DNA from: Trypanosoma brucei
Taxonomy: Eukaryota
Direction of reading: 5' to 3'
Assembly: GCA_000002445.1 (NCBI GenBank)
Contig: CP000067.1
Coordinates: 448,001 to 512,000 of the forward strand
DNA length: 64,000 nt
A model generated the notes under the pieces. It worked only from the letters and a program-made list of their open reading frames with translations, did no database searches and was not told the origin of the DNA. Position numbers and translations under genes: made by a program. Below, piece after piece: positions 1 to 64,000 of this stretch. Positions within the stretch are counted from its first letter, which is position 1, and each line of letters starts with the position of its first letter.

Positions 1-464
1 CATCCACAGAACCTAACACGTTTCCCCTCTGCAGCCAGCTTCTCCAGCAACCCGCTGTCGACAATTGCCTGAGCTCCGCCAAAATGATACATCTGAAGCC
101 ATCCACCGGCAGAGAAACTTAACGTCAGGTCAACTGACGGACTTTCCACAAGTTCGTCTTCGGTTTTGCGGTACCTCAGAAGCTGAGTCAGCTTATGCAT
201 CACCAAAGACTTAAGATATATGAGAAAAAATTATTGAAAGCGAAATCAAATATTGCAATGACAAGCGAAAGGAAGAGGCTTAAAACGGGAAACAGTACAC
301 AACGTCGCTACAACCTGTACAGAGGAAAATAACTATCCGACAAATTTTCAGAAGAAAAATAAAATAAAAATTAAAACATTATGTGGAACAAATTATCAGC
401 ACACAGTGACCATACGAAGGCACACTCGCTGTAAAATCGGGCGAAAAACCAACAGGTGAGCTGC

Positions 465-1754
465 TTACTTCTTCGATTTCCTCGGGGCTGCGGTTGTGGT
501 GGCGCCACCTTTCGCCTTGCGCTCCGCGGCACGGGCAGCACGTTCCTTTCGGAGGCGCTCCTCGCGGCGGATGCGATCCTTCTTGAGTGGACCATACCAC
601 TGGCTCTTTTCCTTCTTCGTCTGGAATCGACCATGACCGATTTTACTGCTTGTGTCGATAAACTTCAGCGTAATCTTCTCCGTGAGTTTGCGCGATGTTT
701 GCGGGGCCATGGGGCGACGGAGTGTGATGACACGGCGACGAGGACCGGCAACAGAACCCTTCAGCATCACGTAGTCGTTGCGGACAGTACCGTAGCCAAC
801 AAAACCACCCATCGGAGTGATGGTCTTAGCGGTAAGATCATAAGCAGTTGTGGCTTGGTTGGGTTCCATGGAAACTGCACGACCGAGCTGGTAAATCTTC
901 TTGTTGAGGTGTGTACGGTGGTGGTAACCATGCTGACCAGCACGAGCAACGGTGTACATGACACGAGACGGATGCCATGCGCCAATGCACGCAACCTTAC
1001 GTAGACCACGGTGAGTTTTACGTGGTAGGCACGCAACACCCCAACGTTTCACGACACCAGTGAAACCATGGCCCTTAGTCACAGCGCACACGTCACATGC
1101 CTCCGACTGTTGGAACACAGAGTCGATGCGAACTTCCTTCTCAAGTAGCGATTTGGCGAGTTCAATCTTCTGCGCAATGGTGCCGCCGTTAATTTGGATC
1201 TCGCTTACGTGAGCCTTCTTCACACCAACGCGGTTGTTGCGCAGCTTGCGGAGTTGCGTGTGTGCCACCACACGGATGATGTCAGCCTTCTTTTCGAATG
1301 CCTTCAACGTCCGTGCTTCAGCGAGACGTCCCTCTGTTGTGCGAGCGAACTGCTTGCGCTTCGTGAAGGCGAGCTGTGCGGACTGTTTCCAGTTCTTGTA
1401 GAAGCGCCGGCGGAATTCCACGCTGGTGTGGTGTGCCCACACGGTGCCAATCGTCTTGTGGCCCACAGGTGTCTGCCGATAGCCAACAATTCCGACAACA
1501 ACCATCGGCGGTGCCTCAAGAATTGTCACTGGTTCCACAACCTCTTTCTTGTTCACCTTTGACCCCGGACGGTCGACATCACGCACAATATGCGTCATAC
1601 CAGCCTTGTACACCATGAAACTGGTGAGATGAGGTTTCTGTGAGGGATCATCCTTGGGGAAAGAACGTGCTCGGCCACGAATCTGACGGCTGCGTTTGCG
1701 GGGAAGGAACCCAAGATGGCCGTGACGGGGGTGCTCGAACTTGCAGTGAGACAT
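465..1754 (-). CDS. RPL3: 60S ribosomal protein L3 (tandem copy 1)
   Basis: Translation [21 protein letters not shown]...[17 protein letters not shown] (429 aa) is a canonical eukaryotic uL3. The ORF-track N-terminal extension (MLTLLNLF...) is low-complexity leader, so I start at the conserved MSHCKFEH; I read CAT at 1752-1754. A purine-rich plus-strand tract upstream (1827-1862) corresponds to a polypyrimidine tract plus AG on the coding strand. Confidence 0.95.
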
Positions 1755-1826
1755 GTTGGTGTGCTCGCTTGTTCCTAGTGCAATTCGCGCAATTATATGT
1801 GACAACAAAGTAAAAGTGATAATTAC

Positions 1827-1862
1827 AGATAAAGAAAAGAGAGAAAGAAAAGGGGAAAAGGT
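1827..1862 (-). promoter_or_regulatory. Polypyrimidine tract plus AG, putative spliced-leader acceptor region for RPL3 copy 1
   Basis: The plus strand reads agataaagaaaagagagaaagaaaaggggaaaagg, which is a CT-rich tract on the coding (minus) strand ~70-110 nt upstream of the ATG. This is the typical trypanosomatid trans-splicing signal. Confidence 0.6.
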
Positions 1863-2118
1863 AACCGTGCGGTTAATGAGCCTAAATAAATTAAGCAATG
1901 TCAGCATTAAAGATTTGGCGACCTACTACAAGGAAGTAGCCAACACACTACAACCTGTACAGAGGAAAATAACTACCCGACAAATTTTCAGAAGAAAAAT
2001 AAAATAAAAATTAAAAAACAAAAATTAAAACATTATGTGGAACAAATTATCAGCACACAGTGACCATACGAAGGCACACTCGCTGTAAAATCGGGCGAAA
2101 AACCAACAGGTGAGCTGC

Positions 2119-3408
2119 TTACTTCTTCGATTTCCTCGGGGCTGCGGTTGTGGTGGCGCCACCTTTCGCCTTGCGCTCCGCGGCACGGGCAGCACGTTCC
2201 TTTCGGAGGCGCTCCTCGCGGCGGATGCGATCCTTCTTGAGTGGACCATACCACTGGCTCTTTTCCTTCTTCGTCTGGAATCGACCATGACCGATTTTAC
2301 TGCTTGTGTCGATAAACTTCAGCGTAATCTTCTCCGTGAGTTTGCGCGATGTTTGCGGGGCCATGGGGCGACGGAGTGTGATGACACGGCGACGAGGACC
2401 GGCAACAGAACCCTTCAGCATCACGTAGTCGTTGCGGACAGTACCGTAGCCAACAAAACCACCCATCGGAGTGATGGTCTTAGCGGTAAGATCATAAGCA
2501 GTTGTGGCTTGGTTGGGTTCCATGGAAACTGCACGACCGAGCTGGTAAATCTTCTTGTTGAGGTGTGTACGGTGGTGGTAACCATGCTGACCAGCACGAG
2601 CAACGGTGTACATGACACGAGACGGATGCCATGCGCCAATGCACGCAACCTTACGTAGACCACGGTGAGTTTTACGTGGTAGGCACGCAACACCCCAACG
2701 TTTCACGACACCAGTGAAACCATGGCCCTTAGTCACAGCGCACACGTCACATGCCTCCGACTGTTGGAACACAGAGTCGATGCGAACTTCCTTCTCAAGT
2801 AGCGATTTGGCGAGTTCAATCTTCTGCGCAATGGTGCCGCCGTTAATTTGGATCTCGCTTACGTGAGCCTTCTTCACACCAACGCGGTTGTTGCGCAGCT
2901 TGCGGAGTTGCGTGTGTGCCACCACACGGATGATGTCAGCCTTCTTTTCGAATGCCTTCAACGTCCGTGCTTCAGCGAGACGTCCCTCTGTTGTGCGAGC
3001 GAACTGCTTGCGCTTCGTGAAGGCGAGCTGTGCGGACTGTTTCCAGTTCTTGTAGAAGCGCCGGCGGAATTCCACGCTGGTGTGGTGTGCCCACACGGTG
3101 CCAATCGTCTTGTGGCCCACAGGTGTCTGCCGATAGCCAACAATTCCGACAACAACCATCGGCGGTGCCTCAAGAATTGTCACTGGTTCCACAACCTCTT
3201 TCTTGTTCACCTTTGACCCCGGACGGTCGACATCACGCACAATATGCGTCATACCAGCCTTGTACACCATGAAACTGGTGAGATGAGGTTTCTGTGAGGG
3301 ATCATCCTTGGGGAAAGAACGTGCTCGGCCACGAATCTGACGGCTGCGTTTGCGGGGAAGGAACCCAAGATGGCCGTGACGGGGGTGCTCGAACTTGCAG
3401 TGAGACAT
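2119..3408 (-). CDS. RPL3: 60S ribosomal protein L3 (tandem copy 2)
   Basis: The translation is identical to copy 1. The start is at the conserved MSHCKFEH with CAT at 3406-3408. The flanks are near-identical to copy 1. Confidence 0.95.
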
Positions 3409-3480
3409 GTTGGTGTGCTCGCTTGTTCCTAATGCAATTCGCGCAATTATATGTGACAACAAAGTAAAAGTGATAATTAC

Positions 3481-3516
3481 AGATAAAGAAAAGAGAGAAA
3501 GAAAAGGGGGAAAAGT
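3481..3516 (-). promoter_or_regulatory. Polypyrimidine tract plus AG, putative spliced-leader acceptor region for RPL3 copy 2
   Basis: Same purine-rich plus-strand tract (agataaagaaaagagagaaagaaaagggggaaaag) at the same distance upstream of the copy-2 ATG. Confidence 0.6.
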
Positions 3517-4479
3517 AAGCGTGCGGTTAATAAGAATAAAGGGAGTAAGCGGCGGTGAGCGCTAGTCAGCACCGGCGCCTTGTGTTGTTGGGTATTCATT
3601 TGCTGTTTTGAAAGAAATGTGAGTAAGCGGTTGTAGTGTATCTTACTCATCTAACCGATGCTTAGATCTGTTTGCTGTGTTGTCTGTCCCTTCGGCACTT
3701 CAAATTCTTGGATGCATGTGTTTCGAGACGGGAGGCTCATTATGTATTTCATATACTCCCAGCAAGCCACTTAATGGATTGGCCTTTGTCAAGTACAGCA
3801 GTATCTCATTGTAAGTGGTGTTGGCATCGCATTACCAGGTGTGGTGAACACTTGGTAGACATATCCAACTCCTGCTTACAGGAGTTCCACGCCCCCAAGC
3901 CCACCAAATATTAGTAGCAAAACAGACCATCATCGTCTTAAACGTTGGGCGCTTTCAACCCGCATTTTCTAATATGCGGGTTCGTTGTAACTAGCGATCA
4001 CTCACCATGCCTTCATACCCTTACTACCTTTTAACTGCATTCGACCAAACGGCAATTGCAGTTGAGAGCACAGTTGTCGAGAAGTGAAAGAGTAACACAC
4101 GTTGTGGACCGAAAAACAGTTACAACTTTACCGATAAGGGTATGATGCCACCTGCAAGACCGGGATCGTGGAAAATGCACCCATCACAGGCAACGTCGCT
4201 AACGCCGCTGTCGCGCTTTTCTTCACGCGCACTCGCGGACGGATATTATCAGAGAGATGTATTGGGGATTTCATCATGGCAGACGGAGGCGCCACCTAAA
4301 AAAAAAAAATTCGCAACGATCGGTTACACCTCGTCCTTGCATAATGAGTAACAACTCACATCTCATTTTTGTCGTAATCAGCAACCACGTGCCCAGAGGC
4401 TGCATGTTCCCATCACGCCGCCAACTTCCACCACTGCTCTTTTCGGCACGCGCACTGCTCAACCACATACTGGCGCTGT

Positions 4480-4824
4480 TTATTTCTTCAACATCTTTTC
4501 CGCACCACCAATGGGGAAATCCACCTTCTTCGCTATCGCCGACTTGGTCATGAATGGTCCTTTTATTTTCGTTTCCTTGAACAAGCAGTGCCGCTGCAGC
4601 ACTGGATCCCAGAGCACCTTTTGCACTTTTCGCCCTGTAGCATCTAGTCGCTCTGTCTCCGTCTTGAGGTATCCCTCCATGTGCCCGGTGTTTGCCTCAC
4701 TGCGCAGTGCTACCATATTGTTTTTTATCTTCCTGGGGATAACCTTGGGGATGAAACCCACCATACGCTTCTTGAGACGCGTCTTGTACTGGCCACGCAA
4801 CAACAAGGCGGTGGAGGAGAGCAT
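4480..4824 (-). CDS. Candidate small basic protein (114 aa), possible N-terminal mitochondrial presequence
   Basis: ATG-initiated ORF (CAT at 4822-4824): MLSSTALLLRGQYKTRLKKRMVGFIPKV...; it is not low-complexity. A minus-strand CT-rich tract lies at ~4945-4990, followed by AG dinucleotides. No family recognised, and it could be a chance ORF. Confidence 0.3.
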   Translation of the reverse strand: MLSSTALLLRGQYKTRLKKRMVGFIPKVIPRKIKNNMVALRSEANTGHMEGYLKTETERLDATGRKVQKVLWDPVLQRHCLFKETKIKGPFMTKSAIAKKVDFPIGGAEKMLKK

Positions 4825-5192
4825 TCTTCCTCTCCTTTTGCTAGTTGCTTCCGGTTCTCCCCTTGTCGCTGCCGTGGTTGGCCGTGTTTTGTATCCCCTA
4901 TTTCCACTCTGAGATATACACGTGTCAACATGAGCATGTGTGTAAATACATATATATGTGTGTGTGGGGGGGGGGGAGAGTGGAATTAAAGTCAGCGATT
5001 GAGACGAGCGGGAGGCGTAACACTGAAAAATTACCCTTCTGTGACCATTTGTCCACGTGAAGTTGTCAAAGTTGTGTACCGCTTAAACGGAATTCGGTTT
5101 TACACGCAACAATTAAAATGGTTATGACTGGCGAAAGCATAGAGAGGGAAAAGTATACAAGACAACACCATAGAGTGACTGTACTCTGGCCA

Positions 5193-7160
5193 CTACTGCT
5201 GAAGCTGACTGTGGAGTGCAAGTGGGTATTTTTTCAGCGTGAGCTCCACAACGCCCTCAGAAAGGAAGATCACTTCGTTTCGCTTTCCTTTACCGGCTTC
5301 CGCCCCTCGGTCGTCCACAGCGAATACGGGTTCCTTGAATACCAGTTTCACCTTCCCCGTCTTGCCGAACGCGGAGTCAATGATGCCTTCCCTTAAGCCC
5401 CCCGGCCCGTTCTCATTAACGCAGCATCCATCATCCCCGCTCGTTGGCCGAAAGTAAACCGTAAGCCCAATGAATTTCTGTACCTCAGCATGAAGTGCAT
5501 CCTTAACTTTCGTATCCCTCTCCTTCTTATTGGTGCTCATACCACCACCGCTCCTAGCCTCATGCATCTCCGAAGTAACGACGCCACTGGCAATACACGA
5601 CCTGTCACTCACCACGCGTTCCACTACTAACGACCGGGACTTGTATCGAACGATGGGCATCGACCGCCACATCACGGCATCGTCTTTATCATCATGCAGA
5701 AGCGCACGGACGCGCCCCGCGAGTGCTATCCGGCACATGTTTTCTCGTTCCACGTCAAGTCGGGCCGCTATTAGTGGGGTCCCAATAGCTGCCAAGATGG
5801 GTTTCTCAAGCAGTACGATGGCGAAATATGTCAACGGCCCACGCTTGACAGCGATGGGTCGGCCGGGCCACCGATGCTTGTCTTCGGAAGGGCATTCAAA
5901 CGTGATGAACGCCTCCTCACCCAACTCCTCCACGTACTGACTTTCTTGCATTAGGTCGAAAGGGGGCTCCTCCGCTAATTCCTCCCCAGCTTGCGAGTCG
6001 CTGGGGAGGCAAACAGTCGGGCGACTGAAAAACCGCATGGTTCCCATCACCGTAGAGTGACCAATGTTTATATGAAACTTGGTGTGCACGTTGCACGGCA
6101 GCTGATGGAACCGAACACGACTAACCTCCGCAACCATCACAGAGGCACTTTCAAACACTGGCACAGGATGAACCGCCTGGTCTGCGCGGCTCCGCTGCCG
6201 CTGTTGCTGCTGCAGCGCACTACAAAGCAAACCGCGCTCCATTCCTTCAGCATCAAACTGTACAACAGAGAGTCCAACGCGGTCACCACGGCGGGCCATC
6301 TGCACGGGCTTGCGGAACACTTGCAACCCCTTCACTTTCTTTACCACATGAGACTCAGGAATGACAACGCTGTCCCCTACGCTTACCTGTCCGCGGAGAA
6401 TGGTGCCGGTGAACACGGTACCTTGGCCTTTCAATGCAAAGCAGTGGTCAACCATCATCACAAAGTCCTCCGGCCTCAACGGAGCTTCCTTATTTCTTTT
6501 GATCGTATCCGCGTCGACAAGGCTCAGGACGGCCGGTAACACCTTCTCCACGTTGATTGGACTCATCATACAGCCCTCACACGTTGTACCACCCGACTCT
6601 TCGCGACGCGGTGCGGCAGCGACCTCAACCATCGCCACAGATGGCCATCTGGTTCGTTCGAATGTCTTTTGCAGGCGCTTCCGCAGTTTATCGATTGCTG
6701 CCCGCTTCTCTTCGCTCGTAGACCCCTGGATAGCGTCAACTTTGTTGATCACAAGGACGAGTGGTTTGCACAGGACCTCGCCAATCACTATGCACTCCGC
6801 TGTCTGCGTCTGTATACCCTTGCAAGCATCAATGACAAGAATCATCATGTCTATAATTTGCGCCCCTCCCAATACAGTACGAATGAGCGATGCGTGTCCG
6901 GGGCAATCAACAAAAGTACATTGGACCTGTTGAATACCAGCGTTAAACAAATCCGGCGCAATGCCCTCCGTAGGAACGCAAGTGGCGCTAAAGCCAAGGT
7001 CGAGTGTTATGCCTCGGCGCTGACTCTCAGGACTCTTGTCAAATGCTGCTGTTGAAGCAGTTGATGAAAGCGCGCGTGCAAGCGATGTCTTTCCACTGTC
7101 TACATGACCTAGAATTCCGATGTTAATGTTTACAGAGGCAACATCATTAACTTCTGTCAT
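5193..7160 (-). CDS. Selenocysteine-specific translation elongation factor (EFSec/SelB-like GTPase)
   Basis: 655 aa. N-terminal GTPase domain with G1 motif NIGILGHVDSGKTSLARAL, DCPGH (G3) and NKVD (G4). It is followed by EF-Tu-like beta-barrel domains and a long C-terminal extension, as in eukaryotic EFSec. CAT at 7158-7160. Confidence 0.8.
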   Translation of the reverse strand: MTEVNDVASVNINIGILGHVDSGKTSLARALSSTASTAAFDKSPESQRRGITLDLGFSATCVPTEGIAPDLFNAGIQQVQCTFVDCPGHASLIRTVLGGAQIIDMMILVIDACKGIQTQTAECIVIGEVLCKPLVLVINKVDAIQGSTSEEKRAAIDKLRKRLQKTFERTRWPSVAMVEVAAAPRREESGGTTCEGCMMSPINVEKVLPAVLSLVDADTIKRNKEAPLRPEDFVMMVDHCFALKGQGTVFTGTILRGQVSVGDSVVIPESHVVKKVKGLQVFRKPVQMARRGDRVGLSVVQFDAEGMERGLLCSALQQQQRQRSRADQAVHPVPVFESASVMVAEVSRVRFHQLPCNVHTKFHINIGHSTVMGTMRFFSRPTVCLPSDSQAGEELAEEPPFDLMQESQYVEELGEEAFITFECPSEDKHRWPGRPIAVKRGPLTYFAIVLLEKPILAAIGTPLIAARLDVERENMCRIALAGRVRALLHDDKDDAVMWRSMPIVRYKSRSLVVERVVSDRSCIASGVVTSEMHEARSGGGMSTNKKERDTKVKDALHAEVQKFIGLTVYFRPTSGDDGCCVNENGPGGLREGIIDSAFGKTGKVKLVFKEPVFAVDDRGAEAGKGKRNEVIFLSEGVVELTLKKYPLALHSQLQQ

Positions 7161-7635
7161 TCCTGTTGGTCAACGCTCACAAGGTTGCTGTGCATGCAGC
7201 GGAGCTCCTTTCAACAGGGGTGGGGAAGTAACCTTCACCCGCTGTTAGTTGCGCTTCAAAAATAGACTAGTGGGGAGGGAAAAGGAACCCAATATGAAGC
7301 GTAGGGGAAGGGAAAGTTGATGAAAGGAGTTGTTCATATGAAGTGCACACCAGTAGCATCAAGCGATGTCCATATTAGACATACAAAAAAAAAGGGAACC
7401 AAAAACAACAACAACAACAGTAGCTCTATTTCCTGCTGCGAGAATTCCGTATCGTTTTAAATAGACTCGTTAACGTGTGCTACAGCATCATTTCCATCCG
7501 ACACTCACCTGACAGGGGTATCATGACGATGAGAAAAATTAGCCACTCATGGCGGGGAAAGTGGGGAACCAAAGTAAAACACAACAACGATGAGGACAAA
7601 GAGGAAAAAAAAACACAACTTATCACTCAGCATCC

Positions 7636-7944
7636 TCATCCGCCATGCAGTGTGGAGATGAATTCAACGGTATCACCATCATTTAGCACATAGTCCATCC
7701 CACCAACAACTTCTGCATCGCATGAATTCACCAGCACAAGAATGCCCGGACGGAGCGTTTGACCCGTCTGATCCACGAGAAGATCCGGTCTTTCCTTGAC
7801 GTAGTTTGTCTTGAGTAACTGCACCAACCCATTGAGGTTCGTCCCCGTGGGAACAACGCCATCCAACTGAAGACTTGTTTGCTTAGCAAAAAGTAACTCA
7901 CATCCTCCTGCGAACTGCACTGTTATGTGGTTGTGGTTCGACAT
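7636..7944 (-). CDS. URM1: Ubiquitin-related modifier 1 (sulfur carrier for tRNA 2-thiolation / urmylation)
   Basis: 102 aa beta-grasp protein ending in the diagnostic C-terminal Gly-Gly (..FISTLHGG). It matches the URM1 pattern (ITVQFAGGCELLF..., NYVKERPDLL). ATG confirmed (CAT 7942-7944). Confidence 0.8.
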   Translation of the reverse strand: MSNHNHITVQFAGGCELLFAKQTSLQLDGVVPTGTNLNGLVQLLKTNYVKERPDLLVDQTGQTLRPGILVLVNSCDAEVVGGMDYVLNDGDTVEFISTLHGG

Positions 7945-8411
7945 TATAATGCGTTTAAGCCACAGAAACGATTATAAAGATAGACAAAAAAGGTAATGTT
8001 ACACCCCGAGGGAAAACTGCGAATAAAACCAAGTAACGGTCACCCTTTTTGCTATTACTAATATATTTACGTTACCGTAACGGTTCGAGAGAAGGAAAAC
8101 AAATGTGGAAAAACAATGTTTGGAGGTGAAGGTGAGGGGTAGCATAACAAATTTACACGTGATAAAAGGGGCGGCGAACCAAAACGAGGAAAATCGAAGA
8201 TTCACCGGTAAAAGAAATGACGTCACGTCAATCAGCCGTCGCGTGTGGGGGGGGGGGAGCGGGGGGAGGGTTCCATTTTGGGGGCCGTTTACTCGATTCG
8301 CAGGGAACCTTCGACAATTCCCTCACTATTTTTTTTAAATCCAACCGCGCCCAGGCGAGTTTGTTTAAAATTCGACTCCACTTCTCTCCATGCCAATACA
8401 CCAGACACCAA

Positions 8412-8445
<34 letters not shown>

Positions 8446-8446
8446 G
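8412..8446. repeat. Compound (CA)n(TA)n microsatellite
   Basis: acacacacacacacatatatatatatatatatatat read directly. Confidence 0.85.
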
Positions 8447-11436
8447 TACAAAAACAAACACATACATTTGTGTTGCTGCGAGGAATCAGGTGCTGCATGT
8501 AAATGTAAAAGTAACTGTAACCTTAAAAACCTAGGAAATAGGGCAACAGGGGAAGAGAGAATATGAATATGAACATGAAGTATAAACATGCGGAAAACAA
8601 ACAAACAAACAAAGCAGTGCGGTTCCGGTCGAAATAAAAGGATTCGGTAGAGAGAGAGAGTGCCGGCGGATGCGGAAACAAAAAGTGCAGTAACAACGAG
8701 CCTAGCCTGTAACCATCTTTTTTTCACACAAACACAAACACGAACACACACAAAACCAATAATTCTCTCAGTTTCATCCTCCAACACTGAAAACTTATTC
8801 CGCTCAGATGTGAAATGGCGCACAAGCAAACGGGCGCCCAGAAGGCCACATATGTTCGTAAGCTTATATATAAAAATAAATAAATATAGGCAAACGTATT
8901 TTGTTCTAAGTTCACTTTTCCTCCTCTTCAACATGAATTGCAACTTCACAGAGGCCGTGTAATGATGAAAAAAGAAAAGTGTGAACAGACCCTTCCGTTA
9001 CGATTCAGAGAGGGAGGGAGGGAGGTAAAGGAGAGAGGGGGTTAAGTGCTGATATATGAGGTGGTGCTGCGCCTTTCAGGGTTCCAGTAATTACTCTCTC
9101 ATCTCCCACCTCTGACTTCTCATTTTGTTTTTGTTTTTATTTATTTATTTATTTTTTGTTTTGCTTTGCTTTTATCCTTCCTTTCTTTTTCCTTTTATCT
9201 TCTTTGAGTTATTTTCTCCTCCCTTTTATATATATATATATATATATTTCCCCCCTCCTAGCAGTTCTCCTCCTAATCGGCTTAATGGATTTCTCCCTCC
9301 CCCTCCTCCCAACACACGAGAAATAAAGCATGACCATGGAGAGGAAACAAACCAAAGAGTGGCACGGATCGCAACGTAATAAATAAGCAAAAATAAGGTG
9401 GAAAAAAAAAGGCAAACAAACTTTATCTATGGCTAAAATAAAAAGAAGAATAGTAACAAAAAAAAAAATTAAAATTAAAAAAAAAACTTATAGCGCAACC
9501 ACAGGCGTAGTAGGCATGAAAAAATTGCATACCGTGCCGCCCCATTTTGTCTTTTCCTTCCCTTTTGACCACACCTTTCCTCATGGCAGCAAAATCCTTC
9601 ACTCCTCCCCCCTTTTCTTCATCCTACTCTTCCTTCTTTTTTTTCCTCCTTCTTCTCATGAATCCACACCTTATTATTTATTTATTTCTTTTTTTTTTTG
9701 CTTTTTCTTTTCCTGTTTTATTTCTTCTGAGCCATATGAGTTAAAAAAGCAGCGACGATAACACCACAATATCGATGTGCATTGGAAAAAAAGGGAGAGA
9801 GAGGAAAAAAGAAAAAAAAAGCAAACTCATCACGGCAAACGAGAAATATCCTCATTCAAGTGGCATTGGGGTCTTCGTGTTTATTTTTTCTTTTTCTTTT
9901 TTTTTCGTACGTGTCCATTAAGTGGCCCGCTTTGCAGTGGCCGTCCCCACATCTCTCTCTTTTTTTTTTCTTTAAAAAGAAAAAAAATCTATTTAGCTGT
10001 GCATCACTGTGGCCCATGTTATATATATATATATATATAACACATACACTTATACACCTGCGGCTATGCATCAAATAAAGGCGGGGTATGGGGAAAATAC
10101 CACCAGAGCCGTCAAATATATTTCACGCATAAATGTATAGGTGAATGTATTCATATATACGTTTAACTCCTCCCTCTTACGTTAGCACAAACAGGAAAGT
10201 GCAAGAAAAAAAAAAGGAAGAAAGGAAAAAAAAAGAGATGGAGCAGGCGGGGTTTTCGTTTCCTGTTTAATTTTTGTATTTTTTTTTGTTTTCCTTTCCT
10301 TTGCTCGTTTCTTCAGAGTCAAATCATGCAGAAATAAATAATGCAGACACGCAAACACGCACAAGCACCGATGATAATGTACATAAACGTACGAAAACGA
10401 ATTACATCAAGGAGGGGAAAACCAACCGAGACACAAAAGGGGGGGGGCACATAAAAAGCAGGAAAAAAAAACAGGGAGAGATTCAAAAGGAAAGAAAACA
10501 CTCGACGGTGAGTGGTGCCGAGGAGGCGTATATACGACCAAAAAAACGAAATAAAAACAAAAACAAAATCAAATTTAAAGAGACCTGAAGACACATCGCA
10601 CTGAATTGCGCGCGAGATGCGAGATGCGGTCTGCATGTTTTTCTTTTCACACCATATTTTTTTTTTCTAACTGTTCCGACGCATTGTGCCGATGAACTCA
10701 AATCAATATAAATAAATAAATAAATAAATATATATATATATATATGTATGAGTACGTGCGCACAAACACGGCAGAGCAGTTATCACATACATGCTGATTA
10801 ACTCAGCATTGAATAAGTGGAAACCAAACCAAACCAAACCAACCTTCCCTATAAAAAAAACAACAACAACAACAACAACACAATAACAAACAACAGCAAT
10901 GCGACCTCCCGCCAAACACATGTGATCTTTTTTTTTTCTTCGTTCCATATTGTTGCGCGGGGAAGTGATCCCGGACACTCCACTTGTTAGTGGGTGCGAA
11001 ACACAAAACAAAACAAAAGAAACAGCTACAGAATCAGTACATGTGACCGGAGGTGGCAGGAAAACGATGAGCTGCTCAGCAACAAGGACAAAAAACAAAA
11101 AGAGGTTAGAAGTTTAAATTTAATTAAAAAAAAAAAGAACAACAACAACAACACGAATAGGAAACAAAACAGTTTCCTTTTTTTATTTTTTGGCCTCCTC
11201 CTCCCCAATAAAACCAAATCTCTTACCGCACACACCTCCTCCAACGTACCCGCGCCTCCCCACAATATTTTCAGTCACTGCATTTCCCCCCCTCTCCCCC
11301 CAAAAAAGGGAGGGAGAAAAAACTATGAAAACCCATTCCCTTTCTTTCGCACCACCACCACCACGGCGATCATCTGAGTAATAATAATAATAGTAATAAT
11401 AATAATAATAGTAATAATAATAATAACCCCCGTGGC

Positions 11437-13758
11437 TCAAGAGAATGAAGTACGATTGGCCCCCAGTAGACCCCTCCGCCCTGCAGCAGTTGCAACGCTG
11501 GTGCCGCTTCCAGCGACTACGATGCCGGTGTTGGGATTACAAAAGGAGCGTAGAGGACCTGATCCACTTCCTCCTGACACTATCATTGCCCGCCTCACCA
11601 TTCCGCATACAAATGAGCGAGGCGGCATCGATGGGTGAGTGTGTGACAACAACTGAACCGCCTGATCATATGGAAGAAAACTCGGAACCCCCTTAACCGT
11701 TAGAGGCGGAAATACCCGACCATCTTTAATGGTGATCGCTTCAGGAAGCTCTTCTGCCTTCATCGCATCCATCACAGTAACGAGTGGGTCACCGGTGGAG
11801 TCACGCGCGAGTGCTACCTGACCACCATTCATGAACGCTAACTTGAAGTAACGCTCCGCTATTTCTATTTGTAACTGCCGTTGCAGAGCCATCAGTAAAC
11901 CTCTTGGGTTATGGTACGCAGTTGCAGTTAGACGGCTCATCGGGTTCCATCCCTTCAAGTCAAGTAGTGCCACAAGAAGTGCCTTTCCAACATCTCCAAA
12001 CATTGCAGTGGTATACCGAGGACATGTCCCATTTTGCTGCACTTCAGCCTCCTCAACTGGTGAATTCATGAGAGCTGCGACACCGTTAAGAGCGTTTCCC
12101 ACGACATGAGAAGCCTCAATCGTGTAGCTATGAATCATACCGGTTCTTTGATATAACGTCACTCGGCTAGAATTGTCGCGACCCTCACCCGTCTTTCCCG
12201 TAGCAAACATGTTCGCCTCAGAGAAGTTGCATGACTGAAATTCAAAGTAAGGTGTATTCAAGGACACAAGCTTTGTGTACAAGAGGCATTGCAACAGCTC
12301 CGGTGCATCCATCGAGTTCCCATAGAAGAACATCCCGCGCTTGTTGGAGTGGGCGTGCATATCAATGAACAAGGCGAGTTTCCCCTTTGTTTCGCTGAGG
12401 GAATCCAACAAACCTCTAATATGATACGGTGCCGGGTGACGACGCTTAGATGGTGTTCTATATGCGCGGTTAAGGTTCACACCCTCTGTGTCGACGCGTG
12501 TGTGACCACGTGCTACACCATCGGGATTAATCATTGGCACAATATAAAACACAAAGTGTGAACGCAGCGCTTCTGCACGCGGGTCACCTTTGTTAAGAAG
12601 GAACTCAATGCAGCCGTGCATCATGTGGCTCGACGGGCATTCCCCCGGATGCACACGCGCCGTGAGAACAACAGCGAGCTTTCCAGAAAACAAGTGAGGG
12701 CGGGACGTCTCACCCCGTACAGAAGAATACGGTGCCTCACCGTTGCTAAATAGAGGAACACGTTTCTCAGAAACACCAAGATAGTCCGTGATGGTAAGCA
12801 AATCAACGTTCAATCCATCTAATGACTTACACAATATCTCATGAGAGAAGTATACGTCTGTAGTATAGGGCGTAGCCTTGCCGCTTCCAGACAGTTCACT
12901 AACATCCGTGGTATCCATAATTCCAGAGGCCAGCTGCTTCCAAACTTTAATGTTTTGTTGCAGAGTTGTATAGGAATACGGATGATTACTGGCCACGTAG
13001 ATAGCTGGGCATTGCGGATGACCTAGCGGATATGGTGACTTGAGAGGTGTCTCAGCATCAATGCGGACATCGAATGTTAAGTTCATTGCGACATATTGAT
13101 CCTTCTTTTTCTTTTTTGTTCCTGTTTGCCCACCAGCAACCGTTAGATCGTTAATTTCTGGCATACCACCTTCTGAGCAACCCTTCGCCTCGGCATCCTC
13201 ATCGCCACCGTACGCCTCCGGTTCCCCGTCACCTCCCTTCTTTGCCCAAGGTTTTAACACAAATCCCGGGTAGCCGGGCGTTGGTGGCATCACTTCTAAT
13301 GGCGTAACGATAGCACGACCGGGAAGGCGGCAGTACTGCGGTTTCCCTGGGCAGACGGAGACGACGGGCATCCAACCGTATGTAAACATTTTGCAGTGCA
13401 TCATACCCACAAAGGTAAAAGCAAGTACGCAACCTTTGGTTCCACCACGAATGGCAAAGTGAAACCACTGACGGTTGTTGGTTTGCTGAGGGGAATTACC
13501 ACAGTCGGGAGCAGTGTACATCAGGTAACGAAAAGGTCCCGTGCGTTCAACCTGAATCAAATTCCCGCTGTCAAATTTTGAGGAGAACGAAAGACCATCT
13601 TCCGGGAACTCAAACTCCCGCTGGTTGTTTGGTGGTGGTGAGGGCGCCCAATTGGCTGGATCCTCTTCCCTGGCGTCTCCCAACGCCGTGCCACGGGCCG
13701 CCCCCGCAAGCGATTCACTGTTAATAAGACTTTTCTGCACCTTTGCTTCTACCATCAT
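11437..13758 (-). CDS. Cytosolic carboxypeptidase, M14 family (Nna1/CCP-like, putative tubulin deglutamylase)
   Basis: 773 aa. It has the CCP-specific N-domain motif FDSGNL, then an M14 zinc carboxypeptidase core (..PMINPDGV.., HAHSNKRGMFFYGN). ATG confirmed (CAT 13756-13758). Confidence 0.75.
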   Translation of the reverse strand: MMVEAKVQKSLINSESLAGAARGTALGDAREEDPANWAPSPPPNNQREFEFPEDGLSFSSKFDSGNLIQVERTGPFRYLMYTAPDCGNSPQQTNNRQWFHFAIRGGTKGCVLAFTFVGMMHCKMFTYGWMPVVSVCPGKPQYCRLPGRAIVTPLEVMPPTPGYPGFVLKPWAKKGGDGEPEAYGGDEDAEAKGCSEGGMPEINDLTVAGGQTGTKKKKKDQYVAMNLTFDVRIDAETPLKSPYPLGHPQCPAIYVASNHPYSYTTLQQNIKVWKQLASGIMDTTDVSELSGSGKATPYTTDVYFSHEILCKSLDGLNVDLLTITDYLGVSEKRVPLFSNGEAPYSSVRGETSRPHLFSGKLAVVLTARVHPGECPSSHMMHGCIEFLLNKGDPRAEALRSHFVFYIVPMINPDGVARGHTRVDTEGVNLNRAYRTPSKRRHPAPYHIRGLLDSLSETKGKLALFIDMHAHSNKRGMFFYGNSMDAPELLQCLLYTKLVSLNTPYFEFQSCNFSEANMFATGKTGEGRDNSSRVTLYQRTGMIHSYTIEASHVVGNALNGVAALMNSPVEEAEVQQNGTCPRYTTAMFGDVGKALLVALLDLKGWNPMSRLTATAYHNPRGLLMALQRQLQIEIAERYFKLAFMNGGQVALARDSTGDPLVTVMDAMKAEELPEAITIKDGRVFPPLTVKGVPSFLPYDQAVQLLSHTHPSMPPRSFVCGMVRRAMIVSGGSGSGPLRSFCNPNTGIVVAGSGTSVATAAGRRGLLGANRTSFS

Positions 13759-14614
13759 ATTACTATATTCGTACAGACCAGTTTGTTTGCACCGTTTAAA
13801 GTTCTCTCTGTTCTCCTTCTTTTGTTTTACCTCTACTCACACTTAAGTACTTTTGTTGTTATAACTTCTACTTTCTGTTACTTAACCCCTCGCCTCCTCC
13901 AATGAACGGGTCGACGTGATTAATTATGGCTGCGGCTCACAGAGCCCCTCCAAGTTACGTATGTTTGTGCCTCCCTTTTATCTGTTTACCTACCTACCTC
14001 GACGTGTGGAACAAGTTGTGTGGATGGAGTTGGTCCAAACAGGGGAGTGAAAAAAAAAAAAAGAGCTCTACGCGCAGAGAAAAGAGAATGATGAAGTTTT
14101 AGAAGCGAAATACCAAAAAGCACGTGTGGGAAAGTTGTCCCACGCTACCAGTTTGGGAGCAACGTTACACATACGTTCTTCCTACCACTTGTTGAACGAA
14201 ACTTAAGGTAGTAATAAATCCTTTTACGTTTGCATCCCCCTCTCCCTTACCGCTGTTGTCCCTCTTTGCTTCCAGCTGAGGTGAGGAGGGACCGAAGGCG
14301 AGCTTCACAACTTCACCACCCATACTTAACGCACCACTGAGTACCAAAGAATAGGCAAAGCCAAAAGAAAGTGAAGAAAAGTGGTCCACGGACTAAAAAA
14401 AAAAAGGTTAATCGACACCACTCACCTCATTCATTTTTCCATAACAATGTTGCCACTTCCCTGACGTCTTCCCTCCTCTTGCGTCCTGGTCGCGGGTATC
14501 ACATAAACCTCAGTTGTTTTTTTTTTTTAAATTAACCCAGCGTCGTGCAGAGAAGGGAAGCATGAGGATTGGGAAGAAAGGACAGCGAATGGAAACAAAC
14601 ACCAATAGACATAC

Positions 14615-16351
14615 TTACTTACGCCAACCCCAACTCCACTTCCAACGCGACCCCTCATCGGCGGCCTCCGCCCCGTCTCCTTTTGTTTCGGCGGCCGCGG
14701 GGGCCTCGCTTGTTGGGTAGTCGACATACGTGGAAGCAATATCCACAAAAACAGGTTTACACGGCACTGCCTGATAATCTGGTGGAAACTTAATGACATT
14801 GTGCGCTACTGCCACCTCATCACCCGCATCTACAAGGTAGGGCACAAAGGCCTGTCGCTTCTTGTTTTCCTCTCCAATCCCCGCCACGGAAGACAACAAA
14901 GTTGATGAGGCGAGACGAAGTGCGGATTTCTCCACGAGGAGGCGCAAGTTCTCTACAGTTGGTGTCGATGGTATCCCGTCAAGAACTGACAGAGCGGCCT
15001 TGTAGCAATTTTGAGCCCGCTCGCTCTCCTTCGTAATGCGCCAGCTCTCCCCTAAATACAGGAGTTTGCCCGCACGGCATAAGGCAGAGTTTTCTTCCAC
15101 GTCAGATCGACCATCGACACCGGGTAGCATTTCCATATCTCCAATCGTTTCCAACGCCGCATCGTAGAGGCGAACAATCTCCATGGGAGAGGCGTATTGC
15201 GATGGCTGGATTTCCTTTCGGCTCTTCCCACCAGCAATACCACCAGTGCCAACTCCGGAAATTACGCTAACAGTGCGGGCGCTGCGATCAACGTTATTGC
15301 CACTAAGGCATTTCTCCGTTGCATGAAAACGGCGCGCGTGCACCTCCACCATGAAAAGAGTACGCTGCAACGTTTCGTATGAGACTTGGAATATCAAGTA
15401 ATGCACCAAAAGTTGTAGCTCCGTCTTTTGTTTCTCATCCGAAAGCGTTCTCAAGTCCTTGCGGGCATGAGCTAAGGCGTCATTAAGAGATCCAATGCGC
15501 CGGTCCATAAGGTCGAGTGCTCGGTTCTGAAGCCCGACGGGAATGAGAGAACTGGCCTCAGTCGCCTTCGCCTTTGCTGCCTCCACATTGACCGCCCGTG
15601 CACCCCGCAACGCATCCCTCACTTTAATCGAGGCAACATTTAGCTGCCGGTTATTCCATTCGATGGTAGTGGCGCCAATGCTTTCGGGAGTGTCCTCGAG
15701 GCTAAGGTTTGGTTTGTACGACGAGGGATCCTCACCCAGTCGAAGCATGCAGAACACCACGCGATCGTCCAACTCCGTTACCTTCGAAAAGATAAGCGAT
15801 AGCTGCTCAGGGTTGCTACACTTCCGCAGTTCGTAGTACAGCTCACGGGAATCACGGAAGTGGTCCCTCGCCTCTGCCATTAGCCCATGTGCTGCAGCCG
15901 CACGTCCCTTAACTTCCAGTACGTAAGCCGAAACCTCTTTCTGAAGTCTCTCATTTGCAACAACCTGCGCAATGGCCTGCAGCTTCGTAGCCCACTTTAC
16001 CGACTTGTTCAGCCGCTTCCTATATTGACATTTCGGTGGAATACCGCCAGGAGGCTTTGCCTCGGTCCCTTCAGCACTGCTGGCGGTGCGATGTTTCTCC
16101 TGCATATCTTCCGCAGCCGCCCAACATCTCTCTGCACAGAGAATCAGCAGTTGCAAGTGCTCGGGCTTCGTCGCGTTATGAGGCGTAACTTCCTTCTGTT
16201 GGAATTTCTTTGTATTCTGCAGCATTCCAAGCTGACTACGAAGTGTTGAGAGCCGATTCGTGGTGTAGCACCGGTAACGTGCATAGTCCTCGGCACGCAG
16301 CCCATGTTGGAGTTGAATCTCCTTTAGGAACAACAGTAGATCAAAGTCCAT
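14615..16351 (-). CDS. SRP68: Signal recognition particle 68 kDa subunit
   Basis: The N-terminus MDFDLLLFLKEIQLQHGLRAEDYARYRCYTTNRLSTLR matches the SRP68 RNA-binding domain signature (L..K.AQ..HGLR..DY.RYR.YC..RL..LR). The ORF-track start at 16381 is a TTG, and the first ATG is at 16351 (CAT 16349-16351). Confidence 0.65.
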   Translation of the reverse strand: MDFDLLLFLKEIQLQHGLRAEDYARYRCYTTNRLSTLRSQLGMLQNTKKFQQKEVTPHNATKPEHLQLLILCAERCWAAAEDMQEKHRTASSAEGTEAKPPGGIPPKCQYRKRLNKSVKWATKLQAIAQVVANERLQKEVSAYVLEVKGRAAAAHGLMAEARDHFRDSRELYYELRKCSNPEQLSLIFSKVTELDDRVVFCMLRLGEDPSSYKPNLSLEDTPESIGATTIEWNNRQLNVASIKVRDALRGARAVNVEAAKAKATEASSLIPVGLQNRALDLMDRRIGSLNDALAHARKDLRTLSDEKQKTELQLLVHYLIFQVSYETLQRTLFMVEVHARRFHATEKCLSGNNVDRSARTVSVISGVGTGGIAGGKSRKEIQPSQYASPMEIVRLYDAALETIGDMEMLPGVDGRSDVEENSALCRAGKLLYLGESWRITKESERAQNCYKAALSVLDGIPSTPTVENLRLLVEKSALRLASSTLLSSVAGIGEENKKRQAFVPYLVDAGDEVAVAHNVIKFPPDYQAVPCKPVFVDIASTYVDYPTSEAPAAAETKGDGAEAADEGSRWKWSWGWRK

Positions 16352-17051
16352 TGTGTGTGTGTGTATGTGTGTGGGTTGCAATCTCCTATATCGGGTTTAA
16401 TATGCTTTTCTTACTTCCCTTTGTTGTACTTTTACCTTTCTTATCTTACCTTACTCCAACCTTCTTGTCCTGGTGCGGGTGGACTCCACAACCCACGACG
16501 TAAACGCGGGAAAATACAAGGCAAGAGAAACAACATAAAACGGGGCAAAGGATTTATTAATGAGTAAAGGATGACAGTCGTCCTCACTGCATAACGAACA
16601 GAACAAAAAAAAAAATGTGATTCAACACTGACCCGGTCAACGGGACGGGGAATCACATTTCTTCTTTTTTTCTTTTTGTACGTTTTTTGTGTGATTTTTT
16701 TTTATTTGTGAAATTATTTTCCGAAACAAAAAATAAAATTGAAAAGTAATTAAGAGAAGTCTTACTCCATCATACTACCCCGTACAGGTATGGGGACCAG
16801 TGCAAGCGGCAACAAAGAGGAAAGAAGCCAAAAGAGAGAGAGAGAGAAAGTAGGGAGAGAAAAAAAGGGAAGGAACGTTCAGTGATTGGTATTCCTCCTC
16901 CCCCCCCCCAAACACACACACACACACGCATATTCCTTACCTATTTCACTTACCCATTTCTTCTTCTTCTCATTATTATTGTTTTACCTTTCCCCTTCCT
17001 CTTTATCCCTCTCTGGCCATTCCATGTATGTATGCCCAACAGCGCCTTCTT

Positions 17052-17555
17052 TTACTTTGCCTTTGTCTCAGCGCCCATCTTGCGGAGGGCAATCTTGAAG
17101 GCAATGGTGTCTGCCACCTTGCGACCGAGTTTAGTAACACGATGTCCAGCTCCCTTGCATTTCTCAAGCAATTCCAACTTGGTAAGGCTCTTGCAACACC
17201 AGTGAAGGAGACCTTTTGAAGCGCGAGTTGTAATCTCAGGACGGCTTCCGCGGTTTTTCTTGCTGGAGAAGCGCTTACTGAGGCCACCATATCCCACACC
17301 AGGGCGCAGGTACACCGCACGGAGCACAGCGGCGCAACGGATGTAATACCAGTCGGGATTCTGCGGGGCGCGCTCGCGGCCGTGTGAAGTCTTGACAATT
17401 TCTGCACAGTTTGGTACCATCATTTTACCCTCCTGCTTGAAATGTTGGCTGCAGATCTTCACCCAGCGCCATGGGTGAACATCACGCAGAGTCGCGCCCT
17501 TCTTCTTTCCGATGCGGCGGATCTTGGAATTAGCCTTTGTGCGAGCGACAGCCAT
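17052..17555 (-). CDS. RPS19: 40S ribosomal protein S19
   Basis: 167 aa; PDWYYIRCAAVLRAVYLRPGVGYGGL..GSRPE is the eS19 pattern. ATG confirmed (CAT 17553-17555). A minus-strand CT-rich tract lies at ~17652-17700 upstream. Confidence 0.9.
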   Translation of the reverse strand: MAVARTKANSKIRRIGKKKGATLRDVHPWRWVKICSQHFKQEGKMMVPNCAEIVKTSHGRERAPQNPDWYYIRCAAVLRAVYLRPGVGYGGLSKRFSSKKNRGSRPEITTRASKGLLHWCCKSLTKLELLEKCKGAGHRVTKLGRKVADTIAFKIALRKMGAETKAK

Positions 17556-20187
17556 TTTTTTGCTTGTTAAACTCGGGTTTGACGGTGTAAAGATGCGCGA
17601 GCTGCGAGACGAGAACTTCTCTCTTTTATTTTTATTTTGTTATTGTTTTTTTTTTGCGGAATTGGAAAAAAAACAAACAAACAAACAAACAAATGGGGTG
17701 GGGAAAGTAGCAAAATTATTAGCAAGATATATATATATATATATGTGCACACATTTACTTACAAGTATGATACGCATACCGCAAGAGGAGGAATAACATG
17801 TTATATATAGGGATTAGAAACTCGAATACGACGAGGGCTATATATATATATATATTTCTTTTTTCTTTTATTTTGACGGCAGATATTTAAACCAAACAAA
17901 GACAAAATGGATAGAAATATATCATCATAACGCTGTTACTTTTTCTCTTTTTTTTTTTTGGTGGCGGAGAAGAGGGGGAGAGGAAAAGGAGGGGGAAGGA
18001 TTAGGCATGGTAACACCACCACCAATAAAAATAACACTAACAACAAACGAGAGAAGGGAACACGGCAGTGAAATTGGTATAAACTTTAAACAAACACAAT
18101 TGCACATATACACACGGAGGAAGAGGGAAAAGAAGAAGAAAAGGAAAAGTGCCAGAGCGGACGAAGCATATATATATATGCATATATATTTAAAAAAAAA
18201 CAGACATGCGCCACCCATCATAATCCAACGAACACTCAACACTAAAACAGTGTTCCATCCGACATTACTTAACTAATAAATTCAGGAAATGTGTTTATGT
18301 GTTTGTGTGTGTGTGAGGCGGAATTATCTGAACTAATGCCACAACTTGACTGCATTCCCTGAAGACGGAAAGAAATTCAACCACCAGATGGAAATAATAA
18401 CGAGATTATTATTATTTTTATTTTTTGTTAATTTTCTTCTTCAAAAAAAAAAAAATTAGATGAAGTAACAAGAAATTAACCATAACAATGAGTTAACATC
18501 ACTACCTCTCACTGATATCATCATCATGGTAATAAACATAATTCTTTTATCTTTTCTTTATATATGTATATATATATATGTATTTTTTTTGAATTAAGTT
18601 TTTTTTAAAAAAAAAAAGAAACAAGGAGAGAAGGAAGGAAAGAGATGGAGAAGAGTGAAATGATATGCATATATATGTATATATATATATATATTTTTTT
18701 TTTTGAATTGCATATTTGCGTACACGGGAAGCAATGGATGGGAAAGTAACGTGGAAAATAACTTTTCATATATCTATGTATGCAACATTTATTTATTTAT
18801 TTACTTATTCTTTTTTTTTCCCCCCCTCTTGCATTTTAATTAAGGCAGCGGTGTTATTACTATCGATAACAATAATAACAGAGAAAGACTGAGTTGAAAA
18901 CGGCCCTCCCCCCCCCCCACCACCTCACAACAAAAACAAAAAAAAAACAGCACCAAAAGTAAACAACGACGCAACCCGGAGAAAATGTGCTCAATGCTTT
19001 CAAATATATAAATAAATAAATAAATATATATATATATATATTACCCCGCCCCTCTCCCTCATGCGCTAAAGTTGTAAAATGCAAAAAGCATGAGAAGAAG
19101 AACAAAAGGAACGAGAATGAAAAGGAGGAAGAAAAAAAAAAAACAGCAACAACAACAAAACAACAAAGCAGAAGCAATAGCAATAGCAATAGCAATCGAG
19201 TTGGATCTCGGGGAAAATATTTTTTGAAATGGAAAAGACAACGACAACAACAAAAACATTACCGAGTTATTTATTCGTAATCAATGAAGAAAAGGTAAAA
19301 CATGGTTGTTGTTATTGTTGTTGTTGTTTTTTTTAAAAAAATTGAGGGGCGGAATCAGCAAAAAAGGAGGTAAGAGGAATAAACGTTGGCCGGATGAAAC
19401 ATGATTTCGTGTGATGGTTGAAGAGGCACCTCCCAAGCCACCAGCAATAACAATAACAATGAAAAGAAAAAGGAAAAAAAAAGAAGACATAACTACTTGA
19501 AAAAAAAAAAAAGAAAAATTCAAAACTTGAAAAAAGCATTTGGTCATACTACTAAAGCAAAAGATTTTCATTGGCCTCTGCTGCAGAAAAACCTTTTTAA
19601 AAAAAAAGAGTTAAATACCCTCCCCTCCTTTTTTTTTTCTCCCCACCCCACCCCACCCCACCTGCTCCAAACTCCTTTTATTCTCCCTATTCTTCATTGG
19701 TTTTCTCTTCTGCGTGGCTTACTGGTTTTTAGTCTTTTCTCCGTCTTCGGCGCGCCGTATTCCCATCATGAAAAAAAAAAAATTAAAAAAAATTTTCTAT
19801 ACTTGTATTTATATGCTTACTTATATGTATCGATGTATTCGCATACAGTCAACATCAATGTGTTGATGCTTGTTTTCCCTCCCTTCTTTTTTTTTTTGTA
19901 CGCCTCTTGCCACATACTATATTCTTTTTGTCATGCCTCACCTTTCTTTTCTTTTCCTTTCCCCCTATTATTATTATTATTATAATTATTATTTTTTCCC
20001 CTCTTTTATTTAATTTTTTTTTTTTGAAACCTTCGTTTTCCCTTTCCCCATGACTTCTTCTTATTCCCATCCCTTCTCTTCTCTTCTCTTCTCTTCTCTT
20101 TCCTTTTGTTCCCATTCTCCTCACAGCATCCAATCAACTCATCTCAAGTGTCTAACAATTGTTCCCTCAACGCCCGACTCATATCTT

Positions 20188-21468
20188 TCAACTGTCACCT
20201 GAAAAGTAATGTGCGAAGGCAAAAGGACTCAAACACGCAACGAGATTGTCACTTCCCCCCCTCACGACCGTATCGTAAACGTTAAATTCCAATTCCACAC
20301 GATCTTTCCCCGCTTGCACCTGCCCTCGTAGAAGTGCCACCGCCCCCTTATTACCATGCATTCCACAATAGTTTGGGGCTGAGAAAAGAGTTAATACGAG
20401 ACCACCGTGACACCACATATAACCCTCACGGGCGCATTGATGACCGCGCAGGATGAATTGCATTCCAGGTTTCATCTCTCCTATTAGTTGCCTCTTCGAG
20501 GGAGGAAATCCATAACTGTAGTTGCGGTCAAGGAAAGACCTCGTGACGTCTGGCCCGAATATGAAACCGCAGCCCCGATTATTCATTTGACATCCACTAA
20601 CTTGGTCTTCCGGATCGGACCACAATAAACCATCTATCACGAGGCGAGCCTTCGCTCCAGGGCCCTCCAACATGTCATCGCCCCCCCTCGATGTTGGAGT
20701 ATAAAATGTGTCCTCAAAATCATCCACCATGCCGTACTCATTACGGCGGAGTGATCTCAATAGTGGAACTGACAAGGTGTGAGGGCTGAGACCACCATGA
20801 GTGCAGAAGAACATACCTGAAGGACAGGCCACAACAGCAGCTAATGGCAACCAACAAAACACAGTGTTGTATTGAAGCCATGTGCTACTCGTTATATCCA
20901 CGCTAGCTGGCCCGCGATCTCCCGTCCCCTCTAATTTAGACTTGCATTCCTGAAAGAAACCATAGAGGCGGGATGTCTGCGCCTCCTCGTGGTTGCCACG
21001 CAATAAGAAGATGTGCTCGGGGTATTCCACCTTTAGTGCAAATAATAAAGTGATGACCTCCAGGCTTTGAGGCCCGCGGTCCACATAATCGCCGAGAAAT
21101 AGAAACTTGTATATCTCTGTGGAAGGTGATCCGCGACCGTCCGTTGCCTTAGTGTTGTTGAGGTTTAACTGAATAGAGAGTACATTACTGAGCATATCTG
21201 CAAATTGACCATGAATATCACCGACAATAACCAAGTTGTCTTGTCGTGGTATGGCAATCTCTAGCACCGTGTTCTCACTTTCAAGCACTTCCTTCGTGTC
21301 TTGGCATAAAATACCGGCCTGCGCAGCGCCACGGGGAAGTGCATCAACGATGGAAACACTTTGCAGTAGGTCCGAAATCAGCTGTGTGTACTTTCCTACA
21401 GCAGGTGGCGTGGTGCTTGGTGGATAAAAGTACACCAGTTCCTCCAAATTCCCTTCCTCTTCTTGCAT
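20188..21468 (-). CDS. Serine/threonine protein phosphatase, PPP family (divergent, with insertions)
   Basis: All PPP catalytic motifs are present: GDIHGQ, GDYVDRG, LRGNHE, HGG, RG, and the terminal His region (WSDP, GHQ). Long insertions lie between motifs, and the N- and C-termini are unusual. The ORF-track start at 21498 is GTG; the first ATG (MQEEEGNLEEL) is at 21468 (CAT 21466-21468). Confidence 0.85.
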   Translation of the reverse strand: MQEEEGNLEELVYFYPPSTTPPAVGKYTQLISDLLQSVSIVDALPRGAAQAGILCQDTKEVLESENTVLEIAIPRQDNLVIVGDIHGQFADMLSNVLSIQLNLNNTKATDGRGSPSTEIYKFLFLGDYVDRGPQSLEVITLLFALKVEYPEHIFLLRGNHEEAQTSRLYGFFQECKSKLEGTGDRGPASVDITSSTWLQYNTVFCWLPLAAVVACPSGMFFCTHGGLSPHTLSVPLLRSLRRNEYGMVDDFEDTFYTPTSRGGDDMLEGPGAKARLVIDGLLWSDPEDQVSGCQMNNRGCGFIFGPDVTRSFLDRNYSYGFPPSKRQLIGEMKPGMQFILRGHQCAREGYMWCHGGLVLTLFSAPNYCGMHGNKGAVALLRGQVQAGKDRVELEFNVYDTVVRGGSDNLVACLSPFAFAHYFSGDS

Positions 21469-21539
21469 ATGTTGTAGAGTACTTATCGTTTGAATCACTC
21501 ACCCACTGTGCCCAATATGTGTCAATACGCGTGGCTAAG

Positions 21540-21543
<4 letters not shown>

Positions 21544-21570
<27 letters not shown>
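21544..21570. repeat. (TA)n microsatellite, ~13 units
   Basis: Read directly, immediately upstream (coding-strand sense) of the phosphatase gene. Confidence 0.85.
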
Positions 21571-23885
21571 ATGTGTAGATGTAAGATACAGGTGGTACTG
21601 CGTCGGAGTGGAGGATGCTTTATTAATGAATAACCAACGACGTTCAGTTACCGACTTTTGCTCCCTGCTTTACTGTCGCTTCTTATTTTAATTAATTTAT
21701 TTTTTCCCTTTGCTCTAAACTCCTCCTTTGCTCTCCTTTTCAACTTTCCACCCCTTCCCTACGGGCACGGGGCGTGACAAAAGCTGAAGGGTTACGGACA
21801 AGTTTCCCCCTCTTGACCAGAGGTGATGCGTTCTAAACTGAGCAAATAACAGGAAGTTTGGGGGGAGGGAAGGGCACAAAAAAGAAAAAAAAATAATAAT
21901 AATTAAAAAGAAAAGAAAAGGGAAAGAAAAAGGAAAGAAGAAAATGCTGAGAAGAGATGCAAACAAATGGCAATGATGATGAAATAAATCAAAATGAAAA
22001 AGGAGAGAAACACGAACAAGTGGGTTTCAACAGAAAGAGAGAGAGAGAGAAAGAAAGAGAAAGAGGGGAACAACTCGTTTGAACAAATGTGTAATTGTAA
22101 GAGGGGAAAAAATATATTGATATGACGTTGATTGCGGCAGTCGCTGAAAAAGGAACTCACAAATTCCTCAGAGGTGAGATTTGGGGGCGCAGCATTACAC
22201 AACAACAAGTAACGACTAAATGGTATGAAAAACGTCTTATGTCTTTTGATTTATTTATTTATTTATTTTTCTTTCTTTTTTCTTTTTCTTTTGACAAAAA
22301 GGGGAAGAGTTCCTTTATTCTCTTTCCCATCGCTTCCTTTTCTTTTGTTCCTTCTCCACACGCTCACTCCAACGTAACCCTCGTCCCTTCATCATCTTTT
22401 TTTTTTCCAACAACTGAAGGGAGAAGTGCACAAGTTGAAAAAAAAAGAAGAAAGAGTGCACGGCGCCTCCCAACACAATGCCCCACACTGTGCCATTGTC
22501 AGAAGAATAACAACATTAATAAAAACAATAATAATGGTGATGGTAACAACAACGGTAACAAAAATAAAAACTGTTATAATTATAAATATAATAAATATAA
22601 TAATAAAACAAAAAAAGAAGTGTTGTGAAAGGGATTATGACATGCAACAACTCATTACCCAACCATCACCAAAGAAAAACAAAACAAAAACACACACGAA
22701 CATGACAAAAAGCACAACATTTCTCCGTAAATACAAACAGTCCATTCCTAAAAATGTTATGACTTTTAATCATTACTTATCGTCCCCTTTTCCCCCTTTT
22801 TCGCTTTTCCCATTTTTTTTTAAAAATTACTTCATTCCACTTCGCCAAACCCGCTGAGCATAACAAAACTACGATTGGTCATACTCGTCCCCGCTCACCA
22901 AAAAAAAAAAAAACAACAACAACAACACAAAAACACACACACGAAGCAGGCGCACAAACAACGATGATACAAATAAAAAGAAAAACGAAAAAAAAAAGAA
23001 AGAAGAAAAAAAACACACACACACACGTAAAGAGAGGAAGGGATTATTACAAACTCAAAAAAAAAAAGGAAAAAAGACACATCATCCTTTCTTTTTCTTT
23101 TTCGTTTTCTTTTTGTTTTTCTTTTTTTCTTTTCTTCCTTTCCCTCTTTTCTTTTTCTGTGTCTCGTCCTGCTCATAACAGCTGTAACGGAACAATAATA
23201 ATAAGAATAACAATAACATTAATAATAATAATAAAGAAGTGCTTGCGACACTACACACAAGCACACAAAGATGAATATATATATATAAAAGAAAGACAGC
23301 AACGATGACACGGTAAAAAAAAAAGGAAAAGAAAAGAAAAAAAAAGGAAAAAGGGATTTAAAGGAAAGGGAAAGGAAAAAAATGATGATAAGGAAGGGAG
23401 AAGAAAAACCAAAAGGATGGTAGAAGCCATAAAAATCGTTGTTGTTGTTGTTGTTGTTATTTTTAACCACATCAGTAAAGGGGTAAAACATTAACAACAG
23501 TAACAGTAATAATAGCAACGGAAAAAGATGAAAACGGAGGGGGAAAAAAAAGTAGGAAGATGTGGGAATCTTCAAACCTTCTCCTTTTTTTACCTTTTAT
23601 TTCTCTTTTTCTCTTTCTCCTCCTCACCTTTTTCTTTTTTTTTTTAAAATCACTTCCGCTCAATTTCATTATTATTATTATTATTATTATTTTGTTGGTG
23701 CTGTTTTTTTTTTCTTTTTAAAAACTTCCTTCCTCCCTTCCTTTTTTCCTTTTTTTTTCTCGCTTATTCATTCGTCCTCTCATTCTCCCTCTCTCTTTTT
23801 TTTCTCTCTCTTTCCCCCCCCTTCACATCTTAACCATAAATCACTCACTCATTCACACGTTCACAACCAAACAATTCCTTTCAAT

Positions 23886-24079
23886 ATCTCCGCCTCACTT
23901 CACTTCACTTCACTTCACTTCACTCTCTTTTCTTTTCTTTTCTTTTTTTTCTTTTTCTTTTTTGCATGTTAAATATTGCCGCAAAACATTTTACAATACG
24001 ACATGAACTCACAAATATATACACATACAAAAAAAAAGAAAAGAAAAGAAAAGAAAAGAGAGTGAAGTGAAGTGAAGTG
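23886..24079. repeat. Imperfect inverted repeat (~50-nt arms, ~65-nt spacer) built from (CACTT)n plus (TTTTC)n
   Basis: The left arm 23886-23963 reads cacttcacttcacttcacttcacttcactctcttttcttttcttttctttttttt. The right arm 24029-24079 reads aaaaaaaaagaaaagaaaagaaaagaaaagagagtgaagtgaagtgaagtg, its reverse complement with different repeat counts. The ORF track confirms it: the peptide SLHFTLFSFLFF is encoded on both strands. Confidence 0.85.
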
Positions 24080-25083
24080 GGAGCGCGCGTAATTTTTTTT
24101 TTTAAAAACAACAAAAAAAGAAGGAATGAATGAAATAAGTGATGCACAAATGAGTGGAGATATGCTTGCGTCTGCGTCTGCACGAGGAGAGAGAAAAAAG
24201 TGCCACAAAAAGAAAAAAAGAAAGAGAAGAAAACTATGCTCGACCCTGATACGAAATGGAAAATAAATAAATAAATATTGAAGAGACACGAAGATACATA
24301 TACATGACGGCATAAATACATGAATACATACATAAATATAAATATACACAGACGCAATACAACATAGCAAATGCCTCAAAACGGAGATGCAAGAGACAAG
24401 AGTAAAACAAGCAAAAGAAAAAAAAAGAAAAAAGAAAAAAGAAAAAAAAGGAAGCACCGCCTCAGATTTTGTTATTTTAGGTTCGATTTCCTTTTCTCTT
24501 CTTGTCTTTCTTAAATTATTTCTTTTGGACTCTTGTCAGTTTCGCATGGCATTTGTGATCGGCACGTTGCGGAGGCGTTTTCATACGGATGTACAACAAA
24601 AACTCCCCTCCCCTCCCCTCCGCACACGCATCCAAATGTATATGTGTACATAAATTTTTATGTACAAATATATTTTACCAGTCTGTTCTTCTTTTCTTTT
24701 CTTTCTCCTTTTCTTTTTCTTTTTCTTTTCTTTTTCTTTTCCCTTTCTCTTCTTGTCGTGCAGTAACGGGAATAAATAATACAAGAAAGGAAGGATGATG
24801 CCTCGACAGATGATCAACAATAGCAAAAAAATAACAGAAAGCGGAGACGGGGAATAAAACAAAACAATCAAACGTTAATCCTTCACCTATTCTTCCATCA
24901 AATCCCACGTCCCCTACTTCCGTTTTTTTTTCATTTTTTTTTTCTGCTCTGCCTGATGCATTTTCCCCCATCTGTTTCCATTATTTTTTTTTTCCTTAGA
25001 AAAAAGAACCGCTGTGGCGGTAGTGACGCTACTACGAAAACGAAAAAGAAAAAAAAAGGCAGGTAAAACATCTGTACAAAAAC

Positions 25084-26004
25084 CTAGTCATCCCTTCGAC
25101 TACCAATAGGATCTAAAACTTGTAGCCCATTGGCTTGTATGGAGGAACGCCCAGACTCGCATCGCCTACCATTCCCTTGACTACTAGACCTCTCACAACT
25201 TGTTGAAGTGGTTTGTTTGCTCAATGGCGTCATCGCCCGCTTTATTGTTGTCTTCGAGGGTGTCGCAATACTTCGTCCATCATTGCTGCAACTTTTTCCA
25301 GTACCGCCGAGACTGAGTTTCTTTTCTTTCCTTCCACATGAAAGTGGTGTATTTGTCCTCAACACAAGTGTCGCCTCCGTATCCCGAATGGCAATTGTGC
25401 TACTGCTAAGCTTTGGAGCTGGTGAGTTGCCAGGTTGCTCATGACCGGTTCTACTAAGAGGTGCTGTGCTGCGACCACTTGATTTCTGTCCCTCTGCGCC
25501 TAAAGGGGGAAGGGCACAATTATGGCTAATATCTTTCCCTCCTCGTGGGGGTGGTGTGATGTTTTGGGGAAGTGGTAACAACGACGGAACGACGACACGC
25601 GGTGAGCTCATTGCATTGGGACCGTAACGTACCCACGTGTTCGATAACCCGCTGTCGGATGAATACCCAACACCACACTCGTCACATGTGGACGCCGCTG
25701 AATCCTTTCCTCGAAGTTTTGCGCTGAGATCACGCAGGGGGCTGACATTTTTCATCCGTACCTCCGAGCGCGGACTGCTGGTACAACTCCCTCCAGCATT
25801 TACCATTGCGAGAATTGCACTGGAGCCTGCTGGAGTTGTTGCGCCGTGTTCACTGCGATTATGTGGGGATGAGAGCGTTGTTTGAAGATGAGGCACCAAA
25901 TCACTGTCAAGACGCACACCTCGCAAAAGCAACTCATCCTCCCATGTGATGCTGGAAACACGCGTCTTACCAGCCATGCCATCAGGACTATGCTGTCGCA
26001 GCAT
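25084..26004 (-). CDS. Hypothetical Ser/Pro-rich protein (306 aa)
   Basis: Long ATG-initiated ORF (CAT 26002-26004) on the coding strand of the unit. It is low-complexity and S/T/P/G rich, with no recognisable domain. Confidence 0.45.
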   Translation of the reverse strand: MLRQHSPDGMAGKTRVSSITWEDELLLRGVRLDSDLVPHLQTTLSSPHNRSEHGATTPAGSSAILAMVNAGGSCTSSPRSEVRMKNVSPLRDLSAKLRGKDSAASTCDECGVGYSSDSGLSNTWVRYGPNAMSSPRVVVPSLLPLPQNITPPPRGGKDISHNCALPPLGAEGQKSSGRSTAPLSRTGHEQPGNSPAPKLSSSTIAIRDTEATLVLRTNTPLSCGRKEKKLSLGGTGKSCSNDGRSIATPSKTTIKRAMTPLSKQTTSTSCERSSSQGNGRRCESGRSSIQANGLQVLDPIGSRRDD

Positions 26005-26120
26005 GGCAAGTCACTACCTTCTACACGAACTGCTAATCAACCTCTTTGTTTTCTATATGCTTGTCCCGCTCATAGATGCAATGTCAAACAAAGCAAAGAA
26101 AGATAAGGAAATGATGTGCA

Positions 26121-26121
26121 C

Positions 26122-26172
<51 letters not shown>
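26121..26172. repeat. Compound (TA)n(TG)n microsatellite
   Basis: tatatatatatatatatatatatatatatatgtgtgtgtgtgtgtgtgtg read directly. Confidence 0.85.
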
Positions 26173-26725
26173 AGGGAGGAGGGAGCGAAACGATACAAAA
26201 CGAATTGGCAGTGGCAAGTGGCAAGTGACCGAAGAACTGTAATGGGAAGTTACGCGAATTTTGTTTTATAGACAAAACAAAAAAGAAACAGCGGATGCCA
26301 ATTGCGCACATGCAAAAGGCGTATCGAATAGAGTAAGCCCCACATAACAATAACAAAAAGAAGGGAAGAGGGCCACAGGAACAGAAAGAACAAAATGCGG
26401 CTCACCGCCAGGTGTGTAGGCAGCCGGTTCCTTCTCTACCCTCTCTCTTTTATTCGATCCCTTCCCTTCTTTTCTCTCCTTTTATTTGTGCTTCCCTTAT
26501 TCCCATTTAAACTTCAAGACTTGCATCTCTGCTCAAGAAACGTCGTGTACGAAGTGGACAAGAGTAAACACATCACTTTACATGGGAAAATGTAATGGTA
26601 ACATACACAGTAGGAGTCACGGAAGACGGCGGTACATAAACTTCCCCGAAGCAGGCCGCTCTCCCCCACAAGGAAGATATTATGTGCGCGTCAAGTGAAA
26701 AAGACAATACGCAATCATCATTGAG

Positions 26726-27400
26726 CTAATAATCCTCCTCTTCCTCTTCATTCTCTTCCGCTTCTTCTTCCCTCGCACGTCTCCTCGCCTCGCGCCGCCT
26801 CTCACGCTCTAATCGCCGCTTCTCCATTCGTTTCGCCTCGTCGTATTCCTTCATAATAGTGTTGCGGCGAATAACAGCATTCTGCAATACTGCCTCCCAT
26901 TTCGCCGTGGAACTCCCTTCCGCAATCAGACGTGGCGCATTTAAATCATCCGAATCCTTTACAATCTTTCCCTGTACAAAAAACAACATGCAGGGGGTGC
27001 TGCGAACTTCTAAAAACAATAACAGCTCTACGAGCATCTCATATGCCTGTCTGTGCAACTCTTGCTTCTGCACCTTACTGGGTGGGCGCTTCGTAGCAAT
27101 ATACACCGGATCCTTTTCAATAAGTTGCTGAATATTTGTTCGCTCCTCAGGGACAAGAGCGACATTAAAATACCGCACGCGCCGGGTTTGGTGACGGTCC
27201 CGCAGCACAAAACGTTCCTTCACGAGTGGTAACAGTTTGGCGCTGTGTGGACATAAGAAAGTCGTAACTACCAGCGCACAGAGAGCCTCGGGTTCCCCCA
27301 CCACATGTGTCTCAAAATCCTCTTTGCTCAGCAGCGTGACGAACCGCTTGGTTAATTCGTCAACGGAGGAGGCCTCACTATCACGGTCAAGGTCAGACAT
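26726..27400 (-). CDS. Hypothetical conserved protein (224 aa) with charged coiled-coil C-terminus
   Basis: ATG-initiated (CAT 27398-27400). The N-terminal ~150 aa is globular and non-repetitive (possibly a thioredoxin-like fold: ..ALCALVVTTFLCPHSAKLLPLVKERF..). The C-terminal region is RRE-rich (ERERRREARRRAREEEAEENEEEEEDY). Confidence 0.5.
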   Translation of the reverse strand: MSDLDRDSEASSVDELTKRFVTLLSKEDFETHVVGEPEALCALVVTTFLCPHSAKLLPLVKERFVLRDRHQTRRVRYFNVALVPEERTNIQQLIEKDPVYIATKRPPSKVQKQELHRQAYEMLVELLLFLEVRSTPCMLFFVQGKIVKDSDDLNAPRLIAEGSSTAKWEAVLQNAVIRRNTIMKEYDEAKRMEKRRLERERRREARRRAREEEAEENEEEEEDY

Positions 27401-27668
27401 GGCGCGTAAATGATGAATCTATGCCTTTCACACGCCTTCTTCAAATATATATATATACGTGTGTGCGTGAGAGAGAGAGAGCATTTCATTATATATATAT
27501 ATATATATATAAGAAGGTATACGAAATACTTTACAGAGGAAATGATGATATGGTCAACCGTCAATCTGTCCAACTTTTGTTTTCCTCCTTTAAAACGAAT
27601 TGGATTTTGCAGCTTCAGTATAATAAGTTTACTGATATGAAACACTGACCCTTTCCATGAGGTTCCCT

Positions 27669-27725
27669 TCAGTCATTGTTCTCTCTTCCACGTCCCGTGA
27701 ATGTGGAAGAGAGAACAATGACTGA
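27669..27725. repeat. Perfect palindrome / hairpin: 23-bp stem, 11-nt loop
   Basis: tcagtcattgttctctcttccac (27669-27691), loop gtcccgtgaat, then gtggaagagagaacaatgactga (27703-27725), which is the exact reverse complement. It lies in non-repetitive DNA between the Bud23 stop (28192) and the next gene's ATG (27400). Confidence 0.9.
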
Positions 27726-28191
27726 AACACAACACTGGGAAGTTCTCACACATACTCCGCTATGAAAGGAAACAACAACAAAAAAGGCTAAACGGAAACT
27801 TTTGCCTGACTGCATCAGATAAAAACAGCCAGACCATCCATCCAGCATTCATCCTTTAAACAGAATACAATGTAGTCACCTTCCCTCACCACTATATGTA
27901 TATATCTTTTATATTTCTTTTACCTCTTTTGTTATACGCTGCTTACATCTTTTAATCGAATATTCACTTGGGTGTGAGGGCCTAAATTGCTAGCGAAAAA
28001 GGGAAATGTACTTCACAGTTTGAAGAAAAGCACTTGTAACCCACACAGACAATTTCTTTATTCAATCCCCCACCTTTCCTCAAGATATCATCAACATGTA
28101 GTGTGCTGGAAAGTGACGAGTGTGTTGAGTGCTTGCTTTCAGATGTTCAGACAGAGAACCAAAGAGAGACAGCGATAAGTGCGGAAACCAA

Positions 28192-29331
28192 CTAAAAACG
28201 GGGTCGCCGCCTTCGCATGGTGTATTTTGTGTCTTCTGATGTTTTAAGGCCAAACTTGCGCCGCTCCGCCTTCTTAAGAAGAACCCACTCCTTCGTTCCA
28301 GTTACGGGACGATTGTCCTTTCGGCGACGTGCACCCGCCTGCCGCCCTCCATGACTACGCGACCGCTTGTGTGCCACTCGACCCCCCACGCGGGCCCCAA
28401 ATCGTTGTCCCTCATCATTTTCCTCCTCACCTTCTTCTTCTCCATCCTCTTCCTCACATTCCTCCTCCTCTTCCACCTCTTCACCTCCTTCATTGCAGAC
28501 AGAGAGTGGACGTGGAGGCATAAAACCACCCGCTACTTGGCCGGCTTGCACGACAAGGTAATGTTTCTTCGCTTTTGTGCTATGAGGAAAGTCTACCACG
28601 ACACCACCAGAGAAACCACATAGCATGGCGGCTCTCGTGATCATATGCAGTTGTTCAACGTTAGCAGGGTAAAACTGAATTGCAGCCTTCGCCCCACGGC
28701 GGAGGGCATTGTAGAGGCATTGGAAAAGAGCACGCAACCGTCTTTGTGGAACTTGGCCGCGGCGGTCACTTTGACAAAGCCACTGCACGGCAGAAATTGA
28801 GACGGCACCATCAAATGCACCCGGGCGGAAGGGAAGTCCCTCACCCATATCTCCTCGCATGACCTCAACTATCGATGGTCCCGGTGGAAGAACAGCTTCA
28901 GCCTCATTTCCATCGCCGTCAGTGCTGTCATGGTCATCATTCTCATTCTCATTCTCATTTTCATCATGAATTGGACCCCAACGCACATCTCGCAAGTCCA
29001 CACCTTCTATTGGTCCCTCATCCTCCTTTTCATCATCTTCCCGCATTAATTCCTCTGAAGCCTTTGCCATTCCGAGCATATCCGTACTAATATCAATCCC
29101 AATCCATGTATGGCCACACTCTCGCAAAACTTCACCACTTAATCCACTACCGCACCCAACGTCGAGGAGCAGCGCCGGACACCCACTTGGAAGTGCGAGG
29201 AGCTCCAGCGCCCGCCGTGTCATGGCTCGTTGAACCATTTGTACGCGGCCGCTACGAGTGTAGCGCTGAGCCCCATCAGCATTGTAAAGAATATCGGGTG
29301 GTGCCTCAAATTCGGGACGTGTTGGCGGCAT
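28192..29331 (-). CDS. BUD23: 18S rRNA (guanine-N7)-methyltransferase Bud23/WBSCR22-like
   Basis: N-terminal PPDILYNADGAQRYTRSGRVQMVQRAMTRRALELLALPSG..LLLDVGCGSGLSGEVL..GHTWIGIDIS matches Bud23, a class I SAM methyltransferase (motif I: DVGCGSG). The basic C-terminal tail is typical of Bud23. Two acidic low-complexity insertions are present. ATG confirmed (CAT 29329-29331). Confidence 0.85.
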   Translation of the reverse strand: MPPTRPEFEAPPDILYNADGAQRYTRSGRVQMVQRAMTRRALELLALPSGCPALLLDVGCGSGLSGEVLRECGHTWIGIDISTDMLGMAKASEELMREDDEKEDEGPIEGVDLRDVRWGPIHDENENENENDDHDSTDGDGNEAEAVLPPGPSIVEVMRGDMGEGLPFRPGAFDGAVSISAVQWLCQSDRRGQVPQRRLRALFQCLYNALRRGAKAAIQFYPANVEQLHMITRAAMLCGFSGGVVVDFPHSTKAKKHYLVVQAGQVAGGFMPPRPLSVCNEGGEEVEEEEECEEEDGEEEGEEENDEGQRFGARVGGRVAHKRSRSHGGRQAGARRRKDNRPVTGTKEWVLLKKAERRKFGLKTSEDTKYTMRRRRPRF

Positions 29332-29399
29332 TCTTCTTTTCGAATCGTGTTCCTATTTTATTGTGACCGTTTCCTCAACAAATAATTTAGCTTCACCCG

Positions 29400-29412
29400 C
29401 CCCCCCCCCCCC
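29400..29412. repeat. Homopolymer C13 (G13 on coding strand), ~70 nt upstream of the Bud23 ATG
   Basis: Read directly. Similar G/C homopolymers of 11 or more occur at ~4965-4977, ~18908-18918 and ~54688-54702. Confidence 0.8.
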
Positions 29413-30740
29413 TCTTTCCCGTCCTTATTTAACCACTATCTATCTCCCACTTGATGAAGCTACTCCTTGAAGTTGTGTGTGTGTGTTTTAAAAACACAAA
29501 AAAAAACAACAGCAGTTCCCCTGTGAGCAGAAACCAAAACTGTAAAATATGGCGGGACTAAAGGACCTTCCCACCCACCCCCCCTTTTCCTCTGAGCTGA
29601 ATTATTACCCAGCACATCATTAAAATGAAATGAAAAATAAAAAAAAATAAAACAAGAGGCACCGAAAAAAGAGTGGAAAAAAAAGAAGAAAAGAAAAGAG
29701 AATGATAAACAACATCAAGTGATGAAAGTACACATGAGTATTCCTTTTTGTTTTACTGTTTTACTTTTATTTCATGCTCCGTCGTCTCCCTTTTTGTTTG
29801 TAAGCGAAAAAGAAAAAAAGAACACATTTCGAGGTCGCGCCTCACGGGATCGTCGAAACACGAGAGGAAAGAAGGAAAACAAAAACCGTGTAAATCAAAA
29901 GGGAAAAGCAAAAAAAAAAAGAAATGAGTAAACAAACCCCAAACACACACGTAAATAAAGAAACTGTAGAGAGGGAAAGAAAAAAAAAAGGATCTGGGGA
30001 ACGAATCGAAATAAAGGTACAACAACTAATAAAAAAGATGAAATGGGAAAAGAAGTGGAACAACGAAGAACCGAATAAGAAAAGAGAAACTGGAACAAAA
30101 AAGAGAGTGTTGCGTACTGGAATCGGTAAACGGCGGTAAAACATAAAACAAAACGCGTAAAAGTAATAACGAAAGCACAGCAGAAGCAACAACATCAAAA
30201 CAACAAGAAGCAAAACTAATATCAGTTCCTCCTTTTCTTTTTAAATCTTTTCCTCGCACACTCCCCCCCCTTCCCTCACTGCTACTATTTTTGTTATTGT
30301 TGTAATAATCTTCTCACCCCAACTTTCCTTTTTTTTTCTCTCTCTCTCTCTTCTTCTTTTCCTTTGAAGTTTCTTTTTTTTTTTTATTTTGTCTATTTTC
30401 TCTCTTTTGTTTTGACTTTCCCTTTTTTTCTTTTTTCATACGTATGTGCCTTTGCGTCATGAGAGAAATGTCCTTCATGACGGCTGCTTTTCCACCTCCT
30501 TATATTTCATTTTCTTTTTTTTTACTTTTAAAAGTCCAGCACCATCACCAACACAATAATTAGCAACACAACTAATAATAATAATAATTATTATTATTAT
30601 TAATATAATCAACAACAACAATATCATCAACATCATCATCATCATCATCACTGCTGCTACCGGCGTGTAACACATCCCTTTCTTTTCTTTTCTCCTTTTT
30701 GTTTTTTCTTTTTCTTTTTTCTATTCATATATCCATATAT

Positions 30741-30743
<3 letters not shown>

Positions 30744-30785
<42 letters not shown>
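30744..30785. repeat. (TA)n microsatellite, ~21 units
   Basis: Direct reading of atatat... across 30744-30785. It lies within the 8.4 kb gene-free tract. Confidence 0.9.
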
Positions 30786-30789
<4 letters not shown>

Positions 30790-33700
30790 TTATTATTATT
30801 TTGAAAATTTCTTTTTTCTTCTTTCCCCCTCTTTTTTTTATTCACAATCTTCCTTTTCTTCCTATCACTATCCCTAAACTTGACACATTTCCTTTCAAGT
30901 ATAAAACCCTATTTTTCCTTTTTTGTTTTTAAGAAAAAAAAAATTTCCCCTCCTTTTCCCTTTACACACCCTTTGCATATCCCACAAAAAGAAAATAAAA
31001 GATAAAAGATAAATAATAATTAAAACAAAACAACACAACAGCAGCAAAGAAGGAAGGAATAAAAAAAAAAAAAGAGAAAAAAGAGAGTTGTTTTCACTTC
31101 TTTTTTTCTTTCTTTTTTTCTTTCTTTTTTTCTTTCTTTTTTTTTTAATTATTTTTTCTTTTTTTTCCTTTGCTTTGCTTTGTCACCATCACAAAAAAAA
31201 AAAGCAAAACAACAGTTACCATCGCTATCATCATAACCGCGGCCAACTTGCTGCCACGTGGTGGAGAATATTAACAACAGGCTCTAAATGATAATAATGA
31301 AGCGTGTGTAACCGTAAGGGTAAAGGAAGCAGGTAAAAATTAAAAAAAAAACAAACAAACAAACAAACACAACTTCCGTTGATGTTCTTTCATTTGTTCA
31401 TCATTTTGCTAATGTTTCACTTCTAATTCATTTCTCCGGCTGCCATTTTCAGTAGTCTTTTTATTTTAAGTCCTCATAAGCTTCGCCCTTTTCTTTTTTC
31501 TTTTCTTTTTTTTCTTGCCTTTTTTGTTGGTTTGGTTCTAATATCCCTCTGCAACAACATACAGTTATTATTGTTATTATTATTGTTGTTGTTGTTGTTG
31601 TTTTCCCCCATCTCTCTCTCTCCTGAAATAAGTGAGTTTCTCACCAACGCAAGACAAAAAAAAAAAAGAAAAAAAAAGTGAAAAATGAAAATGAAGGAAA
31701 CAACAACTTTTCCTCCATGATGTAAAAGGAAAAGAGCCGTAAACAAAGGTTTAGGAAATTGTAAAAATAAATACAAACAAAAAAAATTTACCGATGGTTT
31801 ACACCAATTTCCTCATAAAAACTTAAAAAACAAAACAATAAAAGAAAAGAAAAGAAAAGAAAAAAAGAAAACACGTCTGGAGGAATCTTCATGCATCTCC
31901 CTTCAGCCAATGTTACACAACCTCTTTCTCTTCTTCATTTTATCACTTCTGTAAAAAAAAAAAAAACAACAATCGATTACGTCTTTTTTTCTTTTTTTCT
32001 TTCTTTCTTTTTTTCTTTTTTTGATTCTCTTTTTATTATTTTTGTTGCTGTTAAATCTTTTTTTTTCCTCTTTCTCTCTCTCTCTCTTTTTTTTTATTGT
32101 ATTTTGGCTCTTTAAGTCATTTTATTTCTCTTGTCATGTACTTCTATGGTTTAAAGCAGAAACAAAGAAACAAATCTCAAAACACACTTGTTTCATTTTC
32201 TTTATGGATATGTAAATTTCACTTGAAAACAACAAAACAAAACAAAACAAAAAATAATAATTATTATTATTATTACAGAAACAAAATAAAAACAATAAAA
32301 ATAAGGAAAACTAACATCATGACAAATCGCTCACACAACTCCCTCATCCCCTCCCGAATATCTTTTTCCCTTCCCTTCCCTTCGCTTTTCTTTTCTCTTT
32401 TTTTTTCTTTTTTCCTTTCCTTTTTTTTCCTCTCAACGGAAATGTACGTGCAATCTGTGCAACATTTAAATAAATTTAAGTATAAATAAATATATAAATA
32501 TAAATATATATTTCATATTTCATACAGATCACCACCGCCCTAAAACAATAATAACAACGAATAATAAAAATTAAAAAATGATGATCCTTCGGCATACCCA
32601 AACACAAAACGAAAGTTCCCCATCGTTTTCTTTTCATTTGTTTTCATTTCTTTCCTGTGCTTTATTTGTTATTTATTTATTTTAGTCCCTAGTATATATA
32701 TATATATATATATATAATAAAAGCAAACACAGTTAAGTGGAAATAACGATATAATAAAACAAACAAATGAGTGAAACAAAAAAGGGGAAAAGCAATGAAA
32801 GGCGCGAATCGCGGACCGAATATAAAATAACGGTAAAACAAATGACCACAAATTGTCTCGTTTTATTTTCTTTCCCTTTCAAAAAAAAAATAAAAATAAA
32901 TAATAAAATCTGTGCTTTTTCAAAGGAAAAGAAAAAAACAGAAAGGGTTGATGAAGAAGAGTAAACGGAGAGGAAAAAAACCCAACGAAAAGATGTAAAA
33001 ATAATAATATATAATATATATAATATATATATATATATATTTATATTTATTTATTTATGGGGAGAAAATTTTTTTAAAGAAAAAGAAAAAGAAAAAAAAA
33101 GAAGGCAAGAATGAGGGGGGAAAAAATATATACCAAAAGGCGACTGATTTTTTTTTCCCCGCTCCTCCTCCTTTTTTTAAATTTTATTTTAATTTTCACA
33201 ACACAACACAAAAACCCAACCGATGCTACCGGAAGTCAAAACCAACTCATGAGGGACCAAACAAGCACAAATAAAAAAGGGACATATTCATATATTTTTA
33301 AAACAAAAAAACAAAAATTCCTTCTTTGATTTTATAAGGAAGAATTTGTATTTTGTGTTGCTGTTGTGTATATGTTTTGACGATGATGCGTAAATGTATA
33401 AAATAATACATACATATATATATTTATATATTTATTTATTTATTTGTATTAATTGGTTTTGTTGTTGTTTTGCACTGCACCGTACAGTTGAGAGGAAGTG
33501 GAGGAGGAAAAACAAAAAGGGAAATGGGGAAGACAAACAAACAAACAAACATAACTTTTCTCCAAAAAATTCGTTTTTGGAATTTAAAAAAAATGTGTTT
33601 GCAGGAGTAAGATTAAAAATGGGAGAAATGTGTAACGAAGGTGGGGGGAAAAATACTTCTCTTCTCTTCTTTCCTTTTCCTTTTCCTTTTCCTTTTTTTA

Positions 33701-34020
33701 TTATTTTTGAAAAGTTCACGCATCCATCCATCCATCCATCTGTTATTTTTATTGCTATTATTGTTATTATTATTATTATCATATTTGCACTAGAATCTCT
33801 TTTTTTTTTTCATCTTTGTTTGTGGTTTCATTTTATCCCATGCACGCATAGCCACGCGTTTTACTTCATTTAACTTTAGTTTTTTTTTATTTATTTTCCT
33901 TTTCCTTTTTATTTGCATTATTATTATTATTATGACATTCCCCCCCCCCCACACACACACACACAAATATCCATTCCTTGGTAGTTTCATGTGCAAATGC
34001 GCCCATGGGAAAATAATAAC

Positions 34021-34027
34021 AATAATG

Positions 34028-34073
<46 letters not shown>
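34021..34073. repeat. (AAT)n microsatellite, ~16 units
   Basis: aataatgataataataataataataataataataataataataataataataa read directly. The ORF track shows a poly-Ile/poly-Leu/poly-Tyr artefact here. Confidence 0.9.
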
Positions 34074-34075
<2 letters not shown>

Positions 34076-37000
34076 GCTTCGCCAATAACTGACGCGCGAA
34101 CACACAAAAATAAATAAAAACACGTAAAATGATGGAAGAAAAAGAAAAAAAAAGAAGAAAACGTAACAAACAAAAAAAAACGGGAAAATGAAAACAAAAA
34201 CAAACAGATATTTTAATATGATAAAATATATGAGCCTTTGCTACTCACATCTCTGTGTCTTTTCTTTTATTTCTTTTTTTTTTCCACTCTCAACTCTCGA
34301 TATTCTTTCTCCTTTATTTTGTTTGTTCAGTTGTTCATTTTCTCATTTTGTACAGGAGTTGTTGTCACTATCGATTGTTGTCTCGTTTGTGTTTTTGTTT
34401 TTTTGTTTTTATATTTTTTTAATATATTTTTTAAAAGTTTTGTGAACGGTAACCTCCACATCTCCCCTCCCCTTCATTTCTCTCTCTCTCTCTTTCTCTC
34501 ACTCACACATCCTTTCTTCATTTTTTTATTTTTATTTTTCCCTTTGAAGATAATAATAATAATAACAATAATAATAATAATCACAACATGGCGCGTGTTG
34601 TCGTCTTTCAATCAGTCGGTGGTAATGATGGAAATTGCGGGGAATAAACAAACTTGTAAAAAAAAAAATTAAAAAAAAAAATGAAAGTGAAGAATGTTAA
34701 AATAATATTTATTTTTTTTAAAAAAAGAATCAACAAACGACAAAAGAACAACAACAACATCAACGACACCAGTGTATTATTATTATTATATTTATTTATT
34801 TTTTTTAAAAGAAAAGGGAATGGCGTATGCAAAAAGCAATAGGAAAAGTAATTGAAGAAAAAAAAACAAGAGAAAAATAAAAAGAAGAGAAAAAAAAGAA
34901 GGACAAAGAGAAGAAAGAGAAGAAAGAAAGGAAAGGAAAGGTGAGACGAAAGGGGAATTTATTTATTTTAAAAAGAAAAAGAAGAAGAAAAAAAAGGGGC
35001 TAAATCGCGGTGGAAGCGGTGGCGTTGTGAAACAACACAGACACGCGGAAAAAGTTTTTAAAAAATTCCACGCATGAATATAAAATGAAGGAAATAAATA
35101 AAAGTTTTAAAACAAAAACAATAAACAAAAACAAAAACAGTGACAACAACAACAATAACAACAACAACAAATACCGACAGCAGAAGCAGTTGGAAAAATG
35201 CATGCGGTACGCGGTTGAACAAATTGAGCGAAAGTAAAACAAATAGAGGAATAAGAAAGGAAATAAAAAACACTCTCACACAAATAGACACACACACACA
35301 CATAAACACACAAATAAACAAATAAACATGAGCTACATCTCCTTTCTCCACTAAAATGACAACAACAACAATAATAATCATAATCATAAAATAAACCTAA
35401 AAGAAAATGAAAAGGAAAAAAAAAGACGGTTGGAAAATGACCCCCTACGCCTCTTTGAGAGTTAACAGTCTTCTTTACTTTAAGAAGAAAAATTATATTA
35501 AAAGTAAATAAATCACAAAGAAAGATAGAAAAAAGGAAGAAAGGGAGAAGCTACGGATTACTCTGAACAAAATAACACGCACGAGTCCTTTTTTTTTTGT
35601 TTTTGTTTTACTTTTTTTTTTTTAAACAAAAAGTTCATTTTCCCCCTCTCTTTTAATCGTTTTCTGTTTTTTTTTGCTTTTCCTTAACTTTTGCTCCTTC
35701 TCTGCGCGTTGAGGTTAAACAAACAAACAAACAAAAAAGACAAAAACAACAGGTTAAGGAACAAAGGGAGAGAGAGAATGGGGAAAAAAAATTGGAAAGG
35801 GGAAAAAACAAACAAAAGGAAAAGAAGTGTAGGAGAACTTTGGGGAGGTTTGGGGATATTACAAATACAAAACAGTGAATATAAACAAAAAACAAAATGA
35901 AAGAGAGGATGTTGAGTAATGTCATGCATTTATTTGGTTGTGTCATTTTCATCTTTCCTTTAACATTTTCTTCCTTTCTTTTTTTTTCCCTCTTCCTTCG
36001 CTCTTTACATCAACCACCATCACTCACTCGATCCTTCATATTGTTTCTCTATTTTATTTTTCCTCGTGTTTTGCACCTCCTTTTCTTTTTTTTTGTTTGT
36101 TTTTAGAAAAGAAAAAAAAAGAATTATTTGGTTTCCCGAACACTCATCCCCTTCGTCATGGCGACAAGCCCCTCCTCCACTTTGAAGAAAGCGTTGAAGG
36201 GGCTTGACGAGCACACAAAAATAATACACACAAACGTAAGAAAAAAAAAAAGGAAAAGGCAGCAGCAGGAACACATGCCACTCAACAACACTCACATGAG
36301 CATATAACATTCATTTTACGCATATAATACGTGCATACAAACACACCAAAATAATGAAATGGATAAATGTCAAGGGATATGAAATTTGAAAATTGAACGA
36401 AATGCTCATAAATATAAATATTCCCACATTTTTCCACCTTTTTTTTTCTCCATTGGTTTCCGGCTTATGTAAACAACACTGGCGGAACATCCCCTCTTGT
36501 GAGAGGTCGGAGAGGTTGTGATGTGTTGAAGGGTGAGACACTGTGTTCCCGTGAAATAGTAATAATAATAATAATAACATCAATGGTGACAATTAATAAT
36601 ATTATTATCATTATTATCAAAAATAAATAAATAGTTTTATTTATTTACATGCATATTTGTGCATATATATATATATATATGTGTACGTATGTATGTATGT
36701 GTGTGTGTGTGGGTGGGTGGAAGGTGCAGCAATAGAGTGGAAGGAATATAGCGGAAACGGGAAGTAAATCAGACGAAAACAAATTGAAGTAAACAAAGGT
36801 TGAGAAAAGAAGCATGCCAAAACCATCTCCTCCTCCTCTTCTTCTTTCTTTTATTCATCTCCTTTACCTCCTTTTTGTTACAAAACAAAGAAATTAAACC
36901 TTTCAAGCTTTTCATATATATATATATATATATATACGTGTGTTTGTGTGTGTAGAAATAATATATTTGGTCTGGCAATTCCTCACTCATTTTCCTTTGC

Positions 37001-37771
37001 TTTTCTCATTATTGTTCTTTTTTTCTTATTTTTCTTCTCTTTTTCCCTCATGACCGCCTTTTCACTTCCCCCTCGTGCTGTCGCCCACCACCCCCATGAG
37101 GCGGGGGAGAGTAATAATAATAATAATATCAATGATATCCGCACAAGTGCCGGTGAATTGTGCGTAAGTAATCGAAAGTAACCAAAACACATAATAAAAC
37201 AGTCAAACAAAGGAAAAGTAAAACAGAAAAAAAACAAAAAGGAAAACACAAAGCATATCTGAAGCACTAAATTATAAAAAAAAACAGATAAAGATATAAA
37301 AAAAACACAGAAACTAATATGTTTCTCACAAAAACAAAACGAAGAAGAGGAAATTAAAAACAAAACGGAAAAACTGGAAGCAGGAAATGGAAGGGGAATA
37401 TATATATATATATATATTTATTTATATATATGTATTTATATATTATTTATTGATGGTTTCCTTTTCGAAATCACATGTGTTCAGTTCCATTCCCCTCCAC
37501 CCTTCCAGCGGCTGTTGTCTCCCCATTCTCACAATCCTACTTATAAGCTCTTCAGGACACAAACAACCAAATACGTGTATGGTCAAACAAAGAAAAGAAG
37601 TCGGAACGGAGAAGGAACTGACATGCACGATTTCGCCTCCCTCTCCGACAAATAAAAAAAAAAAAGAGAAACGAAAAAAAAAAAAAAGAGGAAACTCACA
37701 GGTCTCAAGAGAAATGGAGAGGAAACAAAAAAAAAAGGCTTGCATACCCAAATACTCGTGTCTCCATTTCC

Positions 37772-38503
37772 TTACGAAGTCTGTCCCTCTTCATTTACTG
37801 AAACAATGACAGGTCGCCCATTAACATACACACGCTTACAGGGAACCCGCATCACAGAGGTGCCTCCTGCCGCTGCCGCCACCACCGGAGCTGCAGGTAC
37901 AGGCGTTGATACAACTGCAGGAGCTGCCCGACTTGGCGTGACGCCGAATCCCGCGGTATTACCTCCAGCAGCACGTCGGAACCCTCCCTGCTTTACACCA
38001 GTGCGGGTTGTTGTTGATGATGATGATGATGCGCCATTGTTATTGTTGATGGTGACAGTTGGGTATGCGGCAGCGGTGGTTCCTCGGGACGCTGGCTGGT
38101 GGTAAAGCGGCCGGTTTGTAGCTTGCGGTACGGTGCTGAAGCTGCTATTGGCACTGTTGCTGAAGTGCGAATTACCCTCATCGCTGTGGGACATGATGAA
38201 ACTCATTTCTGCTGTAAAGGGTGAGCGGGGTACACACGGCAAACCGTCATTTGAGGTTCTGCAGTAGGGATCGTGTGTATGGCGTGTTGACGCAACGGGC
38301 TCTTCCACCACAGTGGAAATGGGTCTCAAGTGACCACGGAAAACGTTAGAAGCGGAGGACTTCATCGTGGCGGGACGCGGGGCACCGTTAATAATATTGT
38401 CTGAATTACTAATGGCGTTTGTGCAGTCCATTAGAGGGGAGCCGAACGAGGCGACAGCAGTGGAACCGACGGCTGGGTACGCTTGCATGTTAAAGGAAGA
38501 CAT
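37772..38503 (-). CDS. Hypothetical low-complexity protein (243 aa; S/T/A/N-rich)
   Basis: ATG-initiated (CAT 38501-38503) and not derived from simple DNA repeats, but compositionally biased. No domain recognised. Confidence 0.45.
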   Translation of the reverse strand: MSSFNMQAYPAVGSTAVASFGSPLMDCTNAISNSDNIINGAPRPATMKSSASNVFRGHLRPISTVVEEPVASTRHTHDPYCRTSNDGLPCVPRSPFTAEMSFIMSHSDEGNSHFSNSANSSFSTVPQATNRPLYHQPASRGTTAAAYPTVTINNNNGASSSSSTTTRTGVKQGGFRRAAGGNTAGFGVTPSRAAPAVVSTPVPAAPVVAAAAGGTSVMRVPCKRVYVNGRPVIVSVNEEGQTS

Positions 38504-39280
38504 GACGTATATAATATGGATTTATGTACCTTTGTAACCCTCAAGAGCTTATGTTATGTAGCCTTTTTTTTTCTTCTTTTCTCTTCGTTCGTCTCTTCCG
38601 TACCTTCACAAGTCGTAACACTTGCAAAACTGCGGTTTCGTTCCTCGTTAAATGTTAGAAAACTAGCACTTATCTTTCTCTTTTCCTTTGATTCGTTCAG
38701 CTTTTTATGACTGCTGCAAAGTTTTTTCCTTTGTTCTTGCCGTCTCTTTTCTTTTCCTTTTCGACAAAAATGCTTTTGTAATACCTTTGGAAAGATTACT
38801 AGAATTTTCACTTGGCAGCACAGTGATTGGAGCAAATCGAAAGAAAAAAAGGGGGAGTAGTTTATTCAACACAGTTACGAATTTGCAACAAATCGCTAAA
38901 TCAGGGGAAGAGAAAAGGGAACAGCGACATGCAAAAACAAACAAAAATAAACTGACAAAGCCCTGCACAACACACAAACACACCGGTATACACCAATAGA
39001 GCGACAGGGGGGGGATGATACAGCGCCAGCTTAGAGAATCTCACCTTTGAATATATCAAAAAGAGCTAGCAAGAGAAAAACACTGTTAGTGGAGGAAAGG
39101 AGAGAATCTCTATCGTCAGGCAACGCCACCAACCAACCAACCAACAACCATAAAGAGGGAGCATCACATGCAACAACACCCGCTACAGGAGGCCAAACAG
39201 ATGTACTAGATAAATGCGAAACTATGTGCAAACAGGTGCGCACCTTCACTTGCACGCTAACATTCGTCTTCGGTATTCAC

Positions 39281-41341
39281 TTAGCCAGTGCCAGCAGCGG
39301 CCGCACGACGTTTCCGCAACCTCTTCATGATTCTGAGAATAATGCGAATTATGAGCGGGTTCTCATCATCTGCACCGGATTCTTCAACATCAAAGAGCCG
39401 CTTAGTCGAACGGACCACGCCCCCTGCCACAATGGCAGAGAATATGAGACCCAGCGTTACGACGTTGAAAACCATAGCGGGATCCGGTACGGGTAAAGTC
39501 GACCCCGCCACATTGCTGCACCGCAACCAAAAGTAACAGACACAAGGACCTTTTCTGTTGTTGTCGCGCCGCATACTCTCCATTAGTGACTCCAGTGATC
39601 CCTGGTGGTCGATGCGCTTGTTAGAGATTGAGGCGCAACGTGACATCCCACAGTTTTGGGCTCCAGACGCCTTGTCCCCTTCTCCTACCTTTCCACCCGC
39701 TGAACACACGTGCCGTCCAACACGAATGACGGGTTGTGGAAGAATGCGGTTGCTGTTGGCATCAGGGGGCATATCTTTGTTTGCGGACCATCCGAACCGG
39801 AAAGGAAATTCACAGAGCACAAATCCATTACTTTGCACCCCTGCTTCAAGTGGCCGCATGGCAGTTTCTGTCACAGTAGTGTGAACGAGAACAACCAATA
39901 CGTTGGCGCTTTCATCGACAAAAGCATTTTCTACCCTTGACTCCAACCCCGCACCCGCCCGCATCTCGTGGAGAGACGGACGCATCAAATGCAAAGGGAA
40001 GAAAAGAAGGGCCTCTAACGTGTCCCCCGGTTGCAACATAAGCGACTGTTCGTGACGGCTTTTGGTGTTTGAGTTACCTGATGTGGGCACTTCAGGCGTT
40101 GGATTCACCACCAACCTGTACGTGCCACGGTCATACCCGACGGCAGAAATGAAGTGCTGAGCAGTAGGTGTCACCTCCACATTGCCTAGCGCTTGATTGT
40201 CGTTACCACTTCGGGCCCCTTGGATTTTTTTCAGGGTTTGCAGAGCCGAACTGAGCTTAGCGTTCAACTGAGAACCCGTAATGAAGTCAACACTGGGAGC
40301 ATACTCGGGAAAAGACTCTTTCCAGTGGGAAGAAAGTGCATCGAACTTTTTATTCTGTTCAACGAAAGCCATACGCATCACAAGCTTAATCTCGGCTTCC
40401 TCATTTGTGTGGTTACCCCTGGCCTCACCCCCTTCAGTGGTGGGTGATTGCTTCACCTCGAAACGGAAGTGGTGAAATACGGAGGAAAAGAAGTCTTCCA
40501 TAGAAACGAGTCCCGCCCGGAATATACCCCGAGGGATGCGTTCTTCCACGTCTTTGCCTGAGCGACCACCATTCAGCAGGGCTGTTACATGCTGCGTGCA
40601 AAGTGTATCCTGCTGGGCATGGTGATACGAACACCAGCGAACGTCCCCAAACTTACCAGAGTATCCCGAAGAGGCGAAAACGGAATTACCCGCGGGAACC
40701 GAATGGAGCGCCCCAATCGGTCGAACAAAACGTGGTGTGTCGTCCCACCAGGTAAGCGGGGATGAAAGTAGTGACGAGACAAACTGTGCCAACCATTGAT
40801 GGTGGTGACGCAAATCCTCCTCACCTGCACTCGTCGCGTTACCATCATTATTCCCGTTTGAGCTCGTGCTGACCCACCCACACGCAGATAGAGTGGACTG
40901 GGAACAAACAGAGTGATGTGAGAGGTCGTGAATCAGCTCTGCTGTGCTCTTGTCAACAGGGTGCTTTCGGTTATGTAAAGTAGACGTCCACTCAGGCCGC
41001 CACGAGCCACCACAACCAGACCATTCAATCAAATCGAAGCGCCGTCGCCGTAAGACGTGTACCCAAAACGGGTCTAGCTCTTCATTGAAACTTAAGTGTT
41101 CTTCCCTATCCTCAGCAGAACCCTTCGGAAGCCATAATGAAGTGGTCATAGTTAGGGAAACAAGTGTGGATTCCAGGCCATCGTCGTCAAGACCTGTTGT
41201 CAGCGGTTGCACATGCACCGTGTATCGCCTTTCTGTCCTCGGAACAGTGGGCTTCAGCGCTTGTGTGCGTGTTGTTACACACAAAAGGAACAACAGGGCT
41301 GCCACTACCACCATGGCCCGGTGGCACGGCACTCGCTTCAT
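39281..41341 (-). CDS. Hypothetical type I membrane protein (signal peptide plus C-terminal TM)
   Basis: The ORF-track start at 41356 is GTG; the first ATG is at 41341 (CAT 41339-41341), giving MKRVPCHRAMVVVAALLFLLCVTTRTQA, a predicted signal peptide. A hydrophobic segment VVTLGLIFSAIVAGGVV lies near the C-terminus, followed by a short basic cytoplasmic tail. NxS/T sites are present in the large lumenal region. Confidence 0.6.
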   Translation of the reverse strand: MKRVPCHRAMVVVAALLFLLCVTTRTQALKPTVPRTERRYTVHVQPLTTGLDDDGLESTLVSLTMTTSLWLPKGSAEDREEHLSFNEELDPFWVHVLRRRRFDLIEWSGCGGSWRPEWTSTLHNRKHPVDKSTAELIHDLSHHSVCSQSTLSACGWVSTSSNGNNDGNATSAGEEDLRHHHQWLAQFVSSLLSSPLTWWDDTPRFVRPIGALHSVPAGNSVFASSGYSGKFGDVRWCSYHHAQQDTLCTQHVTALLNGGRSGKDVEERIPRGIFRAGLVSMEDFFSSVFHHFRFEVKQSPTTEGGEARGNHTNEEAEIKLVMRMAFVEQNKKFDALSSHWKESFPEYAPSVDFITGSQLNAKLSSALQTLKKIQGARSGNDNQALGNVEVTPTAQHFISAVGYDRGTYRLVVNPTPEVPTSGNSNTKSRHEQSLMLQPGDTLEALLFFPLHLMRPSLHEMRAGAGLESRVENAFVDESANVLVVLVHTTVTETAMRPLEAGVQSNGFVLCEFPFRFGWSANKDMPPDANSNRILPQPVIRVGRHVCSAGGKVGEGDKASGAQNCGMSRCASISNKRIDHQGSLESLMESMRRDNNRKGPCVCYFWLRCSNVAGSTLPVPDPAMVFNVVTLGLIFSAIVAGGVVRSTKRLFDVEESGADDENPLIIRIILRIMKRLRKRRAAAAGTG

Positions 41342-42447
41342 TCTCTCAATTACCACCGCCTGGTCCTTTTACCTAATGGTTTCGATTGTACCTTCTTTTA
41401 TTACTTACACCGTGCTTATATTATCCCCTTTCGGTTATGCTCACGTGTTGAAATCTTCAGTAGTTGGGACGATAACAGTAAAGGGAAGGGAAACGGGGAT
41501 TTGAAAAAGAAAAATAGATGTCTTTTGTGTTCTCAACACAAAATTTGAAGCAAGAACGAAACCTCACGTCGCTGGCAGAAAGGTGAGGATACAGAAAACC
41601 ATCTCTCCGCTTGATTGGAATTCCCGGGTAGTGACGGTTGGGATCCCCAACAAAAGCAGCACACGACTCTCTCATTCGCACTATCTCAACACCGTGCCTG
41701 CACCATGGAGCATTATGTCCAAATACTCCACCGTGGCACTAACGCGTCCCGCCACTCATATAAAAACAAATGCAGCTGTGATACGCAGCGGTGAGGAAAA
41801 TGTCACATGGAGCCAACAATTTCACTGCCCTCCTCCATTCCCAATTTCACCGTCTTTTCCCCACATTAGCATATACCTCATGCCATACATAACCCCTTGA
41901 AGACCCCCCCTCCCCTCCTCCAAAAAAATAATAATAACAATAACAATAATGATCCAGCAACCCTCCGCCTCAGAAAAGAGAAGCATACAAGGGAACGATC
42001 AAGCACTCGCATAATCATCCAGAAAAATAATAACTAGCGCCGTACGCTCCCACCTGTGTCAATCACTTCGATCCTTTAGCCCTGCTCGGGGGACTTGCAT
42101 AACCACTACTACTGCCATTACCTTAGCACTAGTAACGAAAAGATATAGAAAGGCAAGAGAAAGAGGAGGAAGTACCAATAGGAGGGGCAAATCAAAGTTG
42201 ATTGCGTTAAATTACTTAGCCGCAAAAAGCACGGCCACTTTCACCTTCCAACAAGAAAATTTACTATTTCCTTAGAGTGCGACAGGGAGCATACCTCGTA
42301 CACCCACCTTTTCTGTTTTTTTTCTTCCTCCTTCCTTCCTCCTCCCACACACATTCCGGGTCTTCGGATGAACCTTATGCGCAACGTTCGTCCACCAGGT
42401 CCCACTTAGTTTAACCGCATCCAATGTTGCTCGTGCTCCCGTGTCAC

Positions 42448-43266
42448 TCAGTTGCGCTGTTTCGCACCTTCGGGAAGAGCACGTACAATATGCATAACCG
42501 TGTTCTTAAAGCGTGCAACACCTTTTGTCCTGCTGAGGCACCGCTCAGCCTGCTCGGGTGTTTCGAATGTGATGAAGGCAAAGCCCCTGTAGTTGGATGT
42601 TTTACCATCAGTTGGCAAGAAGAGCTTATCGATGCGGTACTCATCCGTGTTGAAGATGTTATATAGCTCCTCTCGCGAAATATCATCCGAAATGTTCGTG
42701 ATGCGCAAGCGGCGGTCGGTATCCTCCTTGTGCTGAACGGAAGTTTTGTCTCCTCTCGCTGCCGCCCACGTGCGTTCCTTCCCCTGGTCATCAGGTGCGG
42801 CGGCCTCCTTAGCAGCCCGCTCCTGCTCCTCCTTAACCTTCGCGTACCGCGCGAGATGGACATCCTTAACCTCCACAGTATAGCGCTCGACTTCATTCAT
42901 GAGACGCATAACCTCCTCCCGTGCCATGCGCTCGAATGGATCAACTTCACCTAACTCCAGCACAATTGGGGGATCCCGGGACACGAGATCCTTTTGGTCT
43001 GCAGGATTTGTAGCCCTCCCAAAACGCTTCCACTTGGCGCGGACATCCACTGGAGTGGCCTCACGATCCACACGATATTGGAGCACTCTCTTTACAATTT
43101 CGTACTGCTTATTCTCAGCATCGGTGATGGTCTCAGTGACTACCTTAGCATTCTTCCACGCCGCCTCCTTATCTGCTAGTGCTTTCGCCTCTTGTGGCGT
43201 CAACTGGTTTCCCCCAAAGTCCTCACCGAGGGCAATGGGCTCCATATCATCGGCCCATGTTGCCAT
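42448..43266 (-). CDS. Eukaryotic translation initiation factor 3 subunit G (eIF3g)
   Basis: C-terminal RRM (RITNISDDISREELYNIF...YRGFAFITFETPEQAERC). The N-terminal region has the zinc-binding-like segment typical of eIF3g. The ORF-track start at 43272 is TTG, and the first ATG (MATWADDMEP) is at 43266. Confidence 0.7.
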   Translation of the reverse strand: MATWADDMEPIALGEDFGGNQLTPQEAKALADKEAAWKNAKVVTETITDAENKQYEIVKRVLQYRVDREATPVDVRAKWKRFGRATNPADQKDLVSRDPPIVLELGEVDPFERMAREEVMRLMNEVERYTVEVKDVHLARYAKVKEEQERAAKEAAAPDDQGKERTWAAARGDKTSVQHKEDTDRRLRITNISDDISREELYNIFNTDEYRIDKLFLPTDGKTSNYRGFAFITFETPEQAERCLSRTKGVARFKNTVMHIVRALPEGAKQRN

Positions 43267-43859
43267 CTTCAAAGTGTTTTTTTTTTTTTGGTGGTTGAGC
43301 CCCTTACTTTATTTACCTGGATTTTACTGGGATTCAAACGAAACAACACGCACAAGTCTCACTCTCCTGCAACTGCGAACACAAACGAAAGGTGGTTATT
43401 AGATACAAAAAAAAAGTGTGGGTGGTATAAACAATGGGTAGTGAGGAAACGTCTCCTCGCATGGCAACAACGCGAATAGGTATCGCGGGTGCTGAAGTTC
43501 GTTGATAATTCGGTCTACTGAACAGGTTGCCCTAAGGATATTGCGATTGGGAATTTTTACTTCACAAGAAAGTAATTGGTAATGCCACACGCCATGGTGT
43601 GGGAATAGCAGGTTTGACAAAGGTATATGGCAGACAGAAGACGAGTTGCGGGTCAAAACCGGCCACACAGTGCTGTGGTGTTTTATATGTTGCCACGCCA
43701 ACTCAACATCAACACCGTTTTCGTCCCAAGACACACAAGGAAGAGAAAGGAAAACATACCTCCACCACGTAAGACTGCCATCAACCTCCCACACACACAA
43801 AAAAAAACTCCAACCATTCCGTTCTCCACTTCCAAAGTTCACGACAAATAGAATTGCTT

Positions 43860-45305
43860 TCAGGTCTTCACGGGTACCCAAGTTCTAACGGTGTTGTCGG
43901 CGCTGTAAGTTGCAATAATAGGTTTGCTATCGGCATGATGCGTTGCAGCTCCAACTACACGATCACGGTGACCTTCCAGTCTCTCAACCAGAACAGCATT
44001 ACCTCTCTCTGTAACATCGTAAATGCATGCAGTATTATCCGCACCGCAGGTTACCATAAGATCACATTCTGTGAGGCGCCTCGACGGGGCTTCTCCTTCT
44101 CTTTCTCCATCATCGAAGAAGGCGGGTACATTTTGTTCCTCCCTCACACCCTTCCAGAAAGCCGCCTTGGATGTGTAACCGCGGGTGGGCACGCCGCCGA
44201 CTACATTGCGCAGCATTAGTTCGTGTGGCAGTGACGGGTTGATACCAGGCTCGTAGTACAGGCGCACCATATTGTCCGCTGAAACCACCACCAACCGCTT
44301 CGAATCATCTCGGTTATGGTAAAAACTAATATGTGTGATCGGACTTTGGGATGGCTCATTCTCCACTGATGCTAGGCGTGGAATGTGCGCTACAGAGGTT
44401 TGGTCAACTACGGCCTGCGAACCACCGTTAGGGCCTTCACCTTCCATAGATGAAGACAGCATGGATCCGACCTTACGCAAATCCCATATGGCAATCTGAC
44501 CATTGTTATGACCCGTCACAAGTTGCGTCTTGGAACCGTTAAATGCCAAGGTATTAACTCGCACGTCGTGCCGCCAGGAGATAGTTTTTTTCGTCCGTAT
44601 GTCAACTATTGACGTGTAACGCTTTGAGTCGGTACAAACAAGGGTATAGGCCTTGTCCAAAGGTACTGCTGAGAGAACAAAACCTTTCGACTTGAGTTGA
44701 TAGATTGGTGACGGGCTACCGCTCATGTGTCGCGGGTCCCACACCTTCACAGTGCTATCAAATGAGGCGGAGAGAAGATTGCCACTACCCTCAAACCATG
44801 CAACATCTGCGACGTTCTGCTCGTGTCCGTGAATGGCATGTACCTTCTCCCCAGTCCAAAAGTCGTGCAGGATCAGGCGGCAGTCCAGTCCACCCGTGGC
44901 CAGAAGTGGCATATCTCCTGGAGCAAAGGCTACGCATTGAACAGGTTTTGTGTGCTCGCGCATCTCGCGGCGCAGCTGAAATCGGCGGTTGGGAACGCTC
45001 GGCACCGGGTTATTCTCATAATTAACATCGGCAGAGGTTAAAGTCTCCGCAGGCATGTCGATAACATCGCGGCTCGGAATAGCAGCACGCAGTTCGCGAA
45101 TACTCACAGGAGTTTCCAAAGTAATGCCTTTTGATGCCAACTTACTTAAGGCAATATCAAGTATAGCGCTCAATCGGTACAGCTGTTTCTTAAGAAGCTG
45201 ATTTTCGTGTCGCACCTCCGCCAAGCACTTTTTTAGGAGTATATTTTCATGCCTAACAGTCGCCACAACTTGCGCAGGGGATGAAGCAGACGAGTTGTCC
45301 GCCAT
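43860..45305 (-). CDS. Coiled-coil plus WD40 repeat protein
   Basis: N-terminal heptad-like segment (VRHENILLKKCLAEVRHENQLLKKQLYRL) followed by WD40 repeats (e.g. ..LLATGGLDCRLILHDFWTG.., ..LLSASFDSTVKVWDPR.., ..LVTGHNNGQIAIWDLR..). The ORF-track start at 45647 is TTG with 114 codons of low-complexity leader; the first ATG (MADNSSASS) is at 45305 (CAT 45303-45305). Confidence 0.7.
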   Translation of the reverse strand: MADNSSASSPAQVVATVRHENILLKKCLAEVRHENQLLKKQLYRLSAILDIALSKLASKGITLETPVSIRELRAAIPSRDVIDMPAETLTSADVNYENNPVPSVPNRRFQLRREMREHTKPVQCVAFAPGDMPLLATGGLDCRLILHDFWTGEKVHAIHGHEQNVADVAWFEGSGNLLSASFDSTVKVWDPRHMSGSPSPIYQLKSKGFVLSAVPLDKAYTLVCTDSKRYTSIVDIRTKKTISWRHDVRVNTLAFNGSKTQLVTGHNNGQIAIWDLRKVGSMLSSSMEGEGPNGGSQAVVDQTSVAHIPRLASVENEPSQSPITHISFYHNRDDSKRLVVVSADNMVRLYYEPGINPSLPHELMLRNVVGGVPTRGYTSKAAFWKGVREEQNVPAFFDDGEREGEAPSRRLTECDLMVTCGADNTACIYDVTERGNAVLVERLEGHRDRVVGAATHHADSKPIIATYSADNTVRTWVPVKT

Positions 45306-45753
45306 TCTTCGTCTTTCTGACGTAAAAGCAAAGGGAATAACAGAATGCTCTCCACCCACAAGTGGATGCTGGAGACAGAAGTACAGTACGGCAAAGCCAA
45401 CGCGAACGAGATACCAAAGGAAAAAAAAAGACACAGATAATGTAACGTTACTAATCGACACGAAGGGACAGTGAAGGGAGAAAAGGGGTGAAAATAAGAT
45501 TGGACGGACAGTCAAAAGGGGTTGTGAAGGCAGAGGGAATGAAGGGGAAGGAAGCGCCAACAGCGACCGAGGACAAGCTACCAAACCCACAGGGAAAAGG
45601 AAAGTTGGATACGCTGACAAACGAAAGACACGAACACATATGTACAAATATATACATATATATATATTGTGTGTATGTGTGTGTGTGAGGCAAAAATGTC
45701 AACTAACGCTTAATAAACCTACGATTTGTAGCACAAATCATCCGACGGAAACC

Positions 45754-47586
45754 CTACACAGACCATGTATCCACCACATACCTTCCTTGTTTCCTCAGTT
45801 GCTTCATGTACTCCTGACTCTTCGCTTCATCTCCTTCACAACAGCACTGTGTGACGACATCTTCGAGTGTCGTGGCAACATCTTTGGGCATTTGTTTCGA
45901 ATTACCACACACATAGATGGTTGCTCCTGCATCCAGCAACTTCGCGACCCGTCTGGCGTGACGACCAATTTGATGTTGAACGTAGAACTTTTTCTCTCCA
46001 TCCCTAGAAAATGCGGGAAGAACTTGCAGCTGCTTCAGGTGGTCGCGCTTTAAGTCGGCCCACTCCTGCTGATACAGATAGTCCTTCGTCTCGTTCCGGC
46101 ATCCGAAGAAAAGAAGGATGGGGACCTCACCCCAAATGTCAGAGTGCCCAGCACATTCGCGAATTAAGGACCGTATAGGCGCCACACCAGTCCCAGTTCC
46201 AACACACAGCAGCGGGGCCGGTGTGGAGGGCGTAATCATCGTGCCATCCCAAAGGAAGCAAGTGAAGACATCGCCGGGCTTCGCTGAGGTAAGACGGGAG
46301 CTGCATAATCCCCTGCGAGTTCGTTTGTAAGGTGTTTGCCACTCCACAAGTGCGACAGTGAGGTGGAAAGTGTCGCAGTCAACATACGGTGAGGAGGAAA
46401 TGGAAAAAAGGCGGGCACGCATGGGCGGCATGAAACTAAGCAACAATGCTAGCGGCGGTCGCACAGCTCGGAAGTCATCCAGAACTTCCGCAACATTCCT
46501 TTTTTCCCGCTGGCAGTACCACATAAAATCATCCAAGTTATCCGATGACGAGAGTTCCCACAGTCTTTCCTTGAGTTCAGCATCCTCAGCGTAGTGGGCC
46601 ATCATTCTGAAAAATGAACGACTCACCACCGCTTCCAGGTCCACGTAATGCTTCAAAAAGAACCGAAGCGTCATTGGTCGATTAAAAAACGGTTGCTCCT
46701 GTTGTTGGATAATACCCTGTGAGTTGTTGGGTTTTATACAAACCACCTTGTCCCCGTCCTCATTAACTTGGGTCAGTACCCTATCGATGATAGCATCCTC
46801 ATTAGTACAGTACACTCCCAGTGCGTCTCCAACTTCAAAAGCAAGAGGAGTGTCGTATGGTAGCAAGCTTCCCTCAGCGGGCGTAGTTTCACGCGAGAAA
46901 GCAATATGATGCACCGCCTGTAAATGATCTTCCGCTGTAAGCCGTTTGTTCTGAACTAACCTGCAGTTAAACACTGGTTCCCGTCTACGAACTGCCACAT
47001 CCACGCCCCCTTGTGGCGCGGACTCATCATTACAAGGAACCACCTCGTACTTGCATAGAAGAGGTGCGTCGGAAGGATTTTCCTCTTTGAGATGACTGTC
47101 ATCTTCACTTACCAAACCTAGAGCGCGCCACAGTTCCAGCACCCATGGCAGGAAAACTTCATCATAGCCCTTCCTGTCACTCTCATCCCCAAGACCGCGA
47201 TTTAAAAGCGGAGTGCCTCCGAGTTGCCGAAGCCTGTTGTGAAGCATTTTCGCCATGTAATTGAACTTTGGATAAATTGAGTCCCCGGTTCCAAATACAG
47301 CGAAGCGCAATCCGTCCATGGATGGAGCTGTGGAATGCAGTAGCTGTGCCCACGAAATTCTAATAGAATCCGGAGCTTCGCCCTGATTGGCATTTGAACA
47401 TATAATAACCAGCGGTGTGGCATCACGCCACTTATCGAGCGGGAATTCGTCGGCAGGAAGACAAACACAGCGTTTGAACCCACGTTTTATGGCCAGAGAA
47501 GCAAACGTGAAGGCCAACTGCTCTGCAGAACCCGTTTGAGTGCCGTAGAGAATGGTTATAGTTCCAATCCCTTCATTTTCCTCCAT
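45754..47586 (-). CDS. NADPH-dependent diflavin oxidoreductase (flavodoxin-like FMN domain plus FAD/NADPH domain; Tah18/NDOR1- or CPR-like)
   Basis: 610 aa. The N-terminal flavodoxin signature is ITILYGTQTGSAEQLA. The C-terminal half has the FAD/NADPH-binding ferredoxin-reductase fold (RLFSISSSP, GTGVAPIRS, CGNSKQMPKDV) with a terminal Trp (..DTWSV). ATG confirmed (CAT 47584-47586). Confidence 0.8.
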   Translation of the reverse strand: MEENEGIGTITILYGTQTGSAEQLAFTFASLAIKRGFKRCVCLPADEFPLDKWRDATPLVIICSNANQGEAPDSIRISWAQLLHSTAPSMDGLRFAVFGTGDSIYPKFNYMAKMLHNRLRQLGGTPLLNRGLGDESDRKGYDEVFLPWVLELWRALGLVSEDDSHLKEENPSDAPLLCKYEVVPCNDESAPQGGVDVAVRRREPVFNCRLVQNKRLTAEDHLQAVHHIAFSRETTPAEGSLLPYDTPLAFEVGDALGVYCTNEDAIIDRVLTQVNEDGDKVVCIKPNNSQGIIQQQEQPFFNRPMTLRFFLKHYVDLEAVVSRSFFRMMAHYAEDAELKERLWELSSSDNLDDFMWYCQREKRNVAEVLDDFRAVRPPLALLLSFMPPMRARLFSISSSPYVDCDTFHLTVALVEWQTPYKRTRRGLCSSRLTSAKPGDVFTCFLWDGTMITPSTPAPLLCVGTGTGVAPIRSLIRECAGHSDIWGEVPILLFFGCRNETKDYLYQQEWADLKRDHLKQLQVLPAFSRDGEKKFYVQHQIGRHARRVAKLLDAGATIYVCGNSKQMPKDVATTLEDVVTQCCCEGDEAKSQEYMKQLRKQGRYVVDTWSV

Positions 47587-47943
47587 GACCCACGGTTATT
47601 TCTTTGCCACCTCAAACTGCTGTCTGTCGGGAGCGGAACAGACGACGAAAAAAATAATAGTATGAACAGTGAACATCAAAGGGAAATTGCCAAAAAAAGA
47701 CATCAGCAAAAGAAGTGACGATACTCACAATGTTGACATAATGTAACGACTAAAATGCTCCCCTTCCCCCAACCATCCAGCAAAACACACACACACACAC
47801 ATACACACACAATAAATATATATATATATATATTAAAAAAATAATAAAATAGCGACCGACAAAAGTAAAAATAAACGATGTCATTTTTATCGGCAGGCCA
47901 TTGAGTTATTATAACTTTCTCCGGAAACTTTCCCTCGGAGCAT

Positions 47944-49068
47944 TTAAGCCTCCTCCCCTGAGGCCGTAGCATTTGCGCAGTAAACGTAAAACACCTCTTC
48001 AGGTTCACACGCACTGGAGGGATCCCGAGACCTGATCTCTCCGACTTCCCTCCCGACAGCTTTACTCCCAGCGCCATTTCGCATGCTTTCCACGTGAGGC
48101 AGTGAAATCACAGGCTTACCGCATTGATGGGGTGTGCACGAATCCCCCTTTCCGCCTTTCGCTGTATCATGTTGCTCTCCACCGTGTTGGCCAGTGATGC
48201 AAACCGATTGGTTAAGAGACGAGTTCCGCCTTTCTTGCCTCATCGCTGCTGCAGAACTGCCGCCGTTATCCGGCTCCTTCACCAACGAACTGCTGCCAGC
48301 ATTATCAGCAAGGTGAGGCGAATCGGCTGACACCTTCTGCCCCCGAGCCCTCTCGTGGTGTTGCTGCGGCTTTTCCCCACTTTCATCATTATTATCACTA
48401 TTATTTGCCTCCTCCTCTGGAGAGTCGCCTCCCATACTGTCACACGCATTCTTTAATGCAACCGTGGAGGTAGCAGTATTACTCCGATTTTGTTCTTGCG
48501 GAATCTTGGGGCTGAGGGTTGCATCACCCTCCCTGAGAGTCTGTCTTCCTGTCTCAAACGTCTCTTGCGTAATCAGCCGTTGTCGAGCCTCTTGGGCCAT
48601 CTTCAGCGCCTCCTTTCGTGCCTTCACGTGGTCCATATACCGACGGTAGGCTTGCAGCTTCAAAAGAGAGGAACCACCTGTTATACCAGCTTCTATGCAG
48701 GCGAGAAGAGCGTCACGCATTGGGACATCAACGGCAAATTTTTGGCTAACCAACTCGGGGTTGCCCTGGAGGTACTCAAAGTGTTGTCGGAGGGACACTG
48801 GTGCCAAAACAACAGACGAGTCAACATTGCAAAGTTTACACGCATGAAGCGACCGCGGCGAGTTCAGTTGTGGAGGGCCAGTGTCGTTGCCTGCGGAATG
48901 CGGTGATGAATGGGTGGCGCTACAACAGTTACGCTCCCATTCATCCTGGTAGCTCTCTAAATTTTCAAGGCTAATGAAGCCATCCATCACCACCGTATCG
49001 GGTGGCCCTTCAAAGAACAGAGGAAACGGGAGAGGAATCAAGTGGAAGAAACAACAGCAACGCCACAT
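47944..49068 (-). CDS. Hypothetical protein (374 aa)
   Basis: ATG-initiated (CAT 49066-49068). The first 27 codons are hydrophobic low-complexity, so the true start may be the internal MDGFISLENLE (~48987). The rest is a globular N-region followed by a Ser/acidic-rich tail. No domain recognised. Confidence 0.5.
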   Translation of the reverse strand: MWRCCCFFHLIPLPFPLFFEGPPDTVVMDGFISLENLESYQDEWERNCCSATHSSPHSAGNDTGPPQLNSPRSLHACKLCNVDSSVVLAPVSLRQHFEYLQGNPELVSQKFAVDVPMRDALLACIEAGITGGSSLLKLQAYRRYMDHVKARKEALKMAQEARQRLITQETFETGRQTLREGDATLSPKIPQEQNRSNTATSTVALKNACDSMGGDSPEEEANNSDNNDESGEKPQQHHERARGQKVSADSPHLADNAGSSSLVKEPDNGGSSAAAMRQERRNSSLNQSVCITGQHGGEQHDTAKGGKGDSCTPHQCGKPVISLPHVESMRNGAGSKAVGREVGEIRSRDPSSACEPEEVFYVYCANATASGEEA

Positions 49069-49346
49069 AAAGTGGAAAGTGGGTCGAAATATTAATCATT
49101 CAGTGGCAACGCGGGAGGTGCCATTTAAGTTAAAGGAGTAGTGTAAAACAGAAGGAAAAGGATATAAAAAAAATGGAAAGGAGCACACCGGAGGCCTCCT
49201 CCCGTACCAACTCAAAAAGAGGCGATAAACAAACTTCAAACCGTCACGCACATCGGAATATGCAACTGCCGCGTCCACTCCCTCTCCGGCCCTATACCCA
49301 AACTTTACTACGGCGGTAACACCCAATTTTTGGACTCGGCGCCGTT

Positions 49347-51032
49347 TCACAGTGAAATGTTGGAAAGCATTGAAAGTATCATTCCATAGGCTTCACGTGT
49401 TATCTGTACAAAGGTGCTATCCTGCACCACGCGGCAGCTAAACGTTGGAACAAATCTCTCGTCTGTCAGCGCTCTTGTGGCGATAACAGACCAGCAAGAC
49501 TGCTCGAATCTTATTTCCTCCCCACCAGCAAATATCTCCACTTTACCCGATAGCACCAGCGTGAACACATCGGAGGGGACACCAGCGCGGTACAACCAAA
49601 TATTTGCTTTATCATCCTTACTAAGGCCACGTGCGTCGTGTGGTGCACGGGTCTTGTAAAAAGCTGCATACATTTCAACGGCCCGAAGCAAATGGGCGCA
49701 CTCACCCTGTGAGCAGTCGTGGAATTCAGGCAATGACCTAGACAAAAACAAAGCGACTGCCTTCAACTGGTTCTTGCCCATGTGCACTCGTCGTGAGCAT
49801 CTTGACGACAAACCAACTTGTCTTCTTTGAGTATATGACGAATTACCCACCAACCTCTTGGGGACAGTATCATATTCATCAAATATTTCGCTGTGAATAA
49901 GTTCCTCAATAACATCTTCCAAGGTCACAAGTCCTTTTATCTCGTAGTAGGGATCCCCACACGGTCGTTGTTGTACCTCCTGCACGACGGCAATATGAGA
50001 CCTTCCAGTTTGGAAACATTCCAACATAGAGCTAAGCTTTGTTTCGGAATGAACGATATGGCAGCTTCTGTTGTAAAACTTTACTAACACAAGCACAGGT
50101 GTCTCTTCTTCGGGGTTGACCATCAAGAGGTCTCTTGTGAATAGCGCGCCAACGATGTTATTCCTATTCCCCTGGTATACAGGAATGCGGCTGTGGCCCC
50201 TTTCACAGATAAGCTGAATGGTTTCTTCATTCAGAGGTTGACTGGCCTCCAGCATGAACGTCTCCCATATGGGTGTAAGGACATCCATCACAGTTTTCTC
50301 ATGTAGTTCCATAGCGCCCACCATGAGATCCGCCTCCCGCTCGCCAAGGCCGGATTCGGCACCACGCGCAGCGTGCATAAACATCAGTTTCTTTAACTCG
50401 TTTCGCTCATATATCTGCCCAGGGTCCATACCAATAAAACGGTCCAGAACCATACTGAGGGGCTTACAGACTGGGTAGAACAGTAACACGAAGAATTTTA
50501 CAAGGTACACACTTTTTGCTCCCACACGCAGTGCATGCGCTGACATTATGGCCTGCGGCAACACCTCGCCGCCGATGGTGGTGAGCGCCGTCGCAACTAC
50601 CGTGGCTCCCCATCCTGACAAATGAGAATCTGTTATTTGCGCAATGAGTGTGTTGACCATCACGTTTCCTAACAGTAGTGTACAGAGAAGCTGGTTTCCG
50701 AGGCGACGGATTGGTAAGATTTTCGCGGCGTGGCCTTTGTCCGGCTCTGGGCCGCTGTCCGCAATTATCTCCAACGAGAGAGTGTCAAGTCCCATGATCG
50801 CCAGTGTCAATCCAGCAAATATGGCGGCAAAGCAGAGTAGTATACTGTCGGCGACGATGAGAAACCACCAACTTGCCTCTACTTCGCTCGCTACTCCAGC
50901 GGCTGCAGCCGTTGGTGTTGGTACCGACGGAAGGGTATGATTATTCACTGAATCATTGAGCGCCACTGCACCAATGACAGCCGTTGCGGTCAGCTTAGCG
51001 TATGTCCACCAGGTTCCGTGGTGCCCACCCAT
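49347..51032 (-). CDS. CNNM/DUF21-CBS domain membrane protein (putative Mg2+/metal transporter family)
   Basis: N-terminal multi-TM DUF21 region (..LLCFAAIFAGLTLAIMGLD..), then a CBS pair (..TVMDVLTPIWETFML.., ..GHSRIPVY.., IKGLVTLEDVIEELI), then a C-terminal cNMP-binding-homology-like region. ATG confirmed (CAT 51030-51032). Confidence 0.8.
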   Translation of the reverse strand: MGGHHGTWWTYAKLTATAVIGAVALNDSVNNHTLPSVPTPTAAAAGVASEVEASWWFLIVADSILLCFAAIFAGLTLAIMGLDTLSLEIIADSGPEPDKGHAAKILPIRRLGNQLLCTLLLGNVMVNTLIAQITDSHLSGWGATVVATALTTIGGEVLPQAIMSAHALRVGAKSVYLVKFFVLLFYPVCKPLSMVLDRFIGMDPGQIYERNELKKLMFMHAARGAESGLGEREADLMVGAMELHEKTVMDVLTPIWETFMLEASQPLNEETIQLICERGHSRIPVYQGNRNNIVGALFTRDLLMVNPEEETPVLVLVKFYNRSCHIVHSETKLSSMLECFQTGRSHIAVVQEVQQRPCGDPYYEIKGLVTLEDVIEELIHSEIFDEYDTVPKRLVGNSSYTQRRQVGLSSRCSRRVHMGKNQLKAVALFLSRSLPEFHDCSQGECAHLLRAVEMYAAFYKTRAPHDARGLSKDDKANIWLYRAGVPSDVFTLVLSGKVEIFAGGEEIRFEQSCWSVIATRALTDERFVPTFSCRVVQDSTFVQITREAYGMILSMLSNISL

Positions 51033-51916
51033 CTTTTGGTGGTATCACTTCTTCCCCTCCTATAAATACCACGGCCTTTCCTTGTTGTTTTGCTTCCGGG
51101 TATCACCTTGCACTGCTGCAGTGCCCCTTTCCAACCTTTAAGGTAAAGCAAGCAAGTCTGTGAGCGTCACAGCGGAAGAAAAACATTGGTGTTGCGACCA
51201 AAGAACAGGTAATAGACGTGATTAAAGGAAGGCAAACAGTAACAAAGAACAGAAGCCCGCTGGGGGGGGGAATTTCTTTTTTCCCCCATTCTTTTCATAA
51301 TCTCCTGCTTCCCAAAGCATGAGTATCGGTCCTATGACTTTCAGGGTCCACTGCTTAACCGGTGCCTACCCACATTGATTTTTTTACCCAAACCAAAAAT
51401 GTAACAACACATTACGATGAGGAAATCCCACCCGAGGTTTCTAATGATGTGCGGTAAAAGAATACCATATTTCACTTCACGAAAAAAGCGTATATATATA
51501 TGTGTGCGTGCGCATTTATATACCTACGGTTTCCCCAAATGTTCGCGCGTGCACATCCACATGCGAAGGAGAAAGAAAGAATGTGGAAAAATCCAACATA
51601 GTAAGCGATAAACATGGTCTGACATTCGCTAGCGTTAAGGCGCATATGGTCAGGGTCCGTTTTGTGGCAAAACGAAAAAGAAAAAAGAACGACAAAAAGA
51701 CATTAGCAATAGAGTATAATGTGATGAAGTTGTAAAATCAAATGTGGAGAAAAACCATCTCTTAAAAACGACACTCTTTTGAGAGGTAGGGATGGGGCTA
51801 TCAAGTGGACCACACACCTTCTCCTACTAGAGAGTTGCTTTTTTTTTTTACGGAAAAAGAAATTTGCGGCTCCATCCCTCGTAGAACTACTGCAGCATCT
51901 CCATTCCAATTACCGC

Positions 51917-54475
51917 TTACTCACTTATGAGCCGATCGCTGCTACAAGCCGGCAGCCGCCGTTTATTGGTTTTTGAGGATGAAGTGGCGCACAACACCTC
52001 CTGCGTGAGCCGCTCAATCAATGCGCCTTCGCTCGCGATCCCCTCCGTGTGTTCGTCACTTTTATCAATGTGCCAGTTAGTCGGATCCCTTTGCTCTGGT
52101 AGCAGCGACCGCGTAGAGGCACCATGAATAGTCTTCACTGATTGCTCCGCCTTGGTGGTGGTGGTACCGCGGACATTCGTTCTGGAAAAAGAAGGTGGTA
52201 ATGTCCACCTCACATTTCTGCTTGTCATGTGATGCCCCTTCAAGTTTGGCAGGGGGAGCACGAAGACCGTCGATCTCTCGCTTTGTTCGTTTCCCCTGCT
52301 GCAATTCATATGGTTCGAGCTACGGTGCGACGGTGGAATGTTACTTCCCTTGTCTGTTGCTCCGGCACCGCTGCAATCAAATAGAAAATTGTAAGCCTCC
52401 TCCATATTATCTTGTTCCCCTTCGCTACGTTTTGTCACCTCGCTGTCACCAGATCCTACATTCTGTTTACAACACTTGCTAAGTTCACCCTGGACATCAT
52501 GCTCCACATCCATATCCTCTTCATCCCTCTCAACGGTAGATGTTGGCTGATCAAGTAGCAGCTCTCTGATATACTCCCCATCATCCTCTTCGCTTCGATT
52601 TTTCCCGACTGTACGTGCAATTTCAGTGCTCGAGGCAGCGCGCGAAAGGAAATCATCAAACTTATCAACGAAACACACCTCTGGGCCATATACCACCAAA
52701 AACTCCTGTAGCAGAGCTTCACACGAGTGTTTGGTACACGTCCCATGGGGTTCCATACCATAACGCTTTAGCCGTAGTTGCAGGTTGCGCATCACCAGTG
52801 CATTACTTCCTTCAACTGCGTCACGCAGTAATTGTTGGAGTAGCGCCCTGTCGAATTCATGGCCGTCAGCCAGGTGCAGCGCGATAAGGCGGGAGGCGCA
52901 GACCGCGGCCAGTAGTGCAGGTCGGACATGTGGCAATGCAACACCACCATGACATGTGATAAGACGGTTAGAAAGCAGTGAGTATTGTCCGGGCCTCTCT
53001 GTTTCAGTTGTGGGAATACCAACAAACAATGCCAACTGATGAAAAGTACAAACACACTGAAAATCTGTCTTCAAGTGCGCGTAGAGAAGGGGAAGCCCGT
53101 CTAGAACATTTCCATACACCCCTTGGTTGCCCGTACAGACAGTTGGGGCTGCATGAATTAGCTTCACGATGTTTGGGGATGCAAGGAGTGTGACGATCTC
53201 CGCGGGGAAACCGCAACAAGGTGCACCCGCTGTGGATAGACGACAAAGCAGTGAAATGGTGCTGTCAAAAACGATTACAGCACCCTGAGCAGTGGCAATT
53301 TCCAGAGAGAATCTATCTTTATCCGGTTGCTGTACACAGTAAAGTCCTGTGACTGTTGCGCTACAGATGGCCTGCAGCACCACCTCGTCACCGCAGCGCG
53401 GCGCATACGGCAGATCAACGCGCAAATAATACCGATCCAGGCATCCCGCGCCTTCATTTGTGTCTACGCCGTGAGCGGAAATAGATAGGGGATGACCCAC
53501 TGATGTGCACATATACAATACATTCGCTGCACCACGGCTGGTGTGCAGAAACGTTGAATGCAGCATAACGCACCCTTCACTATCGCGATCTATCACAAAC
53601 TGCACGTCGGGGTGGTCAACCAACGCAAGTGCATCAGGGAAACGGATCGCGAACTCATGTGTGATTGCAGAGTGCCGCAGCCCTCCTGGTGTGATGAAGT
53701 TTAATTTGTACACTGCCCGCACCTCACCCACGGAAGCTTTGAACGTTGGTAACAGAAGGGCCAAAATGTTCACGGCGCGGCGAAGCACCTCAGGTTGAGA
53801 CTGCAGGGAATAAAATGAGTTAGCTGTTCTTGTTGACGAAGACGATGCGATGACTTCATTTGAGAGACGAACAACACTATGGTCTTCCGACCACTCGAGA
53901 ACAGGGGGCACCGATCCGCCAACCAGCTCCTTCCGCTCCAGCGTGTGGAGCGTGGCAACAGATAACTGCCCGAGGCGTGTTTGTTCCTTCAACAGCGCAT
54001 ACGATACGAAGTAAGTGGGAACAACACCACTTAATTCGGAAATCACGCCATCTCCGCATTGCTCACGCGTACGTTCTTGCTCGTTACGCCACCCATCAGA
54101 TACCCAAGGCTGCCAACGCACAAGCGGCCCCTCATCTCCATCTTCACCAAGTGTTGTCGAGCTTAAGGAAAGGAACAGTGGCACAAGAGGCATAAGAGCG
54201 CTCTTAAACGCCTCAAACGACATGTCTGATGGCACCGTTTCCATCGATATCGCCCTTCGCCACACAGTTCTCACGGGAAGTGGTTGAGCGGGAATGACAC
54301 GAAGCAAATGTCGGGGTGTTAGGTGAGGACACACGGTAGGGTGGATCGCTGATATGTACTGGTTAAGCGCTTCATCCAATTCAGCGGCTGACGCCCCAGA
54401 TGGCGATAACATTTTTCTCACTTTGCGCAACGCCCCAGCCGGCAGGTGTTGCCATAGCTTCATATGGTTCCTCAT
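51917..54475 (-). CDS. Hypothetical protein (~850 aa), kinetoplastid-type, no recognised domain
   Basis: The long ORF starts at a GTG in the track (54592) inside an AT-rich low-complexity leader. The first plausible ATG (MRNHMKLWQHL) is at ~54475 by frame arithmetic (another ATG lies 12 nt downstream), preceded on the coding strand by a CT-rich tract plus AG. My base-level indexing is uncertain by about 10 nt in 54530-54750. Confidence 0.5.
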   Translation of the reverse strand: MRNHMKLWQHLPAGALRKVRKMLSPSGASAAELDEALNQYISAIHPTVCPHLTPRHLLRVIPAQPLPVRTVWRRAISMETVPSDMSFEAFKSALMPLVPLFLSLSSTTLGEDGDEGPLVRWQPWVSDGWRNEQERTREQCGDGVISELSGVVPTYFVSYALLKEQTRLGQLSVATLHTLERKELVGGSVPPVLEWSEDHSVVRLSNEVIASSSSTRTANSFYSLQSQPEVLRRAVNILALLLPTFKASVGEVRAVYKLNFITPGGLRHSAITHEFAIRFPDALALVDHPDVQFVIDRDSEGCVMLHSTFLHTSRGAANVLYMCTSVGHPLSISAHGVDTNEGAGCLDRYYLRVDLPYAPRCGDEVVLQAICSATVTGLYCVQQPDKDRFSLEIATAQGAVIVFDSTISLLCRLSTAGAPCCGFPAEIVTLLASPNIVKLIHAAPTVCTGNQGVYGNVLDGLPLLYAHLKTDFQCVCTFHQLALFVGIPTTETERPGQYSLLSNRLITCHGGVALPHVRPALLAAVCASRLIALHLADGHEFDRALLQQLLRDAVEGSNALVMRNLQLRLKRYGMEPHGTCTKHSCEALLQEFLVVYGPEVCFVDKFDDFLSRAASSTEIARTVGKNRSEEDDGEYIRELLLDQPTSTVERDEEDMDVEHDVQGELSKCCKQNVGSGDSEVTKRSEGEQDNMEEAYNFLFDCSGAGATDKGSNIPPSHRSSNHMNCSRGNEQSERSTVFVLPLPNLKGHHMTSRNVRWTLPPSFSRTNVRGTTTTKAEQSVKTIHGASTRSLLPEQRDPTNWHIDKSDEHTEGIASEGALIERLTQEVLCATSSSKTNKRRLPACSSDRLISE

Positions 54476-54726
54476 CCGAACAAAAAGGTTGGGGCACAGC
54501 AGAACTTGAAGTGGCGTTGACGCGCACAAAATAATAATAATAATAATGTATATATACATGAATACAGTAGTAGAAGGGATTGTGAGCCACACTCCATCTG
54601 CATCCCACCGTAAATATCTGCCATTGCGTCTTTGTTTTTTTTGGTTGTACGAACAGGAAAAAGGCCACGCGCGTCAAAGGCACCATCGCCCCCCCCCCCC
54701 TCTCGTCTACACCAATATGACTGCTA

Positions 54727-56607
54727 TCACAACCTCCGCAACAGCTCATCCATCTTCGCCACGATTCGTTCCTTCAGTGCCGATCCTGCCTCTAGGTAGA
54801 TGAATGTATTACCGAACCGCCACGAAAGCCAGCAATACATTTCTGCATGACGGTATAAGTCTTCCATCCGCGACAATATACGATGTGCTCGTTCACTGTC
54901 CTTATGAGTTTTTAAGTGCGCACATTGCCCCACGAGTTGTTCAAACTCCTCATCAATACGGAGGCGAACGGGCCCCCCGGTAGCATGATCACGCGCAAAA
55001 CAACGCAGCAGGTCGAATGTGTCCTTGTTGCGTGTATTCACCGGTACGTAGCAGAAAAGGATCCTATCGGTAAGAGACAGACCTGGCACGGCATCCAACT
55101 CCCTTGCAACCTGCAGCAGCGACCGCGACAGGTCACACGGAAAAAACAAATCGGAGGTCTTACACTGACTGGAGAAGTCCTTTACATGACCGTAGAATAC
55201 ATCTTGCGGCACCACACCTGAGGTCTTCAATCTCTTCTTGTCGGAATTCATTGTGACATACAGCTCCAATATGTCGGCTGTGGGCAGTAATCCAGCCCTC
55301 TGCAGAGGGGAAAGTCGAGCGTTAATAGCGCTTTCAAGTGTCGGAAAGTCATCCGCGTGAAGTGTGGTACAGCGGCCGAAAGTGTTGGCCCTGAGTACTC
55401 CAAACCGGCCGGCGCGACCGGCTACCTGCACCGTGGTTGCCTGCGGTAAGCTTGTCATCTGTTTTCCGTCGAATTTTTTCATTGATACGAAAATAATGCG
55501 CTCAATGCTCATGTTCAAGCCATAGGCAATAGCATCCGTGGACACTAAAACATGTTTTTTCGAGTCCTTGCCCTCTACCGCTTCCCGGACCCCACGGTTG
55601 AATGCGTCAGCCTGGGCCTCACGCACGGCAAAGGGCATAGAGCCATATATATAGTGAGCCGCAACGCCAGGCAGCTTTTCCAGCTGTGATTTCATAGCAA
55701 AAATCATCTTGCGCGAGAAGCACACAAGGCAATCACCGTTTTCGACTTGCCGCAGATCTCCCCCTAACGCGGCTGATGTCCTGAGGGGAGCCAGCCGCTG
55801 ATGTGGCACTAAACGAAGTCCCTTGAGCTCACGCGTTTTATACAACAAACTGCGGATAAGAGGTATTGCCCGTTCTTCTCCGCAGAGGTGAATCTCACGT
55901 GCCGGCAACCCCAATATGGCACGCGTCCATGCCCAACCCCTGTCCCCATCACCAATCATCTGCACCTCGTCAATTACCCCAACGTCAATTTGATAGTCAA
56001 TAGGAGTCATTTCCACCGTGCATGAGACGTGCTCCGCTCCACCACCAAATTGCCGCTCGTCCCCGATAAGCAAGTCGCAAGGCACGCTCGCGTTAATACG
56101 CTTCCACACTTGCGCCGCCAGTGCTTTGATCGGCGCACAATAAACACCGCTCTTCGCCTTTACCAATTCCTCCAACGCCGCGTGAGTCTTCCCACTATTT
56201 GTTGGCCCATGATGAAAGATGAAACGCCGGCGCATGAAGCGTGCCTTCGGGTACCAGTCCCACGGTTCACCCATCGTCACCCTCAGTGGCGCCTTCCGCG
56301 CGATGTACCAAACCCCAAACTCCCTGAGAACAATGTTAATCCGTTCAAGATCACCGGGGGCCTGAACAAGTTCACCCAACCATGGTGGTGTGGCACCTGA
56401 ACAGCCCTCCTCTGAGAATTCACCGAGATGCCGCAAAGCGTTCTCCACTGACATATCATGAATGAGCTGCCGCAGTTGCTCCCGGGCGCTGCTGCTGCGG
56501 TAGATATAGTCACATACTGTTTGGATCAGTTTCCCCTCGCCATGGTTTGTGCAGTACGATTTAAAACACAGAAAGAGAACAGGTGCAGTAACTGACAAAC
56601 GGCGCAT
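54727..56607 (-). CDS. SUV3: ATP-dependent RNA helicase SUV3 (mitochondrial degradosome helicase)
   Basis: 626 aa. The N-terminus looks like a mitochondrial presequence (MRRLSVTAPVLFLCF). SUV3 helicase motifs are present: FHHGPTNSGKTH (motif I), DEVQM (DExQ motif II), and ..QVAGRAGR.. ATG confirmed (CAT 56605-56607). Confidence 0.85.
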   Translation of the reverse strand: MRRLSVTAPVLFLCFKSYCTNHGEGKLIQTVCDYIYRSSSAREQLRQLIHDMSVENALRHLGEFSEEGCSGATPPWLGELVQAPGDLERINIVLREFGVWYIARKAPLRVTMGEPWDWYPKARFMRRRFIFHHGPTNSGKTHAALEELVKAKSGVYCAPIKALAAQVWKRINASVPCDLLIGDERQFGGGAEHVSCTVEMTPIDYQIDVGVIDEVQMIGDGDRGWAWTRAILGLPAREIHLCGEERAIPLIRSLLYKTRELKGLRLVPHQRLAPLRTSAALGGDLRQVENGDCLVCFSRKMIFAMKSQLEKLPGVAAHYIYGSMPFAVREAQADAFNRGVREAVEGKDSKKHVLVSTDAIAYGLNMSIERIIFVSMKKFDGKQMTSLPQATTVQVAGRAGRFGVLRANTFGRCTTLHADDFPTLESAINARLSPLQRAGLLPTADILELYVTMNSDKKRLKTSGVVPQDVFYGHVKDFSSQCKTSDLFFPCDLSRSLLQVARELDAVPGLSLTDRILFCYVPVNTRNKDTFDLLRCFARDHATGGPVRLRIDEEFEQLVGQCAHLKTHKDSERAHRILSRMEDLYRHAEMYCWLSWRFGNTFIYLEAGSALKERIVAKMDELLRRL

Positions 56608-57346
56608 ACTGGTTGTGACGATAGCCTGCTAAAAAAAATTCCTCTCCTCACACGAACAGCCACCCTCTTATCATTTCAAGGATTCCCCCACCAAGACACG
56701 TGAGGAGGCGACTCGCACGAGGAAAACGTCGAAAAAATGATCTAGGAAAAAAGTGAGAAATTGCGTGTCACAGAGTCGCCATATGATATACCGCTGGTGC
56801 CAATGCAGCCCACAAAAGCGAAGGGAAGGGAGGACCAAAGGAGACGCAGTGCAGCATATCTGTGGAATACGAAGCAGTGCCACACTCCTAACAAAATGGA
56901 TGGGGGACTAAATAGTATAAATAATTACTTAAGACACACCAAGATCGCTGCGTTTACAGGAGAGATAGAGAAAGAGGTAAGGAAAAAAAGTGATGTAAAC
57001 GCCCTCTCCACTGCTTTAATAAATCACGATTTCCTTTATTCAGTTATTGTTTTTTTTCTTTTACCGAGGACTGCCGTTCTCTCTTGTCGCCTTTCACCAC
57101 CTGTCTCTGACTGTAGGTGGTCAGATACACGAAGGAAGTGCCAACTTTTTTTCACCCGCAGCACCCTTTTCCCTCCGCCATCTGCACACGTACAGAAAAA
57201 GAAAATCCTCCCCGTGGTGAAAAGAAGAAACAACAACGAAAACAATATTGGGTTATTGCTGCCACAAAGCTCTATATTTATCTTTTTTCTTTTTATGTGC
57301 TGCCATTCTACTCACGCCACCCTCTTTCCCTGGAGAAAAGGAAACA

Positions 57347-58780
<1,434 letters not shown>

Positions 58781-59510
58781 TTAATGTTGAGGGCACGTCC
58801 GGAAACGTGTAGGGGGAAACAAATATGAAAATCCTAAAACGTCTGAGCAGTAGAGCATAGAAACACAAGAAAAAGTAAGAAATAAGAGAGTTTATGCACA
58901 CATGTACACGGGGATTTTTCTTGTCCTCAATACCCATCGCAAATGGATGGAAGTCCATAAAATTTTGTGGTGCTTGCGCAGTTACGGAAACCGTTTATAA
59001 AGATCATTATTTAGGGTAAACTGAGGCACAAAAAGTAAAGAAAGAGGGGACCATAGGCACCGGAACAACAGACACACGGAGATGCGAAACAAAAGTAGAT
59101 TAAGCAGGTATTTGCCAGCGTAAACGCGATGAAGCCCCCATAACAGAATTTTACACAACACAATTCGGCTTCTCGCATTTCTCGTCACCCCTATTCCCTT
59201 TGTGTAATTCGCCTGCTTCTCTCCACCCCCCCCCTACACCGCTTAATTTGGTGACAAAGTGCCCTTCTACTTCTGTCATCGACGTCACGTGTGCCGATAA
59301 CTTGTTCGGCACCCTTTTCTGAGCCTGCACTCACGTTCTCCTTCGACCGGGAGTTAAAAAGCCCAACAAGACCTCCTTTAAGTTTCACAATAAATAGTGT
59401 GGCACCGCGCACACAACAACGCCGTGCACCGTTTCATCGAGGACCGTTATGCCTTTGAGTATCCCCGTCTCCAACACCGCCTCCGTTCTGACAGTATCTC
59501 CCCCTCCCCT

Positions 59511-59792
59511 CTACAGGTTCGACGGGGGCACTACCTTTTCCGCAAGCTCTACAAACTTCCTCTTTGCCTCATCTTTGCTCAACTTTTCGTACTTTTTGCG
59601 TGCATTCCATTTGGTCGATGCCACAACATTCACGCGCGACGGTTTGGGAGTCTTGACTGGCCCACCCGTCGCCTGATGCCAGAGGCCGTAGAGATCTAAC
59701 TTAGTCTGAATGGACATCCTTGGTCGCGTAGCCTTTACCCCTAACGTCTTCGAGAGCCGTTGGAACTTTTCATCAAGCGTTTCCTCCACCAT
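59511..59792 (-). CDS. Acyl-CoA-binding protein (ACBP)
   Basis: The ORF-track start at 59813 is GTG, and the first ATG at 59792 gives 93 aa: MVEETLDEKFQRLSKTLGVKATRP..KLDLYGLWHQATGGPV..TKWNARKKYEKLSKDEAKRKF, the four-helix ACBP signature (KLdLYgLyKQAT.G....W.AW). Confidence 0.8.
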   Translation of the reverse strand: MVEETLDEKFQRLSKTLGVKATRPRMSIQTKLDLYGLWHQATGGPVKTPKPSRVNVVASTKWNARKKYEKLSKDEAKRKFVELAEKVVPPSNL

Positions 59793-60175
59793 GTTGTCGG
59801 CGAAATAATGCACCCTTCATCCAAAGAAGATATTAAGTGTAAATTAAGAGGGAATAAAAGAGATGTACAAGCTCTTGTAAGAACGGTTGGACACCTGCGA
59901 GGAACAGGGGAGGGAGCAGTAACAAGAGCACACGCGTGCGACAAAAAAAATAACACGACATCCCTGTTCGTAAGTCTTCGCGCACCAACAACAGCAACGG
60001 ACGTAACAAACTTTCCTTAGAGTGGTAGTCGCAGTCAATTTGCTCGTAAGGTGCGCGACGGCACCCAGTAATACTGAGGGAAAGGGAGTCGGCTTGGCAA
60101 CAAGAAGTACTCTGAAGAGCAGTCTTTTGCATAAAGGCGGAGGACAAATGGGGGGAGGGGGAAGGCGAGAAAACC

Positions 60176-61456
60176 TCAAATTGTCCGCACGGCAAACCTC
60201 CCAGCCGTCGTAACATATTTGACACCTTTGTAGGGCTTTGTCAAATCATTCAACACCTGAACACTGTCGACGCGGATGCTACTCAGTAGATAGTTTGGGA
60301 TGCTGAACTCAACTAACGCAGAGCCTCCTGTACACGGCGCTAGTCCCTCCTTTTCCCTCTCCGTACCAAACGTAAACTCGCCACTAAGTGAGCACGTGCC
60401 ACGATGAAGTGACCCTACATTCCACACCAGCATGTTACGTGCCTTCTTAAAGTTCGTGTTCCCGTGTGAGATGCTGTGCACCTGCACCGCCTCTGTCTGG
60501 GGCGGAAGGGGAAGGTGGATGATAAGTTTCTGAATCTCGTATTCCCTGCTCCTTGCTGCGAGACCAGAACCACGGAATCCCACCATACAGTTAAATCGAC
60601 CAACACTGGCATTAAAAGTAATTTGCGGTGTAACATAGAAGGGAACCTGCACACTATTGGCCATTTTACAGCGGTACTGCAACAGCGTAAACTTCCCATC
60701 AACAGGTATAAAACTGATCATGCGGTCGACCTCGTAACGGCTACGTCGAACACACCGATGCATGGCAATGTCTTCGATGCAATCGATGCCAGTTAACCGC
60801 ATGATGACTTCGGGCAGCCCACTCAGACGACAGTTCACCTCCACGGCACCACGGACAGCGCTCTGCACCACATTTCCTTCGCAATCGACTATGCAATCCA
60901 AATTTTCCACTATATCGAAGAAAATCTCATTTGATGAGTGCTTTGTCGCAGGGTCCCGCCACGGTACGGCACGGGAACCCATATGGCGCCGCTTTATCGC
61001 TACTGGTGCTTCCAGAGCACTACGAAACACATTTTCTAACGACGGTGGAAGCACCAACTCCTCTAGCACGTGCATTTCAGTTGTCAGTGGGTATCCATTG
61101 TCAATGAGCTCCACAAGCAATTGATACACCAAAGAAAAATTCTCACGCAACGTGCTCTCAGAGATGACTTTGAGGTACTTTTGCACCACTTTTGCGGCCA
61201 GCGCTAGGACTTCCATCACGAATAGGGGGAAACACTCACTTGTTGCAACCGCCAGGAGGACGACATCGTTACGATGGATTTGAATAAAGGCAAACCGGCT
61301 GTACGTAATAACAGCGGGTGCCTCTTCAATCGAACGCAATGGAGTCATATAGGTGCACCAGAAGTCTTCCAGGCTGGAGCGGGGTACCTTCTCACGGAAT
61401 TCCTTCTCAATAATAACCTCGCCATGCTTATTAAGGAAGAAAAGGCCGGTTATCAT
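60176..61456 (-). CDS. Adaptor protein complex mu subunit (mu-adaptin; AP-1/AP-3/AP-4 class not resolved)
   Basis: 426 aa. N-terminal longin-like domain (MITGLFFLNKHGEVIIEKEF...), then the mu-homology domain (..NEIFFDIVENLDCIVD.., ..RSRYEVDRMISFIPVDGKFTLLQYR..). ATG confirmed (CAT 61454-61456). Confidence 0.85.
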   Translation of the reverse strand: MITGLFFLNKHGEVIIEKEFREKVPRSSLEDFWCTYMTPLRSIEEAPAVITYSRFAFIQIHRNDVVLLAVATSECFPLFVMEVLALAAKVVQKYLKVISESTLRENFSLVYQLLVELIDNGYPLTTEMHVLEELVLPPSLENVFRSALEAPVAIKRRHMGSRAVPWRDPATKHSSNEIFFDIVENLDCIVDCEGNVVQSAVRGAVEVNCRLSGLPEVIMRLTGIDCIEDIAMHRCVRRSRYEVDRMISFIPVDGKFTLLQYRCKMANSVQVPFYVTPQITFNASVGRFNCMVGFRGSGLAARSREYEIQKLIIHLPLPPQTEAVQVHSISHGNTNFKKARNMLVWNVGSLHRGTCSLSGEFTFGTEREKEGLAPCTGGSALVEFSIPNYLLSSIRVDSVQVLNDLTKPYKGVKYVTTAGRFAVRTI

Positions 61457-62452
61457 GTTCCTCTGATCTCAGTTTGTCTTCTACAGAACACCCCGCCAAC
61501 ACAACAATCACCTACATGCGGAAGTTAAAAGCAGCAGTGGAAGTCAATTTAAAAAAAAAAGAAGACGAGGGAGAAGTAAGAGGAGAGAAATCATTATTGA
61601 TGTATACAAAAAATAAAATGCCAAGTGAAGGGTCCGACACGCGACCGCGAAGGCACCAGCATCAGCAACATCACCCGAACACCCGTGCAGGCAAGCAACG
61701 GAAAGAAAGGAACCATACCCAAAATGCGTATCATTATTTTTATACCTTCTGCGTCTACGCTTCAAGAGGAAAAAAAACCCTTCCCCCAAAAGCTAGCTGG
61801 TGGGGGATGGTAATATAGTGAAGCACCTCCAAGCAGACACTGCGGCCTCCCTACTCCAAGCAGCAAAGTTGTGGATAATCCTCAACAAACACACTGCACT
61901 AGAGAGGTGGTTCAGTGCTCAGAATCATGAAACAGAAACACAGCAAAAAAAGAAAAAAAGGAGGGAAAGGCTTCTTGTTTTTTTTTCTTGCACAAAAGAG
62001 ATAATGCCGGACACAGCAACGCAGCAGGCAACCAAACAAGAAAAAAAAAACAGAAACCAGATCCGACCAACACAGAAACAAATATATGTATAAATATTTA
62101 CGCATAATTCATTGAATGCATAAAACTCCGATTTTCTTCCTCTACATTCACCTCTTTCCCTTTTTCTTAGCGTTCGCCCCCCTCACACCTCAAGACACCT
62201 AACCCCAGTGGGAGCACATCAAGCATATGAAAATATTGAAGTATTCAGTATCAGGCATAGTCATAACAGCCAAAGCGAGAAAAACAAACAATCGTAGTGG
62301 CATGAAAGCCCTTATTATCCCTAGCTCACAAACAAAACAGAAAAAAAAACATTCCCTCAACCACAACACAAGGGGGACAAAAACTGTGGGGTTAAAAGAT
62401 AGAACAAACAGTGACTTCTCAAAGTGGCACCGTAAACCGAGCATGCTCCACT

Positions 62453-63106
62453 TCAGTTGCCTTCACCCAAATCGCTGCCGTCCCGCTGACTCCCATGCGC
62501 ACCACCGCCGGTGCCACCACGACCTCGGCCGCGACCTCGCCCACGGCTGCCAGCAGCACCGCGACCACCACCGCGGCTGCCGCCACCTCGCCCAGCACCG
62601 CGACCACCAGCACGGCTGCCACCACCACCACCACGCCCACGACTGATTTGGGAACGTTCCTCTTCCTCCTTCACCTCAGACTCGGGGAGCGGGGCCTGGT
62701 AACCAATGTGGTTCACATCCAGCGGCTTCAACGACAGCGTAATAAGAATCGTTGAAACTTTCCGCTCCACCTCCTTCTTCTCTGTCTTATCATCATTACC
62801 CTCGTACGTGTCGTGGATAACTTCAGACGAGATTTCGGTCGTCTGATGAAGGCCAGCCACACGGCGCTTCAGCACTTCCGCGACGCCGACCGCGCTGCGG
62901 ATAGCAGCACCCATAGCACTGATCTTCACGGAGTCATACTTCGGTTTCCCCTCCTCACCACGTAGGAGCGCTAACGCATACGTGATGTAACCACGGCTTC
63001 CAGGCCTCGCAGTCACACGGATCTCATTCTCAGCACCCTGGCCCTTTTCCTTAGCACCCTCGTTTTTGGTTCGTTGGCGATCGTCGTGCGACGGATATGA
63101 AGGCAT
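62453..63106 (-). CDS. Alba-domain nucleic-acid-binding protein with C-terminal RGG/RG repeat tail
   Basis: 217 aa. Alba fold signature IRVTARPGSRGYITYALALL..ISAMGAAIRSAVGVAEVLKRR, followed by GRGGGGGSRAGGRGAGRGGGSRGGGRG..RGRGRGRGG. ATG confirmed (CAT 63104-63106). It resembles the kinetoplastid ALBA3/ALBA4 class. Confidence 0.8.
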   Translation of the reverse strand: MPSYPSHDDRQRTKNEGAKEKGQGAENEIRVTARPGSRGYITYALALLRGEEGKPKYDSVKISAMGAAIRSAVGVAEVLKRRVAGLHQTTEISSEVIHDTYEGNDDKTEKKEVERKVSTILITLSLKPLDVNHIGYQAPLPESEVKEEEERSQISRGRGGGGGSRAGGRGAGRGGGSRGGGRGAAGSRGRGRGRGRGGTGGGAHGSQRDGSDLGEGN

Positions 63107-64000
63107 CGTCAGCTTGTGCTTGAAAATACAGGTTTACCTTGGTGAGTTATTAATGCGATTAATGTGTATTGAATATATATTGCTTTTATTTATATACCCA
63201 AATATATGTATTCTTGTGGAAAGGCGAGTCAACAAGAGGCCGAGTTACTCCTGCAAAGCATATTTATATAAAAAAAATAGAAGGGATTGCGGTAAACAAT
63301 GAAACGTAGCACAAGAAAGAGAGGCAACGTATTTTTCATAGAAGCTCGGTACCACTTAAATTTTGACGTACGTGGAGGATAGAACAAAACACACGTCTGT
63401 AGGCCGCACGTGGTGGACAGGAAGACACCAGAGTACGGGCCAGAAACACTTAAAACAGTAGCTGCCTAACACGCACGGGCACACAACCAAAGCAAAAAAA
63501 AAATCTGCCACACCACACATCACTGAAACATTCACCATAGAAACGGTCCCGGTCCTTTTATCGTGGCTTCCACCAAGGTGGTACTGGTGCTCTTCCTACA
63601 GGGTTGTACACTCGATCCCAACAAAACTCATTGTTCGCTAATCACGTAATTGACGCTTAAATGTCCGTGACGGAGCCCACCGCTCCGCTTGGACGAGTTG
63701 ACAGTTGACACACGCCCCATCAGGGCGGAGGAGCGCTGGAACGATTCGTCCCTCGAGCACCCAAAGAACGATAACGGCTCGTGGTTGAGGCACCTCTTCT
63801 TTTTCAGCCAAACTAATACCTGCATTTTATTGTTGGAGCCTCTTTCTGAATTTTTCGGCGGCGGCCCACTCGTACCAACTAATCGAAGTCACGTTTTTAG
63901 TCCATCCTTCCCTGTCCTGGTCGTGTGGTTCAGCAGTCAAATGCTGCCCTCGCCCCTCACAAATGAGGTATTCGAGCGACGATACACGAATCGTGCACCT

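Follow-up and report, generated by a model that had tools for sequence, protein, structure and literature searches.

Between the gene for a Bud23-type 18S rRNA methyltransferase and its downstream neighbor on chromosome 4 of Trypanosoma brucei lies a perfect hairpin, and the question that this locus raises is whether the two arms of the stem are kept alike by selection on an RNA structure or by events in the DNA itself. The hairpin was analysed within a window of 64,000 nucleotides that corresponds to positions 448,001-512,000 of T. b. brucei TREU927 chromosome 4, and positions are those of the window unless the chromosome is named. ORF coordinates from the supplement of Kolev et al. 2010 (PMC2936537), including those of the two genes listed here, gave an offset between window and chromosome of exactly 448,000.

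chr4 448,465-449,907: Tb927.4.1790 (RPL3)
chr4 495,944-497,068: Tb927.4.1960

The hairpin itself is made up of the following parts.

27668..27691, 24 nt: arm 1 of the perfect inverted repeat, plus-strand sequence TTCAGTCATTGTTCTCTCTTCCAC, containing position 27681 of a polymorphic mirror pair
27692..27702, 11 nt: loop, ATTCACGGGAC in gene orientation
27703..27726, 24 nt: arm 2 of the inverted repeat, containing position 27713 of the polymorphic mirror pair

The two arms are 100% complementary. An earlier note on this DNA had described a 23-bp stem with an 11-nt loop; the loop was found as described, whereas the stem was found to be 24 nt long and not 23. As the genes on either side are encoded by the minus strand, the hairpin is transcribed as the reverse complement of the written sequence, with the loop AUUCACGGGAC. 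The arm sequence had no further occurrence within the 64-kb window when up to 3 mismatches were allowed, and none of 100 shuffles matched. Chance alone is expected to produce about 2e-8 perfect inverted repeats with arms of at least 24 nt and a loop of up to 100 nt per 64 kb, which bears out the earlier claim that such a stem is unlikely to have arisen by chance. When the perfect inverted repeats of the window are limited to arms of 12 nt or more and a loop of 3-60 nt, the hairpin is the longest, and it is the sole one that does not consist of microsatellite sequence. The earlier note had likewise set the element apart from the microsatellites around it.

In terms of folding, a 121-nt RNA segment containing the hairpin reached -52.4 kcal/mol (z = -7.2) for the plus strand and -53.5 kcal/mol (z = -6.3) for the minus strand, and 0 of 200 shuffled controls folded equally well. 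The folding of both strands compared with the shuffles agrees with the expectation of a very stable RNA hairpin. The inverted repeat is able to form an intrastrand hairpin, with energies of approximately -26.7 kcal/mol as DNA and -41.6 kcal/mol as RNA. The hairpin is not an artefact of the reference sequence, because independent short-read assemblies carry it too. An imperfect outer helix, formed by 27738-27750 with 27651-27667 (TGAGAACTTCCC / GGGAACCTCA in gene orientation), lengthens the hairpin past an 11-nt asymmetric bulge, and may be the leftover of an older, larger quasi-palindrome.

The genes around the hairpin are all on the minus strand, and the element is located within a polycistronic unit. 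Its position relative to the neighboring transcripts is given by the features listed below.

28192..29331, minus strand: Tb927.4.1900, Bud23-type 18S rRNA methyltransferase, 379 aa, upstream of the hairpin
27561..27616, minus strand: Bud23 poly(A) zone, predicted and not mapped, 123-178 nt upstream of the Tb927.4.1890 spliced-leader site
27438 (chr4 475,438), minus strand: major spliced-leader (SL) addition site of Tb927.4.1890, experimentally mapped (PMC2936537 supplement)
26726..27400, minus strand: Tb927.4.1890, 224 aa, annotated with a thioredoxin-like fold, downstream of the hairpin

In the sense of transcription, 466 nt separate the Bud23 stop codon from the hairpin downstream of it, and the Bud23 product of the window is identical to the protein of TREU927 and T. 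equiperdum OVI. Within the Bud23 coding sequence, in-frame length polymorphisms were observed in the acidic tract at 28442 and 28948-28960, where an (AATGAG)n repeat encodes (Asn-Glu)n and an AGA codon is inserted or deleted; owing to these repeat polymorphisms, the protein measures 376-382 aa among T. brucei strains and subspecies. A literature search that linked Bud23 with a Tb927.4 gene ID returned nothing. Three small spurious ORFs (59, 97, and 33 aa) overlap or abut the hairpin, and look-ups of their exact products gave no record.

For Tb927.4.1890, the SL addition site at 27438 comes directly after the AG at 27440-27439, the 5'UTR is 38 nt long, and the SL-site dispersion is 0.94 (Kolev 2010, PMC2936537). 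The hairpin is located 230-288 nt upstream of this site, and is therefore outside the mature mRNA of that gene. Immediately upstream of the acceptor, (TA)n, (CT)n, and (CA)n microsatellites occupy 27440-27515 and include the presumed polypyrimidine tract; their lengths differ among TREU927, T. b. gambiense DAL972, and T. b. equiperdum IVM-t1, and short-read assemblies break or carry Ns there.

For Bud23, neither an SL site nor a poly(A) site of Tb927.4.1900 is listed in the Kolev 2010 supplement (PMC2936537), and both Tb927.4.1900 and Tb927.4.1890 are missing from Nilsson 2010. The distance from an SL site to the poly(A) site upstream of it has a median of 142 nt and an interquartile range of 123-178 nt. 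The Bud23 SL acceptor is predicted at about 29596, where a strong polypyrimidine tract is followed by the first AG at 29598-29597, and this would give a 5'UTR of 265 nt. Together, the 142-nt median spacing, the 2018 nt annotated for the Tb927.4.1900 mRNA, and a 5' end predicted at 29596 would place the Bud23 3' end at approximately 27579. Judged by the mRNA length, the predicted acceptor, and the mapped SL site, the hairpin is probably within the distal Bud23 3'UTR, about 65-150 nt ahead of the predicted poly(A) site. The earlier note had assigned the hairpin to the Bud23 3' flank, either in the 3'UTR or in the precursor upstream of the next gene. The location in the flank is correct and the location in the mature Bud23 3'UTR is probable, while the SL site at 27438 excludes the mature Tb927.4.1890 mRNA. 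On the far side of the predicted Bud23 acceptor, a T-rich, low-complexity stretch of about 2.8 kb (29600-32400) extends up to the dispersed poly(A) sites of Tb927.4.1910, and it is without an assigned transcript in the published tables examined. The 3'UTR of Tb927.4.1910 measures approximately 5.4 kb, and the major poly(A) site of this gene is at window position ~32402 (Kolev 2010, PMC2936537).

The window was compared with the corresponding loci of T. b. gambiense DAL972, T. equiperdum OVI, T. b. equiperdum IVM-t1, and nine Logan assemblies (ERR7929156-64). The hairpin was spanned in 7 of the 9 Logan assemblies, for a total of 11 assemblies including TREU927. The flanks are 98-99.5% identical to the window, and four allelic states were observed at one and the same 59-nt site. 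The TREU927 state, in gene orientation, consists of the GTTCTCTC arm, the loop ATTCACGGGAC, and the GAGAGAAC arm, with a C:G pair at the variable stem position. The state of the ERR79291xx assemblies (7/7) carries two arm changes in gene orientation, 27713 C>A and 27681 G>T, which results in an A:T pair and a stem that is still paired at 24 of 24 positions; a G>A loop SNP at 27694 was also found in all seven. The positions 27713 and 27681 are exactly mirrored, complementary positions of the two arms, and given one arm substitution the chance that another falls at the mirror position is approximately 0.7%. The state of T. equiperdum OVI keeps the TREU927 arms, with a loop, GTCCCGTGAAT, that is the exact reverse complement; over all 59 nt, OVI is 100% identical to the window read on the opposite strand, whereas its flanks are collinear and near-identical. 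This loop inversion was seen in one short-read assembly only, with an N gap about 200 nt away. In the fourth state, that of DAL972 and IVM-t1, an 85-bp block that bears the hairpin is precisely absent.

The perfect 24-bp stem is retained in each of the three allele types that have the hairpin. The hairpin is also a local mutational hot spot: 3 differences were counted in its 59 nt compared with 7-8 in approximately 1660 nt of flank, in a small sample of alleles. The resulting P values were 0.002-0.003 (Poisson) and 0.004-0.005 (Fisher), or 0.03 if the changes are counted as two events. The ERR assemblies may be closely related samples, and the number of independent alleles is then small, while their contigs differ from one another at flanking SNPs and in repeat length and represent at least 3 haplotypes. 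In T. vivax the gene order is the same, yet the syntenic spacer is without any inverted repeat longer than 10 nt and is unrelated in sequence to that of T. brucei, so the hairpin is absent there. The earlier note had proposed that conservation of the element be examined in the Bud23 3' flanks of other trypanosomatids. The element is absent from the close relatives DAL972 and IVM-t1 as well as from syntenic T. vivax, and this is largely the outcome that the note itself had named as counting against a role.

The block that distinguishes the fourth state is bounded as follows.

27646..27730, 85 bp (equally 27638-27722; the ends are ambiguous by 8 bp): presence/absence block, consisting of the hairpin, a 22-nt tail, and one copy of the direct repeat
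27638..27645, minus strand: direct repeat copy GTGTTTCA, on the downstream side of the block
27723..27730, minus strand: direct repeat copy GTGTTTCA, on the upstream side, overlapping the first 4 nt of the arm

Two copies of the 8-bp GTGTTTCA are present 85 bp apart in the filled alleles, and one copy is present in DAL972 and IVM-t1; the endpoints of the missing segment in both strains lie in these bracketing repeats. The right half of the outer helix is lost together with the block. Five flanking SNPs separate TREU927 and OVI from all the other haplotypes. The ERR haplotypes share the flanking-SNP state of DAL972 and IVM-t1, yet they carry the block. Because the block occurs in both flanking haplogroups and the block-less alleles occur within the second of them, loss is favoured over gain. 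Comparison of the haplotypes thus suggests that presence of the block is ancestral and its loss derived, a polarity that is favoured but not proven, and insertion would be equally parsimonious if the root of the haplotype tree were placed on the branch of the block-less alleles. Given the divergence between the two versions of the hairpin, the block must date back at least to the haplotype split.

Taken together, the perfection and the variation of the hairpin stem are best explained by DNA-level dynamics and not by selection on RNA structure. In our reading of the alleles, the element is probably a selectively dispensable DNA quasi-palindrome, in which template switching would account for the perfection of the arms, the apparent covariation, and the flip of the loop, and slippage between direct repeats would account for the loss of the block. 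The mechanism that we infer from these footprints would proceed as follows. During replication, the single-stranded arms would fold back, and the nascent strand could switch template to the complementary arm and then back again. A switch of this kind would copy a new mutation into the mirror position of the other arm, so that the stem stays perfect and seemingly compensatory changes appear in one step, and the same switch would be able to invert the loop. The whole 85-bp block would be removed by slippage, with mispairing between the two 8-bp GTGTTTCA copies on either side of the hairpin. Classically, slipped mispairing leads to the loss of a palindrome along with one of the short direct repeats that bracket it.

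The main alternative for the perfect stem is that the hairpin is a functional RNA stem-loop of the Bud23 3'UTR that acts in stability, localisation, translation, or 3'-end processing, with its pairing kept by purifying and compensatory selection. The great stability of the RNA hairpin on the transcribed strand, its probable place inside the mature 3'UTR close to the predicted poly(A) site, and the perfect 24-bp stem of all three hairpin-bearing allele types, including one covarying pair, are consistent with such an element. A mirror change that preserves pairing is also expected if the stem is under selection, and thus sequence alone cannot fully separate the two readings. However, the change from C:G to A:T is a double transversion that has no G:U wobble intermediate, and a stem with a single mismatch would still reach about -35 kcal/mol compared with about -42 kcal/mol for the perfect stem, a cost of about 6 kcal/mol. 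Selection against the intermediate would therefore be weak and selection for exact compensation is implausible, and the mirror covariation is better explained by copying of one arm from the other in one step. Further, the loop is variable in sequence and, judging by the OVI assembly, may also be inverted, no Rfam family matched the hairpin at the gathering score, and the abundance of the Tb927.4.1900 mRNA (approximately 2-3 copies per cell) and its half-life (8 min in bloodstream forms and 34 min in procyclic forms) are unremarkable in the strain measured, which may or may not carry the hairpin. Two viable lineages, DAL972 and IVM-t1, exist without the block and the T. vivax spacer has no such inverted repeat, from which we infer that the hairpin is dispensable; we regard a selected stem-loop as improbable. 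A more specific version, in which Dicer would process the hairpin, in the manner of a miRNA or shRNA precursor, into one siRNA duplex of 22-26 nt that either destabilises the Bud23 mRNA in cis or acts on a target in trans, is very improbable. It draws on the competence of T. brucei for RNAi, on a 24-bp stem with an imperfect outer helix that is near the 22-25-nt size of T. brucei siRNAs, and on sub-threshold matches to many miRNA precursor models. These permissive Rfam matches were rejected as generic precursor shapes that arise from the form of the hairpin alone, the best of them scoring 38.7 bits against a gathering score of 96. Sequencing of AGO1-bound and total small RNAs of T. brucei found no miRNAs; the inverted repeats that are known to produce siRNAs (IR1-IR7) are 422 bp to 10 kb long with none on chromosome 4 (PMC3447711), and the supplementary list of siRNA loci from that AGO1 survey contains nothing near chr4 475 kb. 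A second small-RNA survey of two life stages found no typical miRNAs either. No complementary target was found within the 64-kb window with up to 3 mismatches, and the element is not conserved. The roles suggested by the earlier note, namely in mRNA stability or processing, as a precursor of small RNAs, or as a site for protein binding, are thus unsupported, given the absence of the element in close relatives, the lack of an Rfam family, and an arm-copying process that explains the covariation; the small-RNA precursor fares no better in view of the two published surveys. It is very improbable, too, that the hairpin is a recently arisen functional short-hairpin RNA of the Bud23 3'UTR, specific to its lineage and acting as a Dicer substrate or a structured cis-element, with a selected stem and with presence or absence amounting to an expression polymorphism between subspecies; if true, it would be the first endogenous miRNA-like locus in a trypanosome. 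A protein-binding DNA palindrome or a replication origin was also considered and rejected, as dimer sites are typically far shorter than the 24-bp arms and the element is deletable and located inside a polycistronic unit.

Two further accounts concern the variation and not the stem. The block could be a small mobile or foldback (MITE-like) element whose insertion in part of the T. brucei lineages duplicated an 8-bp target site, in which case the block-less alleles would be empty sites. Its presence/absence polymorphism, its internal inverted repeat, and the 8-bp direct repeat at the junction would fit, although the direct repeat is predicted equally by slippage deletion and by target-site duplication. 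The inverted repeat is not terminal: one arm abuts the direct repeat, and the other is separated from the end of the block by the 22-nt non-palindromic tail. A second copy was not found in the 64-kb window and approximately 35 kb of related loci, even by short-word BLAST, and the block is present in both flanking haplogroups in two diverged versions, which argues against a recent insertion. The arm sequence had 0 matches in prokaryotic and viral collections, which excludes an origin from a contaminant or vector and is silent on copy number in T. brucei. A mobile element is therefore highly improbable; at the same time, no source copy of the palindrome was found in the approximately 100 kb examined, and the quasi-palindrome reading does not account for its origin. 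The variation could also be technical in part, with the OVI loop inversion being an assembly or library artefact and the ERR alleles coming from one strain that was sequenced repeatedly. Chimeric reads are prone to arise at palindromes, and OVI is represented by a short-read scaffold whose run of Ns is close to the hairpin, so that its loop inversion could be such an artefact. The ERR run numbers are consecutive; a literature search for the ERR run accessions found nothing. The arms, however, are only 24 nt long, so k-mers of at least 26 nt resolve the orientation of the loop, which is consistent in 7 of 7 Logan assemblies. The ERR contigs hold several haplotypes, as noted above, and the mirror substitution and the 85-bp deletion were each found in more than one independent assembly. 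A technical account, which touches only one of the three hallmarks of the locus, is possible but rather unlikely.

The reading of the hairpin as a quasi-palindrome shaped by replication errors can be compared with several known systems. Template switching at quasi-palindromes in bacteria, yeast, human, and RNA genes has been documented as a source of perfect stems, compensatory changes, and inverted loops (PMC8794818, PMC5453318, PMC3820800). The Bud23 hairpin is similar to these systems in that a hairpin-forming inverted repeat shows clustered changes that would come from copying of the complementary arm, in that one-step "compensatory" changes keep or restore a perfect stem, and in that the loop may be invertible while the arms are kept. 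In contrast to them, it is a standing polymorphism at a single nuclear trypanosome locus in a non-coding 3'UTR or spacer, where the mechanism is read from its traces. Kelchner and Wendel in 1996 reportedly described hairpin-associated minute inversions in plastid spacers. Such minute inversions, for example in trnH-psbA, resemble the OVI allele, as a short loop between perfect inverted repeats flips within species or among close relatives (PMC2903610). The plastid flips are homoplasious and apparently neutral. Unlike the Bud23 hairpin, the plastid inversions are organellar and their hairpins are often located at mRNA 3' ends with a stabilising role, whereas the present case is nuclear and its inversion comes from a single assembly. 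Deletion of palindromes in E. coli through slipped mispairing between flanking short direct repeats is said to have been described by Glickman and Ripley and by Sinden and colleagues. As in those slippage deletions, a short direct repeat (8 bp) would lose one of its copies along with the palindrome, and the hairpin would bring the copies close together. Unlike the experimental E. coli plasmid systems, the deletion here is a natural allele found in two T. brucei subspecies, in which the losses are not necessarily independent.

Within T. brucei itself, the siRNA-producing repeats IR1-IR7 are also near-perfect inverted repeats, and their authors likewise remark on the unexplained upkeep of arm identity (PMC3447711). 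The Bud23 hairpin differs from these long, documented sources of siRNA in its 24-bp arms and in that no small RNAs have been reported from it. The procyclin 16-mer exemplifies the regulatory stem-loops of trypanosome 3'UTRs, which are short, shared by different gene copies and strains, and backed by functional tests. The Bud23 hairpin is similar to the procyclin 16-mer in being a stem-loop, probably in the 3'UTR, of a polycistronically transcribed gene, and is unlike it in being long, perfect, strain-variable, and deletable.

If the reading as a quasi-palindrome is right, the locus would be a compact, natural case from a trypanosome nucleus in which hairpin-driven replication error has had three results in a single species complex: the arms are homogenised in a way that mimics compensatory evolution, the loop is inverted, and the block is deleted by slippage. 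It would also serve as a warning that a perfect stem, or even a covarying pair, is no evidence of RNA function where the arms can copy each other. The example is new, the kind of hot spot is already known, and no new biological question on Bud23 or on gene regulation is raised by it. In practical terms, the 85-bp indel together with the pair of arm SNPs could be a simple PCR marker for T. brucei lineages of the TREU927/OVI, ERR, and DAL972/IVM-t1 types.

The comparison of the assemblies also bears on the two strains named equiperdum. Across the locus, OVI differs from TREU927 by 4 mismatches in 2 kb, all of which come from the loop flip, whereas IVM-t1, unlike OVI, groups with DAL972 and the ERR haplotypes. 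The proximity of OVI to TREU927 and of IVM-t1 to DAL972 and ERR fits separate origins of the two strains. Elsewhere in the window, a second and longer inverted repeat (23906-23956 / 24029-24079) with 51-nt arms that are 96% complementary is located in the 3' flank of Tb927.4.1880. This repeat (23906-24079) consists of low-complexity (CACTT)n(CTTTT)n and its complement, and is variable in length relative to DAL972 (84.8% identity, 7 gaps).
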